From the IMG/VR virus record IMGVR_UViG_3300021225_000287, positions 3,826 through 67,825 of that record: a stretch of 64,000 nt of DNA; one strand, written 5' to 3'. Both the position numbers and the translations under genes were made by a program. Every line of letters starts with the position of its first letter. Position 1 is the stretch's first letter. Below the pieces are notes generated by a model. The model made no database searches and was not told the origin of the DNA. It worked only from the letters and a program-made list of their open reading frames with translations. Of this stretch, positions 1-64,000 are shown piece after piece. Origin of the DNA: a virus.

Positions 1-2
1 AT

Positions 3-887
3 GGCAAACCTGCTGAAGGTACGGAGCTTCCCGAGGATATCTACCTGCGTTACGAACCTACTAAGGAACTGCTGTACATCGACACTAAGGTGTTCGCTTG
101 GCTTGAACTTGAAGAGACCATGAAAGTCTGGAGAAAGTCATACCAATATTGCGGCCCAATGGTCAAGCGCATGGCATCAGGTACGGGGCGTATCCTTCAG
201 CCGACTCATGTGGTGGTCTTTGATCTCTCAGAGAAACCCGAGGAGCGTGCCGCTCCCATAAAGCCGCGCCGGGGCAAACCTCTTCAGATCGAACAAGTCA
301 GGGCACGAGAGGCCGTAGCCAAGAAGACAGAAGAAACCATGATGTCTGTGAACCGCAGGATAATCGCCCTGCGTGAAGAACACGGAAGGCTTCCTTTATT
401 CAAGGAAGTGGAGTCCATCCTTCGTGAGTCCAAGCTGATTCTGGCTGAGGCATATCGAGTAACGACCAAGGGAATGAAGCGTGGCCCGGCCAAGGGTACT
501 AAGAAGCGGAAGCATATCCCACAGGAAGAGCGCATCAGGCTCGACACCATCGATGCCTTCGTGAAGGACAACATCCACGCCATTCATCGCATCCTCAAGC
601 GGTTCATCATAACCGGGGGTAAGCAGAAGTGGGAGGATAGAAACTTCAGACCTCGCCTTCCCGAGGCGGACTGGGCCGGGCGCTACGAAGAGATAGCCAA
701 TGAGGAGAATGGGTATACTACCAAGACCCTCTACATCCCGGTGTCTGTGCTGAAAGCCATGCCAGAACTGGGCAACTACACGATGGACTATCGGTTCGTT
801 CATAAAAGGTATCGCCGGGTCGGTGATCACACAGCCTACTGCGCGGTGTTTAATATGGATAGGAAGTTCATAGGTGTTGACAACTGA
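3..887 (+). CDS. Hypothetical DNA-binding protein, 5'-truncated by the window edge; carries segments resembling the primase-helicase C-terminal domain
   Basis: The frame of ORF 90..887 stays open back to position 3 (GKPAEGTELPEDIYLRYEPTKELLYID...). LRYEPTKELLYID...KRMASGT resembles IRVEQDTSRMYIS...KRLAEGT at the end of 15609..18581. Confidence 0.6.
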   Translation, partial: GKPAEGTELPEDIYLRYEPTKELLYIDTKVFAWLELEETMKVWRKSYQYCGPMVKRMASGTGRILQPTHVVVFDLSEKPEERAAPIKPRRGKPLQIEQVRAREAVAKKTEETMMSVNRRIIALREEHGRLPLFKEVESILRESKLILAEAYRVTTKGMKRGPAKGTKKRKHIPQEERIRLDTIDAFVKDNIHAIHRILKRFIITGGKQKWEDRNFRPRLPEADWAGRYEEIANEENGYTTKTLYIPVSVLKAMPELGNYTMDYRFVHKRYRRVGDHTAYCAVFNMDRKFIGVDN

Positions 888-940
888 TGTGATGTGTTTA
901 AAACTATCCGTGCGTGGGGCGTTGCCCCGTAGGAGGTGAG

Positions 941-1141
941 ATGGTAGACGATGCGAAACGCTGGCGGTTCCTGCTGTCAGGAAGTGTTGAGGTTAGTCAC
1001 CTCTATAACGATGATGGCATCATGGTGGGCATGCTGTTGGAGACTGACACGGAGATTGTCGAGTGCCATAGCCCACAGGAAATAAACGCGGTCATAGACC
1101 GCTGGATTGGAATGACGCACTTCAGTGCGAACATACATTAA
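941..1141 (+). CDS. Hypothetical protein
   Basis: AGGAGG at 931-936 before ATG 941; DAKRWRFL is a common small phage protein motif. Confidence 0.6.
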   Translation: MVDDAKRWRFLLSGSVEVSHLYNDDGIMVGMLLETDTEIVECHSPQEINAVIDRWIGMTHFSANIH

Positions 1142-1156
1142 AACAATTGGAGATGA

Positions 1157-1378
1157 ATGATGTTGAACTTAACTGAAGCCTTCGGCTCATGGATTCTGGA
1201 CACCAACAAGGGGTTGTGGTTCGGAGTGATTGTCACCCTGCTAGCCGGGTGGATCGCCTTCAAGTCGGTGTTCGGATCGGTCACGATCCTGTTCGGCAAG
1301 GAGTTTGAATGTGCCATGGCAGTCCCTTATGGACTGGGCACCAAGTGTGTCGAGTATCACGCGAAGAGGGTGAAGTGA
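1157..1378 (+). CDS. Small membrane protein
   Basis: GGAG RBS; hydrophobic stretch LWFGVIVTLLAGWIAF. Confidence 0.6.
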   Translation: MMLNLTEAFGSWILDTNKGLWFGVIVTLLAGWIAFKSVFGSVTILFGKEFECAMAVPYGLGTKCVEYHAKRVK

Positions 1379-1379
1379 G

Positions 1380-2405
1380 ATGACTACCTACCACGATGTT
1401 TCTTTGGACTACAAGAAGACACGCATCCCTTCGGAAACATTTCAAGGAGAAGAATGGTTTGATCTAAAGCGCGTGCTTATCGCTTTGGGTTATGCCAGTT
1501 ACACAACGCATCAAGAGAACTCCCTGCGCGACAGCGGTGTGCGCCTGCACATAAAAAGGAAAAGGGTCTACGCGAACATGGAAGCTTTGGAGTACATGCG
1601 AGACAACATTGCGATGTCCGCTAGAAAGAGAGCCAACCTTGTAGCCCTGCTATCGATACTCAAAAAGAATGATGTCGAAAATGAGGCGCGTGTTTCTTTT
1701 GTCTCCCAAACAATAGAGGAATGGCTCAATAGCACTTCAGATGAAGATGAAGCGCCCGCGCAAGCGGTGGAACCCGTTCGGGTGATAACCGCAGCAGATT
1801 TACGATTGGTACCCGCAAAAGCACTTTGGCAGAGAGCACAAGTAGATAGCGAAGCACCGCGCATCTACATAGCTGGACGTATGGGGAGTTCGGAATATGA
1901 AACATATGATTGTTGTAACGCGCCAGAGGGTAGAGGTTGGCTACGCATAGACTTAGATAAGTCAGACGGCAAGGGAGAGATATATAGGGAGGGTGAGCCT
2001 GTTTCCTTCTGGTTTGGGGCAAAAGAGTATACATATGTTGGCCCTTTTTTCTTAGGTGATAACCACGGGGGTTTTGCTAACCCCGGTCACCACATGATTG
2101 ATGAAAATTCGTATGGAGAAGTGACCCAACGTGATGTGGTGGATGTATGCAAAAGACAAATAGCTTCCGCTGATTTGGTCTTCGCGTGGTTGGGATCGGA
2201 CAGCCATAAGGCGCACGGCACGCTTACTGAGATAGGCTACGCTAAAGGTTTGGGTAAGCCTGTATTTGTAGCTAGTGCAGAATCTGACTCAAAAGAAACG
2301 TGGTTCGCCAAACTTTTGGCTGACAATTGGTTTGAAGGCGAAGACTTTATTTCAGGGTTTCGGCAAGCGGTCATAGCATATGAACAACAGCTACGAGCGG
2401 CGTAA
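1380..2405 (+). CDS. BRO-N-like domain fused to a nucleoside 2-deoxyribosyltransferase-like (NDT) domain
   Basis: N-terminal GEEWFDLKRVLIALGY is BRO-like. C-terminal RIYIAG...IASADLVFAWL...GTLTEIGYAKGLGKPVFV matches NDT/RCL motifs including the catalytic Glu. Confidence 0.65.
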   Translation: MTTYHDVSLDYKKTRIPSETFQGEEWFDLKRVLIALGYASYTTHQENSLRDSGVRLHIKRKRVYANMEALEYMRDNIAMSARKRANLVALLSILKKNDVENEARVSFVSQTIEEWLNSTSDEDEAPAQAVEPVRVITAADLRLVPAKALWQRAQVDSEAPRIYIAGRMGSSEYETYDCCNAPEGRGWLRIDLDKSDGKGEIYREGEPVSFWFGAKEYTYVGPFFLGDNHGGFANPGHHMIDENSYGEVTQRDVVDVCKRQIASADLVFAWLGSDSHKAHGTLTEIGYAKGLGKPVFVASAESDSKETWFAKLLADNWFEGEDFISGFRQAVIAYEQQLRAA

Positions 2406-2640
2406 GGATACGGTGCCTGCCTACTGGGTAGACATCTACGGGGTTCTCAAGGAAGTGAACTGGGTTAAGAAACCAAAGGCTACGCACCGCCCACTTACAT
2501 GGGCGGACACTCCGATCAGCAAGGAGCGATTGAAGGAGTTGTGGGTTCAGGCAGAGGGTAAGCCGCTACCTTTTGCCCGGCTCGTTGAGTTGGAACATGC
2601 AATTAAAGAATGGGAGATTGAAGATGAGCGCGATAACTAA
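2380..2640 (+). CDS. Hypothetical protein
   Basis: ORF in a tightly packed early gene run. Confidence 0.55.
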   Translation: MNNSYERRKDTVPAYWVDIYGVLKEVNWVKKPKATHRPLTWADTPISKERLKELWVQAEGKPLPFARLVELEHAIKEWEIEDERDN

Positions 2641-2974
2641 TCACCACTCGGTGATCCCCACCCTGCCGGGCTACTACGTACTGGATGCGGTACATGGTGA
2701 TGCAGGAATTGAGGAGCTTGTGAAGATCCCGATTGTGGCGTGGGCGATCACGTACAATTACGTTCCGAATGAAGAGGATGTGAAGTTCCTTCATGCACAA
2801 CCTGTCACCTATGATGGAGCAAGCCACGGTAGTCACGCTCAGCGCATGGCTATCCTTAGCCCGGAAGGTACGGTGGATGAGCCTTTCTTCTGTACGTGGG
2901 AATCTGTGGATGAGTACTTAAACCATTTGAGAAAAACCGATGAATACAAAAGAATGCAAGCAAGCGATCTATGA
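2624..2974 (+). CDS. Hypothetical protein
   Basis: GGAG upstream of ATG 2624; overlaps neighbouring genes. Confidence 0.55.
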   Translation: MSAITNHHSVIPTLPGYYVLDAVHGDAGIEELVKIPIVAWAITYNYVPNEEDVKFLHAQPVTYDGASHGSHAQRMAILSPEGTVDEPFFCTWESVDEYLNHLRKTDEYKRMQASDL

Positions 2975-3098
2975 AGTCTTGGATGACACACTGGAAGGCC
3001 TGTACTACAGGCTGACCATGGAGACAGAGCTCAGCACGGACGAAATCAAGGAACTCATTGATGAAGTTTTAGGCGAGCTGGGTTATGGAAACCACTAA
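2940..3098 (+). CDS. Small acidic hypothetical protein (not in ORF track)
   Basis: Read by hand: MNTKECKQAIYEVLDDTLEGLYYRL...GYGNH*, filling a gap in the operon. Confidence 0.45.
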   Translation: MNTKECKQAIYEVLDDTLEGLYYRLTMETELSTDEIKELIDEVLGELGYGNH

Positions 3099-3208
3099 AT
3101 GCAAAAAATGTTATGACCACCACCCCATCGATAGCTATCGGGGGATGAAGTTCTATGTGTGCCCTGTGTTGAACCGGGTCCTGCTTTTGAATGATGGAGA
3201 AGAAGACA

Positions 3209-3673
3209 ATGAAAAGAAAGTTGACGAACACCGGAAGGATTCTGGATGTACTGAATAAGTCCTTTGGGTTGACCCGCGCTGAACTTGCTAACCGACTCGG
3301 TGAGTCGAGAGATACCATCAGGAAGACCCTGCATGCCATGCTCAAGGATGAGCGCATTGCGCGTGTGATCGGCGATGACGGCGTTGAGATCTACAACATC
3401 ACGGATGCGGGGAAGGCCAGACTGACTAGAGAGGTGGAGGGTATGACTTCTGTTATCAAACCTTATAAGCCTGTATACGCCCCAATACCCGATGAAGTTC
3501 TTCAGCAAGACTGCGATCACGCTATAAATAAGGCATGGTCTCACATGGTAGAAGAAGCTGAACAGCGTGGGTTCGCTAAGGGTTACGCCGAAGGCATCAA
3601 AACCTCACAAGCGCAGGCGTATCAAGATGCCAAGTTGGACATTGTCAAAAAGCTCGTAGGAGTAGTGACATGA
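3209..3673 (+). CDS. Winged-helix (MarR/PadR-like) DNA-binding protein
   Basis: ILDVLNKSFGLTRAELANRLGESRDTIRKTLHAM...YNITDAGKARL is a typical wHTH pattern. Confidence 0.7.
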   Translation: MKRKLTNTGRILDVLNKSFGLTRAELANRLGESRDTIRKTLHAMLKDERIARVIGDDGVEIYNITDAGKARLTREVEGMTSVIKPYKPVYAPIPDEVLQQDCDHAINKAWSHMVEEAEQRGFAKGYAEGIKTSQAQAYQDAKLDIVKKLVGVVT

Positions 3674-3921
3674 TGGGATTAATCCTCGCCGGAGCCATGG
3701 TCCTCACTCCTACGGGGCGTGAGTACATTCAGCCTATGGGTGGCAACAGCTACAACATCTGGTCCAGCAATGGCATCACTCAGGTCAGGGATTTTGACGG
3801 GTGGACTCAGATCAAGGCTCCTGATGGGGCAACGACTACGATCTGGCCGGACAATGCGCGTGAGGTTCCTGTACTGCCTGTAGTCCCAGTTGGGACGGAG
3901 GGTGGTGATGGATCGGAATAA
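3670..3921 (+). CDS. Hypothetical protein with hydrophobic N-terminus
   Basis: ATGA overlap with the previous gene; GGAG RBS. Confidence 0.5.
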   Translation: MMGLILAGAMVLTPTGREYIQPMGGNSYNIWSSNGITQVRDFDGWTQIKAPDGATTTIWPDNAREVPVLPVVPVGTEGGDGSE

Positions 3922-4138
3922 GCTCAAAGGCCGCCCTTTCAGGGATGAGGATGTTCAGGTCATTGTGGAGGAAGTGGCTTATCTCGTAGGTAACGGATAC
4001 CGAGAGAGGGATAAAGAGCAGATCCTTGAAGGACTCGAAGTCGCATTGGATGGATCGACTAAAGACGAATGGCGCAGATGGACTGGTATGAAACTGCGCA
4101 ACGTGATAGAAGACTTGTACTACCTAGGGACTCCCTAG
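3908..4138 (+). CDS. Hypothetical protein
   Basis: GGAGGG RBS before ATG 3908. Confidence 0.5.
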   Translation: MDRNKLKGRPFRDEDVQVIVEEVAYLVGNGYRERDKEQILEGLEVALDGSTKDEWRRWTGMKLRNVIEDLYYLGTP

Positions 4139-4217
4139 AGCAACGATTACGCCGCCCTACCATTAATTAATGGACTGTATGGGAGTACAGGGGCGGCACC
4201 CTATTTGGAGAATTAAG

Positions 4218-4448
4218 ATGAGTAAGAACACTGGAGGCCCGGCGTTTCCTACAACCAAGGAGAGCCGTATGGAAATCTGCTCAGAAGGTATGACCCTCCG
4301 CGATTACTTCGCGGCCAAGGCAATGCAGGGGTTTTTGGCTAGGGACGATGTGTTTAATTTTGAAATGTTTAAGCAAGATCCTTGGCGGGTAGCCATGTGG
4401 TCCTATGAAGCCGCTGATGCCATGATTGCGGAGAGGGAGAAAGAGTAA
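4218..4448 (+). CDS. Conserved small phage protein (GGPAFP...GMTLRDYFAAKAMQ family)
   Basis: Recognisable motif of a widespread phage hypothetical family; GGAG RBS. Confidence 0.75.
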   Translation: MSKNTGGPAFPTTKESRMEICSEGMTLRDYFAAKAMQGFLARDDVFNFEMFKQDPWRVAMWSYEAADAMIAEREKE

Positions 4449-4684
4449 TGGACACTAGTTGGATTGAGTATTTCCTTATAGGACTTTTGGCGGTGCTCGC
4501 CATGTTCATCGTGTGGGTGTTCGCTGTAGGTCTCCCTGCTTCCTTAGAGTACGAACGTCAGTTCGTAGCGGCTTGCACTCAAGCCGGAGGTGTACCCAGT
4601 AAGTACGAGACGATGGTCGGTAAGACCTCACACAGCGAGCGCTTGTGCATCAAGAAAGAGAACATCGTGGAGGTGGGGGAATGA
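4448..4684 (+). CDS. Small membrane protein
   Basis: TAATG coupling; one transmembrane stretch. Confidence 0.6.
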   Translation: MDTSWIEYFLIGLLAVLAMFIVWVFAVGLPASLEYERQFVAACTQAGGVPSKYETMVGKTSHSERLCIKKENIVEVGE

Positions 4685-4959
4685 GTGAAGCACCGAAGAA
4701 GATTTGGATCTACGGAAAACAATGGCAGGAGTCACCTGAGTTTTACCCGATGACTTTTGAATCAGATAAACCGATAGTGTCCAAGGAACCCTACATCCGC
4801 GCCGACATTGTTGACGAGTTGGTGGAGGCGTTGAAAGAAGTCATGGATGCTCATAGTGATCGTGTAAAAGAATTGTCTTATCAGAAGGGAATTCTTGTGG
4901 GTGATTCTCGACTGGCAAATGCCAGAGCCGCACTCGCCAAGGCGCGGGGGGAGGGATGA
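4681..4959 (+). CDS. Hypothetical protein
   Basis: MSEAPKKIWI...YIRADIVDELVEAL...ARAALAKARG is a common phage early-protein pattern. Confidence 0.65.
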   Translation: MSEAPKKIWIYGKQWQESPEFYPMTFESDKPIVSKEPYIRADIVDELVEALKEVMDAHSDRVKELSYQKGILVGDSRLANARAALAKARGEG

Positions 4960-5078
4960 TTAGAGACTTTACGGATTTACTGATCGCCATTTTCCTCATG
5001 GCAATGATTACGGCAGCTATTGTTGGGATAGGGGCTAAAGAACATCAGCAAAGTGTTTCTTGTGGAGTAGAGCCATGA
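4956..5078 (+). CDS. Small membrane protein (not in ORF track)
   Basis: ATGA overlaps at both ends; MIRDFTDLLIAIFLMAMITAAIVGIG... Confidence 0.5.
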   Translation: MIRDFTDLLIAIFLMAMITAAIVGIGAKEHQQSVSCGVEP

Positions 5079-5566
5079 CTGACAAAGCGCGTGAGTTGTT
5101 GGAACGGTGTCTTCGCCGCTTTTACAAAAGCGGATACGAGTGTAGTCAGTTGGTTGAGGATATTGAAAACTTCCTCTCCACCCCAGAGCCAACGCAGGAT
5201 GAGCCTGTCGATATTTCCGACAAGTCCGAGCCAACAGTCGCGGCAATCCTTCCGAATGGCGTAGCTGTATCGAATGTTTATGAAGCCTATGAAGCGGGGT
5301 TAAAGGAAGTGAGATTGCAGGATGATGAGCCGATTGGAGTTGTAGAAATTATTGATACAGATGAAGACGGAGACGCATATGCGTGGGTTGGTCTTTATCA
5401 ATCTGTGAATTTGGGTGATCTGCTCTATCTTCACCCCGCCCCGCGCCCAGAGTTTGTGAGGTTGAGTGAGGAGGAAGTGAACAGCCTGACCTATGCTCCG
5501 TATGAACCGTATGAACTGATCTGTGCGGTGGAAAATATGCTGGAGAGAAAGAACCGTGAGCGATGA
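5075..5566 (+). CDS. Hypothetical protein
   Basis: ATGA overlap; mosaic early-protein style with 'EP[VI]' motifs. Confidence 0.6.
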   Translation: MTDKARELLERCLRRFYKSGYECSQLVEDIENFLSTPEPTQDEPVDISDKSEPTVAAILPNGVAVSNVYEAYEAGLKEVRLQDDEPIGVVEIIDTDEDGDAYAWVGLYQSVNLGDLLYLHPAPRPEFVRLSEEEVNSLTYAPYEPYELICAVENMLERKNRER

Positions 5567-5789
5567 TTTCTGGTACGACCGACCCAAGGAGGTGAGGGAT
5601 AAGATCCGAAACGCCTCGATGGGTAATAGAAACAGGTGGAGGGAGGATCTCACACCGAAATATGAGGAGGTGAAGAAGCTGGTGGCTGATGGCGTGCAGG
5701 TGTCCTGTGCTTGCGAGGCTGTGGGGATCACACGGGATCAGTATTACCGTAGGAAGAGGATCGAGATTCATGGGAGGGATAGGGTATGA
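5556..5789 (+). CDS. Small helix-turn-helix protein
   Basis: VKKLVADGVQVSCACEAVGITRDQYYR is an HTH pattern. Confidence 0.55.
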   Translation: MSDDFWYDRPKEVRDKIRNASMGNRNRWREDLTPKYEEVKKLVADGVQVSCACEAVGITRDQYYRRKRIEIHGRDRV

Positions 5790-6004
5790 GTAAATACGCT
5801 GAGGGAAACTACCTCATCATTGGGTTCGACCCGATGGGTACGAAGCTGTTCACTAAGCTGGCCGCAAGTCAGAGCCATCTGGGTGCGATTGATGAAGGCG
5901 AACAGGCGATTCAGGATCAGGCCTGTGCAAGCTACGTCACGCTGAGAGTTCAGCACAATTCAAAGACGGTGGAACAACAACTGTGGGAGAAGAGGAATGA
6001 TTAA
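5786..6004 (+). CDS. Hypothetical protein
   Basis: ATGA overlap; RBS present. Confidence 0.55.
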   Translation: MSKYAEGNYLIIGFDPMGTKLFTKLAASQSHLGAIDEGEQAIQDQACASYVTLRVQHNSKTVEQQLWEKRND

Positions 6005-6218
6005 GTTCAAGTCGTGGGGCCCGGCTACCTACACTGTAGGAGAGTTGATAGAAAAACTGCAGGAGTACCCTAAAGATCTAGCCGTGATCGCAGAATGGGA
6101 AGGCACGAAAAGAGCCATCTATGGAGCATGTTTTACAACCGGAGAGGTGATGTACGAAGGAACCATATCCCAAGCCCTGCTAGTAGATGTAGAAGAATTA
6201 TGCGAGGAAGAAGAATGA
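5997..6218 (+). CDS. Hypothetical protein
   Basis: TVGELIEKLQEYPKDLAV is a common phage motif. Confidence 0.6.
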   Translation: MIKFKSWGPATYTVGELIEKLQEYPKDLAVIAEWEGTKRAIYGACFTTGEVMYEGTISQALLVDVEELCEEEE

Positions 6219-7378
6219 GCGCCGAAGCCGAAGAACTATGCAATCAAGGTCTGGAGTTGATGACTCAGCACAAGTGGAAAGAAGCTGAGAAAAAAATGAT
6301 GATGGCTCTCGACCATGACGGTAACAGCCCGGAACTGCACTATAACTTAGGCAAGTGCCTCTTTCATCAGGATAAATACGGCGACGCGATGCTGGCTTTA
6401 TATAGGGCGGTGAAGTTGAGGACGTTTTACCACGAAGCTCACGCTCTTATGGGTAGCTGTTGCTACGCTGTGCATGATTTATATGGTGCTAAGAGCAGTT
6501 TCACGATGGCTAGGAAGCCGTTGGATGACGGGGATTTCACTCGCGAGTGCATGACGGCTAGGGCACACTGCTATCTGGCTGGTGGTGAGTACACCGTAGG
6601 GTTTGAAGAGTATGAGTACAGGCTCAAGGAGCCCAACACATGGAACGGCACCCAGTCTCTCGTAGGGAAAACCCTGCTCGTTAAAGCAGAGGGTGGGCTC
6701 GGAGATCAGATTTTCTTTGCGCGGTACGCGGTTATGCTGTCGGAACTAGGCGCAGGATATGTGATCTGGGAAGTGGATGAGCCGTTGGCTTCCTATTTTA
6801 AAGCTACGTGCGGAGGTGTAGCGGTACGAGGTAGAGAAATCCCTGAGTGCGACTACATGGTTCATGCAGGTAGCCTGCCGTATATCTTTGGTACCAAGAC
6901 GGGGACGATCCCTGTGTTCGATAGTGTGTCATCTTATGTGGAGAAGCCCAAGCGTATTGGTCTCGCCTGTTCTGGAAACCCACTGCACCCTGATGATCAT
7001 CACAGGTCTATTCCACTCGCTGAGTTCGCGCCTCTGCTCGATTTAGATAAGAAGTTCTTCCTCATGCAGAAGGATTTGCGGCATACGGATCGCCCGCACT
7101 TTAGGAATATCGAAGAGGTACCCGCCCGCGATGTGCTCGCTATGAGTGAATGGGTTAGAACAATGGATCTCGTCATCACGGTAGACACCATGATTGCACA
7201 CCTTGCGGGTGCTGAGGGAATTCCTACGTGGCTTTTGCTACCATACGCACCCGACTGGCGTTGGGGTCTCGAAGGAGAGAAAACTCCTTGGTACCCATGT
7301 ATGCGGATCTTCCGACAGGGAGCGGACAGGGAGTGGGGTCCTGTGATTCAACGTGTGGTTGAGGAGTTGAGCAAATGA
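6215..7378 (+). CDS. TPR-repeat protein with a GT9-like (heptosyltransferase-family) glycosyltransferase domain
   Basis: N-terminal TPRs (PELHYNLGKCLFHQDKYGDA); AEGGLGDQIFFARY, RIGLACSGNP, DLVITVDTMIAHLAGAEG, PDWRWG, TPWYP motifs. Confidence 0.8.
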   Translation: MSAEAEELCNQGLELMTQHKWKEAEKKMMMALDHDGNSPELHYNLGKCLFHQDKYGDAMLALYRAVKLRTFYHEAHALMGSCCYAVHDLYGAKSSFTMARKPLDDGDFTRECMTARAHCYLAGGEYTVGFEEYEYRLKEPNTWNGTQSLVGKTLLVKAEGGLGDQIFFARYAVMLSELGAGYVIWEVDEPLASYFKATCGGVAVRGREIPECDYMVHAGSLPYIFGTKTGTIPVFDSVSSYVEKPKRIGLACSGNPLHPDDHHRSIPLAEFAPLLDLDKKFFLMQKDLRHTDRPHFRNIEEVPARDVLAMSEWVRTMDLVITVDTMIAHLAGAEGIPTWLLLPYAPDWRWGLEGEKTPWYPCMRIFRQGADREWGPVIQRVVEELSK

Positions 7379-7563
7379 ACGAAGAAACCATAGACGCCTG
7401 CATTAAAGAACTGGTCCAGATCAGAAGAGGACTGAACTTACTGGCTGACCAAAAGATCATGAATACCGGGAAGGGTGACTTCTTTATGGACGGTCAGGTG
7501 AACGGACTTAACATAGCGATTGCTGCGTTGGAAGATTTTAAATTGGGGGAAGGCGATGTTTGA
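7375..7563 (+). CDS. Hypothetical protein
   Basis: ATGA overlap; GAGGAG RBS. Confidence 0.5.
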   Translation: MNEETIDACIKELVQIRRGLNLLADQKIMNTGKGDFFMDGQVNGLNIAIAALEDFKLGEGDV

Positions 7564-7744
7564 CGAGACCTGCAAATGGATCAAGAAAAATCATCTGGTC
7601 TGGAAAACGGAGTGCGATCATCAAATTGGAACGCCTCGAAGCTGGGAGCCAGAAGGAAATTGCATGTGCTGCAAGAAACCATTGGAGGTAGTGAATGACA
7701 CCCGAAGCGAAGGTAAAGAAAGACATCAGGAAGATCTTGGATGA
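7556..7744 (+). CDS. Small Cys-rich (Zn-ribbon-like) protein
   Basis: TCKW...WKTECDH...CMCCKKP. Confidence 0.5.
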   Translation: MFDETCKWIKKNHLVWKTECDHQIGTPRSWEPEGNCMCCKKPLEVVNDTRSEGKERHQEDLG

Positions 7745-7997
7745 GTACGGTGCTTGGCACTGTATGCCTATGGGTACTGGCTATGGTAGGAGCGGGGTCC
7801 CTGATCTGCTTGTTTGTTATCTCGGAAACTTCATTGCCATCGAAGCCAAAGCAGGGGACAATAGGCCCACCGCGCTGCAAGTGCGAGAACTTGAACGAAT
7901 CAAAAAAGCCGGAGGCTACGCCTTGTTGGTCAACGAGTCCAACATTGATTACCTGAGGCAGCTTTTAGAGAAGATTAGAGAATGCCCACAATCATAA
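7695..7997 (+). CDS. VRR-NUC domain nuclease (Holliday junction resolvase-like)
   Basis: TPEAKVK...GRSGVPDLLVCYLGNFIAIEAKAG..PTALQ. Confidence 0.85.
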   Translation: MTPEAKVKKDIRKILDEYGAWHCMPMGTGYGRSGVPDLLVCYLGNFIAIEAKAGDNRPTALQVRELERIKKAGGYALLVNESNIDYLRQLLEKIRECPQS

Positions 7998-10666
7998 CGG
8001 TGGATCTGGAGACTTTTTACGACCGGGATTATTCCCTGTCCAAGCTGGCTACGGAAGGCTACGTTAACGACAAGCGATTTGAAGTGATCGGTGTTGGGGT
8101 GAAGGTAGGAGATGGCCCCACTGAAACTTGTACAGCGAACCGTAAGCAAACAGCCGAATGGCTGGACCGCTTCAACTGGGAGGACTCTTATGTCCTCTGC
8201 CATAACACACTTTTCGACGCCACGATTCTCTCGTGGAAGTTCGGAATCAAACCCAAGATGTGGCTGGACACCCTGTCCATGGCCCGCGCTCTGCACGGCA
8301 CGGAAGTCGGCGGATCGCTCAAAGCTCTGGCTGAATACTATGGTGTCGGTGAGAAAGGGACTGAGGTAATGAACGCGCTAGGTAAGCGCCGCATGCAGTT
8401 CAGGGAACCTGAGATCGAAGCATACATGCTGTACTGCAAGAACGATGTGGATCTGACCTACGAGATATTTAAGCGAATGGCCCCGCACTTTAATAAGGCC
8501 GAGATTAAATTAATCGATATGACTATCCGCATGCATACCGAGCCGAAGATGCTGCTGGATCAACAGGTGTTGAAGGATCATCTGTACAACGTACGTACAA
8601 AGAAGGAAGAGCTGATGGCGAAGATCGCCACGGATAAATCCGAGCTCATGTCCAATCCGAAGTTTGCCGAGGCTCTTATAGCACTAGGTGTTACACCTCC
8701 GATGAAGACTTCTCTGCGCACGGGTAAGGAGACCTACGCCTTTGCCAAGTCGGATGAGGAAATGAAGGCGCTGCTGGAGCATGAAAACCCAGAGGTGCAG
8801 GCTCTGGTGGCTGCAAGGATCGGTGTGAAGTCTACGCTGGAAGAGACCCGCACTCAGCGGTTCATCGATATGGCTGACAGGTTCGGTAAGCTTCCAGTTC
8901 CCCTCAAGTATTATGGCGCCATGACAGGACGTTGGGCAGCTACGGATGGGACCAATCTTCAGAATATCCCTAGGGGTTCAGTACTCAAGGAAGCGATCAC
9001 AGCGCCTGAAGGGTGGAAGATTGTCGGTGCCGACTTGTCCAATATTGAACTGCGTGTGGGCCTGTATTTTGCGGGTCAGATCGACAAGCTGAATCTTCTG
9101 GCTAATGGGGTGGATCTCTATAAGGACTTTGCCTCCGCCGTGTTCGGCGTGGGCTACGACGATGTGGATGAGTATCAAAGATTTATTGGTAAGACTTGTG
9201 TTGCCCATGGAACTCCAGTATTATGTGATTCAGGATGGAAGCCAATCCAAAAGGTGACCATAAACGACAAATTATGGGATGGAGAAGAATGGGTATGCCA
9301 CCAAGGATTACAATCGAACGGTTACAAAGAAACATTGAGTCTCTGCGGGAGTTGGTTAACGCCGGATCATCTAGTGTGGTCAGGGACCCAGTGGTTGGAA
9401 AGTCAATCAGTGGTTTCAGACTCGTACATCCTCTCCCAAGTATTGGACACAGGAGCGGCAAACTTACCGTTACAGGCTACATACAAGGCCCCAGAGGGGG
9501 TGTCGCCTCCCTCATTGTACGATGTGACTGCGGATGCCCCGAATACACTGTGGACAAACATAATTTCAAGGATTTCAAAAGTACGCGGTGCTATCAATGC
9601 GCTAGGAAAGCGGGCGCGACTAAGCGATATTGGGCCTACGTTGAGGCCCTCCCTGACGACGACCATAGAAGACGCTTACTCAGCAGGCTTGCTTCGGCCA
9701 TTACCCGCTGCCATAGCCCTTCGTACCCACGGTATAAAGATTACGGAGGTCGAGGAATATTTGTCTGCAGTGAATGGCGAACTGACAAAGCGGCCTTCCT
9801 TACGTATGTACAGTCTCTGGACGGCTGGGATAATCCAGCGTTTGAAATGGACCGTATCGACAACAGCGGCGGCTATGCTCCGGGTAACATACGATTCGTC
9901 TCCCGATCCGATAATGCTAGAAACAAGCGCACTATTAGCCAACTGCAGGAAGAAATATCTCGTCTACGACTTGCTCTCAGCCGGGCCGAGACATAGGTTC
10001 ACTATCTTAACTGACGCGGGTCCCGTGATAGTGCATAACTGCCAGCTCTCATTGATTTACGGCACGGGACCCGGCAAGCTTCGTAATGCCATCAAGATGA
10101 TGTCAGGAAAAGACATCGGCGCGGATGAAGCCAAGCGTATCGTGGACATCTACCGTAGGGACTACTCGCGTGTGAAGGAGTCTTGGTATGAGGGCGATAA
10201 GATGCTCTACGCCATGCGGGATAACACAGCCGCTGTGTTCGGCGAAGTGCTTCCCCTGCCTGTACTGGGCTCCGCAGGTATCAGGCTTCCATCAGAACTG
10301 TTCCTCAAGTACCCGGACCTCAAGCAGCATGTGAACGAGATGCAGAGGAAAGAATGGAGCTATGCGCAGCGCAAGGAGAGGGTGCGTATTCACGGGCCTA
10401 AGACTTTTCAGAATACGATTCAGGCACTGGCTCGGTGTGTGATGGGCGAGTCGATGGTGCGCATTGCTAAGAGACTGCCTGTAGCCCTGACGATTCATGA
10501 TGCGGTGTACTGTATGGTGCCGGATCAGATTGTGGACAAGGCCAAGAGGTTCATTGTGCAGGAGTTGAAGCGTCCACCTGAGTGGGCCATTGACCTACCT
10601 CTGGATGCCGAAGTAGGAGCAGGACAGAGCCTTGCATTCAAGATGAAGAAACTGGAGGGAGTATGA
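7982..10666 (+). CDS. Family A DNA polymerase with 3'-5' exonuclease, interrupted by an intein
   Basis: Exo motifs DLET, HNTLFD, YCKND; TGRW; NLQNIP; motif A DLSNIELR; motif B RFIGKT|CQLSLIYG; motif C TIHDA. Confidence 0.92.
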   Translation: MPTIITVDLETFYDRDYSLSKLATEGYVNDKRFEVIGVGVKVGDGPTETCTANRKQTAEWLDRFNWEDSYVLCHNTLFDATILSWKFGIKPKMWLDTLSMARALHGTEVGGSLKALAEYYGVGEKGTEVMNALGKRRMQFREPEIEAYMLYCKNDVDLTYEIFKRMAPHFNKAEIKLIDMTIRMHTEPKMLLDQQVLKDHLYNVRTKKEELMAKIATDKSELMSNPKFAEALIALGVTPPMKTSLRTGKETYAFAKSDEEMKALLEHENPEVQALVAARIGVKSTLEETRTQRFIDMADRFGKLPVPLKYYGAMTGRWAATDGTNLQNIPRGSVLKEAITAPEGWKIVGADLSNIELRVGLYFAGQIDKLNLLANGVDLYKDFASAVFGVGYDDVDEYQRFIGKTCVAHGTPVLCDSGWKPIQKVTINDKLWDGEEWVCHQGLQSNGYKETLSLCGSWLTPDHLVWSGTQWLESQSVVSDSYILSQVLDTGAANLPLQATYKAPEGVSPPSLYDVTADAPNTLWTNIISRISKVRGAINALGKRARLSDIGPTLRPSLTTTIEDAYSAGLLRPLPAAIALRTHGIKITEVEEYLSAVNGELTKRPSLRMYSLWTAGIIQRLKWTVSTTAAAMLRVTYDSSPDPIMLETSALLANCRKKYLVYDLLSAGPRHRFTILTDAGPVIVHNCQLSLIYGTGPGKLRNAIKMMSGKDIGADEAKRIVDIYRRDYSRVKESWYEGDKMLYAMRDNTAAVFGEVLPLPVLGSAGIRLPSELFLKYPDLKQHVNEMQRKEWSYAQRKERVRIHGPKTFQNTIQALARCVMGESMVRIAKRLPVALTIHDAVYCMVPDQIVDKAKRFIVQELKRPPEWAIDLPLDAEVGAGQSLAFKMKKLEGV
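9197..10039 (+). mobile_element. Intein (281 aa) inserted in polymerase motif B
   Basis: Block A CVAHGTPV, block B LTPDHLVW, block F VYDLLSAGPRHRF, block G VIVHN followed by +1 Cys. Removing it restores GKT-CQLSLIYG. Confidence 0.9.
9235..9996 (+). CDS. HNH-type homing endonuclease encoded in an alternative frame entirely inside the intein
   Basis: GKLTV...VRCDCG, STRCYQC, RCHSPSYPRYKDYGGRGIFVCSEW, EMDRIDNSGGYAPGNIRFVSRSDNARN. GGAG at 9281-9284 precedes in-frame ATGs at 9289 and 9295. Confidence 0.85.
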   Translation: MEANPKGDHKRQIMGWRRMGMPPRITIERLQRNIESLRELVNAGSSSVVRDPVVGKSISGFRLVHPLPSIGHRSGKLTVTGYIQGPRGGVASLIVRCDCGCPEYTVDKHNFKDFKSTRCYQCARKAGATKRYWAYVEALPDDDHRRRLLSRLASAITRCHSPSYPRYKDYGGRGIFVCSEWRTDKAAFLTYVQSLDGWDNPAFEMDRIDNSGGYAPGNIRFVSRSDNARNKRTISQLQEEISRLRLALSRAET

Positions 10667-11085
10667 CCAGACCTTTATACGAAAAGAAAGAACATCGTGA
10701 GTCTGCCTACAAGGCGGCCATGGAGATTGAAGATAAGACTTCTGCCAAGGTGGAGATGGGGCCGCCTATGGCACATTGGGATTTCATCATTCATGCGAAG
10801 AACAAGCCTGTAGCGATTGCCGACTTCAAGGAACGGTACAACACGCACGACAAGTACAAGACCTACTTCGTTTCTGAGAAGCGGGTGAAGAACCTGCTGA
10901 ATGAAGCGGTGGAACGTAACCTTAAACCTGTCCTGTTCGTGCGATGGACTGACGGCCTTCGGTGGTTGCAGATTGCTCCCAATGCGCATGTTGACCGCAC
11001 CATAGGTGGAAGGTACGACCGGGGTGACGCAGCCGATGTGGAGTACATGCTTCACTATTGGTCAAAAGATTTCCAGAGCGTATAA
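10663..11085 (+). CDS. PD-(D/E)XK-like nuclease fold protein
   Basis: WDFII...AIADFKER pattern; ATGA overlap with the polymerase gene. Confidence 0.55.
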   Translation: MTRPLYEKKEHRESAYKAAMEIEDKTSAKVEMGPPMAHWDFIIHAKNKPVAIADFKERYNTHDKYKTYFVSEKRVKNLLNEAVERNLKPVLFVRWTDGLRWLQIAPNAHVDRTIGGRYDRGDAADVEYMLHYWSKDFQSV

Positions 11086-11113
11086 TAGGGCTTTCCATCT
11101 TCAGGGATGAGTT

Positions 11114-11791
11114 ATGAGCCGGACGCCCGGACCATGGAGCTATAGCTCCCTCAAGTTATTTGAGCAGTGCCCTCGACGCTATCAGGCGGAGAAGGTCACC
11201 AAGGAAGTGCCTTTTTCACAGAATGAAGCTGCCCTATATGGGGAGCAACTGCATAAGGCCGCGGAAGAATACATTCGTGATGGCAAGCCGATTGATCCGA
11301 GGTTTGATTTCATCAAGCCTTATCTAGATAAGCTCAATGCCATTGAAGGTGCAAAGTTTTGTGAGATGAAGTTGGGGGTGAAACGTGTGGAAGGACGATT
11401 GGCTCCTTGTGACTTTTTCGATTCCGATGTTTGGTTTCGTGGCGTGGCTGATTTGGTTATCCTCGATGGGGACCGGGCTTGGGTAGTGGACTATAAGTCA
11501 GGTAAAAGCGCCAAGTATGCGGATACCCGGCAGCTTGCCTTGATGGCGGCGGCATTGTTCTTGAAGTATCCTGAGATCAAGAAGATCAAAACTTCTTTGC
11601 TGTTCGTAGTGTCCAAGGAGTTTGTTAAGGAAGATTTCGAGAAGGAATACGGCCTTAGCGTATTTGCTGAATTAAATGGACTGCTGGCCGCACGGGATGC
11701 AGCATACGAGGCTGATGTATGGAATCCGAGACCTAACGGTCTGTGCCGTAAGTGGTGCCCCGTTAAGTCCTGTGCGCATTGCGGAGAATAA
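11114..11791 (+). CDS. PD-(D/E)XK (Cas4/RecB-like) exonuclease
   Basis: WSYSSLKLFEQCP, G..LH, RGVADLV..VVDYKSGK, C-terminal CRKWCPVKSC. Confidence 0.85.
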   Translation: MSRTPGPWSYSSLKLFEQCPRRYQAEKVTKEVPFSQNEAALYGEQLHKAAEEYIRDGKPIDPRFDFIKPYLDKLNAIEGAKFCEMKLGVKRVEGRLAPCDFFDSDVWFRGVADLVILDGDRAWVVDYKSGKSAKYADTRQLALMAAALFLKYPEIKKIKTSLLFVVSKEFVKEDFEKEYGLSVFAELNGLLAARDAAYEADVWNPRPNGLCRKWCPVKSCAHCGE

Positions 11792-11793
11792 TG

Positions 11794-12069
11794 ATGCCTA
11801 GAGTACCCCCATCAAAGCGTGATTACGATCACGAACGTGCGTTGGAAAAGAAGAAGCCCGGTGCTTTTGAAGCACGGATGGAACGTCAGCGCGCACGCAG
11901 GGCGCTGGACAAGAAGGGTGTAGATCGTTCGGGAAAGGATGTAGCCCATGTGAAATCTCTTGCTCGTGGTGGCAGCAACGCAGATGGCGTGAAGCTAGAA
12001 AGCCCGAAGAAGAACAGGACCTTTGCTCGACTGTCGAGCGGCAAGCCTAAGAGCAAGTATGATACTTAA
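11794..12069 (+). CDS. Small HNH-like endonuclease
   Basis: GKDVAHVKSLARGGSN...ESPKKNR is a degenerate HNH motif. Confidence 0.55.
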   Translation: MPRVPPSKRDYDHERALEKKKPGAFEARMERQRARRALDKKGVDRSGKDVAHVKSLARGGSNADGVKLESPKKNRTFARLSSGKPKSKYDT

Positions 12070-12289
12070 AACAAGGGCGATCAGGGATCTTGCACGCGAT
12101 TGTGACTTGCCTGATCATGTGATTGACCAGTACTTTGACGAGCTGACCAAGTTCGTCTGGCGTATTGCCAAGAAAGAACGCGCCTATTGCCAGACCAAGA
12201 TTCGCGGCTGGGTGTTTAATTATGACATCGGCAAGCCACCGATTCTTGAGATACTGAAGGATGAGGAGGATGAGTACGAGTTACTCTAG
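12059..12289 (+). CDS. Hypothetical protein
   Basis: ORF in the replication operon. Confidence 0.5.
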   Translation: MILKTRAIRDLARDCDLPDHVIDQYFDELTKFVWRIAKKERAYCQTKIRGWVFNYDIGKPPILEILKDEEDEYELL

Positions 12290-12350
12290 CTAATTTGGTT
12301 TGGTCTATGGAGTTCGCCGCGCCTAATGCGGTAGTAAAAAAGGAGAAACG

Positions 12351-13922
12351 ATGGAGATCGTACAAAATCGTGCGGTGCTCGTGAACACGCGCAAACCACA
12401 CTTGATAACAGAAGTAGTTGAGAAGGCTGCCGTAGTCAAACAAGTTCCGCTGCCCAATGGGCAGGTGGGTTCTACCGTAGCTGTGCCGTGGACTCTGAGG
12501 CACACAAAGATCCTGCATAACCTCGGGTTCAAGAAGGTGCCTTCCCCGATCACGGGGAAGTATGAATGGCCGGGTCTCTATAAACCTTTCTCGCACCAGC
12601 GAGATACGGCAGCGTTCCTTACGCTACACCCAAGAGCCTTTTGCCTGAATGATATGGGCACCGGCAAGACTTGCTCTGTTGCATGGGCTGCGGATTATCT
12701 GATGAACCTTGGGGTTATCAAGCGCGTGCTGATTGTGGCGCCTCTGTCTATTATGGACTGTGCGTGGCGCTCTGACCTCTTCAAAACGCTGATGCACCGT
12801 AGGGTAGATATCGCTCATGGCAGTGCAGCCAAGCGCCGTGCAGTCATTGCTTCTGATGCTGAGTTTGTCATCATTAACTATGATGGCATTGAGATCGTGC
12901 ATAAAGAACTGGTGGATGCGAAGTTTGATCTCATCGTGTGTGATGAAGGGTCAAAATTAAAGAACCAGCAGACCAAGCGTTGGAAGCTGATGAACCAGCT
13001 AGTGCGCCCGGAAACATGGCTGTGGCTTCTGACAGGTACACCTGCGGCGCAGTCTCCTGATGAAGCCTATGGTCTGGCTAGACTGGTCAATCCGCAGGGC
13101 GTACCTAGGTTCTATGGATCATTCCGTGATCAGGTCATGCTGAAGGTTTCACAGTTTCGATATGTTCCACGACCCGAAGCTCAGAGCATCGTGCATAAGG
13201 CCTTGCAGCCTGCGATCCGCTTCACCAAGGAAGAGTGCCTTGATCTTCCCGAGATGACCTATGTGGATCGTGTGGTTCCGTTGACTGCACAGCAGGCCAA
13301 ATACTATGAGAAACTCAAGGCACAGTTGCTGATTCAAGCGGCGGGTGAAGAGATAAGCGCAATAAATGCAGCGGTTGAAATGAATAAGCTTTTGCAGGTG
13401 TCGAGCGGCAATGTGTATAGCGATACTGGAGCGGTAGTCGAGTTCGACTGCACGAACCGATTGAATGAACTGAAAGAGATCATCGAGCAGGCCAGCCATA
13501 AAACGCTCGTTTTTGCTAACTTCACACACAGCATTGACACTATTCAGGCGTTTTTATCTAAACACGGTATCACTAATGACACGATCAACGGCTCCGTCTC
13601 CCTGCGCAAACGCTCAGAGCTGATAGAACGATTCCAAAAAACCGACGAGATTCAAGTGCTGGTCATTCAGCCCCAAGCCGCTTCGCATGGGATCACCCTG
13701 CATGCAGCCAACACCGTAATTTGGTGGAGCCCTATACCCAGCCTTGAATACTACCTGCAGGCCAATGCTAGGGTGCATCGAGCGGGGCAGAAGAACCCCT
13801 GCACCGTAGTCCACCTCATGGGGTCCGGCGTAGAAAAGCAGATGTACAAGCGCCTTCAAGGAAAGAAGGACGATCAGGAGAGCCTACTCGCCATGTACAA
13901 AAATGTGATCGGACTGACTTGA
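12351..13922 (+). CDS. SNF2-family (SF2) helicase
   Basis: DMGTGKT, VCDEG, LTGTP, HGITL, QANARVHRAGQ. Confidence 0.9.
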   Translation: MEIVQNRAVLVNTRKPHLITEVVEKAAVVKQVPLPNGQVGSTVAVPWTLRHTKILHNLGFKKVPSPITGKYEWPGLYKPFSHQRDTAAFLTLHPRAFCLNDMGTGKTCSVAWAADYLMNLGVIKRVLIVAPLSIMDCAWRSDLFKTLMHRRVDIAHGSAAKRRAVIASDAEFVIINYDGIEIVHKELVDAKFDLIVCDEGSKLKNQQTKRWKLMNQLVRPETWLWLLTGTPAAQSPDEAYGLARLVNPQGVPRFYGSFRDQVMLKVSQFRYVPRPEAQSIVHKALQPAIRFTKEECLDLPEMTYVDRVVPLTAQQAKYYEKLKAQLLIQAAGEEISAINAAVEMNKLLQVSSGNVYSDTGAVVEFDCTNRLNELKEIIEQASHKTLVFANFTHSIDTIQAFLSKHGITNDTINGSVSLRKRSELIERFQKTDEIQVLVIQPQAASHGITLHAANTVIWWSPIPSLEYYLQANARVHRAGQKNPCTVVHLMGSGVEKQMYKRLQGKKDDQESLLAMYKNVIGLT

Positions 13923-13946
13923 CAAGTTGTACAAAGTAGATAAACT
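13919..13946 (+). promoter_or_regulatory. Putative sigma70 promoter
   Basis: TTGACA-16 nt-TAAACT upstream of the gene at 13990. Confidence 0.5.
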
Positions 13947-13989
13947 AACCCTACCTCGCCAATGTGGTGAGAGCATTTTGGAGCTAACG

Positions 13990-14370
13990 ATGGAAATCAA
14001 TTCTGAAAAACTGGTAGCGATCTACCAGAAGATGTCAGCCAAGCTATCTGAGCTTGAGCGCCAGCAGGACGAGATTAAGGCCCAGCGCAAGATGGTGTCC
14101 GATCAGCTTCTTGAGATCCTCAAGGAGAACGGCGCCGAGAGCATGCGGACTGCCTCTGGAACTTTCTACCGTACGGTGCGCCCGCGCTATACCACGACTG
14201 ACTGGGACAGCATGTACAAGTTCATCAAAGAGCATGACGCCTTTCACCTCATGCAGCAGCGTATTCATGACACCAACATGAAGACCTTTCTTGAAGAGAA
14301 CCCAGACATGCTCCCGCCGGGGCTTAACAGTTTGAGTTCGTATACCGTTGGCGTTCGCAAAGCGCGATAG
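13990..14370 (+). CDS. Conserved phage replication-module protein (coiled-coil)
   Basis: GGAG RBS; SMRTASGTFYR...DWDSMYKFI...PPGL family, typically next to SSB-like genes. Confidence 0.7.
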   Translation: MEINSEKLVAIYQKMSAKLSELERQQDEIKAQRKMVSDQLLEILKENGAESMRTASGTFYRTVRPRYTTTDWDSMYKFIKEHDAFHLMQQRIHDTNMKTFLEENPDMLPPGLNSLSSYTVGVRKAR

Positions 14371-14611
14371 GAGGATCGATGTGATTGACGAAGAAAATGT
14401 CCCGGCCTATGATGAGCCCCTTGCCGAGGATGACCCGTGGTTGACCACGAGTGAAGTGATGGGGCTACTCAATGTGAGCCGCTCAACGCTAAGCAATTGG
14501 CGTAAAACTGGGCGACTCCAAGCCTACCGTGTGGGTCTCCGCGCGGTTCGTTACAAACAATCTGATCTGGCTGAGTTTGTCAGCCAAGCTAATACCATTA
14601 AGAGGATTTAA
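14348..14611 (+). CDS. Excisionase-like/MerR-type HTH DNA-binding protein
   Basis: WLTTSEVMGLLNVSRSTLSNWRKTGRLQAYRVG..VRY. The start may be GTG 14381. Confidence 0.75.
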   Translation: MAFAKRDRRIDVIDEENVPAYDEPLAEDDPWLTTSEVMGLLNVSRSTLSNWRKTGRLQAYRVGLRAVRYKQSDLAEFVSQANTIKRI

Positions 14612-14613
14612 CC

Positions 14614-15552
14614 ATGTCTAATGATTTGACTTTATTCCGCGACAAAAATGTCGCTATCCCGGCTCACATCACTCGCGGCGTCGATGCTCTTACCAAGTCT
14701 CTTATGGGCGGAGGTTCTGTCGGCAAACGTATCTCTATCATGGGCGGCGTGTGGCGCATGATTGTTGGCGGTGAAGAGATCGCCAAGGTCGAAGATCGTA
14801 ACCTCGATGTAGTGATCGTGAACGCTGCGGCCAAGAGCAGCCGTACCTATTACAAAGGCGCGTACTCTGAAGAAACCAAGGGTCAGTTGCCGACCTGCTG
14901 GTCTAACGATGGTGTTAAGCCGGACCCCAAGGCTGAAGCACCGCAGTCAAGCGCATGCGCTACCTGCCCTATGAATGTTGCCGGATCTGGTCAGGGTACA
15001 TCTCGCGCCTGCCGTTTCAGCCGCCGTCTGGCTATTGTTCTGGCTAATGATGTCGAGAACAGCGAAGTGTTCCAGCTTGTGCTTCCGGCGCAGTCTATTT
15101 TTGGTAAGGCCGATGGCGGCAAAATGCCTCTGGAAGCCTACGCCAAGTTCATTGGTGGCCACGGCCTGAGCATCAGTTCTGTTGTTACCGAGCTCAAGTT
15201 CGATACGGCATCGGCTACGCCTAAGATCATTTTCCGCGCAGTGCGCCCGTTGACCGAAGATGAGATGGAGGTAGCGATTGAAAAGGGTCAGAGTCAGGAT
15301 GCGGTACAAGCCATTACTTACAATCCTGCGCAGACCGATAGGACCGGAACAGCTCCGGCGGCTAAACCTGTTCCTAAGGCTGAAGCAGAACCACCCGTCT
15401 TTCGTGATGCCCCCGCACCTAAGGCCGAACCCAAGGAAAAGGTTGTTGCGGCCCCGGAAGCTGAAGAACCAGTGGTTCGAGCTAAGGCGAAGGCAGAACC
15501 TGCTAAGGATCTCGAAGATGTCCTAAGTGCATGGGGCGATGATGACGAATAA
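14614..15552 (+). CDS. Putative single-stranded DNA-binding protein
   Basis: PTCWSNDG, CATCPMN, ACRFSRRLA; Pro/Ala/Glu linker and acidic tail WGDDDE; lies between helicase and primase. Confidence 0.6.
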   Translation: MSNDLTLFRDKNVAIPAHITRGVDALTKSLMGGGSVGKRISIMGGVWRMIVGGEEIAKVEDRNLDVVIVNAAAKSSRTYYKGAYSEETKGQLPTCWSNDGVKPDPKAEAPQSSACATCPMNVAGSGQGTSRACRFSRRLAIVLANDVENSEVFQLVLPAQSIFGKADGGKMPLEAYAKFIGGHGLSISSVVTELKFDTASATPKIIFRAVRPLTEDEMEVAIEKGQSQDAVQAITYNPAQTDRTGTAPAAKPVPKAEAEPPVFRDAPAPKAEPKEKVVAAPEAEEPVVRAKAKAEPAKDLEDVLSAWGDDDE

Positions 15553-15567
15553 GTTCTAGCCTGTACA

Positions 15568-15596
15568 AGGGGCGGTGCATGCCGCCCCTAACTTTT
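15568..15596 (+). terminator. Hairpin terminator/attenuator between the SSB-like gene and the primase
   Basis: AGGGGCGGT-GCAT-GCCGCCCCT followed by AACTTTT. Confidence 0.5.
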
Positions 15597-15608
15597 GAGG
15601 AGACTAAG

Positions 15609-18581
15609 GTGAACAGGCGGGAATTTTTTCAACAGTTGTTCGGAGAACCCCACGGGGTTATCAACATTCGCGGCATCTTCTACAAAGGCGCAGCCTTAAA
15701 TAAGTTTGCTACGTCATGGGACGAAGCAGATGAATACATAAAATATTTTGAAGATGAAGGGCGCGAAGTCTATTTTGGCATCGGTGCTTTAAAGAGCGCC
15801 AATGCGGGTGCAGCCAATGTGCTGTACCTCAAATCTTTCTGTATCGACATCGACTGCGGTGAAGGCAAGCCTTATACGACCAAGAGGGACGGCCTCGCTG
15901 CGCTCACAAGCTTCTTGAACAGTACCGGGCTTCCCATGCCTACGCTGGTCGATTCGGGTAATGGCGTGCATTGCTATTGGTTTCTGGACCGTGAGATTCA
16001 CTACGATCTCTGGAAGCCTGTAGGCATGAGCCTTAAAGCCAAGACGCACGAGCTTGAGTTCCATGTGGACCACAGCGTTACGGGTGACGGAGCGCAGATC
16101 ATGCGCGTACCGGGTACTTGCAATACCAAAGACAAGTCGAACCCCAAGCCTATCAAAGTCCGTAGTGTAGGCTCGATCATCACGTTTGAAGAGTTTGCGG
16201 CGCTAATACCCCCAGCGCCTACGCATAGTAGGCCGCAAGCCTATAAGGATGAGCTGACGCGCAATCTGGCTGGGGTTAACAATGTATCCTGCAGCTTCGA
16301 TTTGATCCTGAAGAAGAGCCAGAAGCTTAAAGAATTCACCACGCGCTCTAAGGTGGTGATCACTGACAAAGATGGCAACGAGAGTTTCGAGTACCGCAAC
16401 AAGGTGATCGAAGCCTGCGCAGGCTGCCCACAGATTAAGTATGCCTATGAGCATAGGACTACGATTGATCACGAGCTTTGGTATCCGGCTCTGACCGTAG
16501 CCGCTTTCTGCACAGATCGAGATGAAGCGATCCACACCATTTCAGAAGGGCATCCTACTTACGACTATCATGAAACCATCAAGAAGGCTGATTCATTCAA
16601 CGGTCCTATCACTTGCGATGAATACCGTGCCAAAAACCCAGATCCCTGCAATGGCTGTGGGTACCGCCTTGAGCATAAGAAAGAAGGCGAATATCGAATC
16701 AAGTCTCCTATTATGTTGGGGAAGTACACTGAGTTCGCACAGCCTTCTGACAACATCATTGAAGATGTGATCCACGATGGGTTCGCAGAACCTGTCACGA
16801 TTGAAGCTCCGATGGCTTACCCCTCGCCATGGGCACGGCCTAAGCAGGGTGGGATTGTTCGCAGGGACTTTGATGTGGAGCAGGCCGAAGACTTGGATGA
16901 ACCTGCCGAGACTTTCATCTATGAGAATGACCTCTGGGTGAAGCAGATCCTGATTGACCCTGATTCAGGTGAAGTTCTACATCTTGTCCATATTCAGCCT
17001 GATGGTCCGGGTAAAAAGCATGTGCTGGAGTTCATCATTCCATCAGAAGAGATAGCCCGCCGGGAGGCACTACAGAGACGGCTTGCATTTTATGGTGTCC
17101 ATGCCGCCTTCACACCCGCAACGGCTAACCTGCTTCAGCAGTACATCAGGGATTGGGTTTCCAAGATTAAGAAAGAGCAAGTCAAGCTCTATGCACGATC
17201 ACACTATGGCTGGCACGAGGAGGCGTTTGTGGTAGGTAAGAAAGAATACACCCCTAATCAGGTGGCTGTTTATAGTCCGGCATCTAAGGCTACGGAAGAC
17301 ACCGCAGAATATCTGATGCCTAAGGGGAATTTGGATCTGTGGCGCCAGATGGCGAATCTCTATGGCACTCCGGGTAATGAAGCTAGGGCATTCATTTTCT
17401 TTGTCAGCTTCGGCGCTCCGCTCTGCACGTTCCTGAATCAGGGAAGCTGCATCATTCACTTGACCAACAAGGACTCAGGTGTCGGCAAGTCAACCAATCA
17501 GCGAGTATCGGCCAGTACGTGGGGTGACCCCAAGGAGCTCATGCTTCTCAGCACGGATACGGATAATGCCAAGTACCAGCAGTTCGGTGTCTTTAGAAAC
17601 CTGCCGATCTACATCGATGAGATCACCAACATGCCGCCGGATCGGCTGAGTGACTTCACATTCCGCGTATCGCAGAACCGGGGTAAACATCGTCAGAACT
17701 CGCATAGCAATACACTCAGGAAGAACACAACGAAGTGGGAGACGATCATCGTTACGTCAGGTAATAACAGCCTGTATGACACGCTGAAGCAGCATAAGAT
17801 CAACGTAGCAGGTGAGTTAAACCGCATCATTGAGTTGCCAGTATCCGTAAAGGACTCGCTTTCCATTGAGGAAGCCAGCTATTGGTACGAACAGGTTCTG
17901 TTCGATAACTTTGGTTTGGCAGGTGAACTCTACGCGCAGTACCTCGTGGACAATAAAGCGCAGGTGGTGGCTATGGTGAAAGCCACGTATAAACTGTACG
18001 CCAGTAAATTTAACTTCAAAACGGAGCATCGGTTCTATCGTGCCGCTTGTGCGGCTGCCTTTACCGGAGCGAGGATCGCCAAGGAGCTGGGTCTCCATGA
18101 CATCGATGTAGATCGTGTCGAGCAGTGGGCCGTACAACAGTTGGGCGGCATTCAGACTACCGTTCAAGAAGCAGGAACGCAGGACTCTGTGGCTACGCTG
18201 GGTCAGTTCCTCAACGCCTACAAGCGCAATGAGCTGGTGTTGAATGCAGGCAAGGTGATGGCTGGCGGGCTGGAGCTGTCACAGGCTCCGACCAAAGACG
18301 CGCAGGGTCAACTCGTGATTCGCGTTGAGCAGGATACGAGCCGGATGTACATCTCGAAGAGTGTGCTCATGCACTGGTGCGGAGAGCACCGGGTTCACTT
18401 CACGGTATTGATCGATGATTTGGATGCAGCAGGACTGCTGGTGAGTAAGGCGCTTCACAAACGCCTAGCGGAAGGCACTTCAAGTCCGGGTCTTCCTGTA
18501 GCCTGCATCTGCGTAGATATGACTAGAGCAAACAAGATGAGGGATGAGCTTGCTCTAGATGCTCCAGTAGGCTTACAATAG
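15609..18581 (+). CDS. Primase (AEP/RepB-like) fused to a DUF927/Cch-like helicase
   Basis: IDIDCG, VDSGNGVHCYW, MRVPGTCN; Cys cluster; Walker A DSGVGKST; IDEIT. GTG start after GAGGAG. Confidence 0.85.
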   Translation: MNRREFFQQLFGEPHGVINIRGIFYKGAALNKFATSWDEADEYIKYFEDEGREVYFGIGALKSANAGAANVLYLKSFCIDIDCGEGKPYTTKRDGLAALTSFLNSTGLPMPTLVDSGNGVHCYWFLDREIHYDLWKPVGMSLKAKTHELEFHVDHSVTGDGAQIMRVPGTCNTKDKSNPKPIKVRSVGSIITFEEFAALIPPAPTHSRPQAYKDELTRNLAGVNNVSCSFDLILKKSQKLKEFTTRSKVVITDKDGNESFEYRNKVIEACAGCPQIKYAYEHRTTIDHELWYPALTVAAFCTDRDEAIHTISEGHPTYDYHETIKKADSFNGPITCDEYRAKNPDPCNGCGYRLEHKKEGEYRIKSPIMLGKYTEFAQPSDNIIEDVIHDGFAEPVTIEAPMAYPSPWARPKQGGIVRRDFDVEQAEDLDEPAETFIYENDLWVKQILIDPDSGEVLHLVHIQPDGPGKKHVLEFIIPSEEIARREALQRRLAFYGVHAAFTPATANLLQQYIRDWVSKIKKEQVKLYARSHYGWHEEAFVVGKKEYTPNQVAVYSPASKATEDTAEYLMPKGNLDLWRQMANLYGTPGNEARAFIFFVSFGAPLCTFLNQGSCIIHLTNKDSGVGKSTNQRVSASTWGDPKELMLLSTDTDNAKYQQFGVFRNLPIYIDEITNMPPDRLSDFTFRVSQNRGKHRQNSHSNTLRKNTTKWETIIVTSGNNSLYDTLKQHKINVAGELNRIIELPVSVKDSLSIEEASYWYEQVLFDNFGLAGELYAQYLVDNKAQVVAMVKATYKLYASKFNFKTEHRFYRAACAAAFTGARIAKELGLHDIDVDRVEQWAVQQLGGIQTTVQEAGTQDSVATLGQFLNAYKRNELVLNAGKVMAGGLELSQAPTKDAQGQLVIRVEQDTSRMYISKSVLMHWCGEHRVHFTVLIDDLDAAGLLVSKALHKRLAEGTSSPGLPVACICVDMTRANKMRDELALDAPVGLQ

Positions 18582-18635
18582 TTCTACGTACATTTGAGTT
18601 TGTCTGGATTCATTTACGTTCATCTCCTGACTTAT

Positions 18636-18665
18636 AGCCCCGACTCTCCTCCGGGGCTTCTTTTT
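18636..18665 (+). terminator. Rho-independent terminator where the early and late units converge
   Basis: AGCCCCG-9 nt-CGGGGCT followed by TCTTTTT. Confidence 0.65.
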
Positions 18666-18667
18666 GC

Positions 18668-21600
18668 CTATTTCTTTTCTTCCGCCTTGGATCTCAGGGC
18701 TTCCAACTTACCAACCTGCTTACGTTTCCTTTCCAGCATGGCTTCATATTCACGCTGTAGCTTGTCGGCGTCTTCGTATTCCTTGGTGTTCTTCAAGCGC
18801 TCGATAGCGGTGTTGGTCTTTGAGATCTTACGCTTGATGCGCTCAGCTTGCTTAGCATAGCGACCTTCTTCCTTGTACTCTGCAGCGCCTTCCTTGTCAC
18901 CACGCTTACTCAGAACCTTGGCTGTATGTCGCGCCATCGCTTGTTTGTCAGCGAACTCATATGCTGAGCTGAGCTCAATATGATCCGGGTTAGTCAGCAT
19001 GCCACTAATGACAGGAACCTTCTCGGTGATGTCTCTGAGATCCGCACGGGCCGTATCTGATCCGAACGCTGCAGCAGCGCCTTTAGCCGTGGAGTCCAAT
19101 AGACTATACATACCACCGAATACACCCTGACCCAGATGTTTAACCGAAGCCGGAGAAAGTACACCTGCTGAAACAACATCCGCGATAGGAGACACCCCTT
19201 TTCCACGTTCCGCCGGAGCGAGAGACGTATCCGCCAAAGGTTTAATTTCTCCTTCTGAAGCCCGGTAGCCAGTAATGGATTCCAAGAGCAGCATAGGAAG
19301 ATACGGCAGGAAGAGATGATCCAGACCCGGAGGTGCAAGATCCCGCCAGATAGAGCTTTTGAGCGTAGCCGTATAGTCCTTGTCTCGATCCAAGCCATAC
19401 CAGTTGCGTACCCACATCTCAGGGCCAAGCTTGAACAACGTGTTAAGCTCGAAGGGACCTTTGGCTTTAACCATACGGCCTTCCTTGGTCTCAAAGGAAT
19501 CAGGAATAGGAATCAACCAATTAGCTGACCATTCATCCGGTTCCGCGTTCCTATAGTCTTCAGATAGTTCGCAGCGAAGCGCCGTAATCGCAGCAGAGAA
19601 AGCCATCATTGCTGCAGCGTGCCCTATGAAAGTAGTTCTGAGTCCTGCAATCGTTTTACCCTTGGCATGAGGGTCCATGCCATAACCTGTCGCGTGGCGG
19701 ATGATCGCATCCATACCTTGCGCCCAAGAATTGAAGAACGGCGTAGTCTGCGTAATAAATTGCACCGTAGCGTTTCGGCCTCGGTTGGCGAAGTTGATCA
19801 TCTCGCCTACGTGAGTGATAGCCGCATCACGCGCGGCGTCTCCATGTAGTGGGGTGCCTGTCAGCTTTCCGCTTTCCGCGCGTTCCAAAGCTTTGCGCAT
19901 AACGGCGACTTTCGTCGCGGCATCAGCATACTCATGGATGCGCATAACGAGGTCTTTAGAGTCTTTGTAGTTTTTAGCCAGACCCTTCGATGCCTGCAGT
20001 TTACCTTTTTCTTTAATCAGATTTCGGAGGTACTCATGAGAACCTGAGACGCCCTGAGCCTTCAGCTCACGGTAAAGCTGCGCTGCGCTGGTATCCACAT
20101 TCGGGAGTTCTGAGAACAACAGGGATGCAAACTCTTTACCCGTGTGGAAAGGTGTAACGACACCTGCACGAGAAGTGAACGTAGCCATGAATGGTTCGCG
20201 AACCAACTGATTCCACCAATATCTAGGATCGACCAACATGGCCCGGCTGACGTACTTTGTCGCATCGGTAATGTATTCCGGTACAGGAAGGTTATGCACC
20301 ATCTCAAATGCTTCATAGAGCGGACGATCAGGTACATGGTAATACTTTCTCTTGCCATCCTTGATTGCAGCTACGACATCCAGATTCTTAGGAGGCGGTG
20401 TAGTGCCCGGAAGTTCTTTAGCGCGGCCCATCTCAACCAAGGACTCCAAAGAACCCAGTCGCGCGTTGTTATGCAGGGCCATAGCACCTGTCCGCGCCTG
20501 ATGAGTCAGGAGGTTCTCAAAGAAACGAACCTGATGCTGACCACCCTTGAGACCTTTAACTGGCATGACTTTACGTTGACCCCCCTGCAGATATACCGCA
20601 GAAGCAGGCATTGCTGCATCCAGATCCTCAATGCTCATATAGAGCGGAGCGTAGTTGTACTTGGAGTCGGTGAACTTCTTGTAGGTCTCGTTGGAGATCA
20701 CACTTGTGTCACGAAGCAGCTTGGCATTGTTCGTAAAGAGCTCGCGGATATCCGCAGCAAGCTGCTTGGCTTCAGGATTAGCCTCAATGAACTCACGCGC
20801 AGCGCGTTCCTGTGCTGGGCTGATATCGTAGATCCTGCCTGATTCGTCGCGCTGCGCCTTGCTGTACTGATCCTTAACCGCCTTATAAAGGCGCTGCTGC
20901 AGGGCGATGTAATCCTTACCCGCGGTGTAATTGGGGTTGCGGTATTCAGCCTTGGCGGCATCGAACTCGCGCTGAGCTCTTTCCAGCTCCCGCTGTACGC
21001 GCGGGTTATCCTTCATCCTGCTTGAAAGACTTTTGACCGTATCGAGCGTAGCTTTCGTCTTATCGTAATTGGATTTTGTCTTGTCCAGATAGGCTTGACC
21101 CAGCTTGATCTTACGCTGCGCTTCGTCCATGACCGCTTTCATTTCAGCGCCACGGAGGTTATGTCCTGCCTGTGCCAGAGTCACCATGGATTCGGAGAAG
21201 CGATCCCTAAGGTCTTCAGGCAGCTCCATCACGCGCTTGATCAGTCGATCAGGGCTCAACTGCGGATCAAATACAGCTTCAACCAGTCCTTGAGCATTAC
21301 GCTTTAGGTAACCATTGTGCAGGGCTTCGCTGACGAGATGTGCGTAGCGCGTCTGCTGGGCGATCTTAGCCGTAGCACGGATCTCGTTGTTCTCATCATA
21401 AAGCGGAAGCTTGCCGAGGATGGCTTCCAGAGGTGCCCGCACACTCGCGTACTGAGTACGGATCGGGGTATAGAACCGTTCAAACCAAGTCTCGGTATTG
21501 GCATTTCTGACCGCTTCATCAGCGGTATCACCGATGGAATACATCCGTTCTTTGGGTGCAGCCGTAGGTTCACCGCGCTTGAGAATCTCATCCGCCATGG

Positions 21601-24600
21601 GGGCGAAGTCATCGGCCTTGAGCCAGTTGGCGCTGCCAGTCAACTTATGCGCGGTGCGGCGCAGCCATGACATGAAGCTCTTGGAGATTGGAAGGTTCGG
21701 AGCATGCTGAGTCAGATAGGCCAGAGCTTCTTCATGGATGTGTTCAGGGTTGGTGTCCTTAGGCACTCGGTCATAGGCTTTAGCTACGGTAGCATCGCCC
21801 TGCTCTTTGAGCTTCTGAAGACGGTCAAGAATCGACTGGAACTCAGGATCGGTTTTACCCAAACGCTTCGCATGCACAGCAACTTCGTGGCGCATGAGGC
21901 CATGGATGTCTTCGTCCTTACCGATGTTATCGGCAATCAGGGTCACCCGTTTGGTATTAGGGTCGTAGAATCCTTTCACGTTCGGCTCTACGCCAGCCTG
22001 CTCACGAGTGAGTACATCAACCTGCGGCGCTTCCTTACCGTAGGTCTTGGCAATGTGATCGTTCAGGGACTCAACGCTGTGCGCAGCTTCGGGTGCTACA
22101 CCACGGGCTTCAAGGATCTCAGGTTTGGTTGTGTCGAAGGTACCTTTATTGCCGATGGCTGATTTGATTTGTTCTGAATCGAATACGACAAACTCTGCGG
22201 AAGGATCTTCCCACGGTCTGTTGCTCAACGCTTCTCCACCAATTTCAGAAGCCATGATACCGTCATAATCAGCTTTCTTGAGCGCCTTCTGTATGAACTC
22301 TTCGCGGTCCCCATTGATACCGCCTAATTCTTCGACATGGGGTTTGTAATCTTTAGCATAATCCTCCCCATGATAGTCTAGCCATGCGCGATAAGCAGTT
22401 TCAAACTCAGGCATTTCTTTGCGCAATTTAGTTATATCGGCGTCGGTAAACCCCTGATGCCAAATAAATGGCTTTTTCATGTTTAGATAAACGGGCATCA
22501 AATTAGCATTGTCCGATATTTTAGGATCTGGATGCCCGTACCCAGAATACTCCTCTGCCATTCCTTTGTGCCCAAAATAAAAGCCTTTGCCTAAGACTCT
22601 TCCAGAACGCTCATCTTTATATTCAAAAGTTGGGAAGTCTTTGTTAGTCCCATGATAAACCTTGATCGGTCTACCCTCAGCGTCAACAGCTTTAGTTCCT
22701 TCAAACCCTTTCCAGAAGTTCTTTACGCCTTCATCCGTGGTATGAATACGCTGACCCGTGCTGTCATGCACTGGGCGCTGGACTCCGTCCACATCGATAT
22801 GGGTAGGCTCTTCCGCCTTGGCGAGCTTTACTTCTTTCGGGGTTTCGACTTCAGGAGCTTTGATCCCTTGTCCGCTTGGTTCCACTCCTTCGCCACCGAT
22901 TGCTTGATCCCTACCTTCTTCGCGAAAGCCGGGTTGTGCGCCGCCGCGGCCATCAGGCGCGCCTGTTTGGGGGATTTGCTGGGCATCTTCTACCTCTTTC
23001 ATTCGCGCTGAAAGCGCATCATATTGGTCACGTGACAGGATGCTCGACTTGTTGACGAGCTCCTCAATCTTAGGATGATCTTCAATATTGTTAATGTCCA
23101 GACCCTGCAGCTTATTGTACAAGCTGGTCTTTGCCTTGGTCGGCTTGAGACCCAAAACAGATTCGGCAAAATGAGGTTCGGGTACAGGTTCCGCTGGAAC
23201 TTCTTCCACGGTAGGCATGGCCTGCTCTCTGCCACGCACAGTCGGTTCGGGAATCCCGTCTTCCAAAGCAAGCATTTCAGGTGCGGCCATTTCAGGCGCA
23301 GGTTCTGCAGCTTTAGCCGCTTCAGCTTGACGGAAGAATTCTTCACCCGCTTTAGCCTGAGCTTCCAAGTCTTCTACAGACTCGACAGGACCTTCGGTAG
23401 GGGCTAAGGCCTCACCACCTTCTGGTGCAGGTTCAATCGGACGAGGCGCAGCGCCTTCCTGTACTGGAGGAACTTCCGGGGCCCGAACGCCCCGACCACG
23501 CATACCGCCTACAGCGCCAAGTGTTCCACCTGCCAAGACATCAGCAGCCAGCGTACCTGCATATTCTTCAAGCGCTTTTTCATCAGCAAGAGGTTGACCC
23601 GCAGCCGCACGCTCAATAGCTACAGAGGGAACATCAGCAGCCGCAGCACCAGCAGCGCCCTTCGCGAGGCTCTTACCAACCTGACCCGCTACAGGAGCAA
23701 ACTTGGTGAATGGCAGGGTTTGAAGAACAGCCTCTGTGCCAACAGCACCGATATTTTTAAGCTCATAGGGATCAAAAGGTTTACCCTGCTCATCATAACG
23801 CTGAGCCAGACTGCCTGTAGCAATCGGTAAAGTAGCCGCACCAAGACCCCCCACAACAGCGGCTTCAGGAATAAAAGGCGCGGCAAGGGCCGCCGCGCCC
23901 AGCGGAGCAAGTCCTCCCAGCGCCGTACCGCCGTAGTATGCGAGCTTCTTGGAAAGAGGATCAGTAGGAAGCGGAGCTTCTACTTCTTTGGCAAGCTCTT
24001 CCTGCCATGCCTTACCTTTGGCAATCAGCTCTGGGTTTTTAAGAAGTTCACCCGCGCCACGCTCAAATTGAGCACCGACGCCTTTAAACGCTGCGCCCGC
24101 GGCTGGGAGGAATCCCGTCTTTTCAGCATGAGCCTTGGTCATCCACTCCTGATCGGGGAATTGCTTCTGCAGGTCTACTAATGCGTCATTGACGTTGACA
24201 CTTTCAGGGAGCGTGAGGGTTTTACCGTTGGTCAAAGGGTGATCGATCACACCTTCTACATCCATGCCTTGCGCACGGAGGCCATTAATCGCATCTTGGC
24301 GTGATACGTCTTTAGGGACGGTCAGCGTCTGCCCATTCGACAGCGGGATATCATAAGTCTCACCCTGCGGGCCTTGCGGCATTTCAGCAGGAGCGTCACC
24401 CAGATACTGGCGCGCTTGAGCTATACGATTCTCATAGTTGGCATACTTTGCATTAGGGCGTTCGTATGCGGCGCCAAAGACTCGCGCGGCTTCCTCTACA
24501 TTCTTAGATGCCAAAACACCCTCAAGAGCTTTACGCTCCGGGCCTTTCAGCTCGTGCATCATGTAGTCGAGCTGGGTATAGAGATTGCTAGGGTCAAGAC

Positions 24601-24955
24601 CCTGCTGTTTGGCAAACGGGATCAACCCTGTATAGCCATTGCCTCCGTGAAGGCGTTCCTTGTTCCATTGAGCAGCACCGAAAGAATAGGCTTCGCCCGG
24701 AAGAATCTTGCCGCCAACGGCCCCGGTATTCCCACCAGATTCTTGAGCAAGGTTACCTACAATGCCTGCTGCCTGATGCGGCTTGAATCCCTGCTTGAGG
24801 AGGTAGTCATAGGCATAAGAGAGATTCTGATTTTGCAGCGCAGAGCTACGCTGCGCAGGAGCCTGTGGACGGTACTGGCTTTCAGGAGTTTCAGCAAAAG
24901 CTGATTCAGGAATAACCTCGCCAAAATCGAGAGGGTCAAAATCCGCTCTTGCCAT
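18668..24955 (-). CDS. Large polyvalent ejection (internal virion) protein: phage-tail lysozyme, ART-like, metallopeptidase-like and LPD38-like domains
   Basis: AAGIVGNLAQES...AQW...QLDY...YERP (lysozyme); VYHGT...GFYF...PVYL...YDGI...QIKSAIGNKGTF (PolyVal ART); GFYDP...HEVAVH...EEALAY; INFANRG...PFFN...PFELNTLFK. Confidence 0.8.
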   Translation of the reverse strand: MARADFDPLDFGEVIPESAFAETPESQYRPQAPAQRSSALQNQNLSYAYDYLLKQGFKPHQAAGIVGNLAQESGGNTGAVGGKILPGEAYSFGAAQWNKERLHGGNGYTGLIPFAKQQGLDPSNLYTQLDYMMHELKGPERKALEGVLASKNVEEAARVFGAAYERPNAKYANYENRIAQARQYLGDAPAEMPQGPQGETYDIPLSNGQTLTVPKDVSRQDAINGLRAQGMDVEGVIDHPLTNGKTLTLPESVNVNDALVDLQKQFPDQEWMTKAHAEKTGFLPAAGAAFKGVGAQFERGAGELLKNPELIAKGKAWQEELAKEVEAPLPTDPLSKKLAYYGGTALGGLAPLGAAALAAPFIPEAAVVGGLGAATLPIATGSLAQRYDEQGKPFDPYELKNIGAVGTEAVLQTLPFTKFAPVAGQVGKSLAKGAAGAAAADVPSVAIERAAAGQPLADEKALEEYAGTLAADVLAGGTLGAVGGMRGRGVRAPEVPPVQEGAAPRPIEPAPEGGEALAPTEGPVESVEDLEAQAKAGEEFFRQAEAAKAAEPAPEMAAPEMLALEDGIPEPTVRGREQAMPTVEEVPAEPVPEPHFAESVLGLKPTKAKTSLYNKLQGLDINNIEDHPKIEELVNKSSILSRDQYDALSARMKEVEDAQQIPQTGAPDGRGGAQPGFREEGRDQAIGGEGVEPSGQGIKAPEVETPKEVKLAKAEEPTHIDVDGVQRPVHDSTGQRIHTTDEGVKNFWKGFEGTKAVDAEGRPIKVYHGTNKDFPTFEYKDERSGRVLGKGFYFGHKGMAEEYSGYGHPDPKISDNANLMPVYLNMKKPFIWHQGFTDADITKLRKEMPEFETAYRAWLDYHGEDYAKDYKPHVEELGGINGDREEFIQKALKKADYDGIMASEIGGEALSNRPWEDPSAEFVVFDSEQIKSAIGNKGTFDTTKPEILEARGVAPEAAHSVESLNDHIAKTYGKEAPQVDVLTREQAGVEPNVKGFYDPNTKRVTLIADNIGKDEDIHGLMRHEVAVHAKRLGKTDPEFQSILDRLQKLKEQGDATVAKAYDRVPKDTNPEHIHEEALAYLTQHAPNLPISKSFMSWLRRTAHKLTGSANWLKADDFAPMADEILKRGEPTAAPKERMYSIGDTADEAVRNANTETWFERFYTPIRTQYASVRAPLEAILGKLPLYDENNEIRATAKIAQQTRYAHLVSEALHNGYLKRNAQGLVEAVFDPQLSPDRLIKRVMELPEDLRDRFSESMVTLAQAGHNLRGAEMKAVMDEAQRKIKLGQAYLDKTKSNYDKTKATLDTVKSLSSRMKDNPRVQRELERAQREFDAAKAEYRNPNYTAGKDYIALQQRLYKAVKDQYSKAQRDESGRIYDISPAQERAAREFIEANPEAKQLAADIRELFTNNAKLLRDTSVISNETYKKFTDSKYNYAPLYMSIEDLDAAMPASAVYLQGGQRKVMPVKGLKGGQHQVRFFENLLTHQARTGAMALHNNARLGSLESLVEMGRAKELPGTTPPPKNLDVVAAIKDGKRKYYHVPDRPLYEAFEMVHNLPVPEYITDATKYVSRAMLVDPRYWWNQLVREPFMATFTSRAGVVTPFHTGKEFASLLFSELPNVDTSAAQLYRELKAQGVSGSHEYLRNLIKEKGKLQASKGLAKNYKDSKDLVMRIHEYADAATKVAVMRKALERAESGKLTGTPLHGDAARDAAITHVGEMINFANRGRNATVQFITQTTPFFNSWAQGMDAIIRHATGYGMDPHAKGKTIAGLRTTFIGHAAAMMAFSAAITALRCELSEDYRNAEPDEWSANWLIPIPDSFETKEGRMVKAKGPFELNTLFKLGPEMWVRNWYGLDRDKDYTATLKSSIWRDLAPPGLDHLFLPYLPMLLLESITGYRASEGEIKPLADTSLAPAERGKGVSPIADVVSAGVLSPASVKHLGQGVFGGMYSLLDSTAKGAAAAFGSDTARADLRDITEKVPVISGMLTNPDHIELSSAYEFADKQAMARHTAKVLSKRGDKEGAAEYKEEGRYAKQAERIKRKISKTNTAIERLKNTKEYEDADKLQREYEAMLERKRKQVGKLEALRSKAEEKK

Positions 24956-24963
24956 ATTACACC

Positions 24964-26268
24964 TTACCTAAGCCAGCCTGTTTTACCGCCCCCTAATTGT
25001 ACTTGCTGTCCGGCAGGACTGGAAGTTGGAGAAGCACTTGTGCCGCCGAAACCGGGACCACCTGCGCTACGGGTGCGTGAAACCAATTCGTTATACACCG
25101 TTGGTGCTTGGTCCATTGTAATGGTGCCTTCTTTAACCAGATCCATGACTGAATTCTGAAGACTGGTAAGATTGTTCCCCGTAAGCCCTTCCCTTGTGGC
25201 TTTCTCCATTGCTGCGCGTACCGTAGCATTGGCACTGATAGTAGCCGCCTGCTCACGAGACAGATTTCCCATGGCTTCCCTGCGCTCTGCGGATGCGAGT
25301 TCAAGTTCTTTAGTGCCGCGCCCGTATTTGGCTTCCCACATTTTAAGCTGGGCTTCCGCCGCTGCTTTGTCGTGCGCCGTCTGTGCAGACATAACTTGGT
25401 TAATGAGATCTTTACGGATCTCGTAAGGCTGCATGGCAGACTTGACGCGGAGTGCATCCAGCGTAGCTTGACCTTCATCTTCAGAACGGCGATGCTCGCC
25501 CATGGTAGCCATCATAGACGCAAGACCTGCACCTGCGCGGTGCTGACCAGAACCGTAACTGCCAAGATACCCGGCCAAACCCGATGCGATGTTCTCGAAC
25601 ATGTTGAACTTGGCTTGTTTAGCTTGCCTATGCTCATGCTCACTGATCAACTGGGCTGCAACGTCCGGCATATCACCATACAGCTCGCCGAGCTTGTTAA
25701 CACGCTCTTCAAAGCTAGGCTTGTCCGATTCGCCCTTGCCTACGTTACGCGACGTAACCGTAGGGATCATCTCAGCCGGGTGCGGCTCAGGCGCTGAGAA
25801 ATAATCCTGCTCGTATGCAGACGTATCAGGGGCGTCAGGAACATCAGGCATACCACCCATCCAAGGGCTGTCCTGAGCCAGATCAGCAACACCACCCCAG
25901 TCAAATTCACGAACCGGGCCGCCCTGTGCCAGAGCAACAATACCTCCGGTAGCCATCTGCTGCGCACTCTGCTGTGCTACACCTTCAAGACCCGGCATAG
26001 CCAGACCCATCATGTTGGGGTCCATAGGCGGCTGCGCCTGCGCAAGAACCTGATCAACAACCTGACCCTGCGGAGGAGGCGGAGTAGGCTGCGCCTTGTT
26101 ATAAGAGTTAAGGATCGCCGTAGCGATCCCACCCTCGATGCTGCCCGTCTGTTTGCCCTGCTGAGCCAGTTGTCCAAGACGCTGTTTGCCCTGTTGATCA
26201 TTCGGGATCATCTTGAGGGCATCGTAGATTTCCTGCGGGCTAGGGGCCCCAATGTTTGGATACTGCAT
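24964..26268 (-). CDS. Putative internal virion/ejection protein
   Basis: Position next to the giant protein; Gln/Ala-rich; MATGGIVALAQGG motif. Confidence 0.65.
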   Translation of the reverse strand: MQYPNIGAPSPQEIYDALKMIPNDQQGKQRLGQLAQQGKQTGSIEGGIATAILNSYNKAQPTPPPPQGQVVDQVLAQAQPPMDPNMMGLAMPGLEGVAQQSAQQMATGGIVALAQGGPVREFDWGGVADLAQDSPWMGGMPDVPDAPDTSAYEQDYFSAPEPHPAEMIPTVTSRNVGKGESDKPSFEERVNKLGELYGDMPDVAAQLISEHEHRQAKQAKFNMFENIASGLAGYLGSYGSGQHRAGAGLASMMATMGEHRRSEDEGQATLDALRVKSAMQPYEIRKDLINQVMSAQTAHDKAAAEAQLKMWEAKYGRGTKELELASAERREAMGNLSREQAATISANATVRAAMEKATREGLTGNNLTSLQNSVMDLVKEGTITMDQAPTVYNELVSRTRSAGGPGFGGTSASPTSSPAGQQVQLGGGKTGWLR

Positions 26269-26278
26269 CGTAAGCTCC

Positions 26279-28570
26279 TTAACCCTGCTTATTTGTTTGA
26301 GCAGTTACACCAGACTGGCCGCCACCCACGCCACCAAGAATACCAACACCCTGATTACCTAAGGCGGACGGCCCACCCCAGACACTGCCCGCATTCTGCG
26401 ACTGCTGGTTGTACCAGTTCTGCCCAAGACCTTGCAGCGTACCGCCAGCGTTTCCAAACATGCCAACGAGGTTGGAATTGTAATTTCCGATCTGGGTGCC
26501 CAGAGACCCTAACCCTTGCGCACCTTGCAGTGATTGGCTTAACGCACCGATGTTCTGCTGATTGGCTTGGAGCCCCGCCTGCTGATTAGCCATTTGTCCC
26601 TGCAAGCTCTGTTGTGCATTAAACTGCGAGGCGGCGTTTGCGGCAATTTGGTTCTGTTGTTCAGCCGTGAGCTGCCCACCATACGATTGCATGGCTGCCT
26701 GCAAGGCGTTATTTACCGCAGACTGTCGCTGCTGATTGATAGCCGCTTGGTTCTGCTGGTTCGCCTGTTGCGAGAACTGCGCGTTCTGTAGATTAGATTG
26801 GAACCCGCCTAAACCATATTGCTGATTAGCGAGCTCTGCTTGTTGTGCGAGCTGAGCATTCTGGTTAGCGACATTCCAGTCCATACTCTGATTCGCTTGC
26901 TGCGCAGCGAGCTGTTGAGCTACGTAGTTGTTGTATGCCGTATTCTGCGATTGAGCGTTGAATTGCGCGGAGGCATTTGCGGCTACTTGATTTTGCTGAG
27001 CGGCGGTGAGCTGCCCACCATACGCCTGCATAGCGGCTTGCAAAGCGTTACTTACATACTGCTGCCGCTGCTGATTGGTAGCCGCCTGATTAGCCAACTC
27101 TGTCTGTTGGGCCGCTGAAAGATTAGCCTGCCCGGCTTGCACACCTAAACCCTGCTCGGCAGAGAACTGTCCCATACCCGACTGGTAGGCTTGCTGGAGA
27201 CCTTTTTCTTCGATGTCATTCAACAGCATTGCTTGGTCACGCGCCGCATTAGCACGTTCAACCGCCAAACGTGACCCACCAAAAGCCTTCGCCCCTACAG
27301 CCTGTTTGTTCAGTTCGTTAAGACGTTTGGCGTAGTCATAGCCCGCTTCCCGTTTTTGAATGTTGGTGACATTTTGTTGGTATGGGCTCATATACTGAGC
27401 CGCGGTTCCCGCATCGGTCCATGACTTGGGCGCAGCCATCTGATTGAGTTTGGCCTGTGCAGACTCATAATTTTTTACCGCCGCTTCCGTAGGCGCCTGC
27501 ATCATCTCGGCTTTGTACCGCTCAACTTGCGCCATCTGGGCAGCAATATCGCGCACATCCCCGCGCTTAATCTGCGCGGCAGTAGCCTCACGTCCTTGCA
27601 TCTGCGCAGCCTGCATCTGCGCTGCGTCGTAGTCTTTTACTTCCGCCTGCGTAGGCGCTTTCATGCGCGCTGCAGTGTAATCCTGTGTACTTACATTTTT
27701 GGGTGCATATTTGGCTGCATCTTTTAACCCAGAAATAGCCTCGTTATAGGCTGTAGTAGCCTGACCAAACTGCTCCGGTTGTTTCTGCATACCCTGCAAC
27801 TGGCGGATGGCTTCTGAATACAACGGGTTGGTTGTAACGCCCGCGAGATTGCCTTCTTTAATAGCTTTCTCATACACACCGGGATCAAACCCGAACTTAC
27901 CCGCTTGGTTCAAATAAGCGTCAGAGGCGGTGAGCCCTTCTTTCCTAGCGGCGTCTAAAAGTGCCGTTTTTTCCTGTCCCGCAGGGCTTGCTTGATATGC
28001 CTTACTCGCAGAATCTACAGACTTGGCAACCGCCGGATTCTTAGGCGTACCTGTACCTGTCTCCGAATAAGGAGAAACATTGAGCCCTGTGTTCTTTTCG
28101 ATCTTATCAAGCCGCGCTCTTTGAGCATCAGTGACTGTACCTGCCTCAATCGCCTTATTGATTTTTAAAACAGCTTGGCGTTGAGCAGGAGAGAGTGATT
28201 TTACATCTCCGCCCGGAGCGTATCCACGCCGCGGGTCGCGTACAGGTTCATCATCCAAACTCATGATGCCGCCTTGAGCTGCCGTCTTAGGCGGCTGGTA
28301 TTGAACCTGCGATGTCACAGGGTTATTCGCTCGATTGAGAGCGGTCAGCGTTTCCTCTGAAGATGCTCCCTCAGGAAGGCCTAGGAATTTGCGCGTCTGC
28401 GCAGGATCGCCTTTCTGAAAACCCATCAGCATGTCCTGCTGATTCTTGATGTTGGCAAGAGCGGGTTTAAGAATAGGTAGCGCCAGTTTGGTGGCCTGAG
28501 GTGAACCCCAGATACCCGTGGCAAGCTGCTGATACTGTGACGTACTTGAAGGAACTGATGAGCCGCCCAT
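26279..28570 (-). CDS. Putative DNA pilot/ejection protein, Gln/Ala-rich with internal repeats
   Basis: YMSPYQQNV, GAKAFGGSR; duplicated ALQAAMQxYGGQLTAxQQNQxAANAxxQFNAQ. Confidence 0.65.
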   Translation of the reverse strand: MGGSSVPSSTSQYQQLATGIWGSPQATKLALPILKPALANIKNQQDMLMGFQKGDPAQTRKFLGLPEGASSEETLTALNRANNPVTSQVQYQPPKTAAQGGIMSLDDEPVRDPRRGYAPGGDVKSLSPAQRQAVLKINKAIEAGTVTDAQRARLDKIEKNTGLNVSPYSETGTGTPKNPAVAKSVDSASKAYQASPAGQEKTALLDAARKEGLTASDAYLNQAGKFGFDPGVYEKAIKEGNLAGVTTNPLYSEAIRQLQGMQKQPEQFGQATTAYNEAISGLKDAAKYAPKNVSTQDYTAARMKAPTQAEVKDYDAAQMQAAQMQGREATAAQIKRGDVRDIAAQMAQVERYKAEMMQAPTEAAVKNYESAQAKLNQMAAPKSWTDAGTAAQYMSPYQQNVTNIQKREAGYDYAKRLNELNKQAVGAKAFGGSRLAVERANAARDQAMLLNDIEEKGLQQAYQSGMGQFSAEQGLGVQAGQANLSAAQQTELANQAATNQQRQQYVSNALQAAMQAYGGQLTAAQQNQVAANASAQFNAQSQNTAYNNYVAQQLAAQQANQSMDWNVANQNAQLAQQAELANQQYGLGGFQSNLQNAQFSQQANQQNQAAINQQRQSAVNNALQAAMQSYGGQLTAEQQNQIAANAASQFNAQQSLQGQMANQQAGLQANQQNIGALSQSLQGAQGLGSLGTQIGNYNSNLVGMFGNAGGTLQGLGQNWYNQQSQNAGSVWGGPSALGNQGVGILGGVGGGQSGVTAQTNKQG

Positions 28571-28581
28571 AGCGATACCTC

Positions 28582-28989
28582 TTAAAGCGATGCGCTAATT
28601 ATATGATATTTATGTTCAAGACCATACCGCCGCCATAACCGCAGGATTTCATCCCGCGCGCCAGCTTCCACACAAGTGGCTCCGTTGGAACGGAGTACGT
28701 CAAAGAACTGATTGCCTGTCTCGTGACCTGTCACGAGGCGCCCGCCAAGGGCGATAATAAACGCGACCCTATCTCTAGGACGATTGAAATACTGTATGGC
28801 TGCCGCTCCTTTGAACTTACCCGGTTCATCGAAAGCCACAACCAATGACCACGCACCCGTGGTCAAATAAACTCGTGCTTCATCCAGTGTGTAGTCACCG
28901 CATGAATAGTCCAGCGCCGAACTGATGTAGTCTTCTACCAGAGGTAGAATTTGGTTTACAAGCTGTACAGGTACTTCTTGGACATTCAT
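28582..28989 (-). CDS. Hypothetical protein, possibly GNAT-fold
   Basis: AFIIALGG...GATCVEAGAR..ILRLWRRYG; this position often holds a GNAT-like gene in podoviruses. Confidence 0.5.
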   Translation of the reverse strand: MNVQEVPVQLVNQILPLVEDYISSALDYSCGDYTLDEARVYLTTGAWSLVVAFDEPGKFKGAAAIQYFNRPRDRVAFIIALGGRLVTGHETGNQFFDVLRSNGATCVEAGARDEILRLWRRYGLEHKYHIISASL

Positions 28990-29831
28990 GCCGCATGCCG
29001 TGCCTTGGCACGCTGCTTAGCTAGGCTACCCGCTTTGGGTGGAGGTCCCGCATGAAGGCTGTTGCATAGATGCGTAAGATATTTAGCTCCGGCTTTCGTT
29101 GAGCCGTTACCCAGCGCACTGACTACATCCGCAGGCACCACGTAGTCACCGTTTTTAAGCCGTACAGATCCACCCCGCGCAGCGCGGATGGTAGCTACAC
29201 CGCCTTCGGCTTTACCGGGAAGCCATGAATCAGCTAACTGCTGGCCTTCAGCCGTGGCCTGTTCGATTTTTCTCTGGCCGCTATTGTCATAAGTGACTTG
29301 CGGGCTAGCGATTGTTTCAACGCCTTTAGAGGCTACATTAGAAGCCGCGAAATCTCCTAGCTGTCCAAATCCAGTTATGCCACCAGAAGTCAGGGTTGGG
29401 CCAGCGGCAGGTATTGCTAAACTGCCCCCCGGAGCCGCAGCGGTAGGTGCTGCACTTATAAGTCCCGGTACGATGCCTGATCCTGAACTTGCCGGAACTG
29501 CTCCCGCTGGAATAGCACCGGGGCCGCCCATAGCCGAAATAACACTGCCGGGCATAATACCCCCCGTGCTGCTAGTTGCTATTGTAGGCGCCGCTGTTGC
29601 TGCTTCGGTTGCCGCCGCTGCTGGGGCCGCTGCCGCGCCTCCTGTTCCCGCTAAAGCGCCAAGGCCTGTCCCTGCTGTACCCGCCAGAGCTGAAGCCGCG
29701 GTCAAAGATCCGAGACCACCAGCACCTACAGCGGTAGACCCTAAAGCTCCAATACCCAGTGCCGACCCTAAGGATGCAGATAACGCGCCTGCGATGTTTC
29801 CAATAGCGATGCCTGTTCCAATAAAACTCAT
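28986..29831 (-). CDS. Gly/Ala-rich putative internal virion protein
   Basis: Low-complexity N-terminus; C-terminal LKNGDYVVPADVVSALGNGS. Confidence 0.6.
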   Translation of the reverse strand: MSFIGTGIAIGNIAGALSASLGSALGIGALGSTAVGAGGLGSLTAASALAGTAGTGLGALAGTGGAAAAPAAAATEAATAAPTIATSSTGGIMPGSVISAMGGPGAIPAGAVPASSGSGIVPGLISAAPTAAAPGGSLAIPAAGPTLTSGGITGFGQLGDFAASNVASKGVETIASPQVTYDNSGQRKIEQATAEGQQLADSWLPGKAEGGVATIRAARGGSVRLKNGDYVVPADVVSALGNGSTKAGAKYLTHLCNSLHAGPPPKAGSLAKQRAKARHAA

Positions 29832-30259
29832 TGGGGTGCCTCCAGCAGGCGGTTGTATTCTTCCATCGACTCACACACGAGGGCTTTTTCTACCCTATCG
29901 ATAGCCTGCTCTTTGCAGGCGTGGACCGTAAGCCATTCTACTTCTTCATGGACATAGATGAAACGATGCGTACCCTTGGGGGTGATGAAAACATCAGGGG
30001 CCCTGATATCCCGCTTATTACCATGCTCATCCATGATTGTGATATGCCCGCGAAGACAAACCGCTATATGATCAGATCGATGAACCTTGGTGGTAAAAAC
30101 TACCCCAGTAGGAACGACAATACGACGCCCGTACAGATCAGGTGTATGGTAATGAATAGGATCGGGATTAACGCGCTCAAGATGGTGCTCATCAATGAAC
30201 GCCTCCATGGAGGCTGTGATTTCATCAATTGAGGGAACCTCTTTAACTACGGCATTCAT
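29828..30259 (-). CDS. Cupin-fold protein
   Basis: YGRRIVVPTG...KVHRSDH...APDVFITPKGTHR...WLTVH. Confidence 0.65.
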   Translation of the reverse strand: MNAVVKEVPSIDEITASMEAFIDEHHLERVNPDPIHYHTPDLYGRRIVVPTGVVFTTKVHRSDHIAVCLRGHITIMDEHGNKRDIRAPDVFITPKGTHRFIYVHEEVEWLTVHACKEQAIDRVEKALVCESMEEYNRLLEAPQ

Positions 30260-31650
30260 GCGATACCCAGCTCTCTCTTAGCGGCCTCAAGACCTGCGTC
30301 TTCGTTGATCTGTTCTTCACGACCATAAGCAGCCTTGCGAACACTCCTAAGAAGGTCATCCAGACGATCTACACCGATCATGTCCACGATATGCTTGGGC
30401 ACAATAAATTCACCGTCCGCTACACGGATAGGTTCCTGCCCTTCAATGTTGGCATCGATGTCATCAGACATGCCGTCACCTTCACCATCCAGCAGGCCGC
30501 CTTCAGCGTAGCCTTCAATAACCTCTTGCCTCTGAGGCGTAGCCGCCGGGTATGGATGAGCGCTAGCGATTTGCGACATAGGGTAATAACCCTGCGGAGG
30601 CTCTGGATTAAGATTAATGTAGCCACCTGTGGCATAGCTTCCCAGACCCTGCATATAAGCAGGCATCCCTCCTGCGCTTTTAACCTTATCTACGAGATGC
30701 TCGGGAATCCGTACCTGTACCGGAACCCCATTATTACTCTGCATAATGACAGGGCCACCACCTGCGTAGCCGTACGTCGAGCGCGCCAAATTAGTCGCCT
30801 GCAGATCCGTCAGGAACATACGCTTACGCATCTCTTCTTCAGCCTGTTGCGCTGAGTCCTTAGACTCCTGCTCTGAAGTTACCGCGTTACCAATCATCCC
30901 TGCTTGAAACAGGTATGGCACATAGTCCTCGTACTTCTTGAAACCTTCCTTAGTAAAGGCGGTCTGCGCAGCGGTACCCAGATTATCGAAGAAGCCGGGC
31001 TTTTCTCCGGCACTAGTGCCACTCGCGCTTTGCCCTGTTGGTGTAACAGGCAGGCTCTGAGCTTGCGCGGCGATATTTGGTTGTGTCTCTCCGGTAAGCT
31101 GCCGCAGCTTATCCATATCCGTGAGGTTTCCGGTGGGAGTTGCCTCTATAGGCGCTCTAGACATATTGTCGTTTAGCGGCTTTTCGCCTAAGAGCTGACC
31201 AAACTTGGCTTGATCATCGCCCATCTGTGGGAACACATCTTCCGCAGCAAAAGCTCCGAGCCCGCCAGACATACCGCCCTGCAACGCACCACCCAAAGCA
31301 CCTGCCTTCCCTCCCGTGGCTCCGCCAATCGCTGCACCAAGTCCCGCGCCAGCCAAAGCGGGTACAGCCTTACCAACGGCTTCTTTCATCAAGTCGCCCG
31401 TGACCCCACCAAGGGCCTCATTAATAACCGGACTCAGCGCAGCACCCACACCAAAGCTGCCCATACCTGTCAGTGCGCTACCCAACAAATTGCTCCAGCC
31501 ATAAGCTTCAGGGAGCCCGGTCTTCGGATTCGTTGTTGTAGGTCCTAGAAACTGACTTAGTACAGCAACCTCATTCGGGTTCACATGCATCAGCATGGAA
31601 TCGCCATTGCGCCCAAGAGCAGCCAATCCTTTCGCGGTGTTGTGATACAT
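30256..31650 (-). CDS. Putative internal virion/ejection protein
   Basis: GRNGDSMLMHVNP...NPKTGLPE N-terminus; C-terminal YAEGGLLDGEGDGMSDDI...VADGEFIVP. Confidence 0.65.
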   Translation of the reverse strand: MYHNTAKGLAALGRNGDSMLMHVNPNEVAVLSQFLGPTTTNPKTGLPEAYGWSNLLGSALTGMGSFGVGAALSPVINEALGGVTGDLMKEAVGKAVPALAGAGLGAAIGGATGGKAGALGGALQGGMSGGLGAFAAEDVFPQMGDDQAKFGQLLGEKPLNDNMSRAPIEATPTGNLTDMDKLRQLTGETQPNIAAQAQSLPVTPTGQSASGTSAGEKPGFFDNLGTAAQTAFTKEGFKKYEDYVPYLFQAGMIGNAVTSEQESKDSAQQAEEEMRKRMFLTDLQATNLARSTYGYAGGGPVIMQSNNGVPVQVRIPEHLVDKVKSAGGMPAYMQGLGSYATGGYINLNPEPPQGYYPMSQIASAHPYPAATPQRQEVIEGYAEGGLLDGEGDGMSDDIDANIEGQEPIRVADGEFIVPKHIVDMIGVDRLDDLLRSVRKAAYGREEQINEDAGLEAAKRELGIA

Positions 31651-31658
31651 ATCTGCTC

Positions 31659-32000
31659 CTACGGGACGATTTTTAAGGTGCCGCTGTCGTTCCAAACATC
31701 CCCTGAAGAAAGCCCCGTTGAGGCTGTGGGGAGATCCTGAAAGTTGACAATGGTCTTGTTAACCAATGGATTTGTTGGGTCTATTATATATTCAACTGAA
31801 GCGACAGGCTGTGTGGCTCCAGACCCCGTCAAAGACAACGTAAGCTGAGTTCCACGGATAGGCCCCGGATTGGCCTGCTGTTCCATGTAAAAGTTGATCA
31901 GTCGTACCAAAGCGTTCATGTACTGAACGTCATACTCCAGCGGAGCCAGAGGTAGAACTGCACGAGCAGGCTTAGCGTTTCCGTAGTTTTTAATGGTCAT
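31659..32000 (-). CDS. Small tail protein
   Basis: LPLAPLEYD...LPTASTGLSSGDVWNDSGTLKIV; follows the nozzle-like gene. Confidence 0.6.
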   Translation of the reverse strand: MTIKNYGNAKPARAVLPLAPLEYDVQYMNALVRLINFYMEQQANPGPIRGTQLTLSLTGSGATQPVASVEYIIDPTNPLVNKTIVNFQDLPTASTGLSSGDVWNDSGTLKIVP

Positions 32001-34234
32001 CTGCGGCCATCCGGCTGGATCTCAAGCCTAGGTACACCCAACTGCCACTTCACACCCACATCATCACTGCTGATTCTAAAGGCCACCTGACGCCCGCGAA
32101 GCCTGATCCACATCTGCTCTGTGTAGTTATAGACCTGCGTAGTGACTTCGTTACCTGAAACAGACGGCGTTTGCGTGCTTTGAAAGAGCCCTTGACCCGG
32201 ATAGTTACGTGCTGAAATGGTCATCGTCACCATAGGCGATGTATTGGTTGAACCAATAAAATCAACGTCAGGAATAACCCGTTTCACAAAGCTGAAGCTG
32301 TCGCCCTCACCCAAGTCAAAGTCTGCACTTTCAATATAAGCCGCGATGGCACTCGGAGGATTTGTCGTTCCGTCGTTGATACCGCTTTCATGTTGAACCA
32401 ACTGACCATCTATCGTTGCCCAAGGCAGGCCCTGAATATGAGAGTCCAACCACGCGGTGCGCTCCATCTGCCCGTAGTACCAGAGTTTTTCGAGATAGTT
32501 GTAGATGACATAACGGTTCAGAATGACAGAATCCGCGGAAGGGTAGAACCACCAGATTTCGTTGTACTTCTCGTTGGTCCCGCAAACGACCTGATCCGAC
32601 TGATCCGTATTGAAATCGTCGAAGATGTACTGGCGCAAGGAGCAAGGGAGTGTATCCACACGCCCGGAGTACGCATAGAACTTGTCGATCCCCATCCAGT
32701 ACGTGATGTTATTTGCAGTAATCGCGGCATTAGGCGAAGCGATGGTAATCTCGTTGGAGATCGTATTGAACCCGAAAATAAATGGCTGTCCTTGGTACTG
32801 CATGGAGTAGAGCGCAGCATCGGTCCAGATCAACACTTCCTGTCGCGTCTTTTCCGCTGTAACAATCTCACTGCCATAGGTCAGTCGGTAGAACCCCGCC
32901 GTGTTCGTAATGTCCGTCGGGTCCCAAATCAAGTAGTCTTCCTGTGTGCACCACTGCACCAAAAGAGGGTCCCGCGTAGCGTTCTTGGCTGTACCTGTAC
33001 CTGTGCCCACGCCTGTGGCCGTGAAGTATTGACCGATCTCGTTCTTGGATGCACCAACCAACGTGAAGTCCGTAGAGCCCACAAAGGTGATGACGTAGTC
33101 TACGCCTACAACAAAAGCACCCGCCGTAACATCAGGGATTGTCGGATCACTGCACCCAAGAGCCACGATGTGGCGCTCATCCGTCACCAAGACACGGGTA
33201 GATACCGCAGGGGCATAGCCGTCCGTACCCGGAAGATCGATGATATTAACGCCACGAGTCGTAATCTGACCGGAAGAAGAAATGTCAGCGCCAGACCAAT
33301 AGAAGATGGGGCCATACTCAGGATTAAAGAATAAATCCTGCCCGAAGCTGTCGGCACTCCACAAACGAATTTCCGTCGATAACCCATCGCCTTCATAGGG
33401 GGTGTTCCACCCGTGGTTACCATTCCAAGGCCCTGCGCCCCAGCCCATACCGAAGACCGTTGCATCAAGCCCGGTAACCAACTGGTAAGCCGCAACAACA
33501 GGCGCTGTCCCACCTCCGGCGGTAGCCGCTGTAGACTGAACGCCTATATCAAAAATGATATAACTGCCCGCAGCGTCCGTAATCTGATATTCAGCATTCA
33601 AGTTACCCGTGGTGTACGGACCAAAAGCCGTGGCATCGCTGAAGGTTACAAAATCGTTTTGCGTCGCGTTGTTGTTCGGGCTGTTCACCACCATGTAGGA
33701 ACTAGAAACAGCATCGCCAGAAGAGTGCGTAGCGGCTGTGGTCCCGTTATACCCACGAATGCAATTAGAAAGCGTTGTTCCTGAAGCGTCGCCTACCCAG
33801 ATTTCCTCTGTACCGATCTTGATGACATAAGGCGTAATGCGGGTAAAGGACGTACCACTTACTACGTCGAAAGACGTAGCCGTAGCCGTGATGTTGGAAG
33901 TCAGCGTAGAGTAGATGGGCAGGAAAGGATTGTTCGGAAGGTCCAAGGTCACGCGAATAGGCGTGATATCAAAATACGTACCCCCTACGTAGGCGTAGTA
34001 CTTGAGATTGGTTCCGAGCCCCAGAACGTAAAAACCCGCGAGGGTGACCCACTCAACGATATGTTTGCAAGTGCCCAAGAAAGTAAGACTGGACGCTGCC
34101 GTCCACCCGCCGAGCTTTTCCGGCATTCCAGAGCGAAAGCGAATTTTGTCGCACGCATACCAACCACCCGAGTTGGCAAGATCAGTAGACTCTCGGCTTA
34201 CACCCGGTCTAAATTGGAGGTACTGCAGGGGCAC
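31997..34234 (-). CDS. Tail nozzle/stabilisation protein (tubular B or P22 gp10-like)
   Basis: 745 aa, beta-rich; RFRSGMPEKLGGW, EIWWFYPS, RLRGRQ, C-terminal QPDGRR. Confidence 0.65.
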   Translation of the reverse strand: MPLQYLQFRPGVSRESTDLANSGGWYACDKIRFRSGMPEKLGGWTAASSLTFLGTCKHIVEWVTLAGFYVLGLGTNLKYYAYVGGTYFDITPIRVTLDLPNNPFLPIYSTLTSNITATATSFDVVSGTSFTRITPYVIKIGTEEIWVGDASGTTLSNCIRGYNGTTAATHSSGDAVSSSYMVVNSPNNNATQNDFVTFSDATAFGPYTTGNLNAEYQITDAAGSYIIFDIGVQSTAATAGGGTAPVVAAYQLVTGLDATVFGMGWGAGPWNGNHGWNTPYEGDGLSTEIRLWSADSFGQDLFFNPEYGPIFYWSGADISSSGQITTRGVNIIDLPGTDGYAPAVSTRVLVTDERHIVALGCSDPTIPDVTAGAFVVGVDYVITFVGSTDFTLVGASKNEIGQYFTATGVGTGTGTAKNATRDPLLVQWCTQEDYLIWDPTDITNTAGFYRLTYGSEIVTAEKTRQEVLIWTDAALYSMQYQGQPFIFGFNTISNEITIASPNAAITANNITYWMGIDKFYAYSGRVDTLPCSLRQYIFDDFNTDQSDQVVCGTNEKYNEIWWFYPSADSVILNRYVIYNYLEKLWYYGQMERTAWLDSHIQGLPWATIDGQLVQHESGINDGTTNPPSAIAAYIESADFDLGEGDSFSFVKRVIPDVDFIGSTNTSPMVTMTISARNYPGQGLFQSTQTPSVSGNEVTTQVYNYTEQMWIRLRGRQVAFRISSDDVGVKWQLGVPRLEIQPDGRR

Positions 34235-34246
34235 GGTGGGCCTCCT

Positions 34247-34834
34247 TTACATGCCAAGAATGAAGTTGATCGCAAACTTCTGCTGTGTGTTCGTAATACC
34301 TGCGTTTAACTGCGTCTGAATATCGCTCGTTACGTTATTCAAATATCCAAGCTCTGTCGTCGTTGTCGCAGATGAAGTCAGCTCTCCACCCGCATCGGTC
34401 ACAATGACAACGTCTGGATCGTATATCGACGTAGGGCTCGCCAAAGCAAAGTCAGTCCCATCAGAATACACAAACGCATTGGTCCCAGAAACAATGGTCG
34501 GACCTACACTGCCTACGGCATCCGTAACGATTTCAATATCATCATCAGATCCGTTAATGACAACGTACACTTTGGAAACCGCAGGGGCGATAACCTGACG
34601 CGGCGCGCCCGGAGTACCCGTAACACTCAGAATCATCTGTCGAGACTGATCAGAAGTCCCATCCAGCGCGGTTAGTGTTACATCCGCAGCCGTCACATCA
34701 ACCGTAGTCAGACCGCAGATCGCCTGCTCGATGAGCGTGCCGAGGTTCTTGTTAGTGGTGTTACCCCACTGATTAGCCTGTTCGCCAGAGGCGATAAGCT
34801 CAATGCGGAGATTGGTTGAAAATGTAGACGGCAT
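34247..34834 (-). CDS. Tail fibre-associated structural protein
   Basis: MPSTFSTNLRIELIASGEQANQWG; TTTELGYLNNVTSDIQTQLN fibre motif. Confidence 0.6.
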   Translation of the reverse strand: MPSTFSTNLRIELIASGEQANQWGNTTNKNLGTLIEQAICGLTTVDVTAADVTLTALDGTSDQSRQMILSVTGTPGAPRQVIAPAVSKVYVVINGSDDDIEIVTDAVGSVGPTIVSGTNAFVYSDGTDFALASPTSIYDPDVVIVTDAGGELTSSATTTTELGYLNNVTSDIQTQLNAGITNTQQKFAINFILGM

Positions 34835-34843
34835 CGTAGGTAC

Positions 34844-35020
34844 CTACTTCTTTTCTTTGGTGATAACGAGCACCAGCCCAGAAACCGCCACTCCCGCAGA
34901 AGTGATCTCTTTCCAAAGTTCGGGGTCTACATTAACACCTACGCTAACCAAAATAACAGAAAGCCCATACCATGTGGACGGCTCCCGTAAACGATCAAAG
35001 ATCCAAGAAACTGCAGCCAT
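34844..35020 (-). CDS. Putative holin
   Basis: RLREPSTW plus two hydrophobic segments and a basic tail; adjacent to the endolysin. Confidence 0.65.
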   Translation of the reverse strand: MAAVSWIFDRLREPSTWYGLSVILVSVGVNVDPELWKEITSAGVAVSGLVLVITKEKK

Positions 35021-35021
35021 G

Positions 35022-35396
35022 TTACTTCCTCGGTAATTGCCAGTGTGGGCCGTCTTTGAATGAGGTCCAATCTCCACCCCATTCTACCTCAACTTTGACC
35101 TGCTTCGCGGCTTCTTTCACCGCTTCGGCCAGAGGATAGAAATGCTTCCAATCCCATGAGACTTTGTTGTCTACGATGGGGGCCAGATCAACTGCATCGC
35201 CAGTCAGGTGCCTAGAGTTCATGGTCTTAGTCGCGCCCTTCTCGAAGAGGTAAGCTTGGCGTTCTTTGGTCCTAAGCCCTTCAACGACGATGAAGTCAAT
35301 TGGAGTGATCTGGATAGCGCGTTTGACCACTTGCACCAATGCCGGATTGACACCTTCAAGTCGGCGTAACGATTTCTGGCTGAGTATGAAGCTCAT
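35022..35396 (-). CDS. Endolysin, M15-family L-Ala-D-Glu peptidase
   Basis: EGLRT..RQ, SRHLTGDAVD, WGGDW..FKDGPHWQL. Confidence 0.9.
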   Translation of the reverse strand: MSFILSQKSLRRLEGVNPALVQVVKRAIQITPIDFIVVEGLRTKERQAYLFEKGATKTMNSRHLTGDAVDLAPIVDNKVSWDWKHFYPLAEAVKEAAKQVKVEVEWGGDWTSFKDGPHWQLPRK

Positions 35397-36232
35397 TGTT
35401 CGTCCTGTATGGGTGTCCAGTTTGGAGTCTGTGCGTCGTTGATTGTAGTCCAGTTTGCCGTTTGAGCATCCGTAATAGCCTGCCAGTTGGCATTCTGTGA
35501 GTCAGGGATCTTGATCCAGCCATGCACTTCAAGATACGTCGTAAGGGCAAAGACCTCGTTCTTACTTACAGCAAACTGTGCCGTGATTGCTTGCGCTGAA
35601 TCGGAAGCTACATTCTCATCAACACTAAAACTAAACCCGGCGCTGGCGGTATTGGCATCCGCTATGTCAAAGGTTTCTGTGATACTGAAGAGAACCAGCA
35701 GCCCTCCTACAAAGTCATCCAGACTGGTAAAGGCTTCATCAACAGACCCAGCAAACTGAGCGGTAATCGTAATCGCATCCGAAAGGGTTGTGTCCTCGGT
35801 CACTGTAGCAGCAAAACCCGCTTGTACGCTGATCGTATCAGTCAGCGTAACATCCTCGACCACGCCCGCGTAGAACACACTGGATTCTGAATCCAAATTA
35901 TCTAAAACAAAGTTCTCATCCAACGACTGCAAGAAGGCGCTATTCACCGTATAGGTGTCCGTAAGGACCGCATCTTCCGTAATGGACGAGACAAACTGCG
36001 CTGTTATAGCGAACGCCGCATCAGAAGTAAGAGACTCAGTTACCGTCTGGTAAACGCCCAGCGTTGCTGTATAGGCATCGGCGCTCGTGAATGCTTCGGT
36101 CAAAGTAACCGGAAAGGAAAAAGAAGAAGTAGCGGCGTCCACTAACGAAATATCTTCTGTCAAAGACAGAATGAACGCATTCCCCGACTGCCCCGCGAAC
36201 GGAGCTCCCGATATGGGATACCTACCGAACAT
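35393..36232 (-). CDS. Acidic Ser/Thr-rich repeat structural protein
   Basis: About ten 20-aa repeats ([LIV][TD]E.....D) and 11-aa Trp repeats at the C-terminus. Confidence 0.65.
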   Translation of the reverse strand: MFGRYPISGAPFAGQSGNAFILSLTEDISLVDAATSSFSFPVTLTEAFTSADAYTATLGVYQTVTESLTSDAAFAITAQFVSSITEDAVLTDTYTVNSAFLQSLDENFVLDNLDSESSVFYAGVVEDVTLTDTISVQAGFAATVTEDTTLSDAITITAQFAGSVDEAFTSLDDFVGGLLVLFSITETFDIADANTASAGFSFSVDENVASDSAQAITAQFAVSKNEVFALTTYLEVHGWIKIPDSQNANWQAITDAQTANWTTINDAQTPNWTPIQDEQ

Positions 36233-37007
36233 CGTTTAACCCCTGCAGGGTTCTGTTCAGCTTCGTCGTATCTGCGCAGGTGTACTTCTGGTACTGCGGC
36301 TTAATGTGCTCCGGCATGGGGATCTCCGCGATGTACGCACCGCACTCCTCAGCAATAGCCTGAGCGATGTCCAAGAAGCTCCGCGTTTCCCCAGTGCCTA
36401 CATTCCAAAGCCCCGATTGAGGATACCCCGCCATACGATTAAGTATAGCTACAACGTAGCTCACCGGAACAAAGTCTCGAACGTACTGGTCGCTGTTCTC
36501 AAAAAGCTTGATGACTCCAGTAGCCGAGGCTTGCCTTCTAAATGCCGTATGAGGACTGGGCTGGAGCTTATGAGACTCGTAGTCAAAGGGGGTGTCATTG
36601 TAGACATTGAAGAATCTGAACCCTTGTACCGGAGCAGTATGCAGCCTGTTCTGCACCCAGTAGTCAAACCAGAATTTGCTCCATGCGTAGGGGCTTTGCG
36701 GCTGGCATGGGTCAGTCTCTTTGCTGGGTTTCGTTGTGGGTCCGTACACCGAGGCGGAGCTGGCGTACTGTAGAGGGATTTTGGCTTTCTGACAGAGGTT
36801 GTACAACCGAACGGAGTAGTCGTAGTTGTAGTGGAGCACGCGCTCCACATTGGTCTCAGTCGTCGAACTCAGAGCGCCTAGATGAACTACGCGGGTAAAG
36901 GCTGACAAATCGGGAATAGGATCGTCAATATCAATACCCACGCAGTCGGGCGTGTCCAGCAGGTAGGCTTGTCCAATAAATCCTTTAGCGCCTGTGACAA
37001 GGATCAT
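36222..37007 (-). CDS. rfaD: ADP-L-glycero-D-manno-heptose 6-epimerase-like extended SDR
   Basis: ILVTGAKGFIG, HLGALSSTTE, NYDYS, YASSASVYG, YAWSK, FRFFNVY, RDFV, NVGTG, IPMP...YQKYTCAD. Confidence 0.75.
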   Translation of the reverse strand: MILVTGAKGFIGQAYLLDTPDCVGIDIDDPIPDLSAFTRVVHLGALSSTTETNVERVLHYNYDYSVRLYNLCQKAKIPLQYASSASVYGPTTKPSKETDPCQPQSPYAWSKFWFDYWVQNRLHTAPVQGFRFFNVYNDTPFDYESHKLQPSPHTAFRRQASATGVIKLFENSDQYVRDFVPVSYVVAILNRMAGYPQSGLWNVGTGETRSFLDIAQAIAEECGAYIAEIPMPEHIKPQYQKYTCADTTKLNRTLQGLNDVR

Positions 37008-37591
37008 TAGTCCTCTTTGATGACACGCATCTTGATGAGAGTGTGCACTGCCACATTATTGGCTTCGCGCATGAGCCTGCGGAACATGAACTCTTCCTCC
37101 TGAGAAATCTGCCCAGCTTCCATCAGCTTCTTGGTCTTCTCGACCATATCCGCGTAAAACTGATCGTACTCAAAGTCGTACCAAGCCATCTCAAAGTTCA
37201 CGTTGTACTTGAGGCCCATCCCTGAACTGGAGCCATACATCTCGATATGCTCTTTATTCGTCTTCTGGCAGAACATGTACATGCCGCCAACCGTGATCGG
37301 GCGCTTATGCGTCGGATCGGAATAAAAGTTATCGTGAAAGTGATGAGGCACCACAATGTCCAGAATCGCGCCGTGCTTACACACGCGATAGATTTCCTGC
37401 ATCAGCGGGATGAACCCTTCACCGATATGCTCAAGGATATGATGGGCTCGGACTTCCTCTACGGAATTGTCCTCGAACGGGAGCTTGCCCTTCTCGATAT
37501 CAACCAGAAAATCCGGCTCTACCAAAGGATCATCATCGACGTTCAGAAACCCATCAATGCGCTTATAGCCACTACCAAGGTTAATTTTCAT
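37007..37591 (-). CDS. Class I SAM-dependent methyltransferase
   Basis: KINLGSG...NVD...LPFEDNSV...HILEH...EIYRVCK...DPTH. Confidence 0.8.
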   Translation of the reverse strand: MKINLGSGYKRIDGFLNVDDDPLVEPDFLVDIEKGKLPFEDNSVEEVRAHHILEHIGEGFIPLMQEIYRVCKHGAILDIVVPHHFHDNFYSDPTHKRPITVGGMYMFCQKTNKEHIEMYGSSSGMGLKYNVNFEMAWYDFEYDQFYADMVEKTKKLMEAGQISQEEEFMFRRLMREANNVAVHTLIKMRVIKED

Positions 37592-38037
37592 TAGGGGCCC
37601 GGCGGTGTCCAGTTGTTGAGTTCAACCTGAATAACATCCAGCTCATCCATCGTCGTTGCATTGACAATTTGAGTTCTGATGTCTTCATAACGAGTCTGCG
37701 CAGCAGCAACCACAGCAGGATCATAATGAGAGTCGGGGTTTGAGTCCGTTTCCTTCTGTGATTCGTAGGCTACCGTCGCGTTGAATTGCGAAGAGTTCTG
37801 GCTGTTCATGCCGCCCTTGCGCTCATCAACCGTGAAGTCATGTACGGTCCAGATAATTTCCACTGGATCTACAGAGCACTCGTAAAAGGGGCCTTGGTAA
37901 TACTGACGATACGGAACCAATGCAGGCTTGATCTCAACCGCATAATGCCAACCATCCTGCCCAACAGGAACCGGAGGAGGCGTATCCCAGCACTGGGCCA
38001 TCTGGCCGTTAACGACTTGAACGTAGAGTTGTGTCAT
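37591..38037 (-). CDS. Putative tail fibre assembly/associated protein
   Basis: Directly follows an RCC1 gene; ATG 38037 has AGGA upstream. Confidence 0.5.
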   Translation of the reverse strand: MTQLYVQVVNGQMAQCWDTPPPVPVGQDGWHYAVEIKPALVPYRQYYQGPFYECSVDPVEIIWTVHDFTVDERKGGMNSQNSSQFNATVAYESQKETDSNPDSHYDPAVVAAAQTRYEDIRTQIVNATTMDELDVIQVELNNWTPPGP

Positions 38038-38054
38038 GTTGATTTTCCTGTTGT

Positions 38055-39101
38055 TTAAGAACCTTTTAGGGCGAGCGTATGTAAGTAGCCGCCAGCAATT
38101 GAGAACCACGTCGTCAGAGCACCGACCTGTTTAGGGGAAGAGTAGTTCGTTGTGTTACCTAAGCCAAGCTGACCAAATTGATTCCTTCCCCAGCTCCATA
38201 GCGCTCCATCTGTTTTAATAGCGAGTGAGTGGTAGTTACCTGCGGTAATGTTAAGCCATGTCGTTAGAGCACCGACCTGTTTGGGCGATGAGTAGTTGGC
38301 TGTGTTACCTAAGCCGAGCTGACCACTGTTGTTCCGTCCCCAGCTCCAGAGAGTGCCATCGGTTTTTAGGGCGAGTGAGTGGTAGGCACCCGCGGTGATG
38401 GAGGACCATGTCGTTAGAGCTCCGACTTGTTTAGGAGAGGAGTAGTTGGTTCTGTTGTTTAGGCCAAGCTGCCCTTGAGCGTTATACCCCCAACCCCAAA
38501 GTGTACCGTCGGTTTTTATAGCGAGTGTGTAGTATTGACCCGCGGTGATGGAGGACCATGTCGTTAGAGCTCCGACTTGTTTAGGAGAGGAGTAGTCGGT
38601 TATGTTGTTTAGGCCGAGCTGACCAGAGCTGTTTCTACCCCAACCCCAAAGTGTACCGTCGGTTTTTATAGCGAGTGAGTGATAGCGACCTGCGGTGATG
38701 TTGAGCCACGTAGTCAGAGCACCGACCTGCTTGGGGGATGAGTAGTCGGTTAGGTTACCTAACCCAAGGCAACCAAAGTTACTAGCCCCCCAGACCCAAA
38801 GAGTACCGTCGGTTTTAATAGCGAGTGAGTGGTAGTTACCTGCGGCGACGTTAAGCCACGTAGTAAGAGCACCGACTTGTTTGGGGGAGGAGTAGTTGGT
38901 AATGTTACCAAGACCGAGCTCGCCTTGAGCGTTATAGCCCCAGCTCCACAACCTAAGGTCATAGGGCTTAGGCCACATGCCATTTTTCTGATACCACGCA
39001 GCTTGCTCTAAAGTCCAAATCCCCGGTGCGGAGCCCTCATAGCCTCCTGTCGGCACGGGTGCCGTTGCCTTGATAAAGCCACCGGGATATTTAGTACTCA
39101 T
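38055..39101 (-). CDS. RCC1/BLIP-II repeat beta-propeller protein (6 repeats)
   Basis: 50-aa repeats LWSWGxNxxGQLGLGNxTNYSSPKQVGALTTW...HSLAIKTDGT. Confidence 0.85.
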   Translation of the reverse strand: MSTKYPGGFIKATAPVPTGGYEGSAPGIWTLEQAAWYQKNGMWPKPYDLRLWSWGYNAQGELGLGNITNYSSPKQVGALTTWLNVAAGNYHSLAIKTDGTLWVWGASNFGCLGLGNLTDYSSPKQVGALTTWLNITAGRYHSLAIKTDGTLWGWGRNSSGQLGLNNITDYSSPKQVGALTTWSSITAGQYYTLAIKTDGTLWGWGYNAQGQLGLNNRTNYSSPKQVGALTTWSSITAGAYHSLALKTDGTLWSWGRNNSGQLGLGNTANYSSPKQVGALTTWLNITAGNYHSLAIKTDGALWSWGRNQFGQLGLGNTTNYSSPKQVGALTTWFSIAGGYLHTLALKGS

Positions 39102-40861
39102 GCCGCTTCAGCCTCACTGAACCGCGCCTCAAGACGCTCTTTAATTTCATCAAAGCAGTTCTGCCAGTCGCCATATTCTTTCTGGCGGATCATGACCATC
39201 GCATCATAATAGGGCGTTTTTTCACCCGGCAGTGCGTACAAATAGTATGGCATAACGGCCTGAACAACCCAAGTCTCAACACCCATCGCCGCGGACAAGT
39301 GGCTCACAGAGGTACAGGACGTAATCACCAGATCGCAGCTTGCGACCGCATGGCGCGTTGCCTCCCACGTAGACAAGTCTACCTCTTTAACCCAATCAGG
39401 GCGAAGCTCAGCACCTTCATCGCGCTGTAAGCTAATGAACTCAGCATCAATCCCGGCTACCGACTCAAAGAACGGCTCAACAGGAAACACACGGTGCTGC
39501 TCATGCTCAAACATGGGGTTACCAGACCAACGCAAACCAATACGTAACTTCTTACCCTTCGGCACTTCCGGCCTCGGAATGTACTGCGCTCCGCTCAAGT
39601 CTTCAAGGTCATAGCCCAGATAGAACGGCATGGACATCGCCGGAATCCAGAAGTCATGGTACACCCCATACAGGGCATCCATCTGAACCACCGCGCTCAC
39701 ACCCTCAATATCTCTAAAAAGAGATGCCAACTGCCCAGAACAAGCCACAACGACCTTATTACCTAGCGCCGCCAAGTCCTTCGCATATCGCACCTGATGG
39801 ATCTGATCGCCTAACCCTGCTTCAAGACGCAGGAGGATCGTACCCTTGCTCTTGCCATCCCACAACGGAGCCGGGGTATCAGCCGGACGATTACCCCAAC
39901 ATTCTTCAATACGTCCCCGTTCGAGAAGTGCATAGCCTTCCTTGATCTTGCCATCACGCAGGTAGTACCAGCCGCGATTATAAGCAGCGCGATGATCCCA
40001 AGGACGTTCCTTCTCAAGCTGCTGCGCTATGCGCCAGCCTTCCTCAAAGTTACCCAGACGACCTGCAGTGACCTGTACATCCAAAGGGTCCATCTCGTAG
40101 CCCTTCGGGACTACCTCTCCACGCCAGAAGGCGGGATGACAGAACTTGTTGTAGTGATGTTTTAAAAGGTCCTTGGCATTCTGGTAATGCTGCCGACCGA
40201 GCTTCTTGGCGACCTTGTGCATTCCGGCATAGCCGTGCATTTCCTCATCATCTTCCGCAACCGTAGACCCGTCGATATTAGCGAAGTCATATTCAAACGG
40301 TGCAAGACCCAGAAACTCGTGGATCTTTTCAAGCTCTGCCTTGGGGTCCGTCAAAAGGTCTTCGTATTCAACGAAGTGAAACACTTCCGGTTTGTAGTTG
40401 TATCCCGTCTGCAGGGTGATATAGGCGTGCTTCAGGTGGTCCATGAGCTGCCCACCATAGATGAATTCATCCAGATTTCGTGGGTTCGCCACGCGAACAA
40501 AAGACGCTGCACAGTCCGTAATATCCCGCACAGTAGCAATGATCTTGATCGGTTCCTGATTGACCAAAGACATCGCATCCATGATCTGAGGAATAGGCCA
40601 GCCACGGGACTTGTCGATAATGACGGGCTTCTGCCCTTCATACCGGGCCTTAATCACTGCACGCATCACATGCTGAAGCTGCTCTCGCTTGGGGTCTTCC
40701 TTGTTCAGCAGATGGGCATTACTCCATGTTTCTGCCAGACCGTTGAGAATGTGAATGAGTGATGAGGTTGTGGAGACCTGAGTCTCCGGGTTTTGGTTAA
40801 GGATCGCGGCGAGCACCGTCGATCCCGACCTTGGGATGCCTGACAGAAAATGAAGTTGCAT
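39098..40861 (-). CDS. Sulfotransferase fused to a TPR/GT9-like glycosyltransferase
   Basis: PAPS-binding GIPRSGSTVL, IDKSRGW, VRD, VEYEDL; then EAGLGDQI..VRY, RIGLRWSGNP, DLVITSCTSVSHLSAAMG, TPYY. Confidence 0.8.
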   Translation of the reverse strand: MQLHFLSGIPRSGSTVLAAILNQNPETQVSTTSSLIHILNGLAETWSNAHLLNKEDPKREQLQHVMRAVIKARYEGQKPVIIDKSRGWPIPQIMDAMSLVNQEPIKIIATVRDITDCAASFVRVANPRNLDEFIYGGQLMDHLKHAYITLQTGYNYKPEVFHFVEYEDLLTDPKAELEKIHEFLGLAPFEYDFANIDGSTVAEDDEEMHGYAGMHKVAKKLGRQHYQNAKDLLKHHYNKFCHPAFWRGEVVPKGYEMDPLDVQVTAGRLGNFEEGWRIAQQLEKERPWDHRAAYNRGWYYLRDGKIKEGYALLERGRIEECWGNRPADTPAPLWDGKSKGTILLRLEAGLGDQIHQVRYAKDLAALGNKVVVACSGQLASLFRDIEGVSAVVQMDALYGVYHDFWIPAMSMPFYLGYDLEDLSGAQYIPRPEVPKGKKLRIGLRWSGNPMFEHEQHRVFPVEPFFESVAGIDAEFISLQRDEGAELRPDWVKEVDLSTWEATRHAVASCDLVITSCTSVSHLSAAMGVETWVVQAVMPYYLYALPGEKTPYYDAMVMIRQKEYGDWQNCFDEIKERLEARFSEAEAA

Positions 40862-40874
40862 ATAATTTTCCTTT

Positions 40875-42035
40875 TTATGTTGTAAGACTTGTGATAGCTA
40901 TCGTGTAGCTGCTGCCCGCGGAAACAGCGTACCATGTCGTTAGAGCACCGACTTGTTTGGGGGAGGAGTAGTTAGTTCTATTGCCTAAACCGAGCTGACC
41001 GCTGGCGTTATCCCCCCAACTCCAGAGGGTTCCATCGGTCTTAATAGCGAGTGAAAATAAAGTGCCTGTGGTGACCTTAGACCACGTCGTAAGAGCACCG
41101 ACCTGTTTGGGGGAGGAGTATGGGGTTACGTTACCTTGGCCGAGTTGACCTTGCAAGTTTCTACCCCAGCTCCAGAGAGTGCCATCGGTTTTTATAGCGA
41201 GTGAGTGGTAATAGCCTGCGGCGCTCTTAGACCATGTTGTGAGAGCACCGACCTGTTTAGGGGAGGAGTAGTAGGTGGTGTTACCTAAGCCGAGCTGGCC
41301 GTATTTGTTATTGCCCCAGCTCCAGAGGGTTCCGTCGGTTTTTATGGCGAGTGAGTGGTAATAGCCTGCGGTGATGTTGAGCCAATTAGTCAGAGCACCG
41401 ACCTGTTTAGGGGAGGAATAGTAATTTATGTTGCTCAGACCAAGCTGACCGAAGCTGTTTTGTCCCCAGCTCCAGAGAGTGCCATCGGTCTTAATAGCGA
41501 GTGAGCACAACCTACCCGCAGTAATAGTAGACCATGTCGTCAGAGCTCCGACCTGTTTAGGAGAGGAGTAACTGGACCTGTTGTTTAGGCCGAGCTGACC
41601 GAAGCCCCCTTGACCCCAGCTCCAGAGAGTGCCATCGGTTTTAATAGCGAGTGTGTGGTAGAAACCTGCGGCAGCTTTAGACCATGTCGTTAGAGCTCCG
41701 ACCTGTTTAGGGGAGGAGTAGTAGGTGGTGTTACCTAAGCCGAGCTGACCGCTGCTGTTAGCCCCCCAGCTCCAGAGAGTGCCGTTGGTTTTAACCGCGA
41801 GTGAGTGCTGGTAGCAGTCCCCTGTAACACTAGCCCACGTAGCAAGAGCACCGACCTGTGTAGGGGAGGAATACCATGTTGTGTTGCCTAGGCCGAGCTG
41901 ACCGCTGCTGTTATCTCCCCAGCTCCAGAGTTTATTAAGAGTTAGTCCCGGCCATGTTTCCGCGCCCACCGCCTGCATCTGCGCCTGCCGGGTCCACATT
42001 CCGCTGTATCGTGTGTAGGGATAAACGATAGGCAT
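40875..42035 (-). CDS. RCC1/BLIP-II repeat beta-propeller protein (7 repeats)
   Basis: Same 50-aa repeat unit. Confidence 0.85.
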   Translation of the reverse strand: MPIVYPYTRYSGMWTRQAQMQAVGAETWPGLTLNKLWSWGDNSSGQLGLGNTTWYSSPTQVGALATWASVTGDCYQHSLAVKTNGTLWSWGANSSGQLGLGNTTYYSSPKQVGALTTWSKAAAGFYHTLAIKTDGTLWSWGQGGFGQLGLNNRSSYSSPKQVGALTTWSTITAGRLCSLAIKTDGTLWSWGQNSFGQLGLSNINYYSSPKQVGALTNWLNITAGYYHSLAIKTDGTLWSWGNNKYGQLGLGNTTYYSSPKQVGALTTWSKSAAGYYHSLAIKTDGTLWSWGRNLQGQLGQGNVTPYSSPKQVGALTTWSKVTTGTLFSLAIKTDGTLWSWGDNASGQLGLGNRTNYSSPKQVGALTTWYAVSAGSSYTIAITSLTT

Positions 42036-42044
42036 AAGAAGATC

Positions 42045-43187
42045 CTAGTATTTGAGGGCGAGCGTGTTAGCCCCGGCGTATGTTTTTGCTGGGGCCGACA
42101 CTAAATACCACGTAGCAAGAGCGCCGACTTGTTTGGGAGAGTTATAAGTAGCTACACCACCCAAACCGAGCTGGCCATAGCTATTATAGCCCCAGCTCCA
42201 TAGCGTGCCGTCTGTCTTGATGGCTAGTGAGTTGTAGGAACCGACTGTAATTTTAGACCACGTCGTCAGAGCTCCGACCTGTTTGGGAGAGGAGTAGGAT
42301 GTCGTGTTGCTTATACCAAGTTGCCCATAGGCATTGTATCCCCAACTCCAAAGCGTACCATCGGTTTTTATAACGGCGGTATGCTGATATCCTGCCGCGG
42401 CGTTAAGCCACGTAGTCAAAGCGCCGACCTGTTTGGGAGAGGAGTAGTTGGTGATGTTACCTAGGCCGAGCTGGCCATTGTTGTTTCTGCCCCAGCTCCA
42501 GAGAGTGCCGTCGGTTTTGATGGCAACTGCACAGAAGTAACCCCCTGTAACACTAGCCCACGTCGTCAACGCGCCGACCTGTTTGGGGGAGGAGTACTGC
42601 GTTCTATTGTTTAGCCCTAATTCCCCATAATAGCTCTGCCCCCAACTCCAAAGCGTGCCGTCGGTTTTGACAGCATACGAAGAATAGGAACCAGCGGAAA
42701 CATTTAGCCAGTTAGTTAGAGCGCCGATTTGTTGAGGAGAAGAAGTTTGAGTCCTATTACCTAGCCCGAGCTGACCGTTGGCGTTATAGCCCCAGCTCCA
42801 GAGGGTCCCGTCGGTTTTAACAGCGAGTGTGTGAGCTTGACCTGCGGTGATCTTAGACCACGTTGTCAGCGCACCGACCTGTTTAGGGGAAGAGTAGTTG
42901 GTGATGTTGCCTAAGCCGAGCTGACCGTTGCTGTTAGCCCCCCAGCTCCAGAGGGTGCCGTCTGTTTTGATGGCTATACTATACGTGTCACTCGCCGTTA
43001 AGTTAGCCCATGTCGTCAGAGCGCCGACTTGTTTAGGAGAGGAATAGCTGGTTATGTTATTGAGACCTAGTTGCCCTTGGGTGTTAAAGCCCCAGCTCCA
43101 GAGCTCATATAGATAGGTACCCGTAGGCGCAGCCAGCGGGTTAAAAAGCCCAGCTTGTATCCATCCGCCAAGATAACGCTGACTCAT
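42045..43187 (-). CDS. RCC1/BLIP-II repeat beta-propeller protein (7 repeats)
   Basis: Same 50-aa repeat unit. Confidence 0.85.
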   Translation of the reverse strand: MSQRYLGGWIQAGLFNPLAAPTGTYLYELWSWGFNTQGQLGLNNITSYSSPKQVGALTTWANLTASDTYSIAIKTDGTLWSWGANSNGQLGLGNITNYSSPKQVGALTTWSKITAGQAHTLAVKTDGTLWSWGYNANGQLGLGNRTQTSSPQQIGALTNWLNVSAGSYSSYAVKTDGTLWSWGQSYYGELGLNNRTQYSSPKQVGALTTWASVTGGYFCAVAIKTDGTLWSWGRNNNGQLGLGNITNYSSPKQVGALTTWLNAAAGYQHTAVIKTDGTLWSWGYNAYGQLGISNTTSYSSPKQVGALTTWSKITVGSYNSLAIKTDGTLWSWGYNSYGQLGLGGVATYNSPKQVGALATWYLVSAPAKTYAGANTLALKY

Positions 43188-43195
43188 ATCAGCTC

Positions 43196-43567
43196 CTAGT
43201 TGATTTCTTCCCAGCTTGTCGTAACGACCAGCGTATTTGCCGTACCTGCGGTGGCACCTACAGACTTATCTTCCAGCAGATAGAACGCAGTAGTCTTGTC
43301 CGTGACAATCAGAGAAGCGTAAGCGGGAACAGAAATGGTAGATGCCAGAGCGTAGGCTGTGCCACCTAGCGCCGCAGCACTGTAGACGTTGATCGTGATA
43401 TTCGCTGCGCTGGCCCCGGTATTGGCAACCACAATGGAGTCGATCTTATAGACCTTACCACTAGAAGCTGCGTTGCTGACCAGAGATGTTGCAGAAGTTG
43501 TGCTCAGTGCTGTCGTGCTTGTATTGCCGTAAATTGCACTGACATTAACGATGTTAGGATTTGCCAT
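43196..43567 (-). CDS. Small virion structural protein
   Basis: MANPNIVNV...SWEEIN, a beta-rich family commonly found upstream of fibre genes. Confidence 0.6.
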   Translation of the reverse strand: MANPNIVNVSAIYGNTSTTALSTTSATSLVSNAASSGKVYKIDSIVVANTGASAANITINVYSAAALGGTAYALASTISVPAYASLIVTDKTTAFYLLEDKSVGATAGTANTLVVTTSWEEIN

Positions 43568-43584
43568 CGAAATTACCTATAAAA

Positions 43585-43944
43585 TTAGCTGCCGAAGACC
43601 ATTGCAAGAGCTACCGCTCTACCCTTGTATACCGATGTACTCGCAGAATAGTCACACCAGACATTGACTGTATTCCCCGCTAAGCTCAACGGCGAAGTGG
43701 TTCCAGAAGAATTAGCCAAAACCGTAGTACGAGACAAGGTATCCGGCGTTGCATCGGTGACTGTACCAATGCCTACTTCCCAAACATTCGCAACGGGATC
43801 TTGGATTACATAATACGTGGAGTTCCCGTTTCCTACACCAGAGACAAAGGTCTGATACCCCGTAGCAGCGCCAGCAAGGTTAAGCGTCCCCGTTCCACTC
43901 GTCGTGGAAGTCTCTTGGACCCGGTCAGCTAAAACAAGCGCCAT
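43585..43944 (-). CDS. Tail fibre N-terminal-like protein
   Basis: MALVLADRVQETSTTSGTG...WEVGIGT...LSRTTVL, ending ALAMVFG. Confidence 0.65.
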   Translation of the reverse strand: MALVLADRVQETSTTSGTGTLNLAGAATGYQTFVSGVGNGNSTYYVIQDPVANVWEVGIGTVTDATPDTLSRTTVLANSSGTTSPLSLAGNTVNVWCDYSASTSVYKGRAVALAMVFGS

Positions 43945-43956
43945 TAAGGGCCCCTA

Positions 43957-44568
43957 TCAGGACGTTGCGCTCGTGCTGTACGTGACAGCTACGGTATCTC
44001 CAGCCGTTGTGGCCTTAGCAACCGTGAAGTTACCTTCACTATAAAGCGTACCTGCCGTTGATCCCTGTGTATTGACAGCACCTGTGCCCGTGACCAAAAA
44101 ACACCCGTAAACCGTACCGCCCGCACCCGTGATGGTGTAGGTAATAGAAGACGCCGTAGATGAGGTGACGTTGGAAGGCGTGGTACCCGTAGAAGATGCT
44201 GCGGCAAAAACTGCCGTGCCACGAACCGCAGAGCCACCCACCGTGTAGTTGGTGAACTCAGCCGCATTGGTCGTAACCAGCGTGGTCATGGTATCCGTAG
44301 CCGCCGGAGTCAGGCTGACCTTGGTCAGACCAAGGAAAGGACCAACAGTCGTGTAAGTGCCAGAGGTGCGGAGCAGCGTATTCAGCATCAGCTCTTTGCC
44401 AGCAGCGACTACGAGGTTGGGGAAACTATCTTCCCACTTAACATTACCGTCCTTGTCGCGGCACACCACATGCCAAGAACCCTCGACGCCCATGCCTTCA
44501 GGAATAGCCACATTGGCTTGCAGAGAAGCTACAGCGTGGTCACCAAAATTAGAAAGTTCGTTACTCAT
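43957..44568 (-). CDS. Virion structural protein
   Basis: DKDGNVKWED..PNLVV..G; Thr-rich; GTLYS. Confidence 0.6.
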   Translation of the reverse strand: MSNELSNFGDHAVASLQANVAIPEGMGVEGSWHVVCRDKDGNVKWEDSFPNLVVAAGKELMLNTLLRTSGTYTTVGPFLGLTKVSLTPAATDTMTTLVTTNAAEFTNYTVGGSAVRGTAVFAAASSTGTTPSNVTSSTASSITYTITGAGGTVYGCFLVTGTGAVNTQGSTAGTLYSEGNFTVAKATTAGDTVAVTYSTSATS

Positions 44569-44578
44569 GTGAGCCTCA

Positions 44579-45007
44579 TCAATAAAGAATGACTGGAGCT
44601 GTAGTGCTCGTGTTTGCCGGGAAAAAAGTGCCGGGAAAAGTTGGGGTGCCGTTTGTGGAGTAGCTTCCACCAAAATTCAATACGAGCACAGAGCGATTAC
44701 CCTTTGACGCATTGTATATCAATGCACCTGCTGTCGTAAAAACTCCTCCGGGCCATGAAGGATCTTCCCAGCTCGTATAGGCCGTAGTGCCTGAAAGGGT
44801 CACACCCAGATTCGTCAGTACCTGCCCGCCCGCTGTATATCCTGTACCTACTACCTCATTTGTTGAGGTGTAGACCGTTGTAGCCGAACTAATATCCGAG
44901 GTGCTGGTGTACAGCGCAATCTTGAATGTGTCACCACCCACGGTGAAATCGTGGACACCCTGTAGGAGCTCTTCCTTAAAACTGGCGGTGAGCGCTTGTG
45001 TGATCAT
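44579..45007 (-). CDS. Virion structural protein
   Basis: SFKEELL.G.HDF...FKIALYT...NEV.GTGYTAGG...ALIYN. Confidence 0.65.
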   Translation of the reverse strand: MITQALTASFKEELLQGVHDFTVGGDTFKIALYTSTSDISSATTVYTSTNEVVGTGYTAGGQVLTNLGVTLSGTTAYTSWEDPSWPGGVFTTAGALIYNASKGNRSVLVLNFGGSYSTNGTPTFPGTFFPANTSTTAPVILY

Positions 45008-45654
45008 ACGACCTTGTCCCGAACCTGCATGGTCCTGTAGGCATCCTGACGATCCTTGCCATCACCCAGCATCTTGAGGGGGCCCATCGCTTCCTGATAT
45101 TTAGCCTGATAAGTCTGGATCAGATCCGCCTCACCTTTCATGTAAATATATGCCTCTACAAGACTTCCCCATAGCAATACGTTCGGGTAATTCGTCCCAA
45201 GCCAACTCGTCCCGGCAGTTACGATGGATTCAGGATAGGCGAAATAATGCAGCTCGATGTTGTAATTCACATCAGGTGTAGGACCCAAAATGTAGGTATT
45301 GTTGTCGAACAGCGCGTAGTATTGCGGTACCCCGGTTACAGCCGGGTAGGGGAACATTTCACGGATGTAGTTCACATCCTTGTTCAGCATATAGCGATAA
45401 TTGTTCGGAACCAGAGGCTCATCCGTGTTCATCACCGCGACAGAGAAGGTCGCAAGAAAATCTGACGGAAGCGACAGATAGGGAAAATTAGCCGTAGCTG
45501 ATCCCGTAACATTCTTCCTAAACGCAGGCAACTGCACCGTGTTATTTACCAGCGTCTCCGTGTTCTGAACGAACGTAGGAATGCTTGCCAGAAACGAAGT
45601 TTCGTTGTTCTGGGTAAAATTAACGATGTTGTCGTAGAGCTGCGTATAGTTCAT
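45004..45654 (-). CDS. Head-tail adaptor/tail tubular A-like protein
   Basis: MNYTQL, LPSDFL, GPTPD..Y.IELHY, LLWGSLVEA. Confidence 0.6.
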   Translation of the reverse strand: MNYTQLYDNIVNFTQNNETSFLASIPTFVQNTETLVNNTVQLPAFRKNVTGSATANFPYLSLPSDFLATFSVAVMNTDEPLVPNNYRYMLNKDVNYIREMFPYPAVTGVPQYYALFDNNTYILGPTPDVNYNIELHYFAYPESIVTAGTSWLGTNYPNVLLWGSLVEAYIYMKGEADLIQTYQAKYQEAMGPLKMLGDGKDRQDAYRTMQVRDKVV

Positions 45655-45656
45655 GC

Positions 45657-45818
45657 TTAGCCCATCTTGGTGCTGTGCTTATTGCCTTTCGTCGCTGCAC
45701 CTGTACCACGTGTCTTGACAGTCTGCGTCGATGCGATATTGTTTGGGTAGCCAGAGGAATTAGGAATAAGCCCTTGCTTGTTGTATGCCGAAGCAGGTTT
45801 GTTTTCGATCTTGGCCAT
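45657..45818 (-). CDS. Small basic protein (not in ORF track)
   Basis: TAATG-coupled 53-aa ORF MAKIENKPAS...VKTRGTGAATKGNKHSTKMG. Confidence 0.65.
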   Translation of the reverse strand: MAKIENKPASAYNKQGLIPNSSGYPNNIASTQTVKTRGTGAATKGNKHSTKMG

Positions 45819-46018
45819 TAACGCCCCCGACCAGAGCTCTTCTGGTTCATAGCACGGCTCAGATTCTTACCGTATTTCTTACGATCAAGGGAGGTAGGCC
45901 CACCCTTCTTCAGACCTTTCAGGTCAGTCTTCTTACCGCCGTGAAGCTGCTTGTCGTGCGCAGAAAATGCCTCTTTTACCATTTTCTTGTCTTGCGCTAC
46001 ATCGTCGTGTTTAGCCAT
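45818..46018 (-). CDS. Small basic protein
   Basis: Lys-rich; LKKGG motif; GGAG RBS. Confidence 0.6.
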   Translation of the reverse strand: MAKHDDVAQDKKMVKEAFSAHDKQLHGGKKTDLKGLKKGGPTSLDRKKYGKNLSRAMNQKSSGRGR

Positions 46019-46022
46019 GATA

Positions 46023-46604
46023 TTAAATCTCCACAGTTGTTGCTAATCGTGCTTCCCGTTCGCGCTGTCTTCGCATTTTCTGCGCTTCTGAGCGTTTCAA
46101 TCTAGTGTCTTCTGAATCCGGTGCGCGCTTAATCCCAGTAAGCTTAGCTGCTATTTTAGCCCTAGTAGCCTTGCTCCGCTTAGTTCCATACTGAGGATGG
46201 TTTTCCTTTTGTTTCGCGGCGGCTAAATTCGCTCGATGCTCCGTACTAAAAACCATTCCCCTACGGGACTCAGCTATCTTGCGTTTATGTTCCGCTGTAA
46301 ATACAACGCCTTCATGGAAACCATCCCCTCCGGGGCTTATATTGTATCCGTTGTGCTGAGTGCCAACTTCACTAATGAGAAACTGTTCAAGTTCACAAGC
46401 ATCTTCTCGCGAAATGCACCAATGAATGACCGATAGCTCAAAAACATCGACTCCATACTTCGCTATGGCTCGACTTAGCGCCCAATTTTGCGTAGGTGCG
46501 GCTTTTACGTGCTGTCTCCACCGCCTAGCTGGATCACAAGTGATTCCAAAATATAGCCTACCATTTAAGGTATTCTCTATTTTGTACACCGCTACTTCAG
46601 TCAT
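46023..46604 (-). CDS. Free-standing GIY-YIG homing endonuclease with NUMOD3-like repeats
   Basis: AVYKIEN..NGRLYFGIT..PARRWRQH, GYN, repeats HKRKIAESRRG and TRAKIA. Confidence 0.85.
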   Translation of the reverse strand: MTEVAVYKIENTLNGRLYFGITCDPARRWRQHVKAAPTQNWALSRAIAKYGVDVFELSVIHWCISREDACELEQFLISEVGTQHNGYNISPGGDGFHEGVVFTAEHKRKIAESRRGMVFSTEHRANLAAAKQKENHPQYGTKRSKATRAKIAAKLTGIKRAPDSEDTRLKRSEAQKMRRQREREARLATTVEI

Positions 46605-46613
46605 CTAGGTGCC

Positions 46614-46997
46614 TCACAGAATGGCATTGCCCGGAAGCGGAGGAACGATCACGACACCGGGGGTTACAGAAGTGAACGCCGTAATTCTAACATTGTTCAG
46701 GTAAGTGGTTACCTGCTGGGTAGCCACAGGGTTAAAAGCAAAATCGCTACAGGAATCATTCCTATTTGTATCAGGACGAGGCTCACGAAGCGCCTGCGGG
46801 TCATTGCTGACTTTTTGCGATCCTATGATACCGACCCAGTTTTGAGGATGATCAGGGTCCCAGCATTCGGGGCAGACCTTTTCATTGATCAGCTTGCCCA
46901 TGATATAAAACTTCTTGAGCTTCTTCAGATCGTATCTCTGCGCACAACGGTCACAGAAACCGAAGGCCCGCTTGTAACTAGCGAACCGTGTAGCCAT
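46614..46997 (-). CDS. Zn-ribbon protein
   Basis: CDRC...VCPECWDPDHPQ...ALREPRPD. Confidence 0.65.
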   Translation of the reverse strand: MATRFASYKRAFGFCDRCAQRYDLKKLKKFYIMGKLINEKVCPECWDPDHPQNWVGIIGSQKVSNDPQALREPRPDTNRNDSCSDFAFNPVATQQVTTYLNNVRITAFTSVTPGVVIVPPLPGNAIL

Positions 46998-47701
46998 TAC
47001 CAACCACCGCCTAAGTAACCTGCCATTGGGACTAGCCTTATAGGAGCCTTATCCCTATCCTCATCCTTAGCAAGTTGCAACGCCTCGTCATAGGCGGCTT
47101 TCAGGAGCTGTACACGGTTCATATCCAGTTCCGGCTGCTTACGCGCCAAGTGATACGCTAAACCCGCTGTGAGGGCTTCATAGAAGCGAAACGGTACATC
47201 CTGCGTTGTAGTACCCGACTGCCCTGCGTCTTCAACTCTTCTGAGGTACCAGTAGTGAAAGCTGTACCCTGACTGATTAGGCACCTGCCACAGGTAGATC
47301 TTAGGGATCGGAGACTGCCTATTAACCCACACCTGCACAGGGCGTCCTTGAGCCAGCTTGTTCGGAATTGCATCGTAGGTCGGAAGCGCAATGCGCGGAA
47401 TTACCAGATCCGTCTGGTTATATTGGCTACCCGGATTCTGACGAATCACCTGATCCACGAGGTCTACACAATCGGCGGGAAGATCGTAAATGTACTGCCC
47501 CTGCACCAGAGGGATGTCCGCCTCTTCATAAGTCCAGAGATTCAGCCCGTGATTCGCGAGTTCCGTAATAAGGTAATTAAGACTACGCCGCGCTGTACGC
47601 GCCTGATAACCCGTGCGGATTTCGAGCCCGACGCGCTCGTATGCTTCTTCGATGATTTCATCGAGCTGAGGGTTCCAGTTGGCAGTGCCGGAAGTAGCCA
47701 C
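46997..47701 (-). CDS. Head-tail connector/tail tubular A-like protein
   Basis: IIEEAYER.G, ARRSLN, G.NLW, IPNK...GRP, VPFRF...GLAY. Confidence 0.6.
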   Translation of the reverse strand: MATSGTANWNPQLDEIIEEAYERVGLEIRTGYQARTARRSLNYLITELANHGLNLWTYEEADIPLVQGQYIYDLPADCVDLVDQVIRQNPGSQYNQTDLVIPRIALPTYDAIPNKLAQGRPVQVWVNRQSPIPKIYLWQVPNQSGYSFHYWYLRRVEDAGQSGTTTQDVPFRFYEALTAGLAYHLARKQPELDMNRVQLLKAAYDEALQLAKDEDRDKAPIRLVPMAGYLGGGW

Positions 47702-47703
47702 AA

Positions 47704-47988
47704 TTAACCCCAAATAGCCGTGAGAGCCGATACGTGCGAAACCTCAGCATAAATGCTGGTAGGGAATAGTACCCCTTCACCCGGAAGGAGAAGATAGATA
47801 GTGAACGTGTCACTTGTGCCAACATCGAGTTCCATAAGAACGGTGCCTGTTACGCTGCCGTCACGGAATTTGATAAAGCCGTTGGTGCCATCGCCACGAT
47901 AAGAAACGCTCTTCAACCGCGCACGGTCAGAAGTAACAGCGCCGCTGGCGGCGAGATGGGTGGTTTTTACGTCATACTGCATCGTCAT
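47704..47988 (-). CDS. Small virion protein
   Basis: LPGEGVLF motif; RBS before ATG 47988. Confidence 0.55.
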   Translation of the reverse strand: MTMQYDVKTTHLAASGAVTSDRARLKSVSYRGDGTNGFIKFRDGSVTGTVLMELDVGTSDTFTIYLLLPGEGVLFPTSIYAEVSHVSALTAIWG

Positions 47989-47999
47989 GGCGATTCCTC

Positions 48000-48263
48000 T
48001 TAACCACAATTCCAAGCCCGCAGGCTTTTGTTGATTCTACTATTCGGGTCACTAGCAGTCTTGCTGCTCGTGAGTTTCTTTTTCATACCCTGCATTCTTG
48101 AGCAAAATGACTTGCGTCGGCCTGCGTCTTCCTTCGTCTTGGGGTTTGGCGCCGGAGGCTTCAGGTTCATCCCCTGCTTCTTAGCAGAAGCGCGACCCTT
48201 AGCGTTCAATCCGCCCTTGGGGTCTTTGCCTTCAGAACGCTGCCATGCGGGTGACTTAGCCAT
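48000..48263 (-). CDS. Small basic conserved phage protein (DUF6321-like)
   Basis: PAWQRSEGK.PKGGLN.KGRAS...RRKSFC.RM...SRINKSLRAWNC. Confidence 0.6.
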   Translation of the reverse strand: MAKSPAWQRSEGKDPKGGLNAKGRASAKKQGMNLKPPAPNPKTKEDAGRRKSFCSRMQGMKKKLTSSKTASDPNSRINKSLRAWNCG

Positions 48264-48535
48264 TACACGAACCTACCTTTGGTTTTCCCGCGCTGTACGC
48301 AACCGTCGCCTTTAAATGACTTTACTGTACCGCCTTTTTTCATCTGCGTAACGCCCGTTGATGGCAGGGAAGTCAGCTTGTTGCTTGGCCCCATTGAAGG
48401 CTTACCAACAGGCATAGTACTCATAGAGCCACCAACAGGAGGCTTACCAACAGGCATAGTACTCATAGAGCCACCAACAGGCATAGTACTCATAGAGCCA
48501 CCAACACCAAATTTTTTAATTTTCTTAGCCATCAC
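48263..48535 (-). CDS. Small basic protein with a tandem repeat and GKTKGR tail
   Basis: GGSMSTMPV x3; ends GDGCVQRGKTKGRFV. Confidence 0.65.
   Translation of the reverse strand: MMAKKIKKFGVGGSMSTMPVGGSMSTMPVGKPPVGGSMSTMPVGKPSMGPSNKLTSLPSTGVTQMKKGGTVKSFKGDGCVQRGKTKGRFV
48405..48500. repeat. Three exact copies of a 27-nt unit
   Basis: CCAACAGGCATAGTACTCATAGAGCCA at 48405, 48447 and 48474. Confidence 0.9.
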
Positions 48536-48687
48536 TTCTTCCTCGCTGCGCGGAGGTTATCCACGAGATTCGGGTAAGGACGCCCTGCCTTTTTCGCCGC
48601 GGCTTTGGCCGCTGACTTCTTGGCTGAGCTCAGCTTTTTAGGCTTTCCGAGACCCTTGGGTCTGGGTTTGTCCCACACTTCTTTCAT
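48532..48687 (-). CDS. Small Lys/Ala-rich protein (not in ORF track)
   Basis: ATGA-coupled 51-aa ORF MKEVWDKPRPKGLGKPKKLSSAKKSAAKAAAKKAGRPYPNLVDN... Confidence 0.65.
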   Translation of the reverse strand: MKEVWDKPRPKGLGKPKKLSSAKKSAAKAAAKKAGRPYPNLVDNLRAARKK

Positions 48688-49115
48688 CGCTGCTGCGGCC
48701 TCTGGACTGTTTGAGATGTAGGATTGCCCTGAATCTGGAGCCCTTGTTGGGGACGAAACTGCGCCATACTAGGCGGTTTATTGCCTTGCCACTGCACAGG
48801 AGACTGCATCTGATTCACAGGTTGACCACCAATACCAGCATCGCTCCCGCTTCCGTCATATCCCATATTGGCAGGAGCATAACTTCCACCGTTATCAGGG
48901 CTTTGTTGCGCTTGTACTGGAGGCGGCATATCAGTTAACGGTGCAGGTTGCTGTGCTTGATTGGGTTGGCCTTGACCTTGGTACTGCATAAAGGTCTGAT
49001 TGGGGGAAGCAAAGTTGTTATACCCAGACTGGGTGTTCATAGCTCCGGGCGGTTGGAACATCTGCCCCAACTGCCCACCCTGCGCATAGCCTGCGCCTTG
49101 GCCTCCCCCAGCCAT
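48684..49115 (-). CDS. Gln/Pro/Gly-rich disordered protein
   Basis: TGATG coupling; low complexity; YAQGG motif. Confidence 0.55.
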   Translation of the reverse strand: MAGGGQGAGYAQGGQLGQMFQPPGAMNTQSGYNNFASPNQTFMQYQGQGQPNQAQQPAPLTDMPPPVQAQQSPDNGGSYAPANMGYDGSGSDAGIGGQPVNQMQSPVQWQGNKPPSMAQFRPQQGLQIQGNPTSQTVQRPQQR

Positions 49116-50011
49116 CAGATGAACCGCCCCTTGGTACGGCCACGCATGGCCTTACCATCACCACGACCACCTACACGGCCTCCACGCTTATACCCATCAG
49201 TTGCATCATCTGCTGCTGATTGGAACTCTTCCATGGCACCTTTCATACGACCCGTAGCGCCCGCCATATCTGCAGAGGTATCTCGCATTTTAGCTGCTGA
49301 AGCACGAAGATCATTCAGGAAAGCATCGTCATCCGCCGTAGCACGGGGTTTACGGGCGACAGGCTTAGGTGCAGGTTTTCCAGTAGGTCCTAGCGGGCGA
49401 GGCGGGCCAACATCAGCGGCGTCAGTGAATCCGGTAGACGCTCTCTTAGGGGCTACACCAACAGGTAGGTCGCCTTTCATGACAACACGCTGATTGCCTT
49501 TATCCGACTTATTCAACGCCGCAATAGTGCCTGTGGTGTCCATACCAGCATTGGGTCCGGTAGCCAGTGCTTGAATGCCTTTTTGCGCACCAATACCCAT
49601 TCCAGCGCCTATACCCAGAGCTGCGGCCCTACCCATATTGCTGCCACGTTGCCCTCTACCTGACATGTCTTCCGCGGAAGGCAAGTTCAATTTAGGGCTC
49701 GGTAAGGCTTTAGGAGCCGTTTTAATCCCAGAGCCTTGGCCTGCCAGTTTTTCACCAGAAGGGCGATTTCTTAAATCAACATCAATCGTGGGCCTACCGG
49801 GACGAGCTACGGATGTAGAACCCCGCTTTGCTACAGAACGCCCCTTAGGTGAGTCTAAGCTGGTCTTACTGCTTCTAGGGACAAGATTACCACCAGAAGA
49901 ACTGGGTCTAGTCGCCAAGGCATCACGCAGGATGTCCGTAGCAGTTGAACCACCACCCTCAAACCGCCTTTTACCCGAAGCGTTCTTTTTCATAGCGGGT
50001 TTCTTAGCCAT
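49115..50011 (-). CDS. Basic disordered protein with GRTKGR tail
   Basis: Ends YKRGGRVGGRGDGKAMRGRTKGRFI. Confidence 0.6.
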   Translation of the reverse strand: MAKKPAMKKNASGKRRFEGGGSTATDILRDALATRPSSSGGNLVPRSSKTSLDSPKGRSVAKRGSTSVARPGRPTIDVDLRNRPSGEKLAGQGSGIKTAPKALPSPKLNLPSAEDMSGRGQRGSNMGRAAALGIGAGMGIGAQKGIQALATGPNAGMDTTGTIAALNKSDKGNQRVVMKGDLPVGVAPKRASTGFTDAADVGPPRPLGPTGKPAPKPVARKPRATADDDAFLNDLRASAAKMRDTSADMAGATGRMKGAMEEFQSAADDATDGYKRGGRVGGRGDGKAMRGRTKGRFI

Positions 50012-50013
50012 GA

Positions 50014-50358
50014 TTACACCTTCTTGCAGCTTGTGCGCCCTTTCTTAGCGATACCATCGATACCACTCTTACCTACCATACCGCCTTTAGCATAGCACGC
50101 GCCACCAGAAGCCATCTTCTTAGGAGCACACATACCACCCTTCTTCATACCCGGCATAGCTGAGCGAAGTCCTGAAGACGGAGGCTGCGGAGCCATTGCT
50201 GCGCCTACGGACATAGAGTCCAGCGGACGCTTGGCGGAAATTTTAAGGGATGATTTCTTCGGCTTGGGAGCCATTGATTTACGAGCGTCTGCTTTAGCCA
50301 TTTTGTTACCTCTAGCCTGTTCTTGGATATCAGAGATACCCCGTGAAGATCTGGTCAT
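50014..50358 (-). CDS. Small basic protein
   Basis: MKKGG, MASGG and YAKGG motifs; ends DGIAKKGRTSCKKV. Confidence 0.6.
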   Translation of the reverse strand: MTRSSRGISDIQEQARGNKMAKADARKSMAPKPKKSSLKISAKRPLDSMSVGAAMAPQPPSSGLRSAMPGMKKGGMCAPKKMASGGACYAKGGMVGKSGIDGIAKKGRTSCKKV

Positions 50359-50588
50359 TTGTCTACCTTCTGTTCCAGCTTGTCCATGATGCGATTGAAC
50401 ATGCCTTTGATCTCAGCCATATCGATCCGGTAGTCATCCTTGCGAACATAGTTCTCGTGGATCATTCGGTTGGTTTCTTTCATGTCTTCTTTGAGCTCGC
50501 GAATCGCGTCCCAGACAATCTTGAATAACCAACCGAACAGCGCTCCTACAAGAGCTATGACTCCATCAACTATGTATTGCACATCCAT
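50355..50588 (-). CDS. Single-TM coiled-coil protein
   Basis: VIALVGALFGWLF...YVRKDDY...IMDKLE. Confidence 0.6.
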   Translation of the reverse strand: MDVQYIVDGVIALVGALFGWLFKIVWDAIRELKEDMKETNRMIHENYVRKDDYRIDMAEIKGMFNRIMDKLEQKVDK

Positions 50589-50601
50589 TGCACTACCCCA
50601 A

Positions 50602-51069
50602 TTACGGGGTAGGTGCTGAAGATCCATCGGAGTTCTTCTGAACGTAGGTGACGGTGATCGTCGCTGCGCCAGTAGCTGCAGAACCTGCGGTGGTTGCAAC
50701 AACCAGAACGTCCGAAGTACCGATGTTGTTAATTGCCGTGGTGACAATCGTCGGAGAAGCTGCCAGAGCGGTGCTGATCAAGCCCACAGAAGTGATCGTC
50801 GTAGAGGTGACAAACTTATTAGCGGTCGTGCCATCACCCACAACCAGCGTGGTCGCTGAGTTGAAAACGGTGGTGGTATTAACCTGAATGTCGAGGATCT
50901 GAGATCCTGCCGGAAGAACAGCTACGGTGGTGGTGCCAGCCGCTGCAGGAACTGCAGTAGACTGAGAAAGGACCGTAAGGCCCATGTTTGCAACGGTGCC
51001 CGGAGTGGTTCCGGTGGTGTCCTTAACGGTTCCGGTGCGCCATACACCAAGATGAGATGCGAAGCCCAT
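50602..51069 (-). CDS. Virion structural (capsid decoration-like) protein
   Basis: Thr/Ala-rich; LPAGSQILDI; near the capsid gene. Confidence 0.6.
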   Translation of the reverse strand: MGFASHLGVWRTGTVKDTTGTTPGTVANMGLTVLSQSTAVPAAAGTTTVAVLPAGSQILDIQVNTTTVFNSATTLVVGDGTTANKFVTSTTITSVGLISTALAASPTIVTTAINNIGTSDVLVVATTAGSAATGAATITVTYVQKNSDGSSAPTP

Positions 51070-51079
51070 GATAATTACC

Positions 51080-51150
51080 TTTGCACTTGCGCCTGTCGTC
51101 TTGTGCGGAGTCTGCTAGGGCAGTCGAGCAGGCAATGAAAAACCCCTAGA
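51080..51150 (-). ncRNA. Candidate structured RNA leader (possible pseudoknot)
   Basis: Several nested or crossing complementary segments between a sigma70-like promoter and the start codon (see findings). Confidence 0.35.
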
Positions 51151-51159
51151 TTTAGGTTC

Positions 51160-51188
51160 CTTATAGGCTACTTAGGTAGGGGTGTCAA
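51160..51188 (-). promoter_or_regulatory. Putative sigma70 promoter
   Basis: TTGACA-17 nt-TATAAG on the - strand. Confidence 0.55.
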
Positions 51189-52014
51189 CTCCAAAGAAAT
51201 CGTCAGCGTAGTAAAACTCCCACCCTTTAAATTCGCCCTTACTGATAGGCCATTTTGCTTTCAACGCACGATTGATAGTAGCGGGTTTGAGCCCCGTTTC
51301 ATTGCGTAATTCAGTGATGCTGTTGTATAGGCTAGATGCTCCGTTGGGGTACACCACAACGATCTGTTTGCTCATCTTGAGCTTAGATTCTTCTGAATGC
51401 TTCCGGCCTTCCCAGTGTGAATAATGCCCTGCTTCTGCCGCGGCACGGATCTTAGCCATGCCCTCTGCGGATACGGTTCGACCCGGTGCTTTAGGTTTAC
51501 CCCGTTGCGTGTCACCAATCTTCTTGCGGGTCTCTTCGCTTACCGTTTTGCCGTAGCGATAGTGGTCTGAGCCTGCCGCCTTGCCCGTCCTAGTCGCTGA
51601 CATTTGCGCACGGGATTCTTCTGTGTGCTGTGCACCTTGTCTTGGGTGCCCATCGCGTTCTAGCCACGCTTTAGTTTTTTCTGCCAGTTTAGCCCTAATC
51701 TCAGGACTCGCATCTCGCATTGGTGAGTCGGCATGAGCGGCCACGTTGTAGCAGTAGTCCTTACCAAAATGCTCATCCAACCACTTCTGCTCAGCGGGGT
51801 AGAGCTCTTCTTTAGAATTGAGCTGCTCAATAATCTCAAACTTGAAGCAGTCTTCTCCGTATTTGTTCCAAGCCCGTTGTAAGTGGATACAGTCATGGTT
51901 ACCCAAACGTAGAGCTTTACGGTGCGCCCAGAAGCGTTTGCGGGAATCGACAGTGCTGCCGACATAAAACTTGTCGTTGACGACGTTGCGAATTTTATAG
52001 ATGACGTTCTTCAT
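51172..52014 (-). CDS. Free-standing GIY-YIG homing endonuclease with NUMOD3/NUMOD1-like domains
   Basis: VIYKIRN..NDKFYVGST..RKRFWAH, HLQRAWNKYG, YN, repeats HTEESRAQMS, ETRKKIG, HSEESKLKMS; GGAGG RBS. Confidence 0.88.
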   Translation of the reverse strand: MKNVIYKIRNVVNDKFYVGSTVDSRKRFWAHRKALRLGNHDCIHLQRAWNKYGEDCFKFEIIEQLNSKEELYPAEQKWLDEHFGKDYCYNVAAHADSPMRDASPEIRAKLAEKTKAWLERDGHPRQGAQHTEESRAQMSATRTGKAAGSDHYRYGKTVSEETRKKIGDTQRGKPKAPGRTVSAEGMAKIRAAAEAGHYSHWEGRKHSEESKLKMSKQIVVVYPNGASSLYNSITELRNETGLKPATINRALKAKWPISKGEFKGWEFYYADDFFGVDTPT

Positions 52015-52071
52015 GGTTACCTCCAGTTGGTAGAGATATTAAGCCACCGAAAGAACACCGTGTCAACAGAC

Positions 52072-52097
52072 AAAAGAAAAGGCCCCGAAGGGCCTTT
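52072..52097 (-). terminator. Rho-independent terminator after the major capsid gene
   Basis: AAAGGCCC-TTCG-GGGCCTTT followed by a T-rich tail on the - strand. Confidence 0.85.
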
Positions 52098-52126
52098 CCA
52101 GTAACCACCTAAGTGATTGATTTTCC

Positions 52127-53041
52127 TCAGCTTGAGCCTTGTGAGCCGAACACTCCGAGGAAATCGGACCATCCAAAGCTGTAACGTTCTCTCGCCTTAT
52201 AACGTGCGTTCCCTGTATCGAAGTCTGCATCCATTGAAGTAGACAGCGGGGTACGGACAAAGTGCTTGAGACCGTTCGGTACATCAGTGCTGAGGAACCA
52301 AGCGTTGGTGTCAGTCAACCAGTGGTTAACAGTGTAACCGCCGGGGATAGAACCGTTGTTCTTCAGAGCGTTGATGTCGTTGTCGGTGGTGCCAACGCGG
52401 AGCTCAGTTTCGAGGATGCGGGTCGCCACGAACTGCAGTGCAGACGGGATGATCAGCTTCTTCGGCTTAGCTGCGATGAGCAGGCCACGTTCGTCAGTCC
52501 ACAGAGAGATCTGAATTACCGCATTTTCAAGTGAGGTTTCGTTCAGATCCGCCGGGGTAGACGGGATGTTGGAGATGGTTCCACCGTAGGTCAGCGGGTG
52601 AGATGCAGAGAACAAAGGCTGACCGTCGCCACCAGTGTAGCTAGAGTTGAAACCGTTGTTCAGGATGTTTGCACCCTTGACTTCCTTGGTGTACGCCATA
52701 GCACGAGCCAGCGCCTTGGTATAACGAGCAGACAGTGAGTCATACAGGTTATCTTCGATTGCTTCCTCAGTGAGGGAGAAACCGAGAGCGATGGTTTCAT
52801 GGGTATAGCGGGTAGACCATGCTTCCTGAGCAGCGTCATACGCGATGGCGCTACCTTCGTTCTTGACAGGAGCTGCACCGAAACCGGAGAGCTTCTGTTC
52901 TTCTTCAAAGGAACGCTCAGAACTTTCGATCTCGAAGAGTTCCTTGTATTCCTCACCATACCGCTCATATTCCAGACCGAACAGGGCGTTCAAGCCGGGG
53001 AGCAGCTCCTTAAGTAATTGCGCGCGTGAAGTAGCAGCCAT
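52127..53041 (-). CDS. Major capsid protein (HK97 fold)
   Basis: SRAQLLKELLPGLNALFG, HETIALGFS.TEEA.EDNLY, DFDTGN.RYKARERYSFG; follows portal and scaffold; strong terminator. Confidence 0.85.
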   Translation of the reverse strand: MAATSRAQLLKELLPGLNALFGLEYERYGEEYKELFEIESSERSFEEEQKLSGFGAAPVKNEGSAIAYDAAQEAWSTRYTHETIALGFSLTEEAIEDNLYDSLSARYTKALARAMAYTKEVKGANILNNGFNSSYTGGDGQPLFSASHPLTYGGTISNIPSTPADLNETSLENAVIQISLWTDERGLLIAAKPKKLIIPSALQFVATRILETELRVGTTDNDINALKNNGSIPGGYTVNHWLTDTNAWFLSTDVPNGLKHFVRTPLSTSMDADFDTGNARYKARERYSFGWSDFLGVFGSQGSS

Positions 53042-53054
53042 GTGACTTTACTCC

Positions 53055-53768
53055 TTATACACCAACGGGGTTACGGTAGGCATGGCCACCAGTAACGGTT
53101 ACAGCAGAGACGGTGTACGGAGAAGTCGTAGCCTGAGTCACAGCCATTGACGGCGGGGTGTACGCAACAACGATTTCTTGGAAGGTACCGTCAGTCAGTG
53201 CGGTCAGAGTAACCACATCAACAACGCGGAACGGCAGGGTAGCCGTCGTCGCCTTAGAAGCGAGGTTAGCAGAGATAACACTGTTGCCAGTCGCGGTGTT
53301 TACCAGAGCAGTGCCGCTGGTGCCGCCCGCCTGATAGTAGCCAAGATTAGCGCCAACGTCAGCAGCGGTAGCACCAGAAGCGGTGTACGCGGTACCAGAA
53401 CCGTTGGTAACCAGAACCTTGAACAGGGCGTTCGGATCATCGCAGACAACTGCGTATGCGTCAGAAGCCGTGGTGTTCGCGGTCCAAGACTGTGACCACA
53501 GCGCATACTTCAGACCAGAAGCCTGAGTAAAGCTGCAGCCGAGGAAGATACCAATCGGCGGATTAGCGAAAGCCGCTTTTGCGCCAGTAGAGGTGTCCAT
53601 ACGAGCGATGGTGCCATCGGCCTGAAGGATCACGAGATCCCCATAACCAATGTTTTGTGCGTAGCCAGAAGCAATCGGAAGTTTCCGAGTTGCGCCAGCA
53701 AACACACGACCACCCTCAAGATTGTACGGCGCGAAGCCGTAGGGGCCGAGGCCAGCAGGATATGCCAT
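53055..53768 (-). CDS. Capsid-associated (decoration/cement) protein
   Basis: PYGF.P, IASGY..NI..GD.V, GIFLGC, V.DDP..LF; immediately upstream of the major capsid gene. Confidence 0.6.
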   Translation of the reverse strand: MAYPAGLGPYGFAPYNLEGGRVFAGATRKLPIASGYAQNIGYGDLVILQADGTIARMDTSTGAKAAFANPPIGIFLGCSFTQASGLKYALWSQSWTANTTASDAYAVVCDDPNALFKVLVTNGSGTAYTASGATAADVGANLGYYQAGGTSGTALVNTATGNSVISANLASKATTATLPFRVVDVVTLTALTDGTFQEIVVAYTPPSMAVTQATTSPYTVSAVTVTGGHAYRNPVGV

Positions 53769-53805
53769 AAAGAACTCCTAAAAGTTAACGACGGCCCCTA
53801 ATTTC

Positions 53806-54273
53806 TCAGGAACCGCTACCAAAAGACACTTTGGACTTCCCTTCTCTAAAGAGGGGCATCCGAGGATCGTTTTCGCGGAAAAGATTATTGTCAACGGACT
53901 GCGTCTGCTTCTGAGTCATATCTGCATAGTACGCATCACGCTGATCAAGCATCTCTCTAGGCGCTTTACAAAGCACCAGACCACCAATCTCGATGAGATC
54001 AGAGGACGGAGCCAAACCAAACGCTGCAAAATCCGAACTGATTTCTGGGTGGTCGGAAGCCTTACAAGGAACCCAACCTTCGCGTCTTGAACGAGCCATG
54101 TTCGCGGGATCAGGGTTACCCATCATTGAAATGCGAATCCAACGGAATCCATACCCATCAACAGGGTTCGGTACAGGAAGATCATGTGCGGGCTTCCAAG
54201 AAACCTGCCTTGCTTCCGTCTCACGAGTTTCCGTAGAACGGGGCTTACGACTCAAATCAATTTGATTAGCCAT
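53806..54273 (-). CDS. Conserved head-module protein
   Basis: GYGFRWIR...REGW.P...GGLVLCK...RENDPRMP. Confidence 0.65.
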   Translation of the reverse strand: MANQIDLSRKPRSTETRETEARQVSWKPAHDLPVPNPVDGYGFRWIRISMMGNPDPANMARSRREGWVPCKASDHPEISSDFAAFGLAPSSDLIEIGGLVLCKAPREMLDQRDAYYADMTQKQTQSVDNNLFRENDPRMPLFREGKSKVSFGSGS

Positions 54274-55204
54274 TTAATTTTTGCTCCTTTGCGGCGTGCT
54301 TGGCATATACCTCAAGCGGTACACCAAGACGTTTTGCTATAGCGACTTGCGATGCGGTCAACGTGACTTTTTTGGATGCGGTGGTTCTACCAGCCGGTGC
54401 CACAGGTGATGCCTTCTTGGGTCGTTCAAATTTTTCGGGAAACCGTTGACGAATTCCACTATCAATATTCTGATAGTACTCATCGCTGGTAGGGTCAATT
54501 CCCGAGTTCACCAATTTCTGATGCAGGCCGTAAGCAAGCGAGGTCATTTCCTCATCCTTTCCGAACCAAGGGTTGCGTGTTGCCCAGTCTTCAGCTTTTG
54601 GGTCACGAGTTCGGACAGGCGCTTCAGGCGCTGGTTGCGGATTATATACCTGAGTGTTTGTTTCTTGTAAAGACGGATTTTTCTGCGCCACAGCTTGAGC
54701 TACATAATTACTCAAACGGTCTTTTTGGATTGCCAGCTCATTAAGTTCCTTGCTCGCTTCCAAGGTACCTTCTGTATCACCTGATTCATGCGCACGGCGG
54801 TAACGATCTTCGGCGAGTTTCTGCGCCATATCGATCTTGGCCTGAGCTTCCTGAGTGTATGCCTGCTGTCCCCATGTAAGGGTTTCCTTGAGACGGTTGT
54901 TTTCCTCAAGAATAGACTGTGCAATGCGAATAGCTTCGGCATTCTGGCGCTCTAAGGCCTCCTTGGCGCGGCGCTCATCATGAATCCTATGGTTCATCTG
55001 GTTGATACGCTTTTTGACTTTTTCGGAGTAACTCTCCATTTCGTCTTCGCGATCATCCTCTTCTTCAGCGGTCAGAGGTTTACGGCCTCGGTCTTCTTCC
55101 GGGGTATCGTCTACAACCTCGATCTCAATCTCGTTGTTTGTTTCCTCCTCTTCTTGGAGGTGCGCAGGAATCTCAAATTCCTCGTTAATAATTTCTCTAG
55201 CCAT
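54266..55204 (-). CDS. Putative scaffolding protein
   Basis: Acidic coiled-coil; WATRNPWFG; ends QVAIAKRLGVPLEVYAK. Confidence 0.7.
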   Translation of the reverse strand: MAREIINEEFEIPAHLQEEEETNNEIEIEVVDDTPEEDRGRKPLTAEEEDDREDEMESYSEKVKKRINQMNHRIHDERRAKEALERQNAEAIRIAQSILEENNRLKETLTWGQQAYTQEAQAKIDMAQKLAEDRYRRAHESGDTEGTLEASKELNELAIQKDRLSNYVAQAVAQKNPSLQETNTQVYNPQPAPEAPVRTRDPKAEDWATRNPWFGKDEEMTSLAYGLHQKLVNSGIDPTSDEYYQNIDSGIRQRFPEKFERPKKASPVAPAGRTTASKKVTLTASQVAIAKRLGVPLEVYAKHAAKEQKLNG

Positions 55205-55212
55205 GACAGCTC

Positions 55213-55602
55213 CTAGTATGCGCGACCAATGCCGCGGGGATCAGCGACGACACCTTCAACCATGTCATCGTTAACAATGATGAATTCCTTACCATCAATC
55301 ATAAAACGCGAACCGGAATACGCGCGCAGGAGCACAAAGTCTCCTTCCTTACACCACGGACCCGTAGGGAACTTTTCCTTGTCGGCATAACACATAGGTC
55401 CTTGCTTCAATACAAGGCCTACAACCGCACCCGCTTCTTCCCTGCGTGTAGTCACATCTGCCAGAGCAATACCCCCATCGGTGGTCTTGTTGATCTCCGG
55501 TTTTACAACCAGCATCTTGTACCCGGTGGGATCAGGGACCCGTGAGGCCAAGTTTTCTGCTGCTTCCTGTGTCTTCTCAGCGTCAATTGCTGCTACTGAC
55601 AT
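55213..55602 (-). CDS. groES: GroES-like co-chaperonin
   Basis: PTGYKMLV...TDGGIAL...VLKQGP...KEGDFVL...YSG..F.IDGKEF.IVNDD.V.GVV. Confidence 0.8.
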   Translation of the reverse strand: MSVAAIDAEKTQEAAENLASRVPDPTGYKMLVVKPEINKTTDGGIALADVTTRREEAGAVVGLVLKQGPMCYADKEKFPTGPWCKEGDFVLLRAYSGSRFMIDGKEFIIVNDDMVEGVVADPRGIGRAY

Positions 55603-55784
55603 TAGTCTTCCTCATAGCTTTGCAGGTCTTTTACCCGTTGAAGGGCGGAGGTTAGACCCGTGATCACCCCCGTGCTATGCCGATATTCGGCATAATCCTT
55701 AGCGTTGCCATAGGCAACGGAATCTTTGTAGGACTCGATCACTTCTTCGAGTTCCCTTTGCAGTACATCAAGTACAGTAGTCAT
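55602..55784 (-). CDS. Small helical protein
   Basis: GNAKDYAEYRH..G.I.GL family, found between portal and GroES. Confidence 0.6.
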   Translation of the reverse strand: MTTVLDVLQRELEEVIESYKDSVAYGNAKDYAEYRHSTGVITGLTSALQRVKDLQSYEED

Positions 55785-55792
55785 TCAGCACC

Positions 55793-58228
55793 TTACATAG
55801 GCGGTTGTGGAGGAACAGGACCCTGCGGTCCCGGTTGAGCCATCTGCATTTCTTGCTGCTTCAGCGCTTCGGTCTGTTTTGTAGCAGTATCCATACCCTT
55901 GAACAGCAGATCCACCTTCTGCTCTTCGCCCTGCAGGAGGAGCTTGGCCTCGTTGTTGACCATGGCGATTTCTTTCTGGGTTTCGAGCTTGGCAAACTCG
56001 ATCTCCTTCTTGTCCTTGAGCTCCTGCTCCTTGAGTGCCAGCTCTTTCTGCTGCATCTGGAGGACGGGGTCCTGCATCGCCTGCTGATTCTGTTGCTGCT
56101 GCGCTTGTGCCTGATTCTGCTGAAGAAGCCGTTGCGCACCATCTGCGGACAATTTAGCGATCTGCACTTCAAGCTCCGGCGGAAGCTTCTGACCCGGTGC
56201 CGGAAGGGTTACACCCAACTGCTGCTCGATACCACGGCGATACTGGAACCCAATGTGCTCCATGATGTGCGCCTGCATGGCTTGACCGATGGCCTGTGCC
56301 TGAGGGTTCTGCCCCATGATCTGTGCAATTTTAGGGTCCTGCAGGGCTGCCTGATGTACAGCCAGATGTGCTTCGTGGTCCTGTTCAATAAATGCCTTTA
56401 CAGGCTTCATGTTGAGAACATTCATATTCTCCGTGACCGGATCGACAGGTGTCGCATCTTCCTCAACCGGAATAATCTTGTCCGCGTCTTTAATCCCCAT
56501 GGTCTGGAGGAAGCCACGATGGAGCGCTGCAAGGTTGTAAATCTGCGGAGCCTGCTGGGCCAATTGAACTGCGGCCTGATACTGAATGATCCGCTGCGCC
56601 ATGGTACTGGCATTGGGGTCACTGACCGGAATGATGTCGGTCTTCTCGTAATCTTCCTTTTTCTGTGCGCGCGTGGCGCCATAGTCCGGGTCGTACTCAT
56701 ACTCCGGTGGGGTGTAGTCCTTAATCAGCGCAGCAACGAGCTTAAACTCCTGCTCCATACTGGCATGTACGCGGGCCTGAACCGCTGACATCACCTTCAA
56801 AGTCCGCTCAAGAATCGCCAGCGTGGTACCCACCGGGGCCTCGCCATTCATCTCGTTAAGCTTTACATCGGCTACAGCCGCAAGCCTGCGCCCTTCCTCT
56901 ACAACATTCTGCAGGAGGTTGAACAGCGTTTGGCTAGGCTCTTTGTAGGGCAGGGGGAGAATGTTATCTCGGATGGATGAACCGGGAACGTCCACATCCC
57001 TCCACTCACCGGGCATGATGGGGGTATCATCGCCCTTGATTCGGAGACCCCTAGACTTGAGACCACCCGGCAGGTTGCTCAGGGTGCCTGCATCGATCAA
57101 CTGGCGGACAATACTGGTTGCGCTCTTGGTCGCACCGCCGATCAGATGGATCAAACCATAGCCGTAAGCCCCAAATCCGGGGATGTACGTGTACTGCACG
57201 AAGTGCTGGCGCGCCTGCTTGAAGGGGTCGTTCTCGTCCCAGTTGCGGCGAATCGCCAGAATCTCCTGCGTACTTTTCTCAATCGTGACAATGTAGGGGA
57301 GGGCAATACCTGTTTCTTCCCCCGTCTCCGGGTCGGTATCCTCAAACCCTTCGATATCCAGTTCAACCTGCATCTCCAAGATGCGGTAGCGGTCATCCTT
57401 CAGCGCGCTGAAACCATCAGCCTCATCCTTGCGCTTCTGAATATCATCAAAATCCTTGCCGGGCTCACCGAGCTCCACATCCCTATAGAATCCGGCGTAT
57501 TGGAGCTTCTTTACGTCGTTCTTGGTCTTACGCATCACATGGGTGATACGCGGGGCACTACGGGCATCCGATGCGCCATACGGAATGTAAAGATCTTCCG
57601 CCGGAACGAACATGCTGACCTGTCGATTGATCGACGGATCAAAGTAAACTTTCTTGAACGCAGCGCCTGCCAGTGACAGGGACCACAGCATCTTTTCATG
57701 CTCTGGGCGGAACTCGACCATTTTCTCGGTCAGGTTGTAGTTCATGTCTTCTACAACACGCGCTGCAGACTCCTGCGTTTCTCTATCATCCTTACCGACG
57801 ATCTTAGCCTTCACAGGACCCATAGCGGGGAACGTCTCGGAGATCATCTCGGACTGGAAGCGAATCGCTGCTTCAGTCAGCATGGGGTGGTACACCCCGC
57901 AGGCTCCATTCCAAGGCTCGGTACGCTCTTCCATGGATAGACCCAACAGGTCCAGACCATCTACGTAAGTCTGTTCCCAGTCCCTACGCGCATTGCGATC
58001 ATTATCAAAGTCATCCATCAGCTCTGCAGCGATGGAATCCAACACCGAAAGATCGATGTACTCTGCAAGGTTGGCATCGAATGACGGCTCTTCTTCCACA
58101 TCGATCTCGGCCTCAAACACATCCTCCCCATCTTCGGGACCAATCACAACCTCAATGGGCTGATCATCATCCTGCAGGAATGGAGACTGCGGGAGCATCG
58201 TCTTATCAATATTGGAAGGAGCTGCCAT
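55793..58228 (-). CDS. Portal protein
   Basis: 811 aa; G.AFKKVYFD, PGFG.YG.GL, LPYKEPS, PVGTT; Gln-rich barrel-like tail. Confidence 0.85.
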   Translation of the reverse strand: MAAPSNIDKTMLPQSPFLQDDDQPIEVVIGPEDGEDVFEAEIDVEEEPSFDANLAEYIDLSVLDSIAAELMDDFDNDRNARRDWEQTYVDGLDLLGLSMEERTEPWNGACGVYHPMLTEAAIRFQSEMISETFPAMGPVKAKIVGKDDRETQESAARVVEDMNYNLTEKMVEFRPEHEKMLWSLSLAGAAFKKVYFDPSINRQVSMFVPAEDLYIPYGASDARSAPRITHVMRKTKNDVKKLQYAGFYRDVELGEPGKDFDDIQKRKDEADGFSALKDDRYRILEMQVELDIEGFEDTDPETGEETGIALPYIVTIEKSTQEILAIRRNWDENDPFKQARQHFVQYTYIPGFGAYGYGLIHLIGGATKSATSIVRQLIDAGTLSNLPGGLKSRGLRIKGDDTPIMPGEWRDVDVPGSSIRDNILPLPYKEPSQTLFNLLQNVVEEGRRLAAVADVKLNEMNGEAPVGTTLAILERTLKVMSAVQARVHASMEQEFKLVAALIKDYTPPEYEYDPDYGATRAQKKEDYEKTDIIPVSDPNASTMAQRIIQYQAAVQLAQQAPQIYNLAALHRGFLQTMGIKDADKIIPVEEDATPVDPVTENMNVLNMKPVKAFIEQDHEAHLAVHQAALQDPKIAQIMGQNPQAQAIGQAMQAHIMEHIGFQYRRGIEQQLGVTLPAPGQKLPPELEVQIAKLSADGAQRLLQQNQAQAQQQQNQQAMQDPVLQMQQKELALKEQELKDKKEIEFAKLETQKEIAMVNNEAKLLLQGEEQKVDLLFKGMDTATKQTEALKQQEMQMAQPGPQGPVPPQPPM

Positions 58229-58236
58229 GTGGATAC

Positions 58237-58617
58237 CTATAGAATTTCGAGAAGCTTTTCGAGATAGTGCTGGGCCTTAGCGATGTCTTCCTTGAACTCG
58301 CCTTTCTCACCTGCGCGCATGATATATGCTAACGCGGAGTGGCGATAATAACCAATTGCCTGTTCTTTGGGGCCTTGGTCAACGACCTCCCACGGTTGAA
58401 TGTCCATTTTCTTGTAGTGATCACCACCGATCTGGCGGTTCTGGGCTTTACCTGCAGTCATCTGCTTTACGTTTTCTACACCCATATCTTCATTAAACCT
58501 CTGCTGCTCCACAGGGTCACCGTACCAACGGCTGTAGTCTTTATCCGCCATGTCCTCGATCTCACACAATTTTTCCTGCTTCACGCTCATCTTCCTCAGG
58601 TGTATGTACATGTTCAA
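58237..58617 (-). CDS. DUF3310 (T7 gp1.7/SaV-like) protein
   Basis: QIGGDHY...IQPWE...YIMRAGEKG..EDIAKA.HYL. Confidence 0.75.
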   Translation of the reverse strand: MNMYIHLRKMSVKQEKLCEIEDMADKDYSRWYGDPVEQQRFNEDMGVENVKQMTAGKAQNRQIGGDHYKKMDIQPWEVVDQGPKEQAIGYYRHSALAYIMRAGEKGEFKEDIAKAQHYLEKLLEIL

Positions 58618-60134
58618 TAGTAACTGGCCTTCCGCCCTTTATAGAGCCCATACTCGTACTCCTCCTCATCACGCACCGTACCAATGAACCCACCTGCACG
58701 GAACCGAGCCAGCGCCAAACTCACACAATCCACAAAGTCATCATGGCGCCCAGAGGGAAAGCTCGCGACTTCATCAATCAGCTCTTCAGCCCAACGAGTT
58801 TGAGGCGCCCAGACCTTCCCTGAGGCAAATATGTCCGCTACAGCGTTTAAGCGCGTGATTTTGTCGTTTCCGCGGGTCGGGGTGTACTCCTGTACAGGCA
58901 CGCCCATTCGCCTCATCTCGTAGATCAGAGGAGCTCCTGAGGCCTTTTTCTCGATAATAATCGAGTCAGGTTCCCATTCCTTGTAAAACTCCAGCACGCG
59001 CTCCTTCAAATCAGGAAATTCAAGTCGTTCTCGCCAAGCTTCCAGTAGCATCAGGTTCGGCTGCCCTCCATCCGAGTCATTAGTCCACACACCGAACACC
59101 ACAATGGCCGAATAGTCGGCGCTGGTCTTCTTTTCAAAGGCCGTATCAAGGGTCATCAGGATAAAATCGGGCGCCGGAGGGTTCTTTTCTGTCCACGGTT
59201 GCCACCACTCGCGTTTTACGATGGCATTGGCCTCCGATGTCGGCTGTTGCTGGTACTGAGCCTGCCATTTACCCGGCGGAATTTCGTTTCGTACCGCCTC
59301 AAGCTCTTCAAGAGACCAAAACTCAGGCCAAAGTGGCTTACCGCTAGGGAGAATCGCCGGAAATTCGATGACTTCCCACTTATCGCCGTTGTTCTTGGCA
59401 CTATGCTCGAGGATTTGCCCGGTCAGGTCACGCAGTGACCAGCGTGTCATGACGATAATGATGGCTCCGCCCGGTTGTAAGCGCTGACGAGGTCCAGATG
59501 TATACCAACTGAAGACCTTATCGTAGATCTCCGGGTTGAACTGGGCTAAGACCGCTTCCCCTTCCGAGTGTGGGTCATCGATAATAAGCAGATCGGCACC
59601 GCGACCAGTAACTGTACCGCCAACACCAGAAGCAAAATACTCACCGTTATAGTTTGTATTCCAACGCCCAGCAGCTTTTGAGTCAGTTCTAAGCTCAAGT
59701 TCTGGAAATATGCGCCGATATTCACTGGAGTCCACCAAGTTACGTACTTTACGACCGAATCCTTCCGCGAGCTCCGCTGTGTTGGAGATCTGCATGATCT
59801 TTTTCTTGGGGTACTGCCCCAGAAACCATGCCGGAAGGAGGTATGAGGCAAACTCAGACTTGGTATGTCGAGGCCCTAGGTTGATGATAATACGCTTTTT
59901 CTCGCCGCGAGCTACCGCTTCAAACAGCCTTGCTATGCGCCTATGGTGCGCACCGGAGATAAAATCAGGCCATACCGATTCTACGAAGGGAATGAATTCT
60001 TTTTGCGCTCTCGCGCGCGTTTTGCGCGTATGCAGTTCACCCAGCAGGGTCTCAAGTTTTTTGCGCTGATCGGCATTGGCTACGGAAAGTAGCTGCTCAT
60101 ATTCATCCGGGTCGATGTGCTCTAGATCAAACAC
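58614..60134 (-). CDS. terL: Terminase large subunit
   Basis: GPRHTKSE, TGRGADLLIIDDP, MTRW, AQYQQ.P, DTAF, IEKKASG, HDDFVD. Confidence 0.92.
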   Translation of the reverse strand: MFDLEHIDPDEYEQLLSVANADQRKKLETLLGELHTRKTRARAQKEFIPFVESVWPDFISGAHHRRIARLFEAVARGEKKRIIINLGPRHTKSEFASYLLPAWFLGQYPKKKIMQISNTAELAEGFGRKVRNLVDSSEYRRIFPELELRTDSKAAGRWNTNYNGEYFASGVGGTVTGRGADLLIIDDPHSEGEAVLAQFNPEIYDKVFSWYTSGPRQRLQPGGAIIIVMTRWSLRDLTGQILEHSAKNNGDKWEVIEFPAILPSGKPLWPEFWSLEELEAVRNEIPPGKWQAQYQQQPTSEANAIVKREWWQPWTEKNPPAPDFILMTLDTAFEKKTSADYSAIVVFGVWTNDSDGGQPNLMLLEAWRERLEFPDLKERVLEFYKEWEPDSIIIEKKASGAPLIYEMRRMGVPVQEYTPTRGNDKITRLNAVADIFASGKVWAPQTRWAEELIDEVASFPSGRHDDFVDCVSLALARFRAGGFIGTVRDEEEYEYGLYKGRKASYY

Positions 60135-60681
60135 GCTCGGCGGTCCCCGTGATTACCTTCTCGCTGGCTTTCGCTTTTAAGGAGGCGAATAAGTCTTTGA
60201 GCTCCTTGTTCAGCTCCTCATCCGACCGAGTGGTGATGTTGATCTCCTTTTTCTCCACCATGAGATTGGCCGCTGATGATTTGGCAATCGAGTCGAGTGC
60301 AGCTTTTGCGATCTTAGGATCAGGATCGTTCGCCAACGTGTACCACTTCATCAGTACGAAATTCTTCCACTGCTCTTCCGTAACAGGCATAGGGAAGTCA
60401 TACCGCTTGAATTCGGTACGCAGGTACTTCTCAGCCGCGCGGGAAGGCGCGGGAGCCAAAGGTTGCCCGTTCTCCAAAGTCTCGTTGACCCATGCCATCT
60501 CGGCATCGGAGAGTTTTTCAGGTTCCTTTACAACGATTGGTTTTGGTCGAGGTTCCGGCACAGGTCTAGGTGGCGGAGGAGGGGGTGCAGGGGGTTGGCC
60601 GTTTTGAAATTCGGCAGTAGCAAACACCGAGCTCAGGTGCTCGGGAGGGATGGGACCCAAAGGGATAATGAAGTCGTCCAT
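60127..60681 (-). CDS. Putative terminase small subunit
   Basis: Overlaps the terL start; helical with KAALDSIAK; assigned from position only. Confidence 0.45.
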   Translation of the reverse strand: MDDFIIPLGPIPPEHLSSVFATAEFQNGQPPAPPPPPPRPVPEPRPKPIVVKEPEKLSDAEMAWVNETLENGQPLAPAPSRAAEKYLRTEFKRYDFPMPVTEEQWKNFVLMKWYTLANDPDPKIAKAALDSIAKSSAANLMVEKKEINITTRSDEELNKELKDLFASLKAKASEKVITGTAERV

Positions 60682-60717
60682 AAATTGTAAGCAGGGTAAG
60701 GAGGCCCAGATAGCAGC

Positions 60718-60746
60718 ACGCTACCGCAGGATGCGGCGGGTGTCAA
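60718..60746 (-). promoter_or_regulatory. Putative sigma70 promoter for the terminase operon
   Basis: TTGACA-17 nt-TAGCGT. Confidence 0.45.
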
Positions 60747-61252
60747 GAACCGTCACGCAGGGTGGGTTGAAACGTGTGGTACTTCTTCTTACCTTCCAAA
60801 TAGGCCTGATGCGCTTCTTCTGGAGTTCTATAGTGACCAAGAGTAATGTATTTACCTTTAACCGTGACACCCGCCCGGTAGTAGCCATTAACAAAAGCCA
60901 CGCCAACGTACCCATGTTTATTGAATTCGTTTTTTCTGTTTTGGTGGTTTTCGTGGGGATCACATAGGCGCAAATTGCTGTAGCGATTGTCTAACCCGTT
61001 TCCGTTTATATGGTCTATGTGTTTACTAGGCCACTTACCAGTCATATAGAAAACAGCCCATTGATGGGTGTAGCGGCGTACACCCAAAAGCATTATGGTT
61101 CTGTATAGACCTTTGCGAGTGTCTGCTGTTTGGCCGCCCGCTTCTTCGCCTATTTTCACCCTGTTGGCATTCGGGGGTCTAGAACGCCACACAAAAATTC
61201 CTGTATCTGGGTCGTAGTCTAAGTACTCTAGAAGCTTTGCGTGCTCGATCAT
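60743..61252 (-). CDS. HNH-AP2 homing endonuclease
   Basis: YDPDTGIFVW, IDHINGNGLDNRYSNLR, AP2-like GYVGV...YRA...LGHY.TPEEAHQAY. Confidence 0.88.
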   Translation of the reverse strand: MIEHAKLLEYLDYDPDTGIFVWRSRPPNANRVKIGEEAGGQTADTRKGLYRTIMLLGVRRYTHQWAVFYMTGKWPSKHIDHINGNGLDNRYSNLRLCDPHENHQNRKNEFNKHGYVGVAFVNGYYRAGVTVKGKYITLGHYRTPEEAHQAYLEGKKKYHTFQPTLRDGS

Positions 61253-61280
61253 ATACATCTCCAAATTAAATGTATGAAGG

Positions 61281-61309
61281 AGTATATAATGCGTTTTGAT
61301 TTTTTGCAA
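61281..61309 (-). promoter_or_regulatory. Putative sigma70 promoter
   Basis: TTGCAA-17 nt-TATACT. Confidence 0.55.
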
Positions 61310-62059
61310 AAATTTTTTGCGTATGGGACCCAGTCTGGAGTCCCAAGTTTAAAATTGCTCGTACACTGTCAAGAATACTATTTAAGTCGCGCCAGAGGGA
61401 CCCATTGGATCAAGGGGCCTCCCACCCCCGGTGGGGTCCGCGCTTCGCCACCGTCTGGACCGCTAAAAGTATCGAGCCGCGATGGTTTCGAGTCAATGCG
61501 ATGCACTAAAAGTACGCAACCCGCGTGAGCCGTGAAATGTAAGGGATACAAGGCGGAACGTATCGACGGGACGGGAAAATCAAAAGCACGCAAGGCATTG
61601 ATTTATAAAGAGGAAAGCTTTGTTTGTTATATATATATTTAATCATTAAATAATAATATAATAACAGCCCCCTGTAGCAACCTTAAAAACCCTACTTTTT
61701 ATGTGGTTATTTATCTCTTATAGGGGCAATGTCCTTTTAAGGGGCTGTGCATATTTCCGTTTTTTAGCAGAGCGAACTAATACATACCACAAAAACCTAA
61801 ATACCCTTACTATTCAAGCGCTTGCGTAAGTTGAATACTCACGCGCCGTCCATACACAAAACCCTGTAAACATTACAACCCGCACACTATAAGGTTTGCG
61901 TATTTTAGCGCTAACTCCCTAAAAATTGGTTCAAATGCCCCGTTTTCCTTAAAAATCATGGTTTTAGCGGTTCAAATGCACCACTAGAATATTCCTTGCA
62001 TCCCTTGTCATTCATGTTATACTCTAAGCTCACTCAACAAAGCATAGGGACACAAACCC
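61310..62059. other. AT-rich non-coding divergent control region (possible origin or packaging/terminus region)
   Basis: No credible ORF; (AT)n run near 61625-61665; hairpins; IHF-like sites; transcription diverges here. Confidence 0.55.
61996..62023 (+). promoter_or_regulatory. Putative extended -10 sigma70 promoter
   Basis: TTGCAT-16 nt-TATACT with TG at 62015-62016. Confidence 0.55.
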
Positions 62060-62317
62060 ATGAAACACACAAAAAAGACAATCCGCCTTCAGTTCACCGT
62101 GCACCCTGAGTATGCGGATAAGATTAAAAGAGCAAACACTGACCCATTTGACTCAGATTCAGTATATCTTATGAAGCTGATAGACCGCGAACTAGCATCA
62201 TTGGGCATTCAAAAACCCTTGCCAGAGTCTAAGTCAACCCCTGAAACACTCAACAAAGATACGGAAAACACTCAAAGCAACCCGGTTTTTGATGCATGGG
62301 GAAGCTTTGAAGAGTAA
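62060..62317 (+). CDS. Possible ribbon-helix-helix DNA-binding protein
   Basis: KKTIRLQFTVHPEYADKIK...YLMKLIDREL pattern. Confidence 0.45.
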   Translation: MKHTKKTIRLQFTVHPEYADKIKRANTDPFDSDSVYLMKLIDRELASLGIQKPLPESKSTPETLNKDTENTQSNPVFDAWGSFEE

Positions 62318-62323
62318 AAAAGC

Positions 62324-62353
62324 TTGACAGGACAAATTTCCTTGTTTTAAGCT
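62324..62353 (+). promoter_or_regulatory. Putative sigma70 promoter
   Basis: TTGACA-18 nt-TAAGCT. Confidence 0.45.
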
Positions 62354-62436
62354 TACAAACAACGGGGACGCGGTCCCCAGACTTTAACAAAGCGCGGGCG
62401 CTTTCTATGGTGCCCGCCATAACCCGGAGAGACACC

Positions 62437-62682
62437 ATGAAGCAAGAAACCATGAATAAGAAAATCGCCGTTTTATTATCCGGTGGCACTATAAAGCTGA
62501 AAGACGGCGGGATAGTGCTTATATCGCCAAAACAAGAACAACAACTATTTAATACACTCCACCGAGACTATGGCGTGCAATGGATGACAATCAAGAAGAT
62601 TGCGCAAGGCAAACTGTCCATCGTGTGCGAGCGGTTCCACAAAGGGAACGTGATAATTGACGCCACCATAGAAACCTATTAA
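62437..62682 (+). CDS. Hypothetical early protein
   Basis: GGAG RBS in the TAACCCGGAGA leader. Confidence 0.55.
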   Translation: MKQETMNKKIAVLLSGGTIKLKDGGIVLISPKQEQQLFNTLHRDYGVQWMTIKKIAQGKLSIVCERFHKGNVIIDATIETY

Positions 62683-62698
62683 CCCGGAGACTCGAACC

Positions 62699-63568
62699 AT
62701 GCAAACCAAAACCTTCACCACCGAAACCTATACCCGCCTAATGGCTATCGCCCAGTCTATTCAGACTGGCACCAATGCCGACACCATCGCGCTAATCGAT
62801 CAATTAATCGCCTTCAAAACCCGCGAGAATAAACCCGCTTGGATACGTGAGATGGGCAAATTAAAGGCCATCATTCAGACGGGCGCGCCCGCGTATCCTA
62901 TCTTCAAGCTTGATGGTAATGGAAAACTCCCATTCGCCGCTTATTCATCCCTTCCCGGCGTTACTTGTCCGGGTGCGGGATCTTGCCTTGATTGGTGCTA
63001 TTCATTTAAGGCATGGCGTTATCCCGCCGCCTTCGCTCGCATGGCACAAAATGCATGGTTGATGACTCATAACCCGCAAGTAATCGCGCAAGCTTTCCGG
63101 GATATCCCTTCGGACATTAAAACCCTTAGGTTGTATGTTGATGGCGATTTTGCCAGTGTTCAAGACGTTTCATTTTGGATGGAACTCATCCGCTCGCGTC
63201 CTACGCTCGAAGTCTATGGATATTCCAAAAGCTTTCGGGAACTTCTCGCATATAACGATACGCTCGCCTATGGTCAGGAGTGGTCTAAAAACTACATTCT
63301 AAATTTAAGCGGCGGACACGCGCATGCTATCCACATAGTGGAGGAAATGAGATCTCTGCCAATCACGCGCGGGACGTTCGACGCTGTATCCATCGGACGC
63401 AAGGTTAAGTCTACCGATCATGGCAAGCCGTCAACTAATGCGGCGATACGCGCCAAAGCCGGGAAGGTTTTCCCATGTCCGGGCAAGTGTGGATCATGTA
63501 CACCCAAAGGGCATGCCTGTGGCTCGGATCGTTTCCGTAATATCCCCATCGTGATCGCCGTACATTAA
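62699..63568 (+). CDS. GP88-like protein (radical-SAM-like Cys motif)
   Basis: GNGKL, LPGVTCPGAGSCLDWCY, RLYVDGDF, YGYSKS, CPGKCGSC. Confidence 0.7.
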   Translation: MQTKTFTTETYTRLMAIAQSIQTGTNADTIALIDQLIAFKTRENKPAWIREMGKLKAIIQTGAPAYPIFKLDGNGKLPFAAYSSLPGVTCPGAGSCLDWCYSFKAWRYPAAFARMAQNAWLMTHNPQVIAQAFRDIPSDIKTLRLYVDGDFASVQDVSFWMELIRSRPTLEVYGYSKSFRELLAYNDTLAYGQEWSKNYILNLSGGHAHAIHIVEEMRSLPITRGTFDAVSIGRKVKSTDHGKPSTNAAIRAKAGKVFPCPGKCGSCTPKGHACGSDRFRNIPIVIAVH

Positions 63569-63588
63569 AACCAAAAGAGGATCAAACC

Positions 63589-63819
63589 ATGCAATTTTGT
63601 GAAGTAAAACCCGGCGCATATTTCAGCGCATGTAAATATGGAAACCCTTGCATATTCCAGAAAACAAGCGAAACAACGGCGGATTATATCGCCATCAAAA
63701 AAGGCCTTTTGGTTTGGCACGATATCGATTGGTATGACCCGCTTGACGCGGTGACCGAGTTCGAGCCGAGCGATAGCGTGACTATCGGAAGCGATGTCGA
63801 AGACTACCTATACAATTAA
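63589..63819 (+). CDS. Hypothetical early protein
   Basis: GAGG RBS. Confidence 0.55.
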   Translation: MQFCEVKPGAYFSACKYGNPCIFQKTSETTADYIAIKKGLLVWHDIDWYDPLDAVTEFEPSDSVTIGSDVEDYLYN

Positions 63820-63832
63820 AAGGATCAAGACC

Positions 63833-63973
63833 ATGCAGATTATCATCGCCATTTTAGGATTCGTATCATTCACCCTTGCCATTATCGGACTAGCCGATGG
63901 CGAGGCCCTTGTAGCCCTTGCCGGGATCGCGGGACTTGTTGCCGCCTTGATGTCGGAGGATATCATCGGGTAG
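63833..63973 (+). CDS. Small two-TM membrane protein (not in ORF track)
   Basis: MQIIIAILGFVSFTLAIIGLADGEALVALAGIAGLVAALM...; AGGA RBS. Confidence 0.5.
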   Translation: MQIIIAILGFVSFTLAIIGLADGEALVALAGIAGLVAALMSEDIIG

Positions 63974-64000
63974 AACATCTGTTATCAAGCCACTCCTTGG

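Follow-up and report, generated by a model that had tools for sequence, protein, structure and literature searches.

A canonical intein carries its endonuclease as a domain of the polypeptide that also contains the splicing domain. Inteins that depart from this plan have been reported in two recent preprints, and an out-of-frame intein endonuclease is therefore not new as a category. According to the accessible part of the first, non-canonical inteins of actinobacteriophages carry an endonuclease VII-like (IPR004211) homing endonuclease in 'reading frame 3', and the invasion of an intein by a free-standing endonuclease gene is proposed (Gosselin, Arsenault and Gogarten; bioRxiv 10.1101/2025.01.02.630785). 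The second, as far as its accessible text goes, describes a cyanobacterial dnaX intein with a LAGLIDADG endonuclease in an out-of-frame +2 ORF (Phillips, DeSimone and Gogarten; bioRxiv 10.64898/2026.09.14.751524). A further case, likewise taken from the accessible portion of the paper, is that of the ShiLan-type 'hidden HNH' insertions in phage DNA methylase genes (Arsenault, Gosselin and Gogarten, 2025; PMC11855218).

Here we analysed a window of 64,000 nucleotides from a virus (IMG/VR record IMGVR_UViG_3300021225_000287, positions 3,826 to 67,825), in which a polymerase gene (Pfam DNA_pol_A, 8.8e-26; DNA_pol_A_exo1, the 3'-5' exonuclease domain, 8.9e-09) contains an insert open in two frames (Table 1). 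We posit that the insert is a class-1 intein whose endonuclease slot holds a separate, same-strand HNH-superfamily gene in the +2 frame, and that the element spreads by homing; we put the probability of this reading at roughly 0.8.

Table 1. Features of the polymerase gene and its insert. Positions are those of the window; a slash in a motif marks the insertion point.
Feature	Position	Strand	Basis or remark
Family A DNA polymerase (PolA) precursor gene	7982..10666	+	ORF list; 894 aa with intein
N-extein	7982-9196	+	
C-extein	10040-10663	+	
Class-1 intein, 281 aa, in polymerase motif B (GKT/C...)	9197..10039	+	Cys1, LTPDH, VYDL, terminal HN, Cys+1
HINT domain, N-terminal half (intein residues 1-94)	9197..9478	+	AlphaFold, wobble, pN/pS, one mini-intein (L040)
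Intein-frame 'passenger' stretch (residues 95-246)	9479..9934	+	Low pLDDT, pN/pS, stop avoidance, mini-intein deletions
HINT domain, C-terminal part (residues 247-281; blocks F, G, HN)	9935..10039	+	AlphaFold, wobble, pN vs pS
HNH-family ORF, longest form from ATG 9235	9235..9996	+	253 aa; offset +2 relative to intein frame
Nested HNH-family gene, +2 frame	9295..9996	+	233 aa, conserved ATG 9295 to TAG 9994-9996; phrog_374, AlphaFold
Core of nested gene under HNH-frame selection	9421..9960	+	pN/pS, wobble, invariant residues
Putative Shine-Dalgarno-like purine-rich stretch (GGAG...)	9281..9294	+	Predicted from sequence
CxC...CxxC zinc-ribbon-like motif	9523-9600	+	Within nested gene
Beta-beta-alpha motif, D-R-I-D...N...N	about 9841-9939	+	Within nested gene

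The locus shares with the actinophage inteins a same-strand endonuclease ORF in the endonuclease slot and in frame 3 (+2), an in-frame middle without recognisable structure, and closely related intein-less alleles. It differs, going by the accessible text of that preprint, in its hosts, in its nuclease (endonuclease VII there, phrog_374 here) and apparently in its extein, the polymerase listed there being Pol III alpha and the extein here a family-A polymerase. With the dnaX intein, as described in the accessible sections of the report, it has in common a +2 endonuclease ORF under purifying selection, a raised host-frame dN/dS across the overlap, an in-frame middle modelled with low confidence, proposed upstream Shine-Dalgarno motifs, and the coexistence of mini-intein and intein-free alleles; unlike at our locus, that endonuclease is of the LAGLIDADG type, the genomes are cellular and cyanobacterial, and the extein is dnaX. 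The ShiLan-type insertions resemble it in having a third-frame HNH ORF within an insertion open in the host frame, for which internal initiation has been proposed. They are described, in the part of that paper accessible to us, as lacking a detectable splicing domain, whereas our locus has a HINT domain and the full set of splice-junction residues. As in canonical class-1 inteins such as PI-SceI, itself one of the fold matches, a segment coding for an endonuclease splits the HINT domain at the customary place, and predicted homing and decay to mini-inteins are common to both; unlike in these, the endonuclease is a separate gene in another frame. The traits of the reported out-of-frame intein endonucleases recur here, namely a same-strand ORF in the slot, an open host frame, purifying selection in the HNH frame with relaxed protein-level selection on the host frame where the two overlap, and a sporadic distribution that includes close relatives free of the intein.

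The out-of-frame HNH-family gene within the polymerase intein is a real layout. A preliminary description of this DNA had listed an 843-nt in-frame insert in motif B with Cys1, TPDH, VYDL and HN/C, a second same-strand frame that is stop-free for 253 codons, and a GGAG (9281-9284) ahead of ATGs at 9289 and 9295, and all of these were found in place. The insert is stop-free in the frame of the polymerase, which without it comprises 613 aa, and the remaining same-strand frame has 25 stops across the 843 nt. Judged by their sequences, the two-frame layout is also widespread among relatives. The intein frame contains no stop in any of 44 full-length IMG/VR relatives (intein identity 26-55%), the +1 frame has 10-42 stops per copy, and 43 of the 44 have a +2 frame without stops over 241-288 codons, the exception (L031) being truncated at 170 codons. 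An identical layout is found in the cultured phages MR14, S55, EBPR siphovirus 2 and Vibrio 97.13. Both frames thus stay open across homologues, as would be expected from the preliminary description, save for the one truncated HNH frame.

The same comparative data refute the reading that assembly or sequencing frameshifts broke a canonical intein whose HNH domain was in frame. The source is indeed a metagenome-derived virus record, but the frame relation is the same in all of the 44 relatives and the four cultured genomes, an independent metagenome contig (X1, about 95% identical) contains no indels, and the first frame would not have stayed free of stops after two compensating errors. We regard the probability of such an artefact as practically nil.

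The joint openness of the two frames is far beyond chance. When the synonymous codons of the HNH ORF were permuted and stops in the polymerase frame were counted, 2.5-9.2 stops were expected per sequence, whereas none was observed in 37 of 37, and at most 3.1% of permutations reached zero. For the copy in the window, 8.3 stops were predicted and none of 2000 permutations was free of stops.

According to our analysis, the frame under selection switches along the element, from intein to HNH and back to intein. Among the 38 non-redundant relatives that were used for the wobble and start-codon analyses, variability peaks at intein codon position 3 in residues 1-75 and 256-281, and at intein position 2, which equals HNH position 3, in residues 76-255. 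Nei-Gojobori estimates from 75 pairs follow the same course: within the nested gene's core the HNH frame has a pN/pS of 0.23 and the intein frame one of about 1.3, whereas in the N-terminal overlap (9295-9420) the intein frame has 0.25-0.27 and the HNH frame 0.98, so that the first 42 codons of the nested ORF appear to be under no purifying selection of their own. The C-terminal HINT part shows an intein-frame pN of 0.107 against a pS of 0.447. The X1 contig has 94 differences, of which 40 were listed; among these 40, HNH position 3 accounts for 13 of the 14 located in the middle, and intein position 3 for 7 of the 9 located in the N part. The constraint on the middle region accordingly lies on the HNH frame and not on the intein frame, as had been anticipated. 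On this pattern, the passenger stretch is probably translated within the precursor, unselected as protein and merely held free of stops.

The flanks of this stretch are predicted to form a splicing domain. In the AlphaFold model of the intein, mean pLDDT in blocks of 10 residues is 91-97 for residues 1-90 and 86-96 for residues 251-281, and residues 95-246 stay below 50 throughout, with no confident structure. The 18 best Foldseek matches in the PDB are inteins or other HINT-type domains (Vint, bacterial intein-like) with probabilities of 0.99-1.0, their E-values being only 5e-3 and weaker and their TM-scores to target 0.33-0.46. C1, H58, H280 and N281 are invariant in 42 sequences, and the Cys nucleophile, block B TxxH, C-terminal HN and Cys+1 of class-1 inteins are all present. 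Four mini-inteins without the HNH core have the middle deleted in frame, with lengths all divisible by 3; one of them (L040) retains residues 1 to about 93. The insert is therefore interpreted as a class-1 intein that is predicted to splice as protein. This bears on the alternative of a group I intron with an HNH ORF, in which the open polymerase frame would be incidental. The record of Sodalis phage SO-1 does label its nested gp39 and polymerase 'type I self-splicing intron', and phage group I introns often carry HNH genes (PMC11855218), but no group I intron or other relevant family among those described in Rfam was detected in 8900-10400 at E <= 10. An intron would likewise not account for the absence of host-frame stops against the permutation expectation, for flanks that evolve as protein in the host frame and are modelled as a HINT domain bearing Cys1, HN and Cys+1, or for four deletion derivatives that all keep the frame, and we consider it extremely improbable.

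Separate translation of the nested gene, with initiation at ATG 9295, is the favoured reading of the start region. The column of this codon holds ATG in 37 of 38 relatives and GTG in one, a count that, like others of its kind, overstates independent events because the sequences are phylogenetically related. The ATG depends on the intein-frame Val codon GTA, which makes up 388 of the 1567 Val codons (24.8%) in the same genes, and two of the four HNH-deleted mini-inteins have lost it as well. ATG 9235, the start of the longest ORF, is not conserved, and 24 of the 38 copies have a stop in the HNH frame upstream of 9289. GGAG- or GGAGG-like runs lie 5-10 nt ahead of the ATG across the 38 relatives; since the same bases encode the conserved intein DGEEW, this conservation is not independent evidence. 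A search of sequencing runs for RNA data carrying the element yielded no convincing RNA run. The preliminary description had allowed for internal initiation or a frameshift, and the conserved start favours the former. A programmed -1 frameshift would yield a fusion of N-extein, N-intein and HNH protein; the +2 frame does equal a -1 shift, and 14 of the 38 copies have no HNH-frame stop between 9199 and 9288. A slippery X_XXY_YYZ heptamer, however, occurs at one column only and in 3 of 38 sequences, so that no conserved slippery site was found. The start codon in all 38, with the particular synonymous codon that it requires, and the closure of the HNH frame just upstream in 24 copies also speak against frameshifting, which we judge quite unlikely.

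The nested protein is tentatively assigned to the HNH superfamily and is a candidate endonuclease. Its best PHROG match is phrog_374 'HNH endonuclease' (E 1e-33), with further matches to phrog_2081 (3.7e-22), phrog_3377 (6.3e-22) and phrog_953; beyond phrog_374, four more PHROG families named HNH endonuclease match, and phrog_1035 'endonuclease VII' does so only at 6e-6. Its core matches 852 phage records; these include relatives that are given as genes of their own, several under the name HNH endonuclease. C77, C79, C99, C102, H124, D186, N198, N207 and N210 are invariant in 37 of 37 family members. The AlphaFold model of the +2 frame has a mean pLDDT of 85.9 and places two strands, 183-187 and 199-203, ahead of a helix that starts at 204. 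Foldseek with this model returned nothing at E <= 0.001, and the best relevant VIA match is weak (PacI 3m7k_A, Z 4.2, rmsd 3.9, 90 residues aligned). Pfam gave no HNH family for any of the 37 members at E <= 1, no HNH family was found among NCBIfam profiles, and a profile search of PDB sequences gave no match. The column that we take to be that of the canonical first HNH His, going by the motif of typical HNH sequences and not by structural superposition, holds Arg in 36 of 37 and Ser in one, next to an invariant preceding Asp (D-R-I-D); because Arg replaces this His, catalysis may be unusual or absent. Of the 'well-formed HNH-type nuclease' in the preliminary description, the Cys pairs and the Asn residues hold, the first His is missing, and profile matches are divided, with PHROG families named HNH endonuclease matching and no Pfam HNH model doing so.

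The element is polymorphic for presence and absence and has been transferred recently. The closest exteins (L054-L057, 78-85% identity) are without intein and read GKT/SQLSLIYG. Each of two metagenome runs (X3 and X4) contains one intein-bearing contig together with intein-less junctions. In a contig from another run (X2), the intein differs at 4 positions in 469 nt (99% identical) while the polymerase is divergent, its upstream sequence departing from that of the window at 9167, 30 nt before the insertion point. These footprints have to be weighed against the possibility that the nested protein is under selection without being a classical homing nuclease, for example as a DNA-binding or nicking factor that excludes competing phages, or as an inactive HNH derivative. 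The Arg in place of His, the missing Pfam match and the weak fold matches to solved HNH enzymes would fit such a role. The invariance of D186, N198, N207, N210 and the four Cys, the strong PHROG matches, the intein-less closest relatives and co-occurring alleles, the near-identical intein in a divergent extein with its nearby breakpoint, and the decay to mini-inteins argue against it, leaving it as an unlikely alternative that nonetheless carries some weight.

According to the homing intein reading, ribosomes would read the polymerase mRNA straight through the insert. Residues 1-94 and 247-281 would then fold as the HINT domain, and the whole 281-residue insert would be spliced out, taking with it the roughly 150-residue structure-less middle and leaving the 613-aa polymerase. 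Ribosomes would additionally initiate within the intein at ATG 9295, behind the purine-rich stretch, producing a 233-aa protein that is predicted to have a helix at either end and, from the N-terminal side, a small zinc-ribbon/beta domain and a nuclease-like beta-beta-alpha core between them. Most likely this protein nicks or cuts intein-less polymerase alleles (GKT/S...), and repair would copy the intein together with the nested gene into the cut allele.

Related inteins occupy two motif-B points that lie four codons apart, GKT/C and GKTTILG/C. By splicing domain the inteins at site A group together as a single clade (95/90); in the tree of the HNH core, 3 changes of site are required, and an AU test of a single clade gives p = 0.023. 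One possible, tentative interpretation is that the intein and the nested gene are a two-gene partnership, in which an endonuclease gene of the free-standing type uses the intein as a harmless landing pad, swaps scaffolds and has moved a scaffold between the two sites. Many relatives of the nested gene are annotated as separate genes, and the partnership interpretation draws on these as well. As homologues are found in easily grown Salmonella and E. coli phages, the intein family could, on this interpretation, represent a surviving intermediate of an origin of inteins by 'splicing first, endonuclease invades later'.

In the Pol inteins of Jerseyvirus and Dhillonvirus phages (vB_SenS-Ent1, HE775250; S55; Sodalis phage SO-1, NC_013600), both frames likewise match under the polymerase gene, the intein frame at 28-34% identity and the HNH frame at 43-49%. 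In GenBank these homologues are labelled as an intein 'encoding splicing domains', as a plain polymerase or as an intron with an HNH gene, as opposed to the two-frame layout given here, and our literature search did not find this layout described for phages of these genera. The suggestion that standard annotation overlooks the endonuclease is borne out by the curated vB_SenS-Ent1 record, in which the homologous Pol intein is described by its splicing domains alone and a LAGLIDADG intein in the same phage is correctly labelled. Because standard pipelines describe such loci as inteins without an endonuclease or simply as polymerase genes, a mobile nuclease gene has probably been missed in more than 150 sequenced phages, including Salmonella and E. 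coli phages studied for biocontrol.

With this locus, the inteins with out-of-frame endonucleases gain a third type of nuclease and a new host gene, along with direct population evidence for ongoing transfer. The locus also offers a genetic handle: the nested start codon can be abolished by a substitution that leaves the intein-frame amino acid unchanged, so that splicing and homing would be separable in a culturable relative.

The family-A DNA polymerase gene of the window is split in motif B, as the preliminary description had read it, by an in-frame insert that starts with Cys, contains LTPDH and VYDL, ends with His-Asn and is followed by Cys. The source of the window, a 67,825 nt IMG/VR virus record rated complete by CheckV, has one copy of this polymerase/intein gene. 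Within the intein lies a second same-strand frame whose product had been described as an HNH-type nuclease; it matches phrog_374 (HNH endonuclease) with an E-value of 1e-33, three families of the same name (phrog_2081, 3377 and 953) and, more weakly, phrog_1035 'endonuclease VII' (6e-6). The third same-strand frame contains 25 stops within the same 843 nt. Profile searches had been proposed for both frames; the PHROG matches agree with the nuclease reading of the +2 frame, and Pfam returned no intein or HNH family at E <= 1 for either frame, only the PolA domains of the whole protein. The intein frame itself matches phrog_93 'endonuclease' (E 9.9e-12), which is most simply explained as a by-product of homologous two-frame inteins within phrog_93. 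At the two ends of the polymerase ORF lie overlapping ORFs, the upstream one ending 16 nt into it and the downstream one overlapping its stop codon.

Features of the window locus, pN/pS by region, and decayed relatives of the intein
Feature	Sequence	Position	Strand	Details
ORF upstream of polymerase	window	7695-7997		100 aa
Family-A DNA polymerase ORF	window	7982..10666	+	894 aa; DNA polymerase and 3'-5' exonuclease domains
In-frame insert (intein)	window	9197-10039	+	843 nt; between GKT and CQLSLIYG, polymerase motif B
Nested HNH-type ORF	window	9235..9996	+	253 aa; offset +2 relative to the intein frame
ORF downstream of polymerase	window	10663-11085		140 aa
N overlap	window	9295-9420		pN/pS: HNH frame 0.98, intein frame 0.25-0.27
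Middle	window	9421-9960		pN/pS: HNH frame 0.23, intein frame 1.26-1.30
C overlap	window	9961-10035		HNH frame median pN/pS 1.27; intein frame pN 0.107, pS 0.447
Mini-intein	locus L037	3001-3546
Mini-intein	locus L039	2143-2574
Mini-intein	locus L040	1311-1721
Mini-intein	locus L041	3001-3474
Intein with premature stop in nested frame	locus L031	3001-3843

Both frames sit under the polymerase gene in many phages, including Salmonella Jersey-like phages, Dhillonvirus SO-1 and EP23, Pseudomonas MR14, Vibrio 97.13 and EBPR siphovirus 2. Of 50,697 phage records searched by tblastn with each frame separately, 179 matched the intein frame, and in 153 cases the match spanned 80% or more of that frame (28-34% identity among the 30 matches listed); the HNH frame matched the same places with 39-50% identity. 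Scanning IMG/VR yielded 52 loci, namely 44 of full length, four mini-inteins of 137-182 aa, and four cut by contig ends (L034, L036, L042 and L053), which were dropped. The expectation that homologues keep both frames open was borne out, with no stop in the intein frame of 44/44 full-length loci (10-42 stops in the +1 frame) and a +2 frame open for 241-288 codons in 43 of the 44; the exception, L031, is truncated to 170 codons. An assembly frameshift or error as the source of this layout is excluded, because the same layout is present in four cultured phages, whose genomes were read directly, and no indels separate the window from an independent metagenome contig of about 95% identity.

Relatives of the HNH core were matched in 852 phage records, many annotated as separate genes, and several of the records listed carry the annotation HNH endonuclease. 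A search for longer proteins carrying this HNH in frame gave 50 matches of 444-2000 aa; PolA domains were found in none of the eight scanned with Pfam, which are fusions or neighbours of methylases, YqaJ or a GyrB-like protein. One protein, P0043 (1096 aa, GyrB/Toprim-type), has the HNH relative at its N-terminus (residues about 1-290) and not in the form of an intein; either a true fusion or a read-through from gene calling may account for it. In Escherichia phage phi G17 (locus L075; NC_070870, 1226-4648), the nested gene has a homologue of 26% identity, gp29, annotated as a gene in its own right and flanked by two DNA polymerase I ORFs, gp30 and gp28. The polymerase is thus split there upstream of motif A, at a site different from that of the window intein.

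The 44 full-length loci comprised 37 distinct sequences, which together with the window gave 38 codon-aligned sequences for the analysis of variable positions; alignment A1 and the trees did not include L031. The most variable position was the third intein codon position for residues 1-75 and 256-281, and for residues 76-255 (9422-9961) it was the second intein position, equivalent to HNH position 3. Taken together with Nei-Gojobori proportions calculated for 75 sequence pairs with 70-97% nucleotide identity (see table), this shows that the intein frame is the one read for protein at the two ends, and the HNH frame the one in the middle, where the preliminary description had looked for constraint. 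Of the differences listed for the independent contig (40 of 94), the third HNH position accounts for 13/14 in the middle and the third intein position for 7/9 in the N-terminal part. Permutation of synonymous codons in the HNH ORF predicted 2.5-9.2 intein-frame stops and the observed number was 0 in 37/37 sequences (L008, missed by the search pattern, was left out); at most 3.1% of permutations reached zero for any sequence. The intein frame is kept open across the middle despite selection in the HNH frame, and the pN/pS of 0.23 clearly points to a functional nested protein.

Structure prediction divides the intein in a similar place. The model of the intein frame, built from a 42-sequence alignment, has a pLDDT per 10-residue block of 91-97 over residues 1-90 and of 86-96 over residues 251-281, and residues 95-246 remain below 50 throughout. 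In the PDB it best matches inteins and other HINT-type domains, with a probability of 0.99-1.0 in the top 18 rows and E-values of 5e-3 and weaker. In the mini-inteins the HNH core is deleted in frame and remnants of the nested gene persist from its two ends; the shortest one retains the stretches from residue 1 to about 93 and from about 238 to 281, corresponding to the structured parts of the model. These observations bear on a rival reading, stated in a note of the GenBank record of SO-1, according to which the insert is a group I intron with a nested HNH gene. This reading is contradicted by a host frame that is open and selected for protein, by the predicted HINT fold and the splice-junction residues, by the preservation of the frame in the mini-intein deletions, and by the lack of an Rfam intron match, as the sole row for 8900-10400 was a chance one to DicF (E 5.4).

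The model of the +2-frame product (mean pLDDT 85.9) consists of a helix (7-22), a beta domain with an invariant CxC...CxxC, further helices, two strands (183-187 and 199-203) and a long helix. D186, N198, N207, N210, H124 and the four Cys are invariant in the nested protein. Its assignment as a nuclease is weakened by the D-R-I-D...N...N motif, which has Arg in 36/37 members at what we take to be the place of the first His in typical HNH motifs, and by the outcome of further searches. Pfam matched no HNH model to any of the 37 members, only coiled-coil-type families (CapR, bZIP) on the C-terminal helix; NCBIfam gave nothing for the nested protein, a profile search of PDB sequences only two chance-level rows, and Foldseek no PDB match at E <= 0.001. 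A wide VIA-align search gave no Z >= 5, which is not taken to indicate a new fold. Its rows were mostly Tudor/SH3-like barrels on residues 26-105; PacI (Z 4.2), the sole nuclease of note, was the best relevant fold match, albeit weak, and Hpy99I reached Z 3.0 on the N-terminal beta domain. We consider it likely that the nested protein cuts DNA, and a function other than that of a nuclease is possible at low to modest probability.

The preliminary description had left internal initiation and frameshifting side by side as routes to a separate nuclease, of which initiation at 9295 is now favoured. At this position the +2 frame has ATG in 37/38 sequences and GTG in the remaining one. Since this ATG takes its A from the end of a Val codon and its TG from the start of a Cys codon in the intein frame, the Val must be GTA, which makes up 24.8% (388 of 1567) of the Val codons in the same genes. 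The +2 frame has a stop just upstream of the start in 24/38 copies and no stop from 9289 to 9960 in 37/38, and the start codon is lost (ATA, CTG) in 2/4 mini-inteins and in 0/38 HNH-bearing copies. A purine-rich GGAG/GGAGG-like stretch lies 5-10 nt upstream, yet it is only suggestive because the same bases encode the conserved DGEEW of the intein. The ATGs at 9235 and 9274 were rejected as starts, each having a start-type codon in 29/38 copies with stops following in many. ATG or GTG at 9289 in 37/38 is no evidence, since any Glu-Trp pair gives such a codon; for the cultured phages that are more distant, the ATG equivalent to 9289, two codons upstream of that of 9295, seems the likely start. 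Frameshift expression, which is possible at low to modest probability, finds a slippery heptamer fit for a -1 shift in one column and in 3/38 copies only. Given the start conservation, the upstream stops, the start loss in mini-inteins and the rare slippery site, internal initiation, probably at 9295, is the best-supported route by which the nested protein would be made. The sequencing-run search gave no run with half or more of the sampled words; rows guessed to be RNA contained 0.05-0.11 of them, which says nothing about expression.

The polymerases closest to that of the window (L054-L057, four homologous loci; 78-85% identity over 199 N-extein residues) lack the intein and read GKT|SQLSLIYG, and the closest inteins (55% identity) reside in polymerases just 67% identical to the window's. 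Two public metagenome runs (X3, X4) each contain an intein-bearing contig together with short contigs that join the C-extein straight to ...GKT-Ser and represent the intein-less allele. The contig of a third run (X2) has four differences in 469 nt of intein, and its polymerase sequence further upstream ceases to resemble that of the window 30 nt ahead of the intein; gaps in the coverage of X2 and X4 carry no meaning. Intein-less relatives, mixed alleles and the X2 breakpoint are the footprints expected of homing with a short co-conversion tract. The premature stop in L031 and the four deletion derivatives are consistent with the usual phase of decay.

Related inteins are found at two sites of motif B that lie four codons from each other (homologous loci L002-L051; window 9188-9199 and 10040-10060). 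The first, GKT|C(Q/I)L..., is used by the window and 13 other distinct loci, the second, GKTTILG|CGYGMG, by 24 distinct loci. Alleles that lack the intein carry Ser or Thr at the first site, and at the second a native Cys is sometimes present. In the splicing-domain tree from the L002-L051 alignments, site-A inteins form one clade (95/90). The HNH-core tree is not fully congruent with it and requires three changes for these inteins, a single clade being marginally disfavoured in the AU test (p = 0.023), which hints at partly separate histories of the nested gene and the splicing domain.

In canonical inteins, the endonuclease is an in-frame domain. A non-canonical, out-of-frame type is described in three recent works from one laboratory, covering inteins of actinophages in which frame 3 encodes an endonuclease VII-like protein (bioRxiv 10.1101/2025.01.02.630785), a cyanobacterial dnaX intein with a LAGLIDADG gene in the +2 frame, for which the same kind of frame-specific selection test as ours was used (bioRxiv 10.64898/2026.09.14.751524), and insertions in phage methylases that carry an out-of-frame HNH but no splicing domain (PMC11855218). 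For family-A polymerase inteins or Jersey-like/Dhillonvirus phages, the layout was not found described in full texts outside subscription journals and supplementary files. Standard annotation was anticipated to miss the endonuclease, and the GenBank record of vB_SenS-Ent1 (HE775250; L076) indeed annotates the homologous Pol intein as 'encoding splicing domains' only; a second intein of this phage, in a helicase, is annotated with a LAGLIDADG endonuclease. SO-1 is annotated as an intron with a nested HNH gene and other homologues as plain polymerase, with S55 listed as 'intein-containing DNA polymerase precursor' without the nested ORF. According to our analysis, the two-frame layout is real and its interpretation as an intein with a nested nuclease is supported. 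The type of layout was first described in 2025-2026; the present element is a new member, with an HNH-type nuclease, a PolA extein, and occurrence in phages of Gram-negative and environmental hosts.
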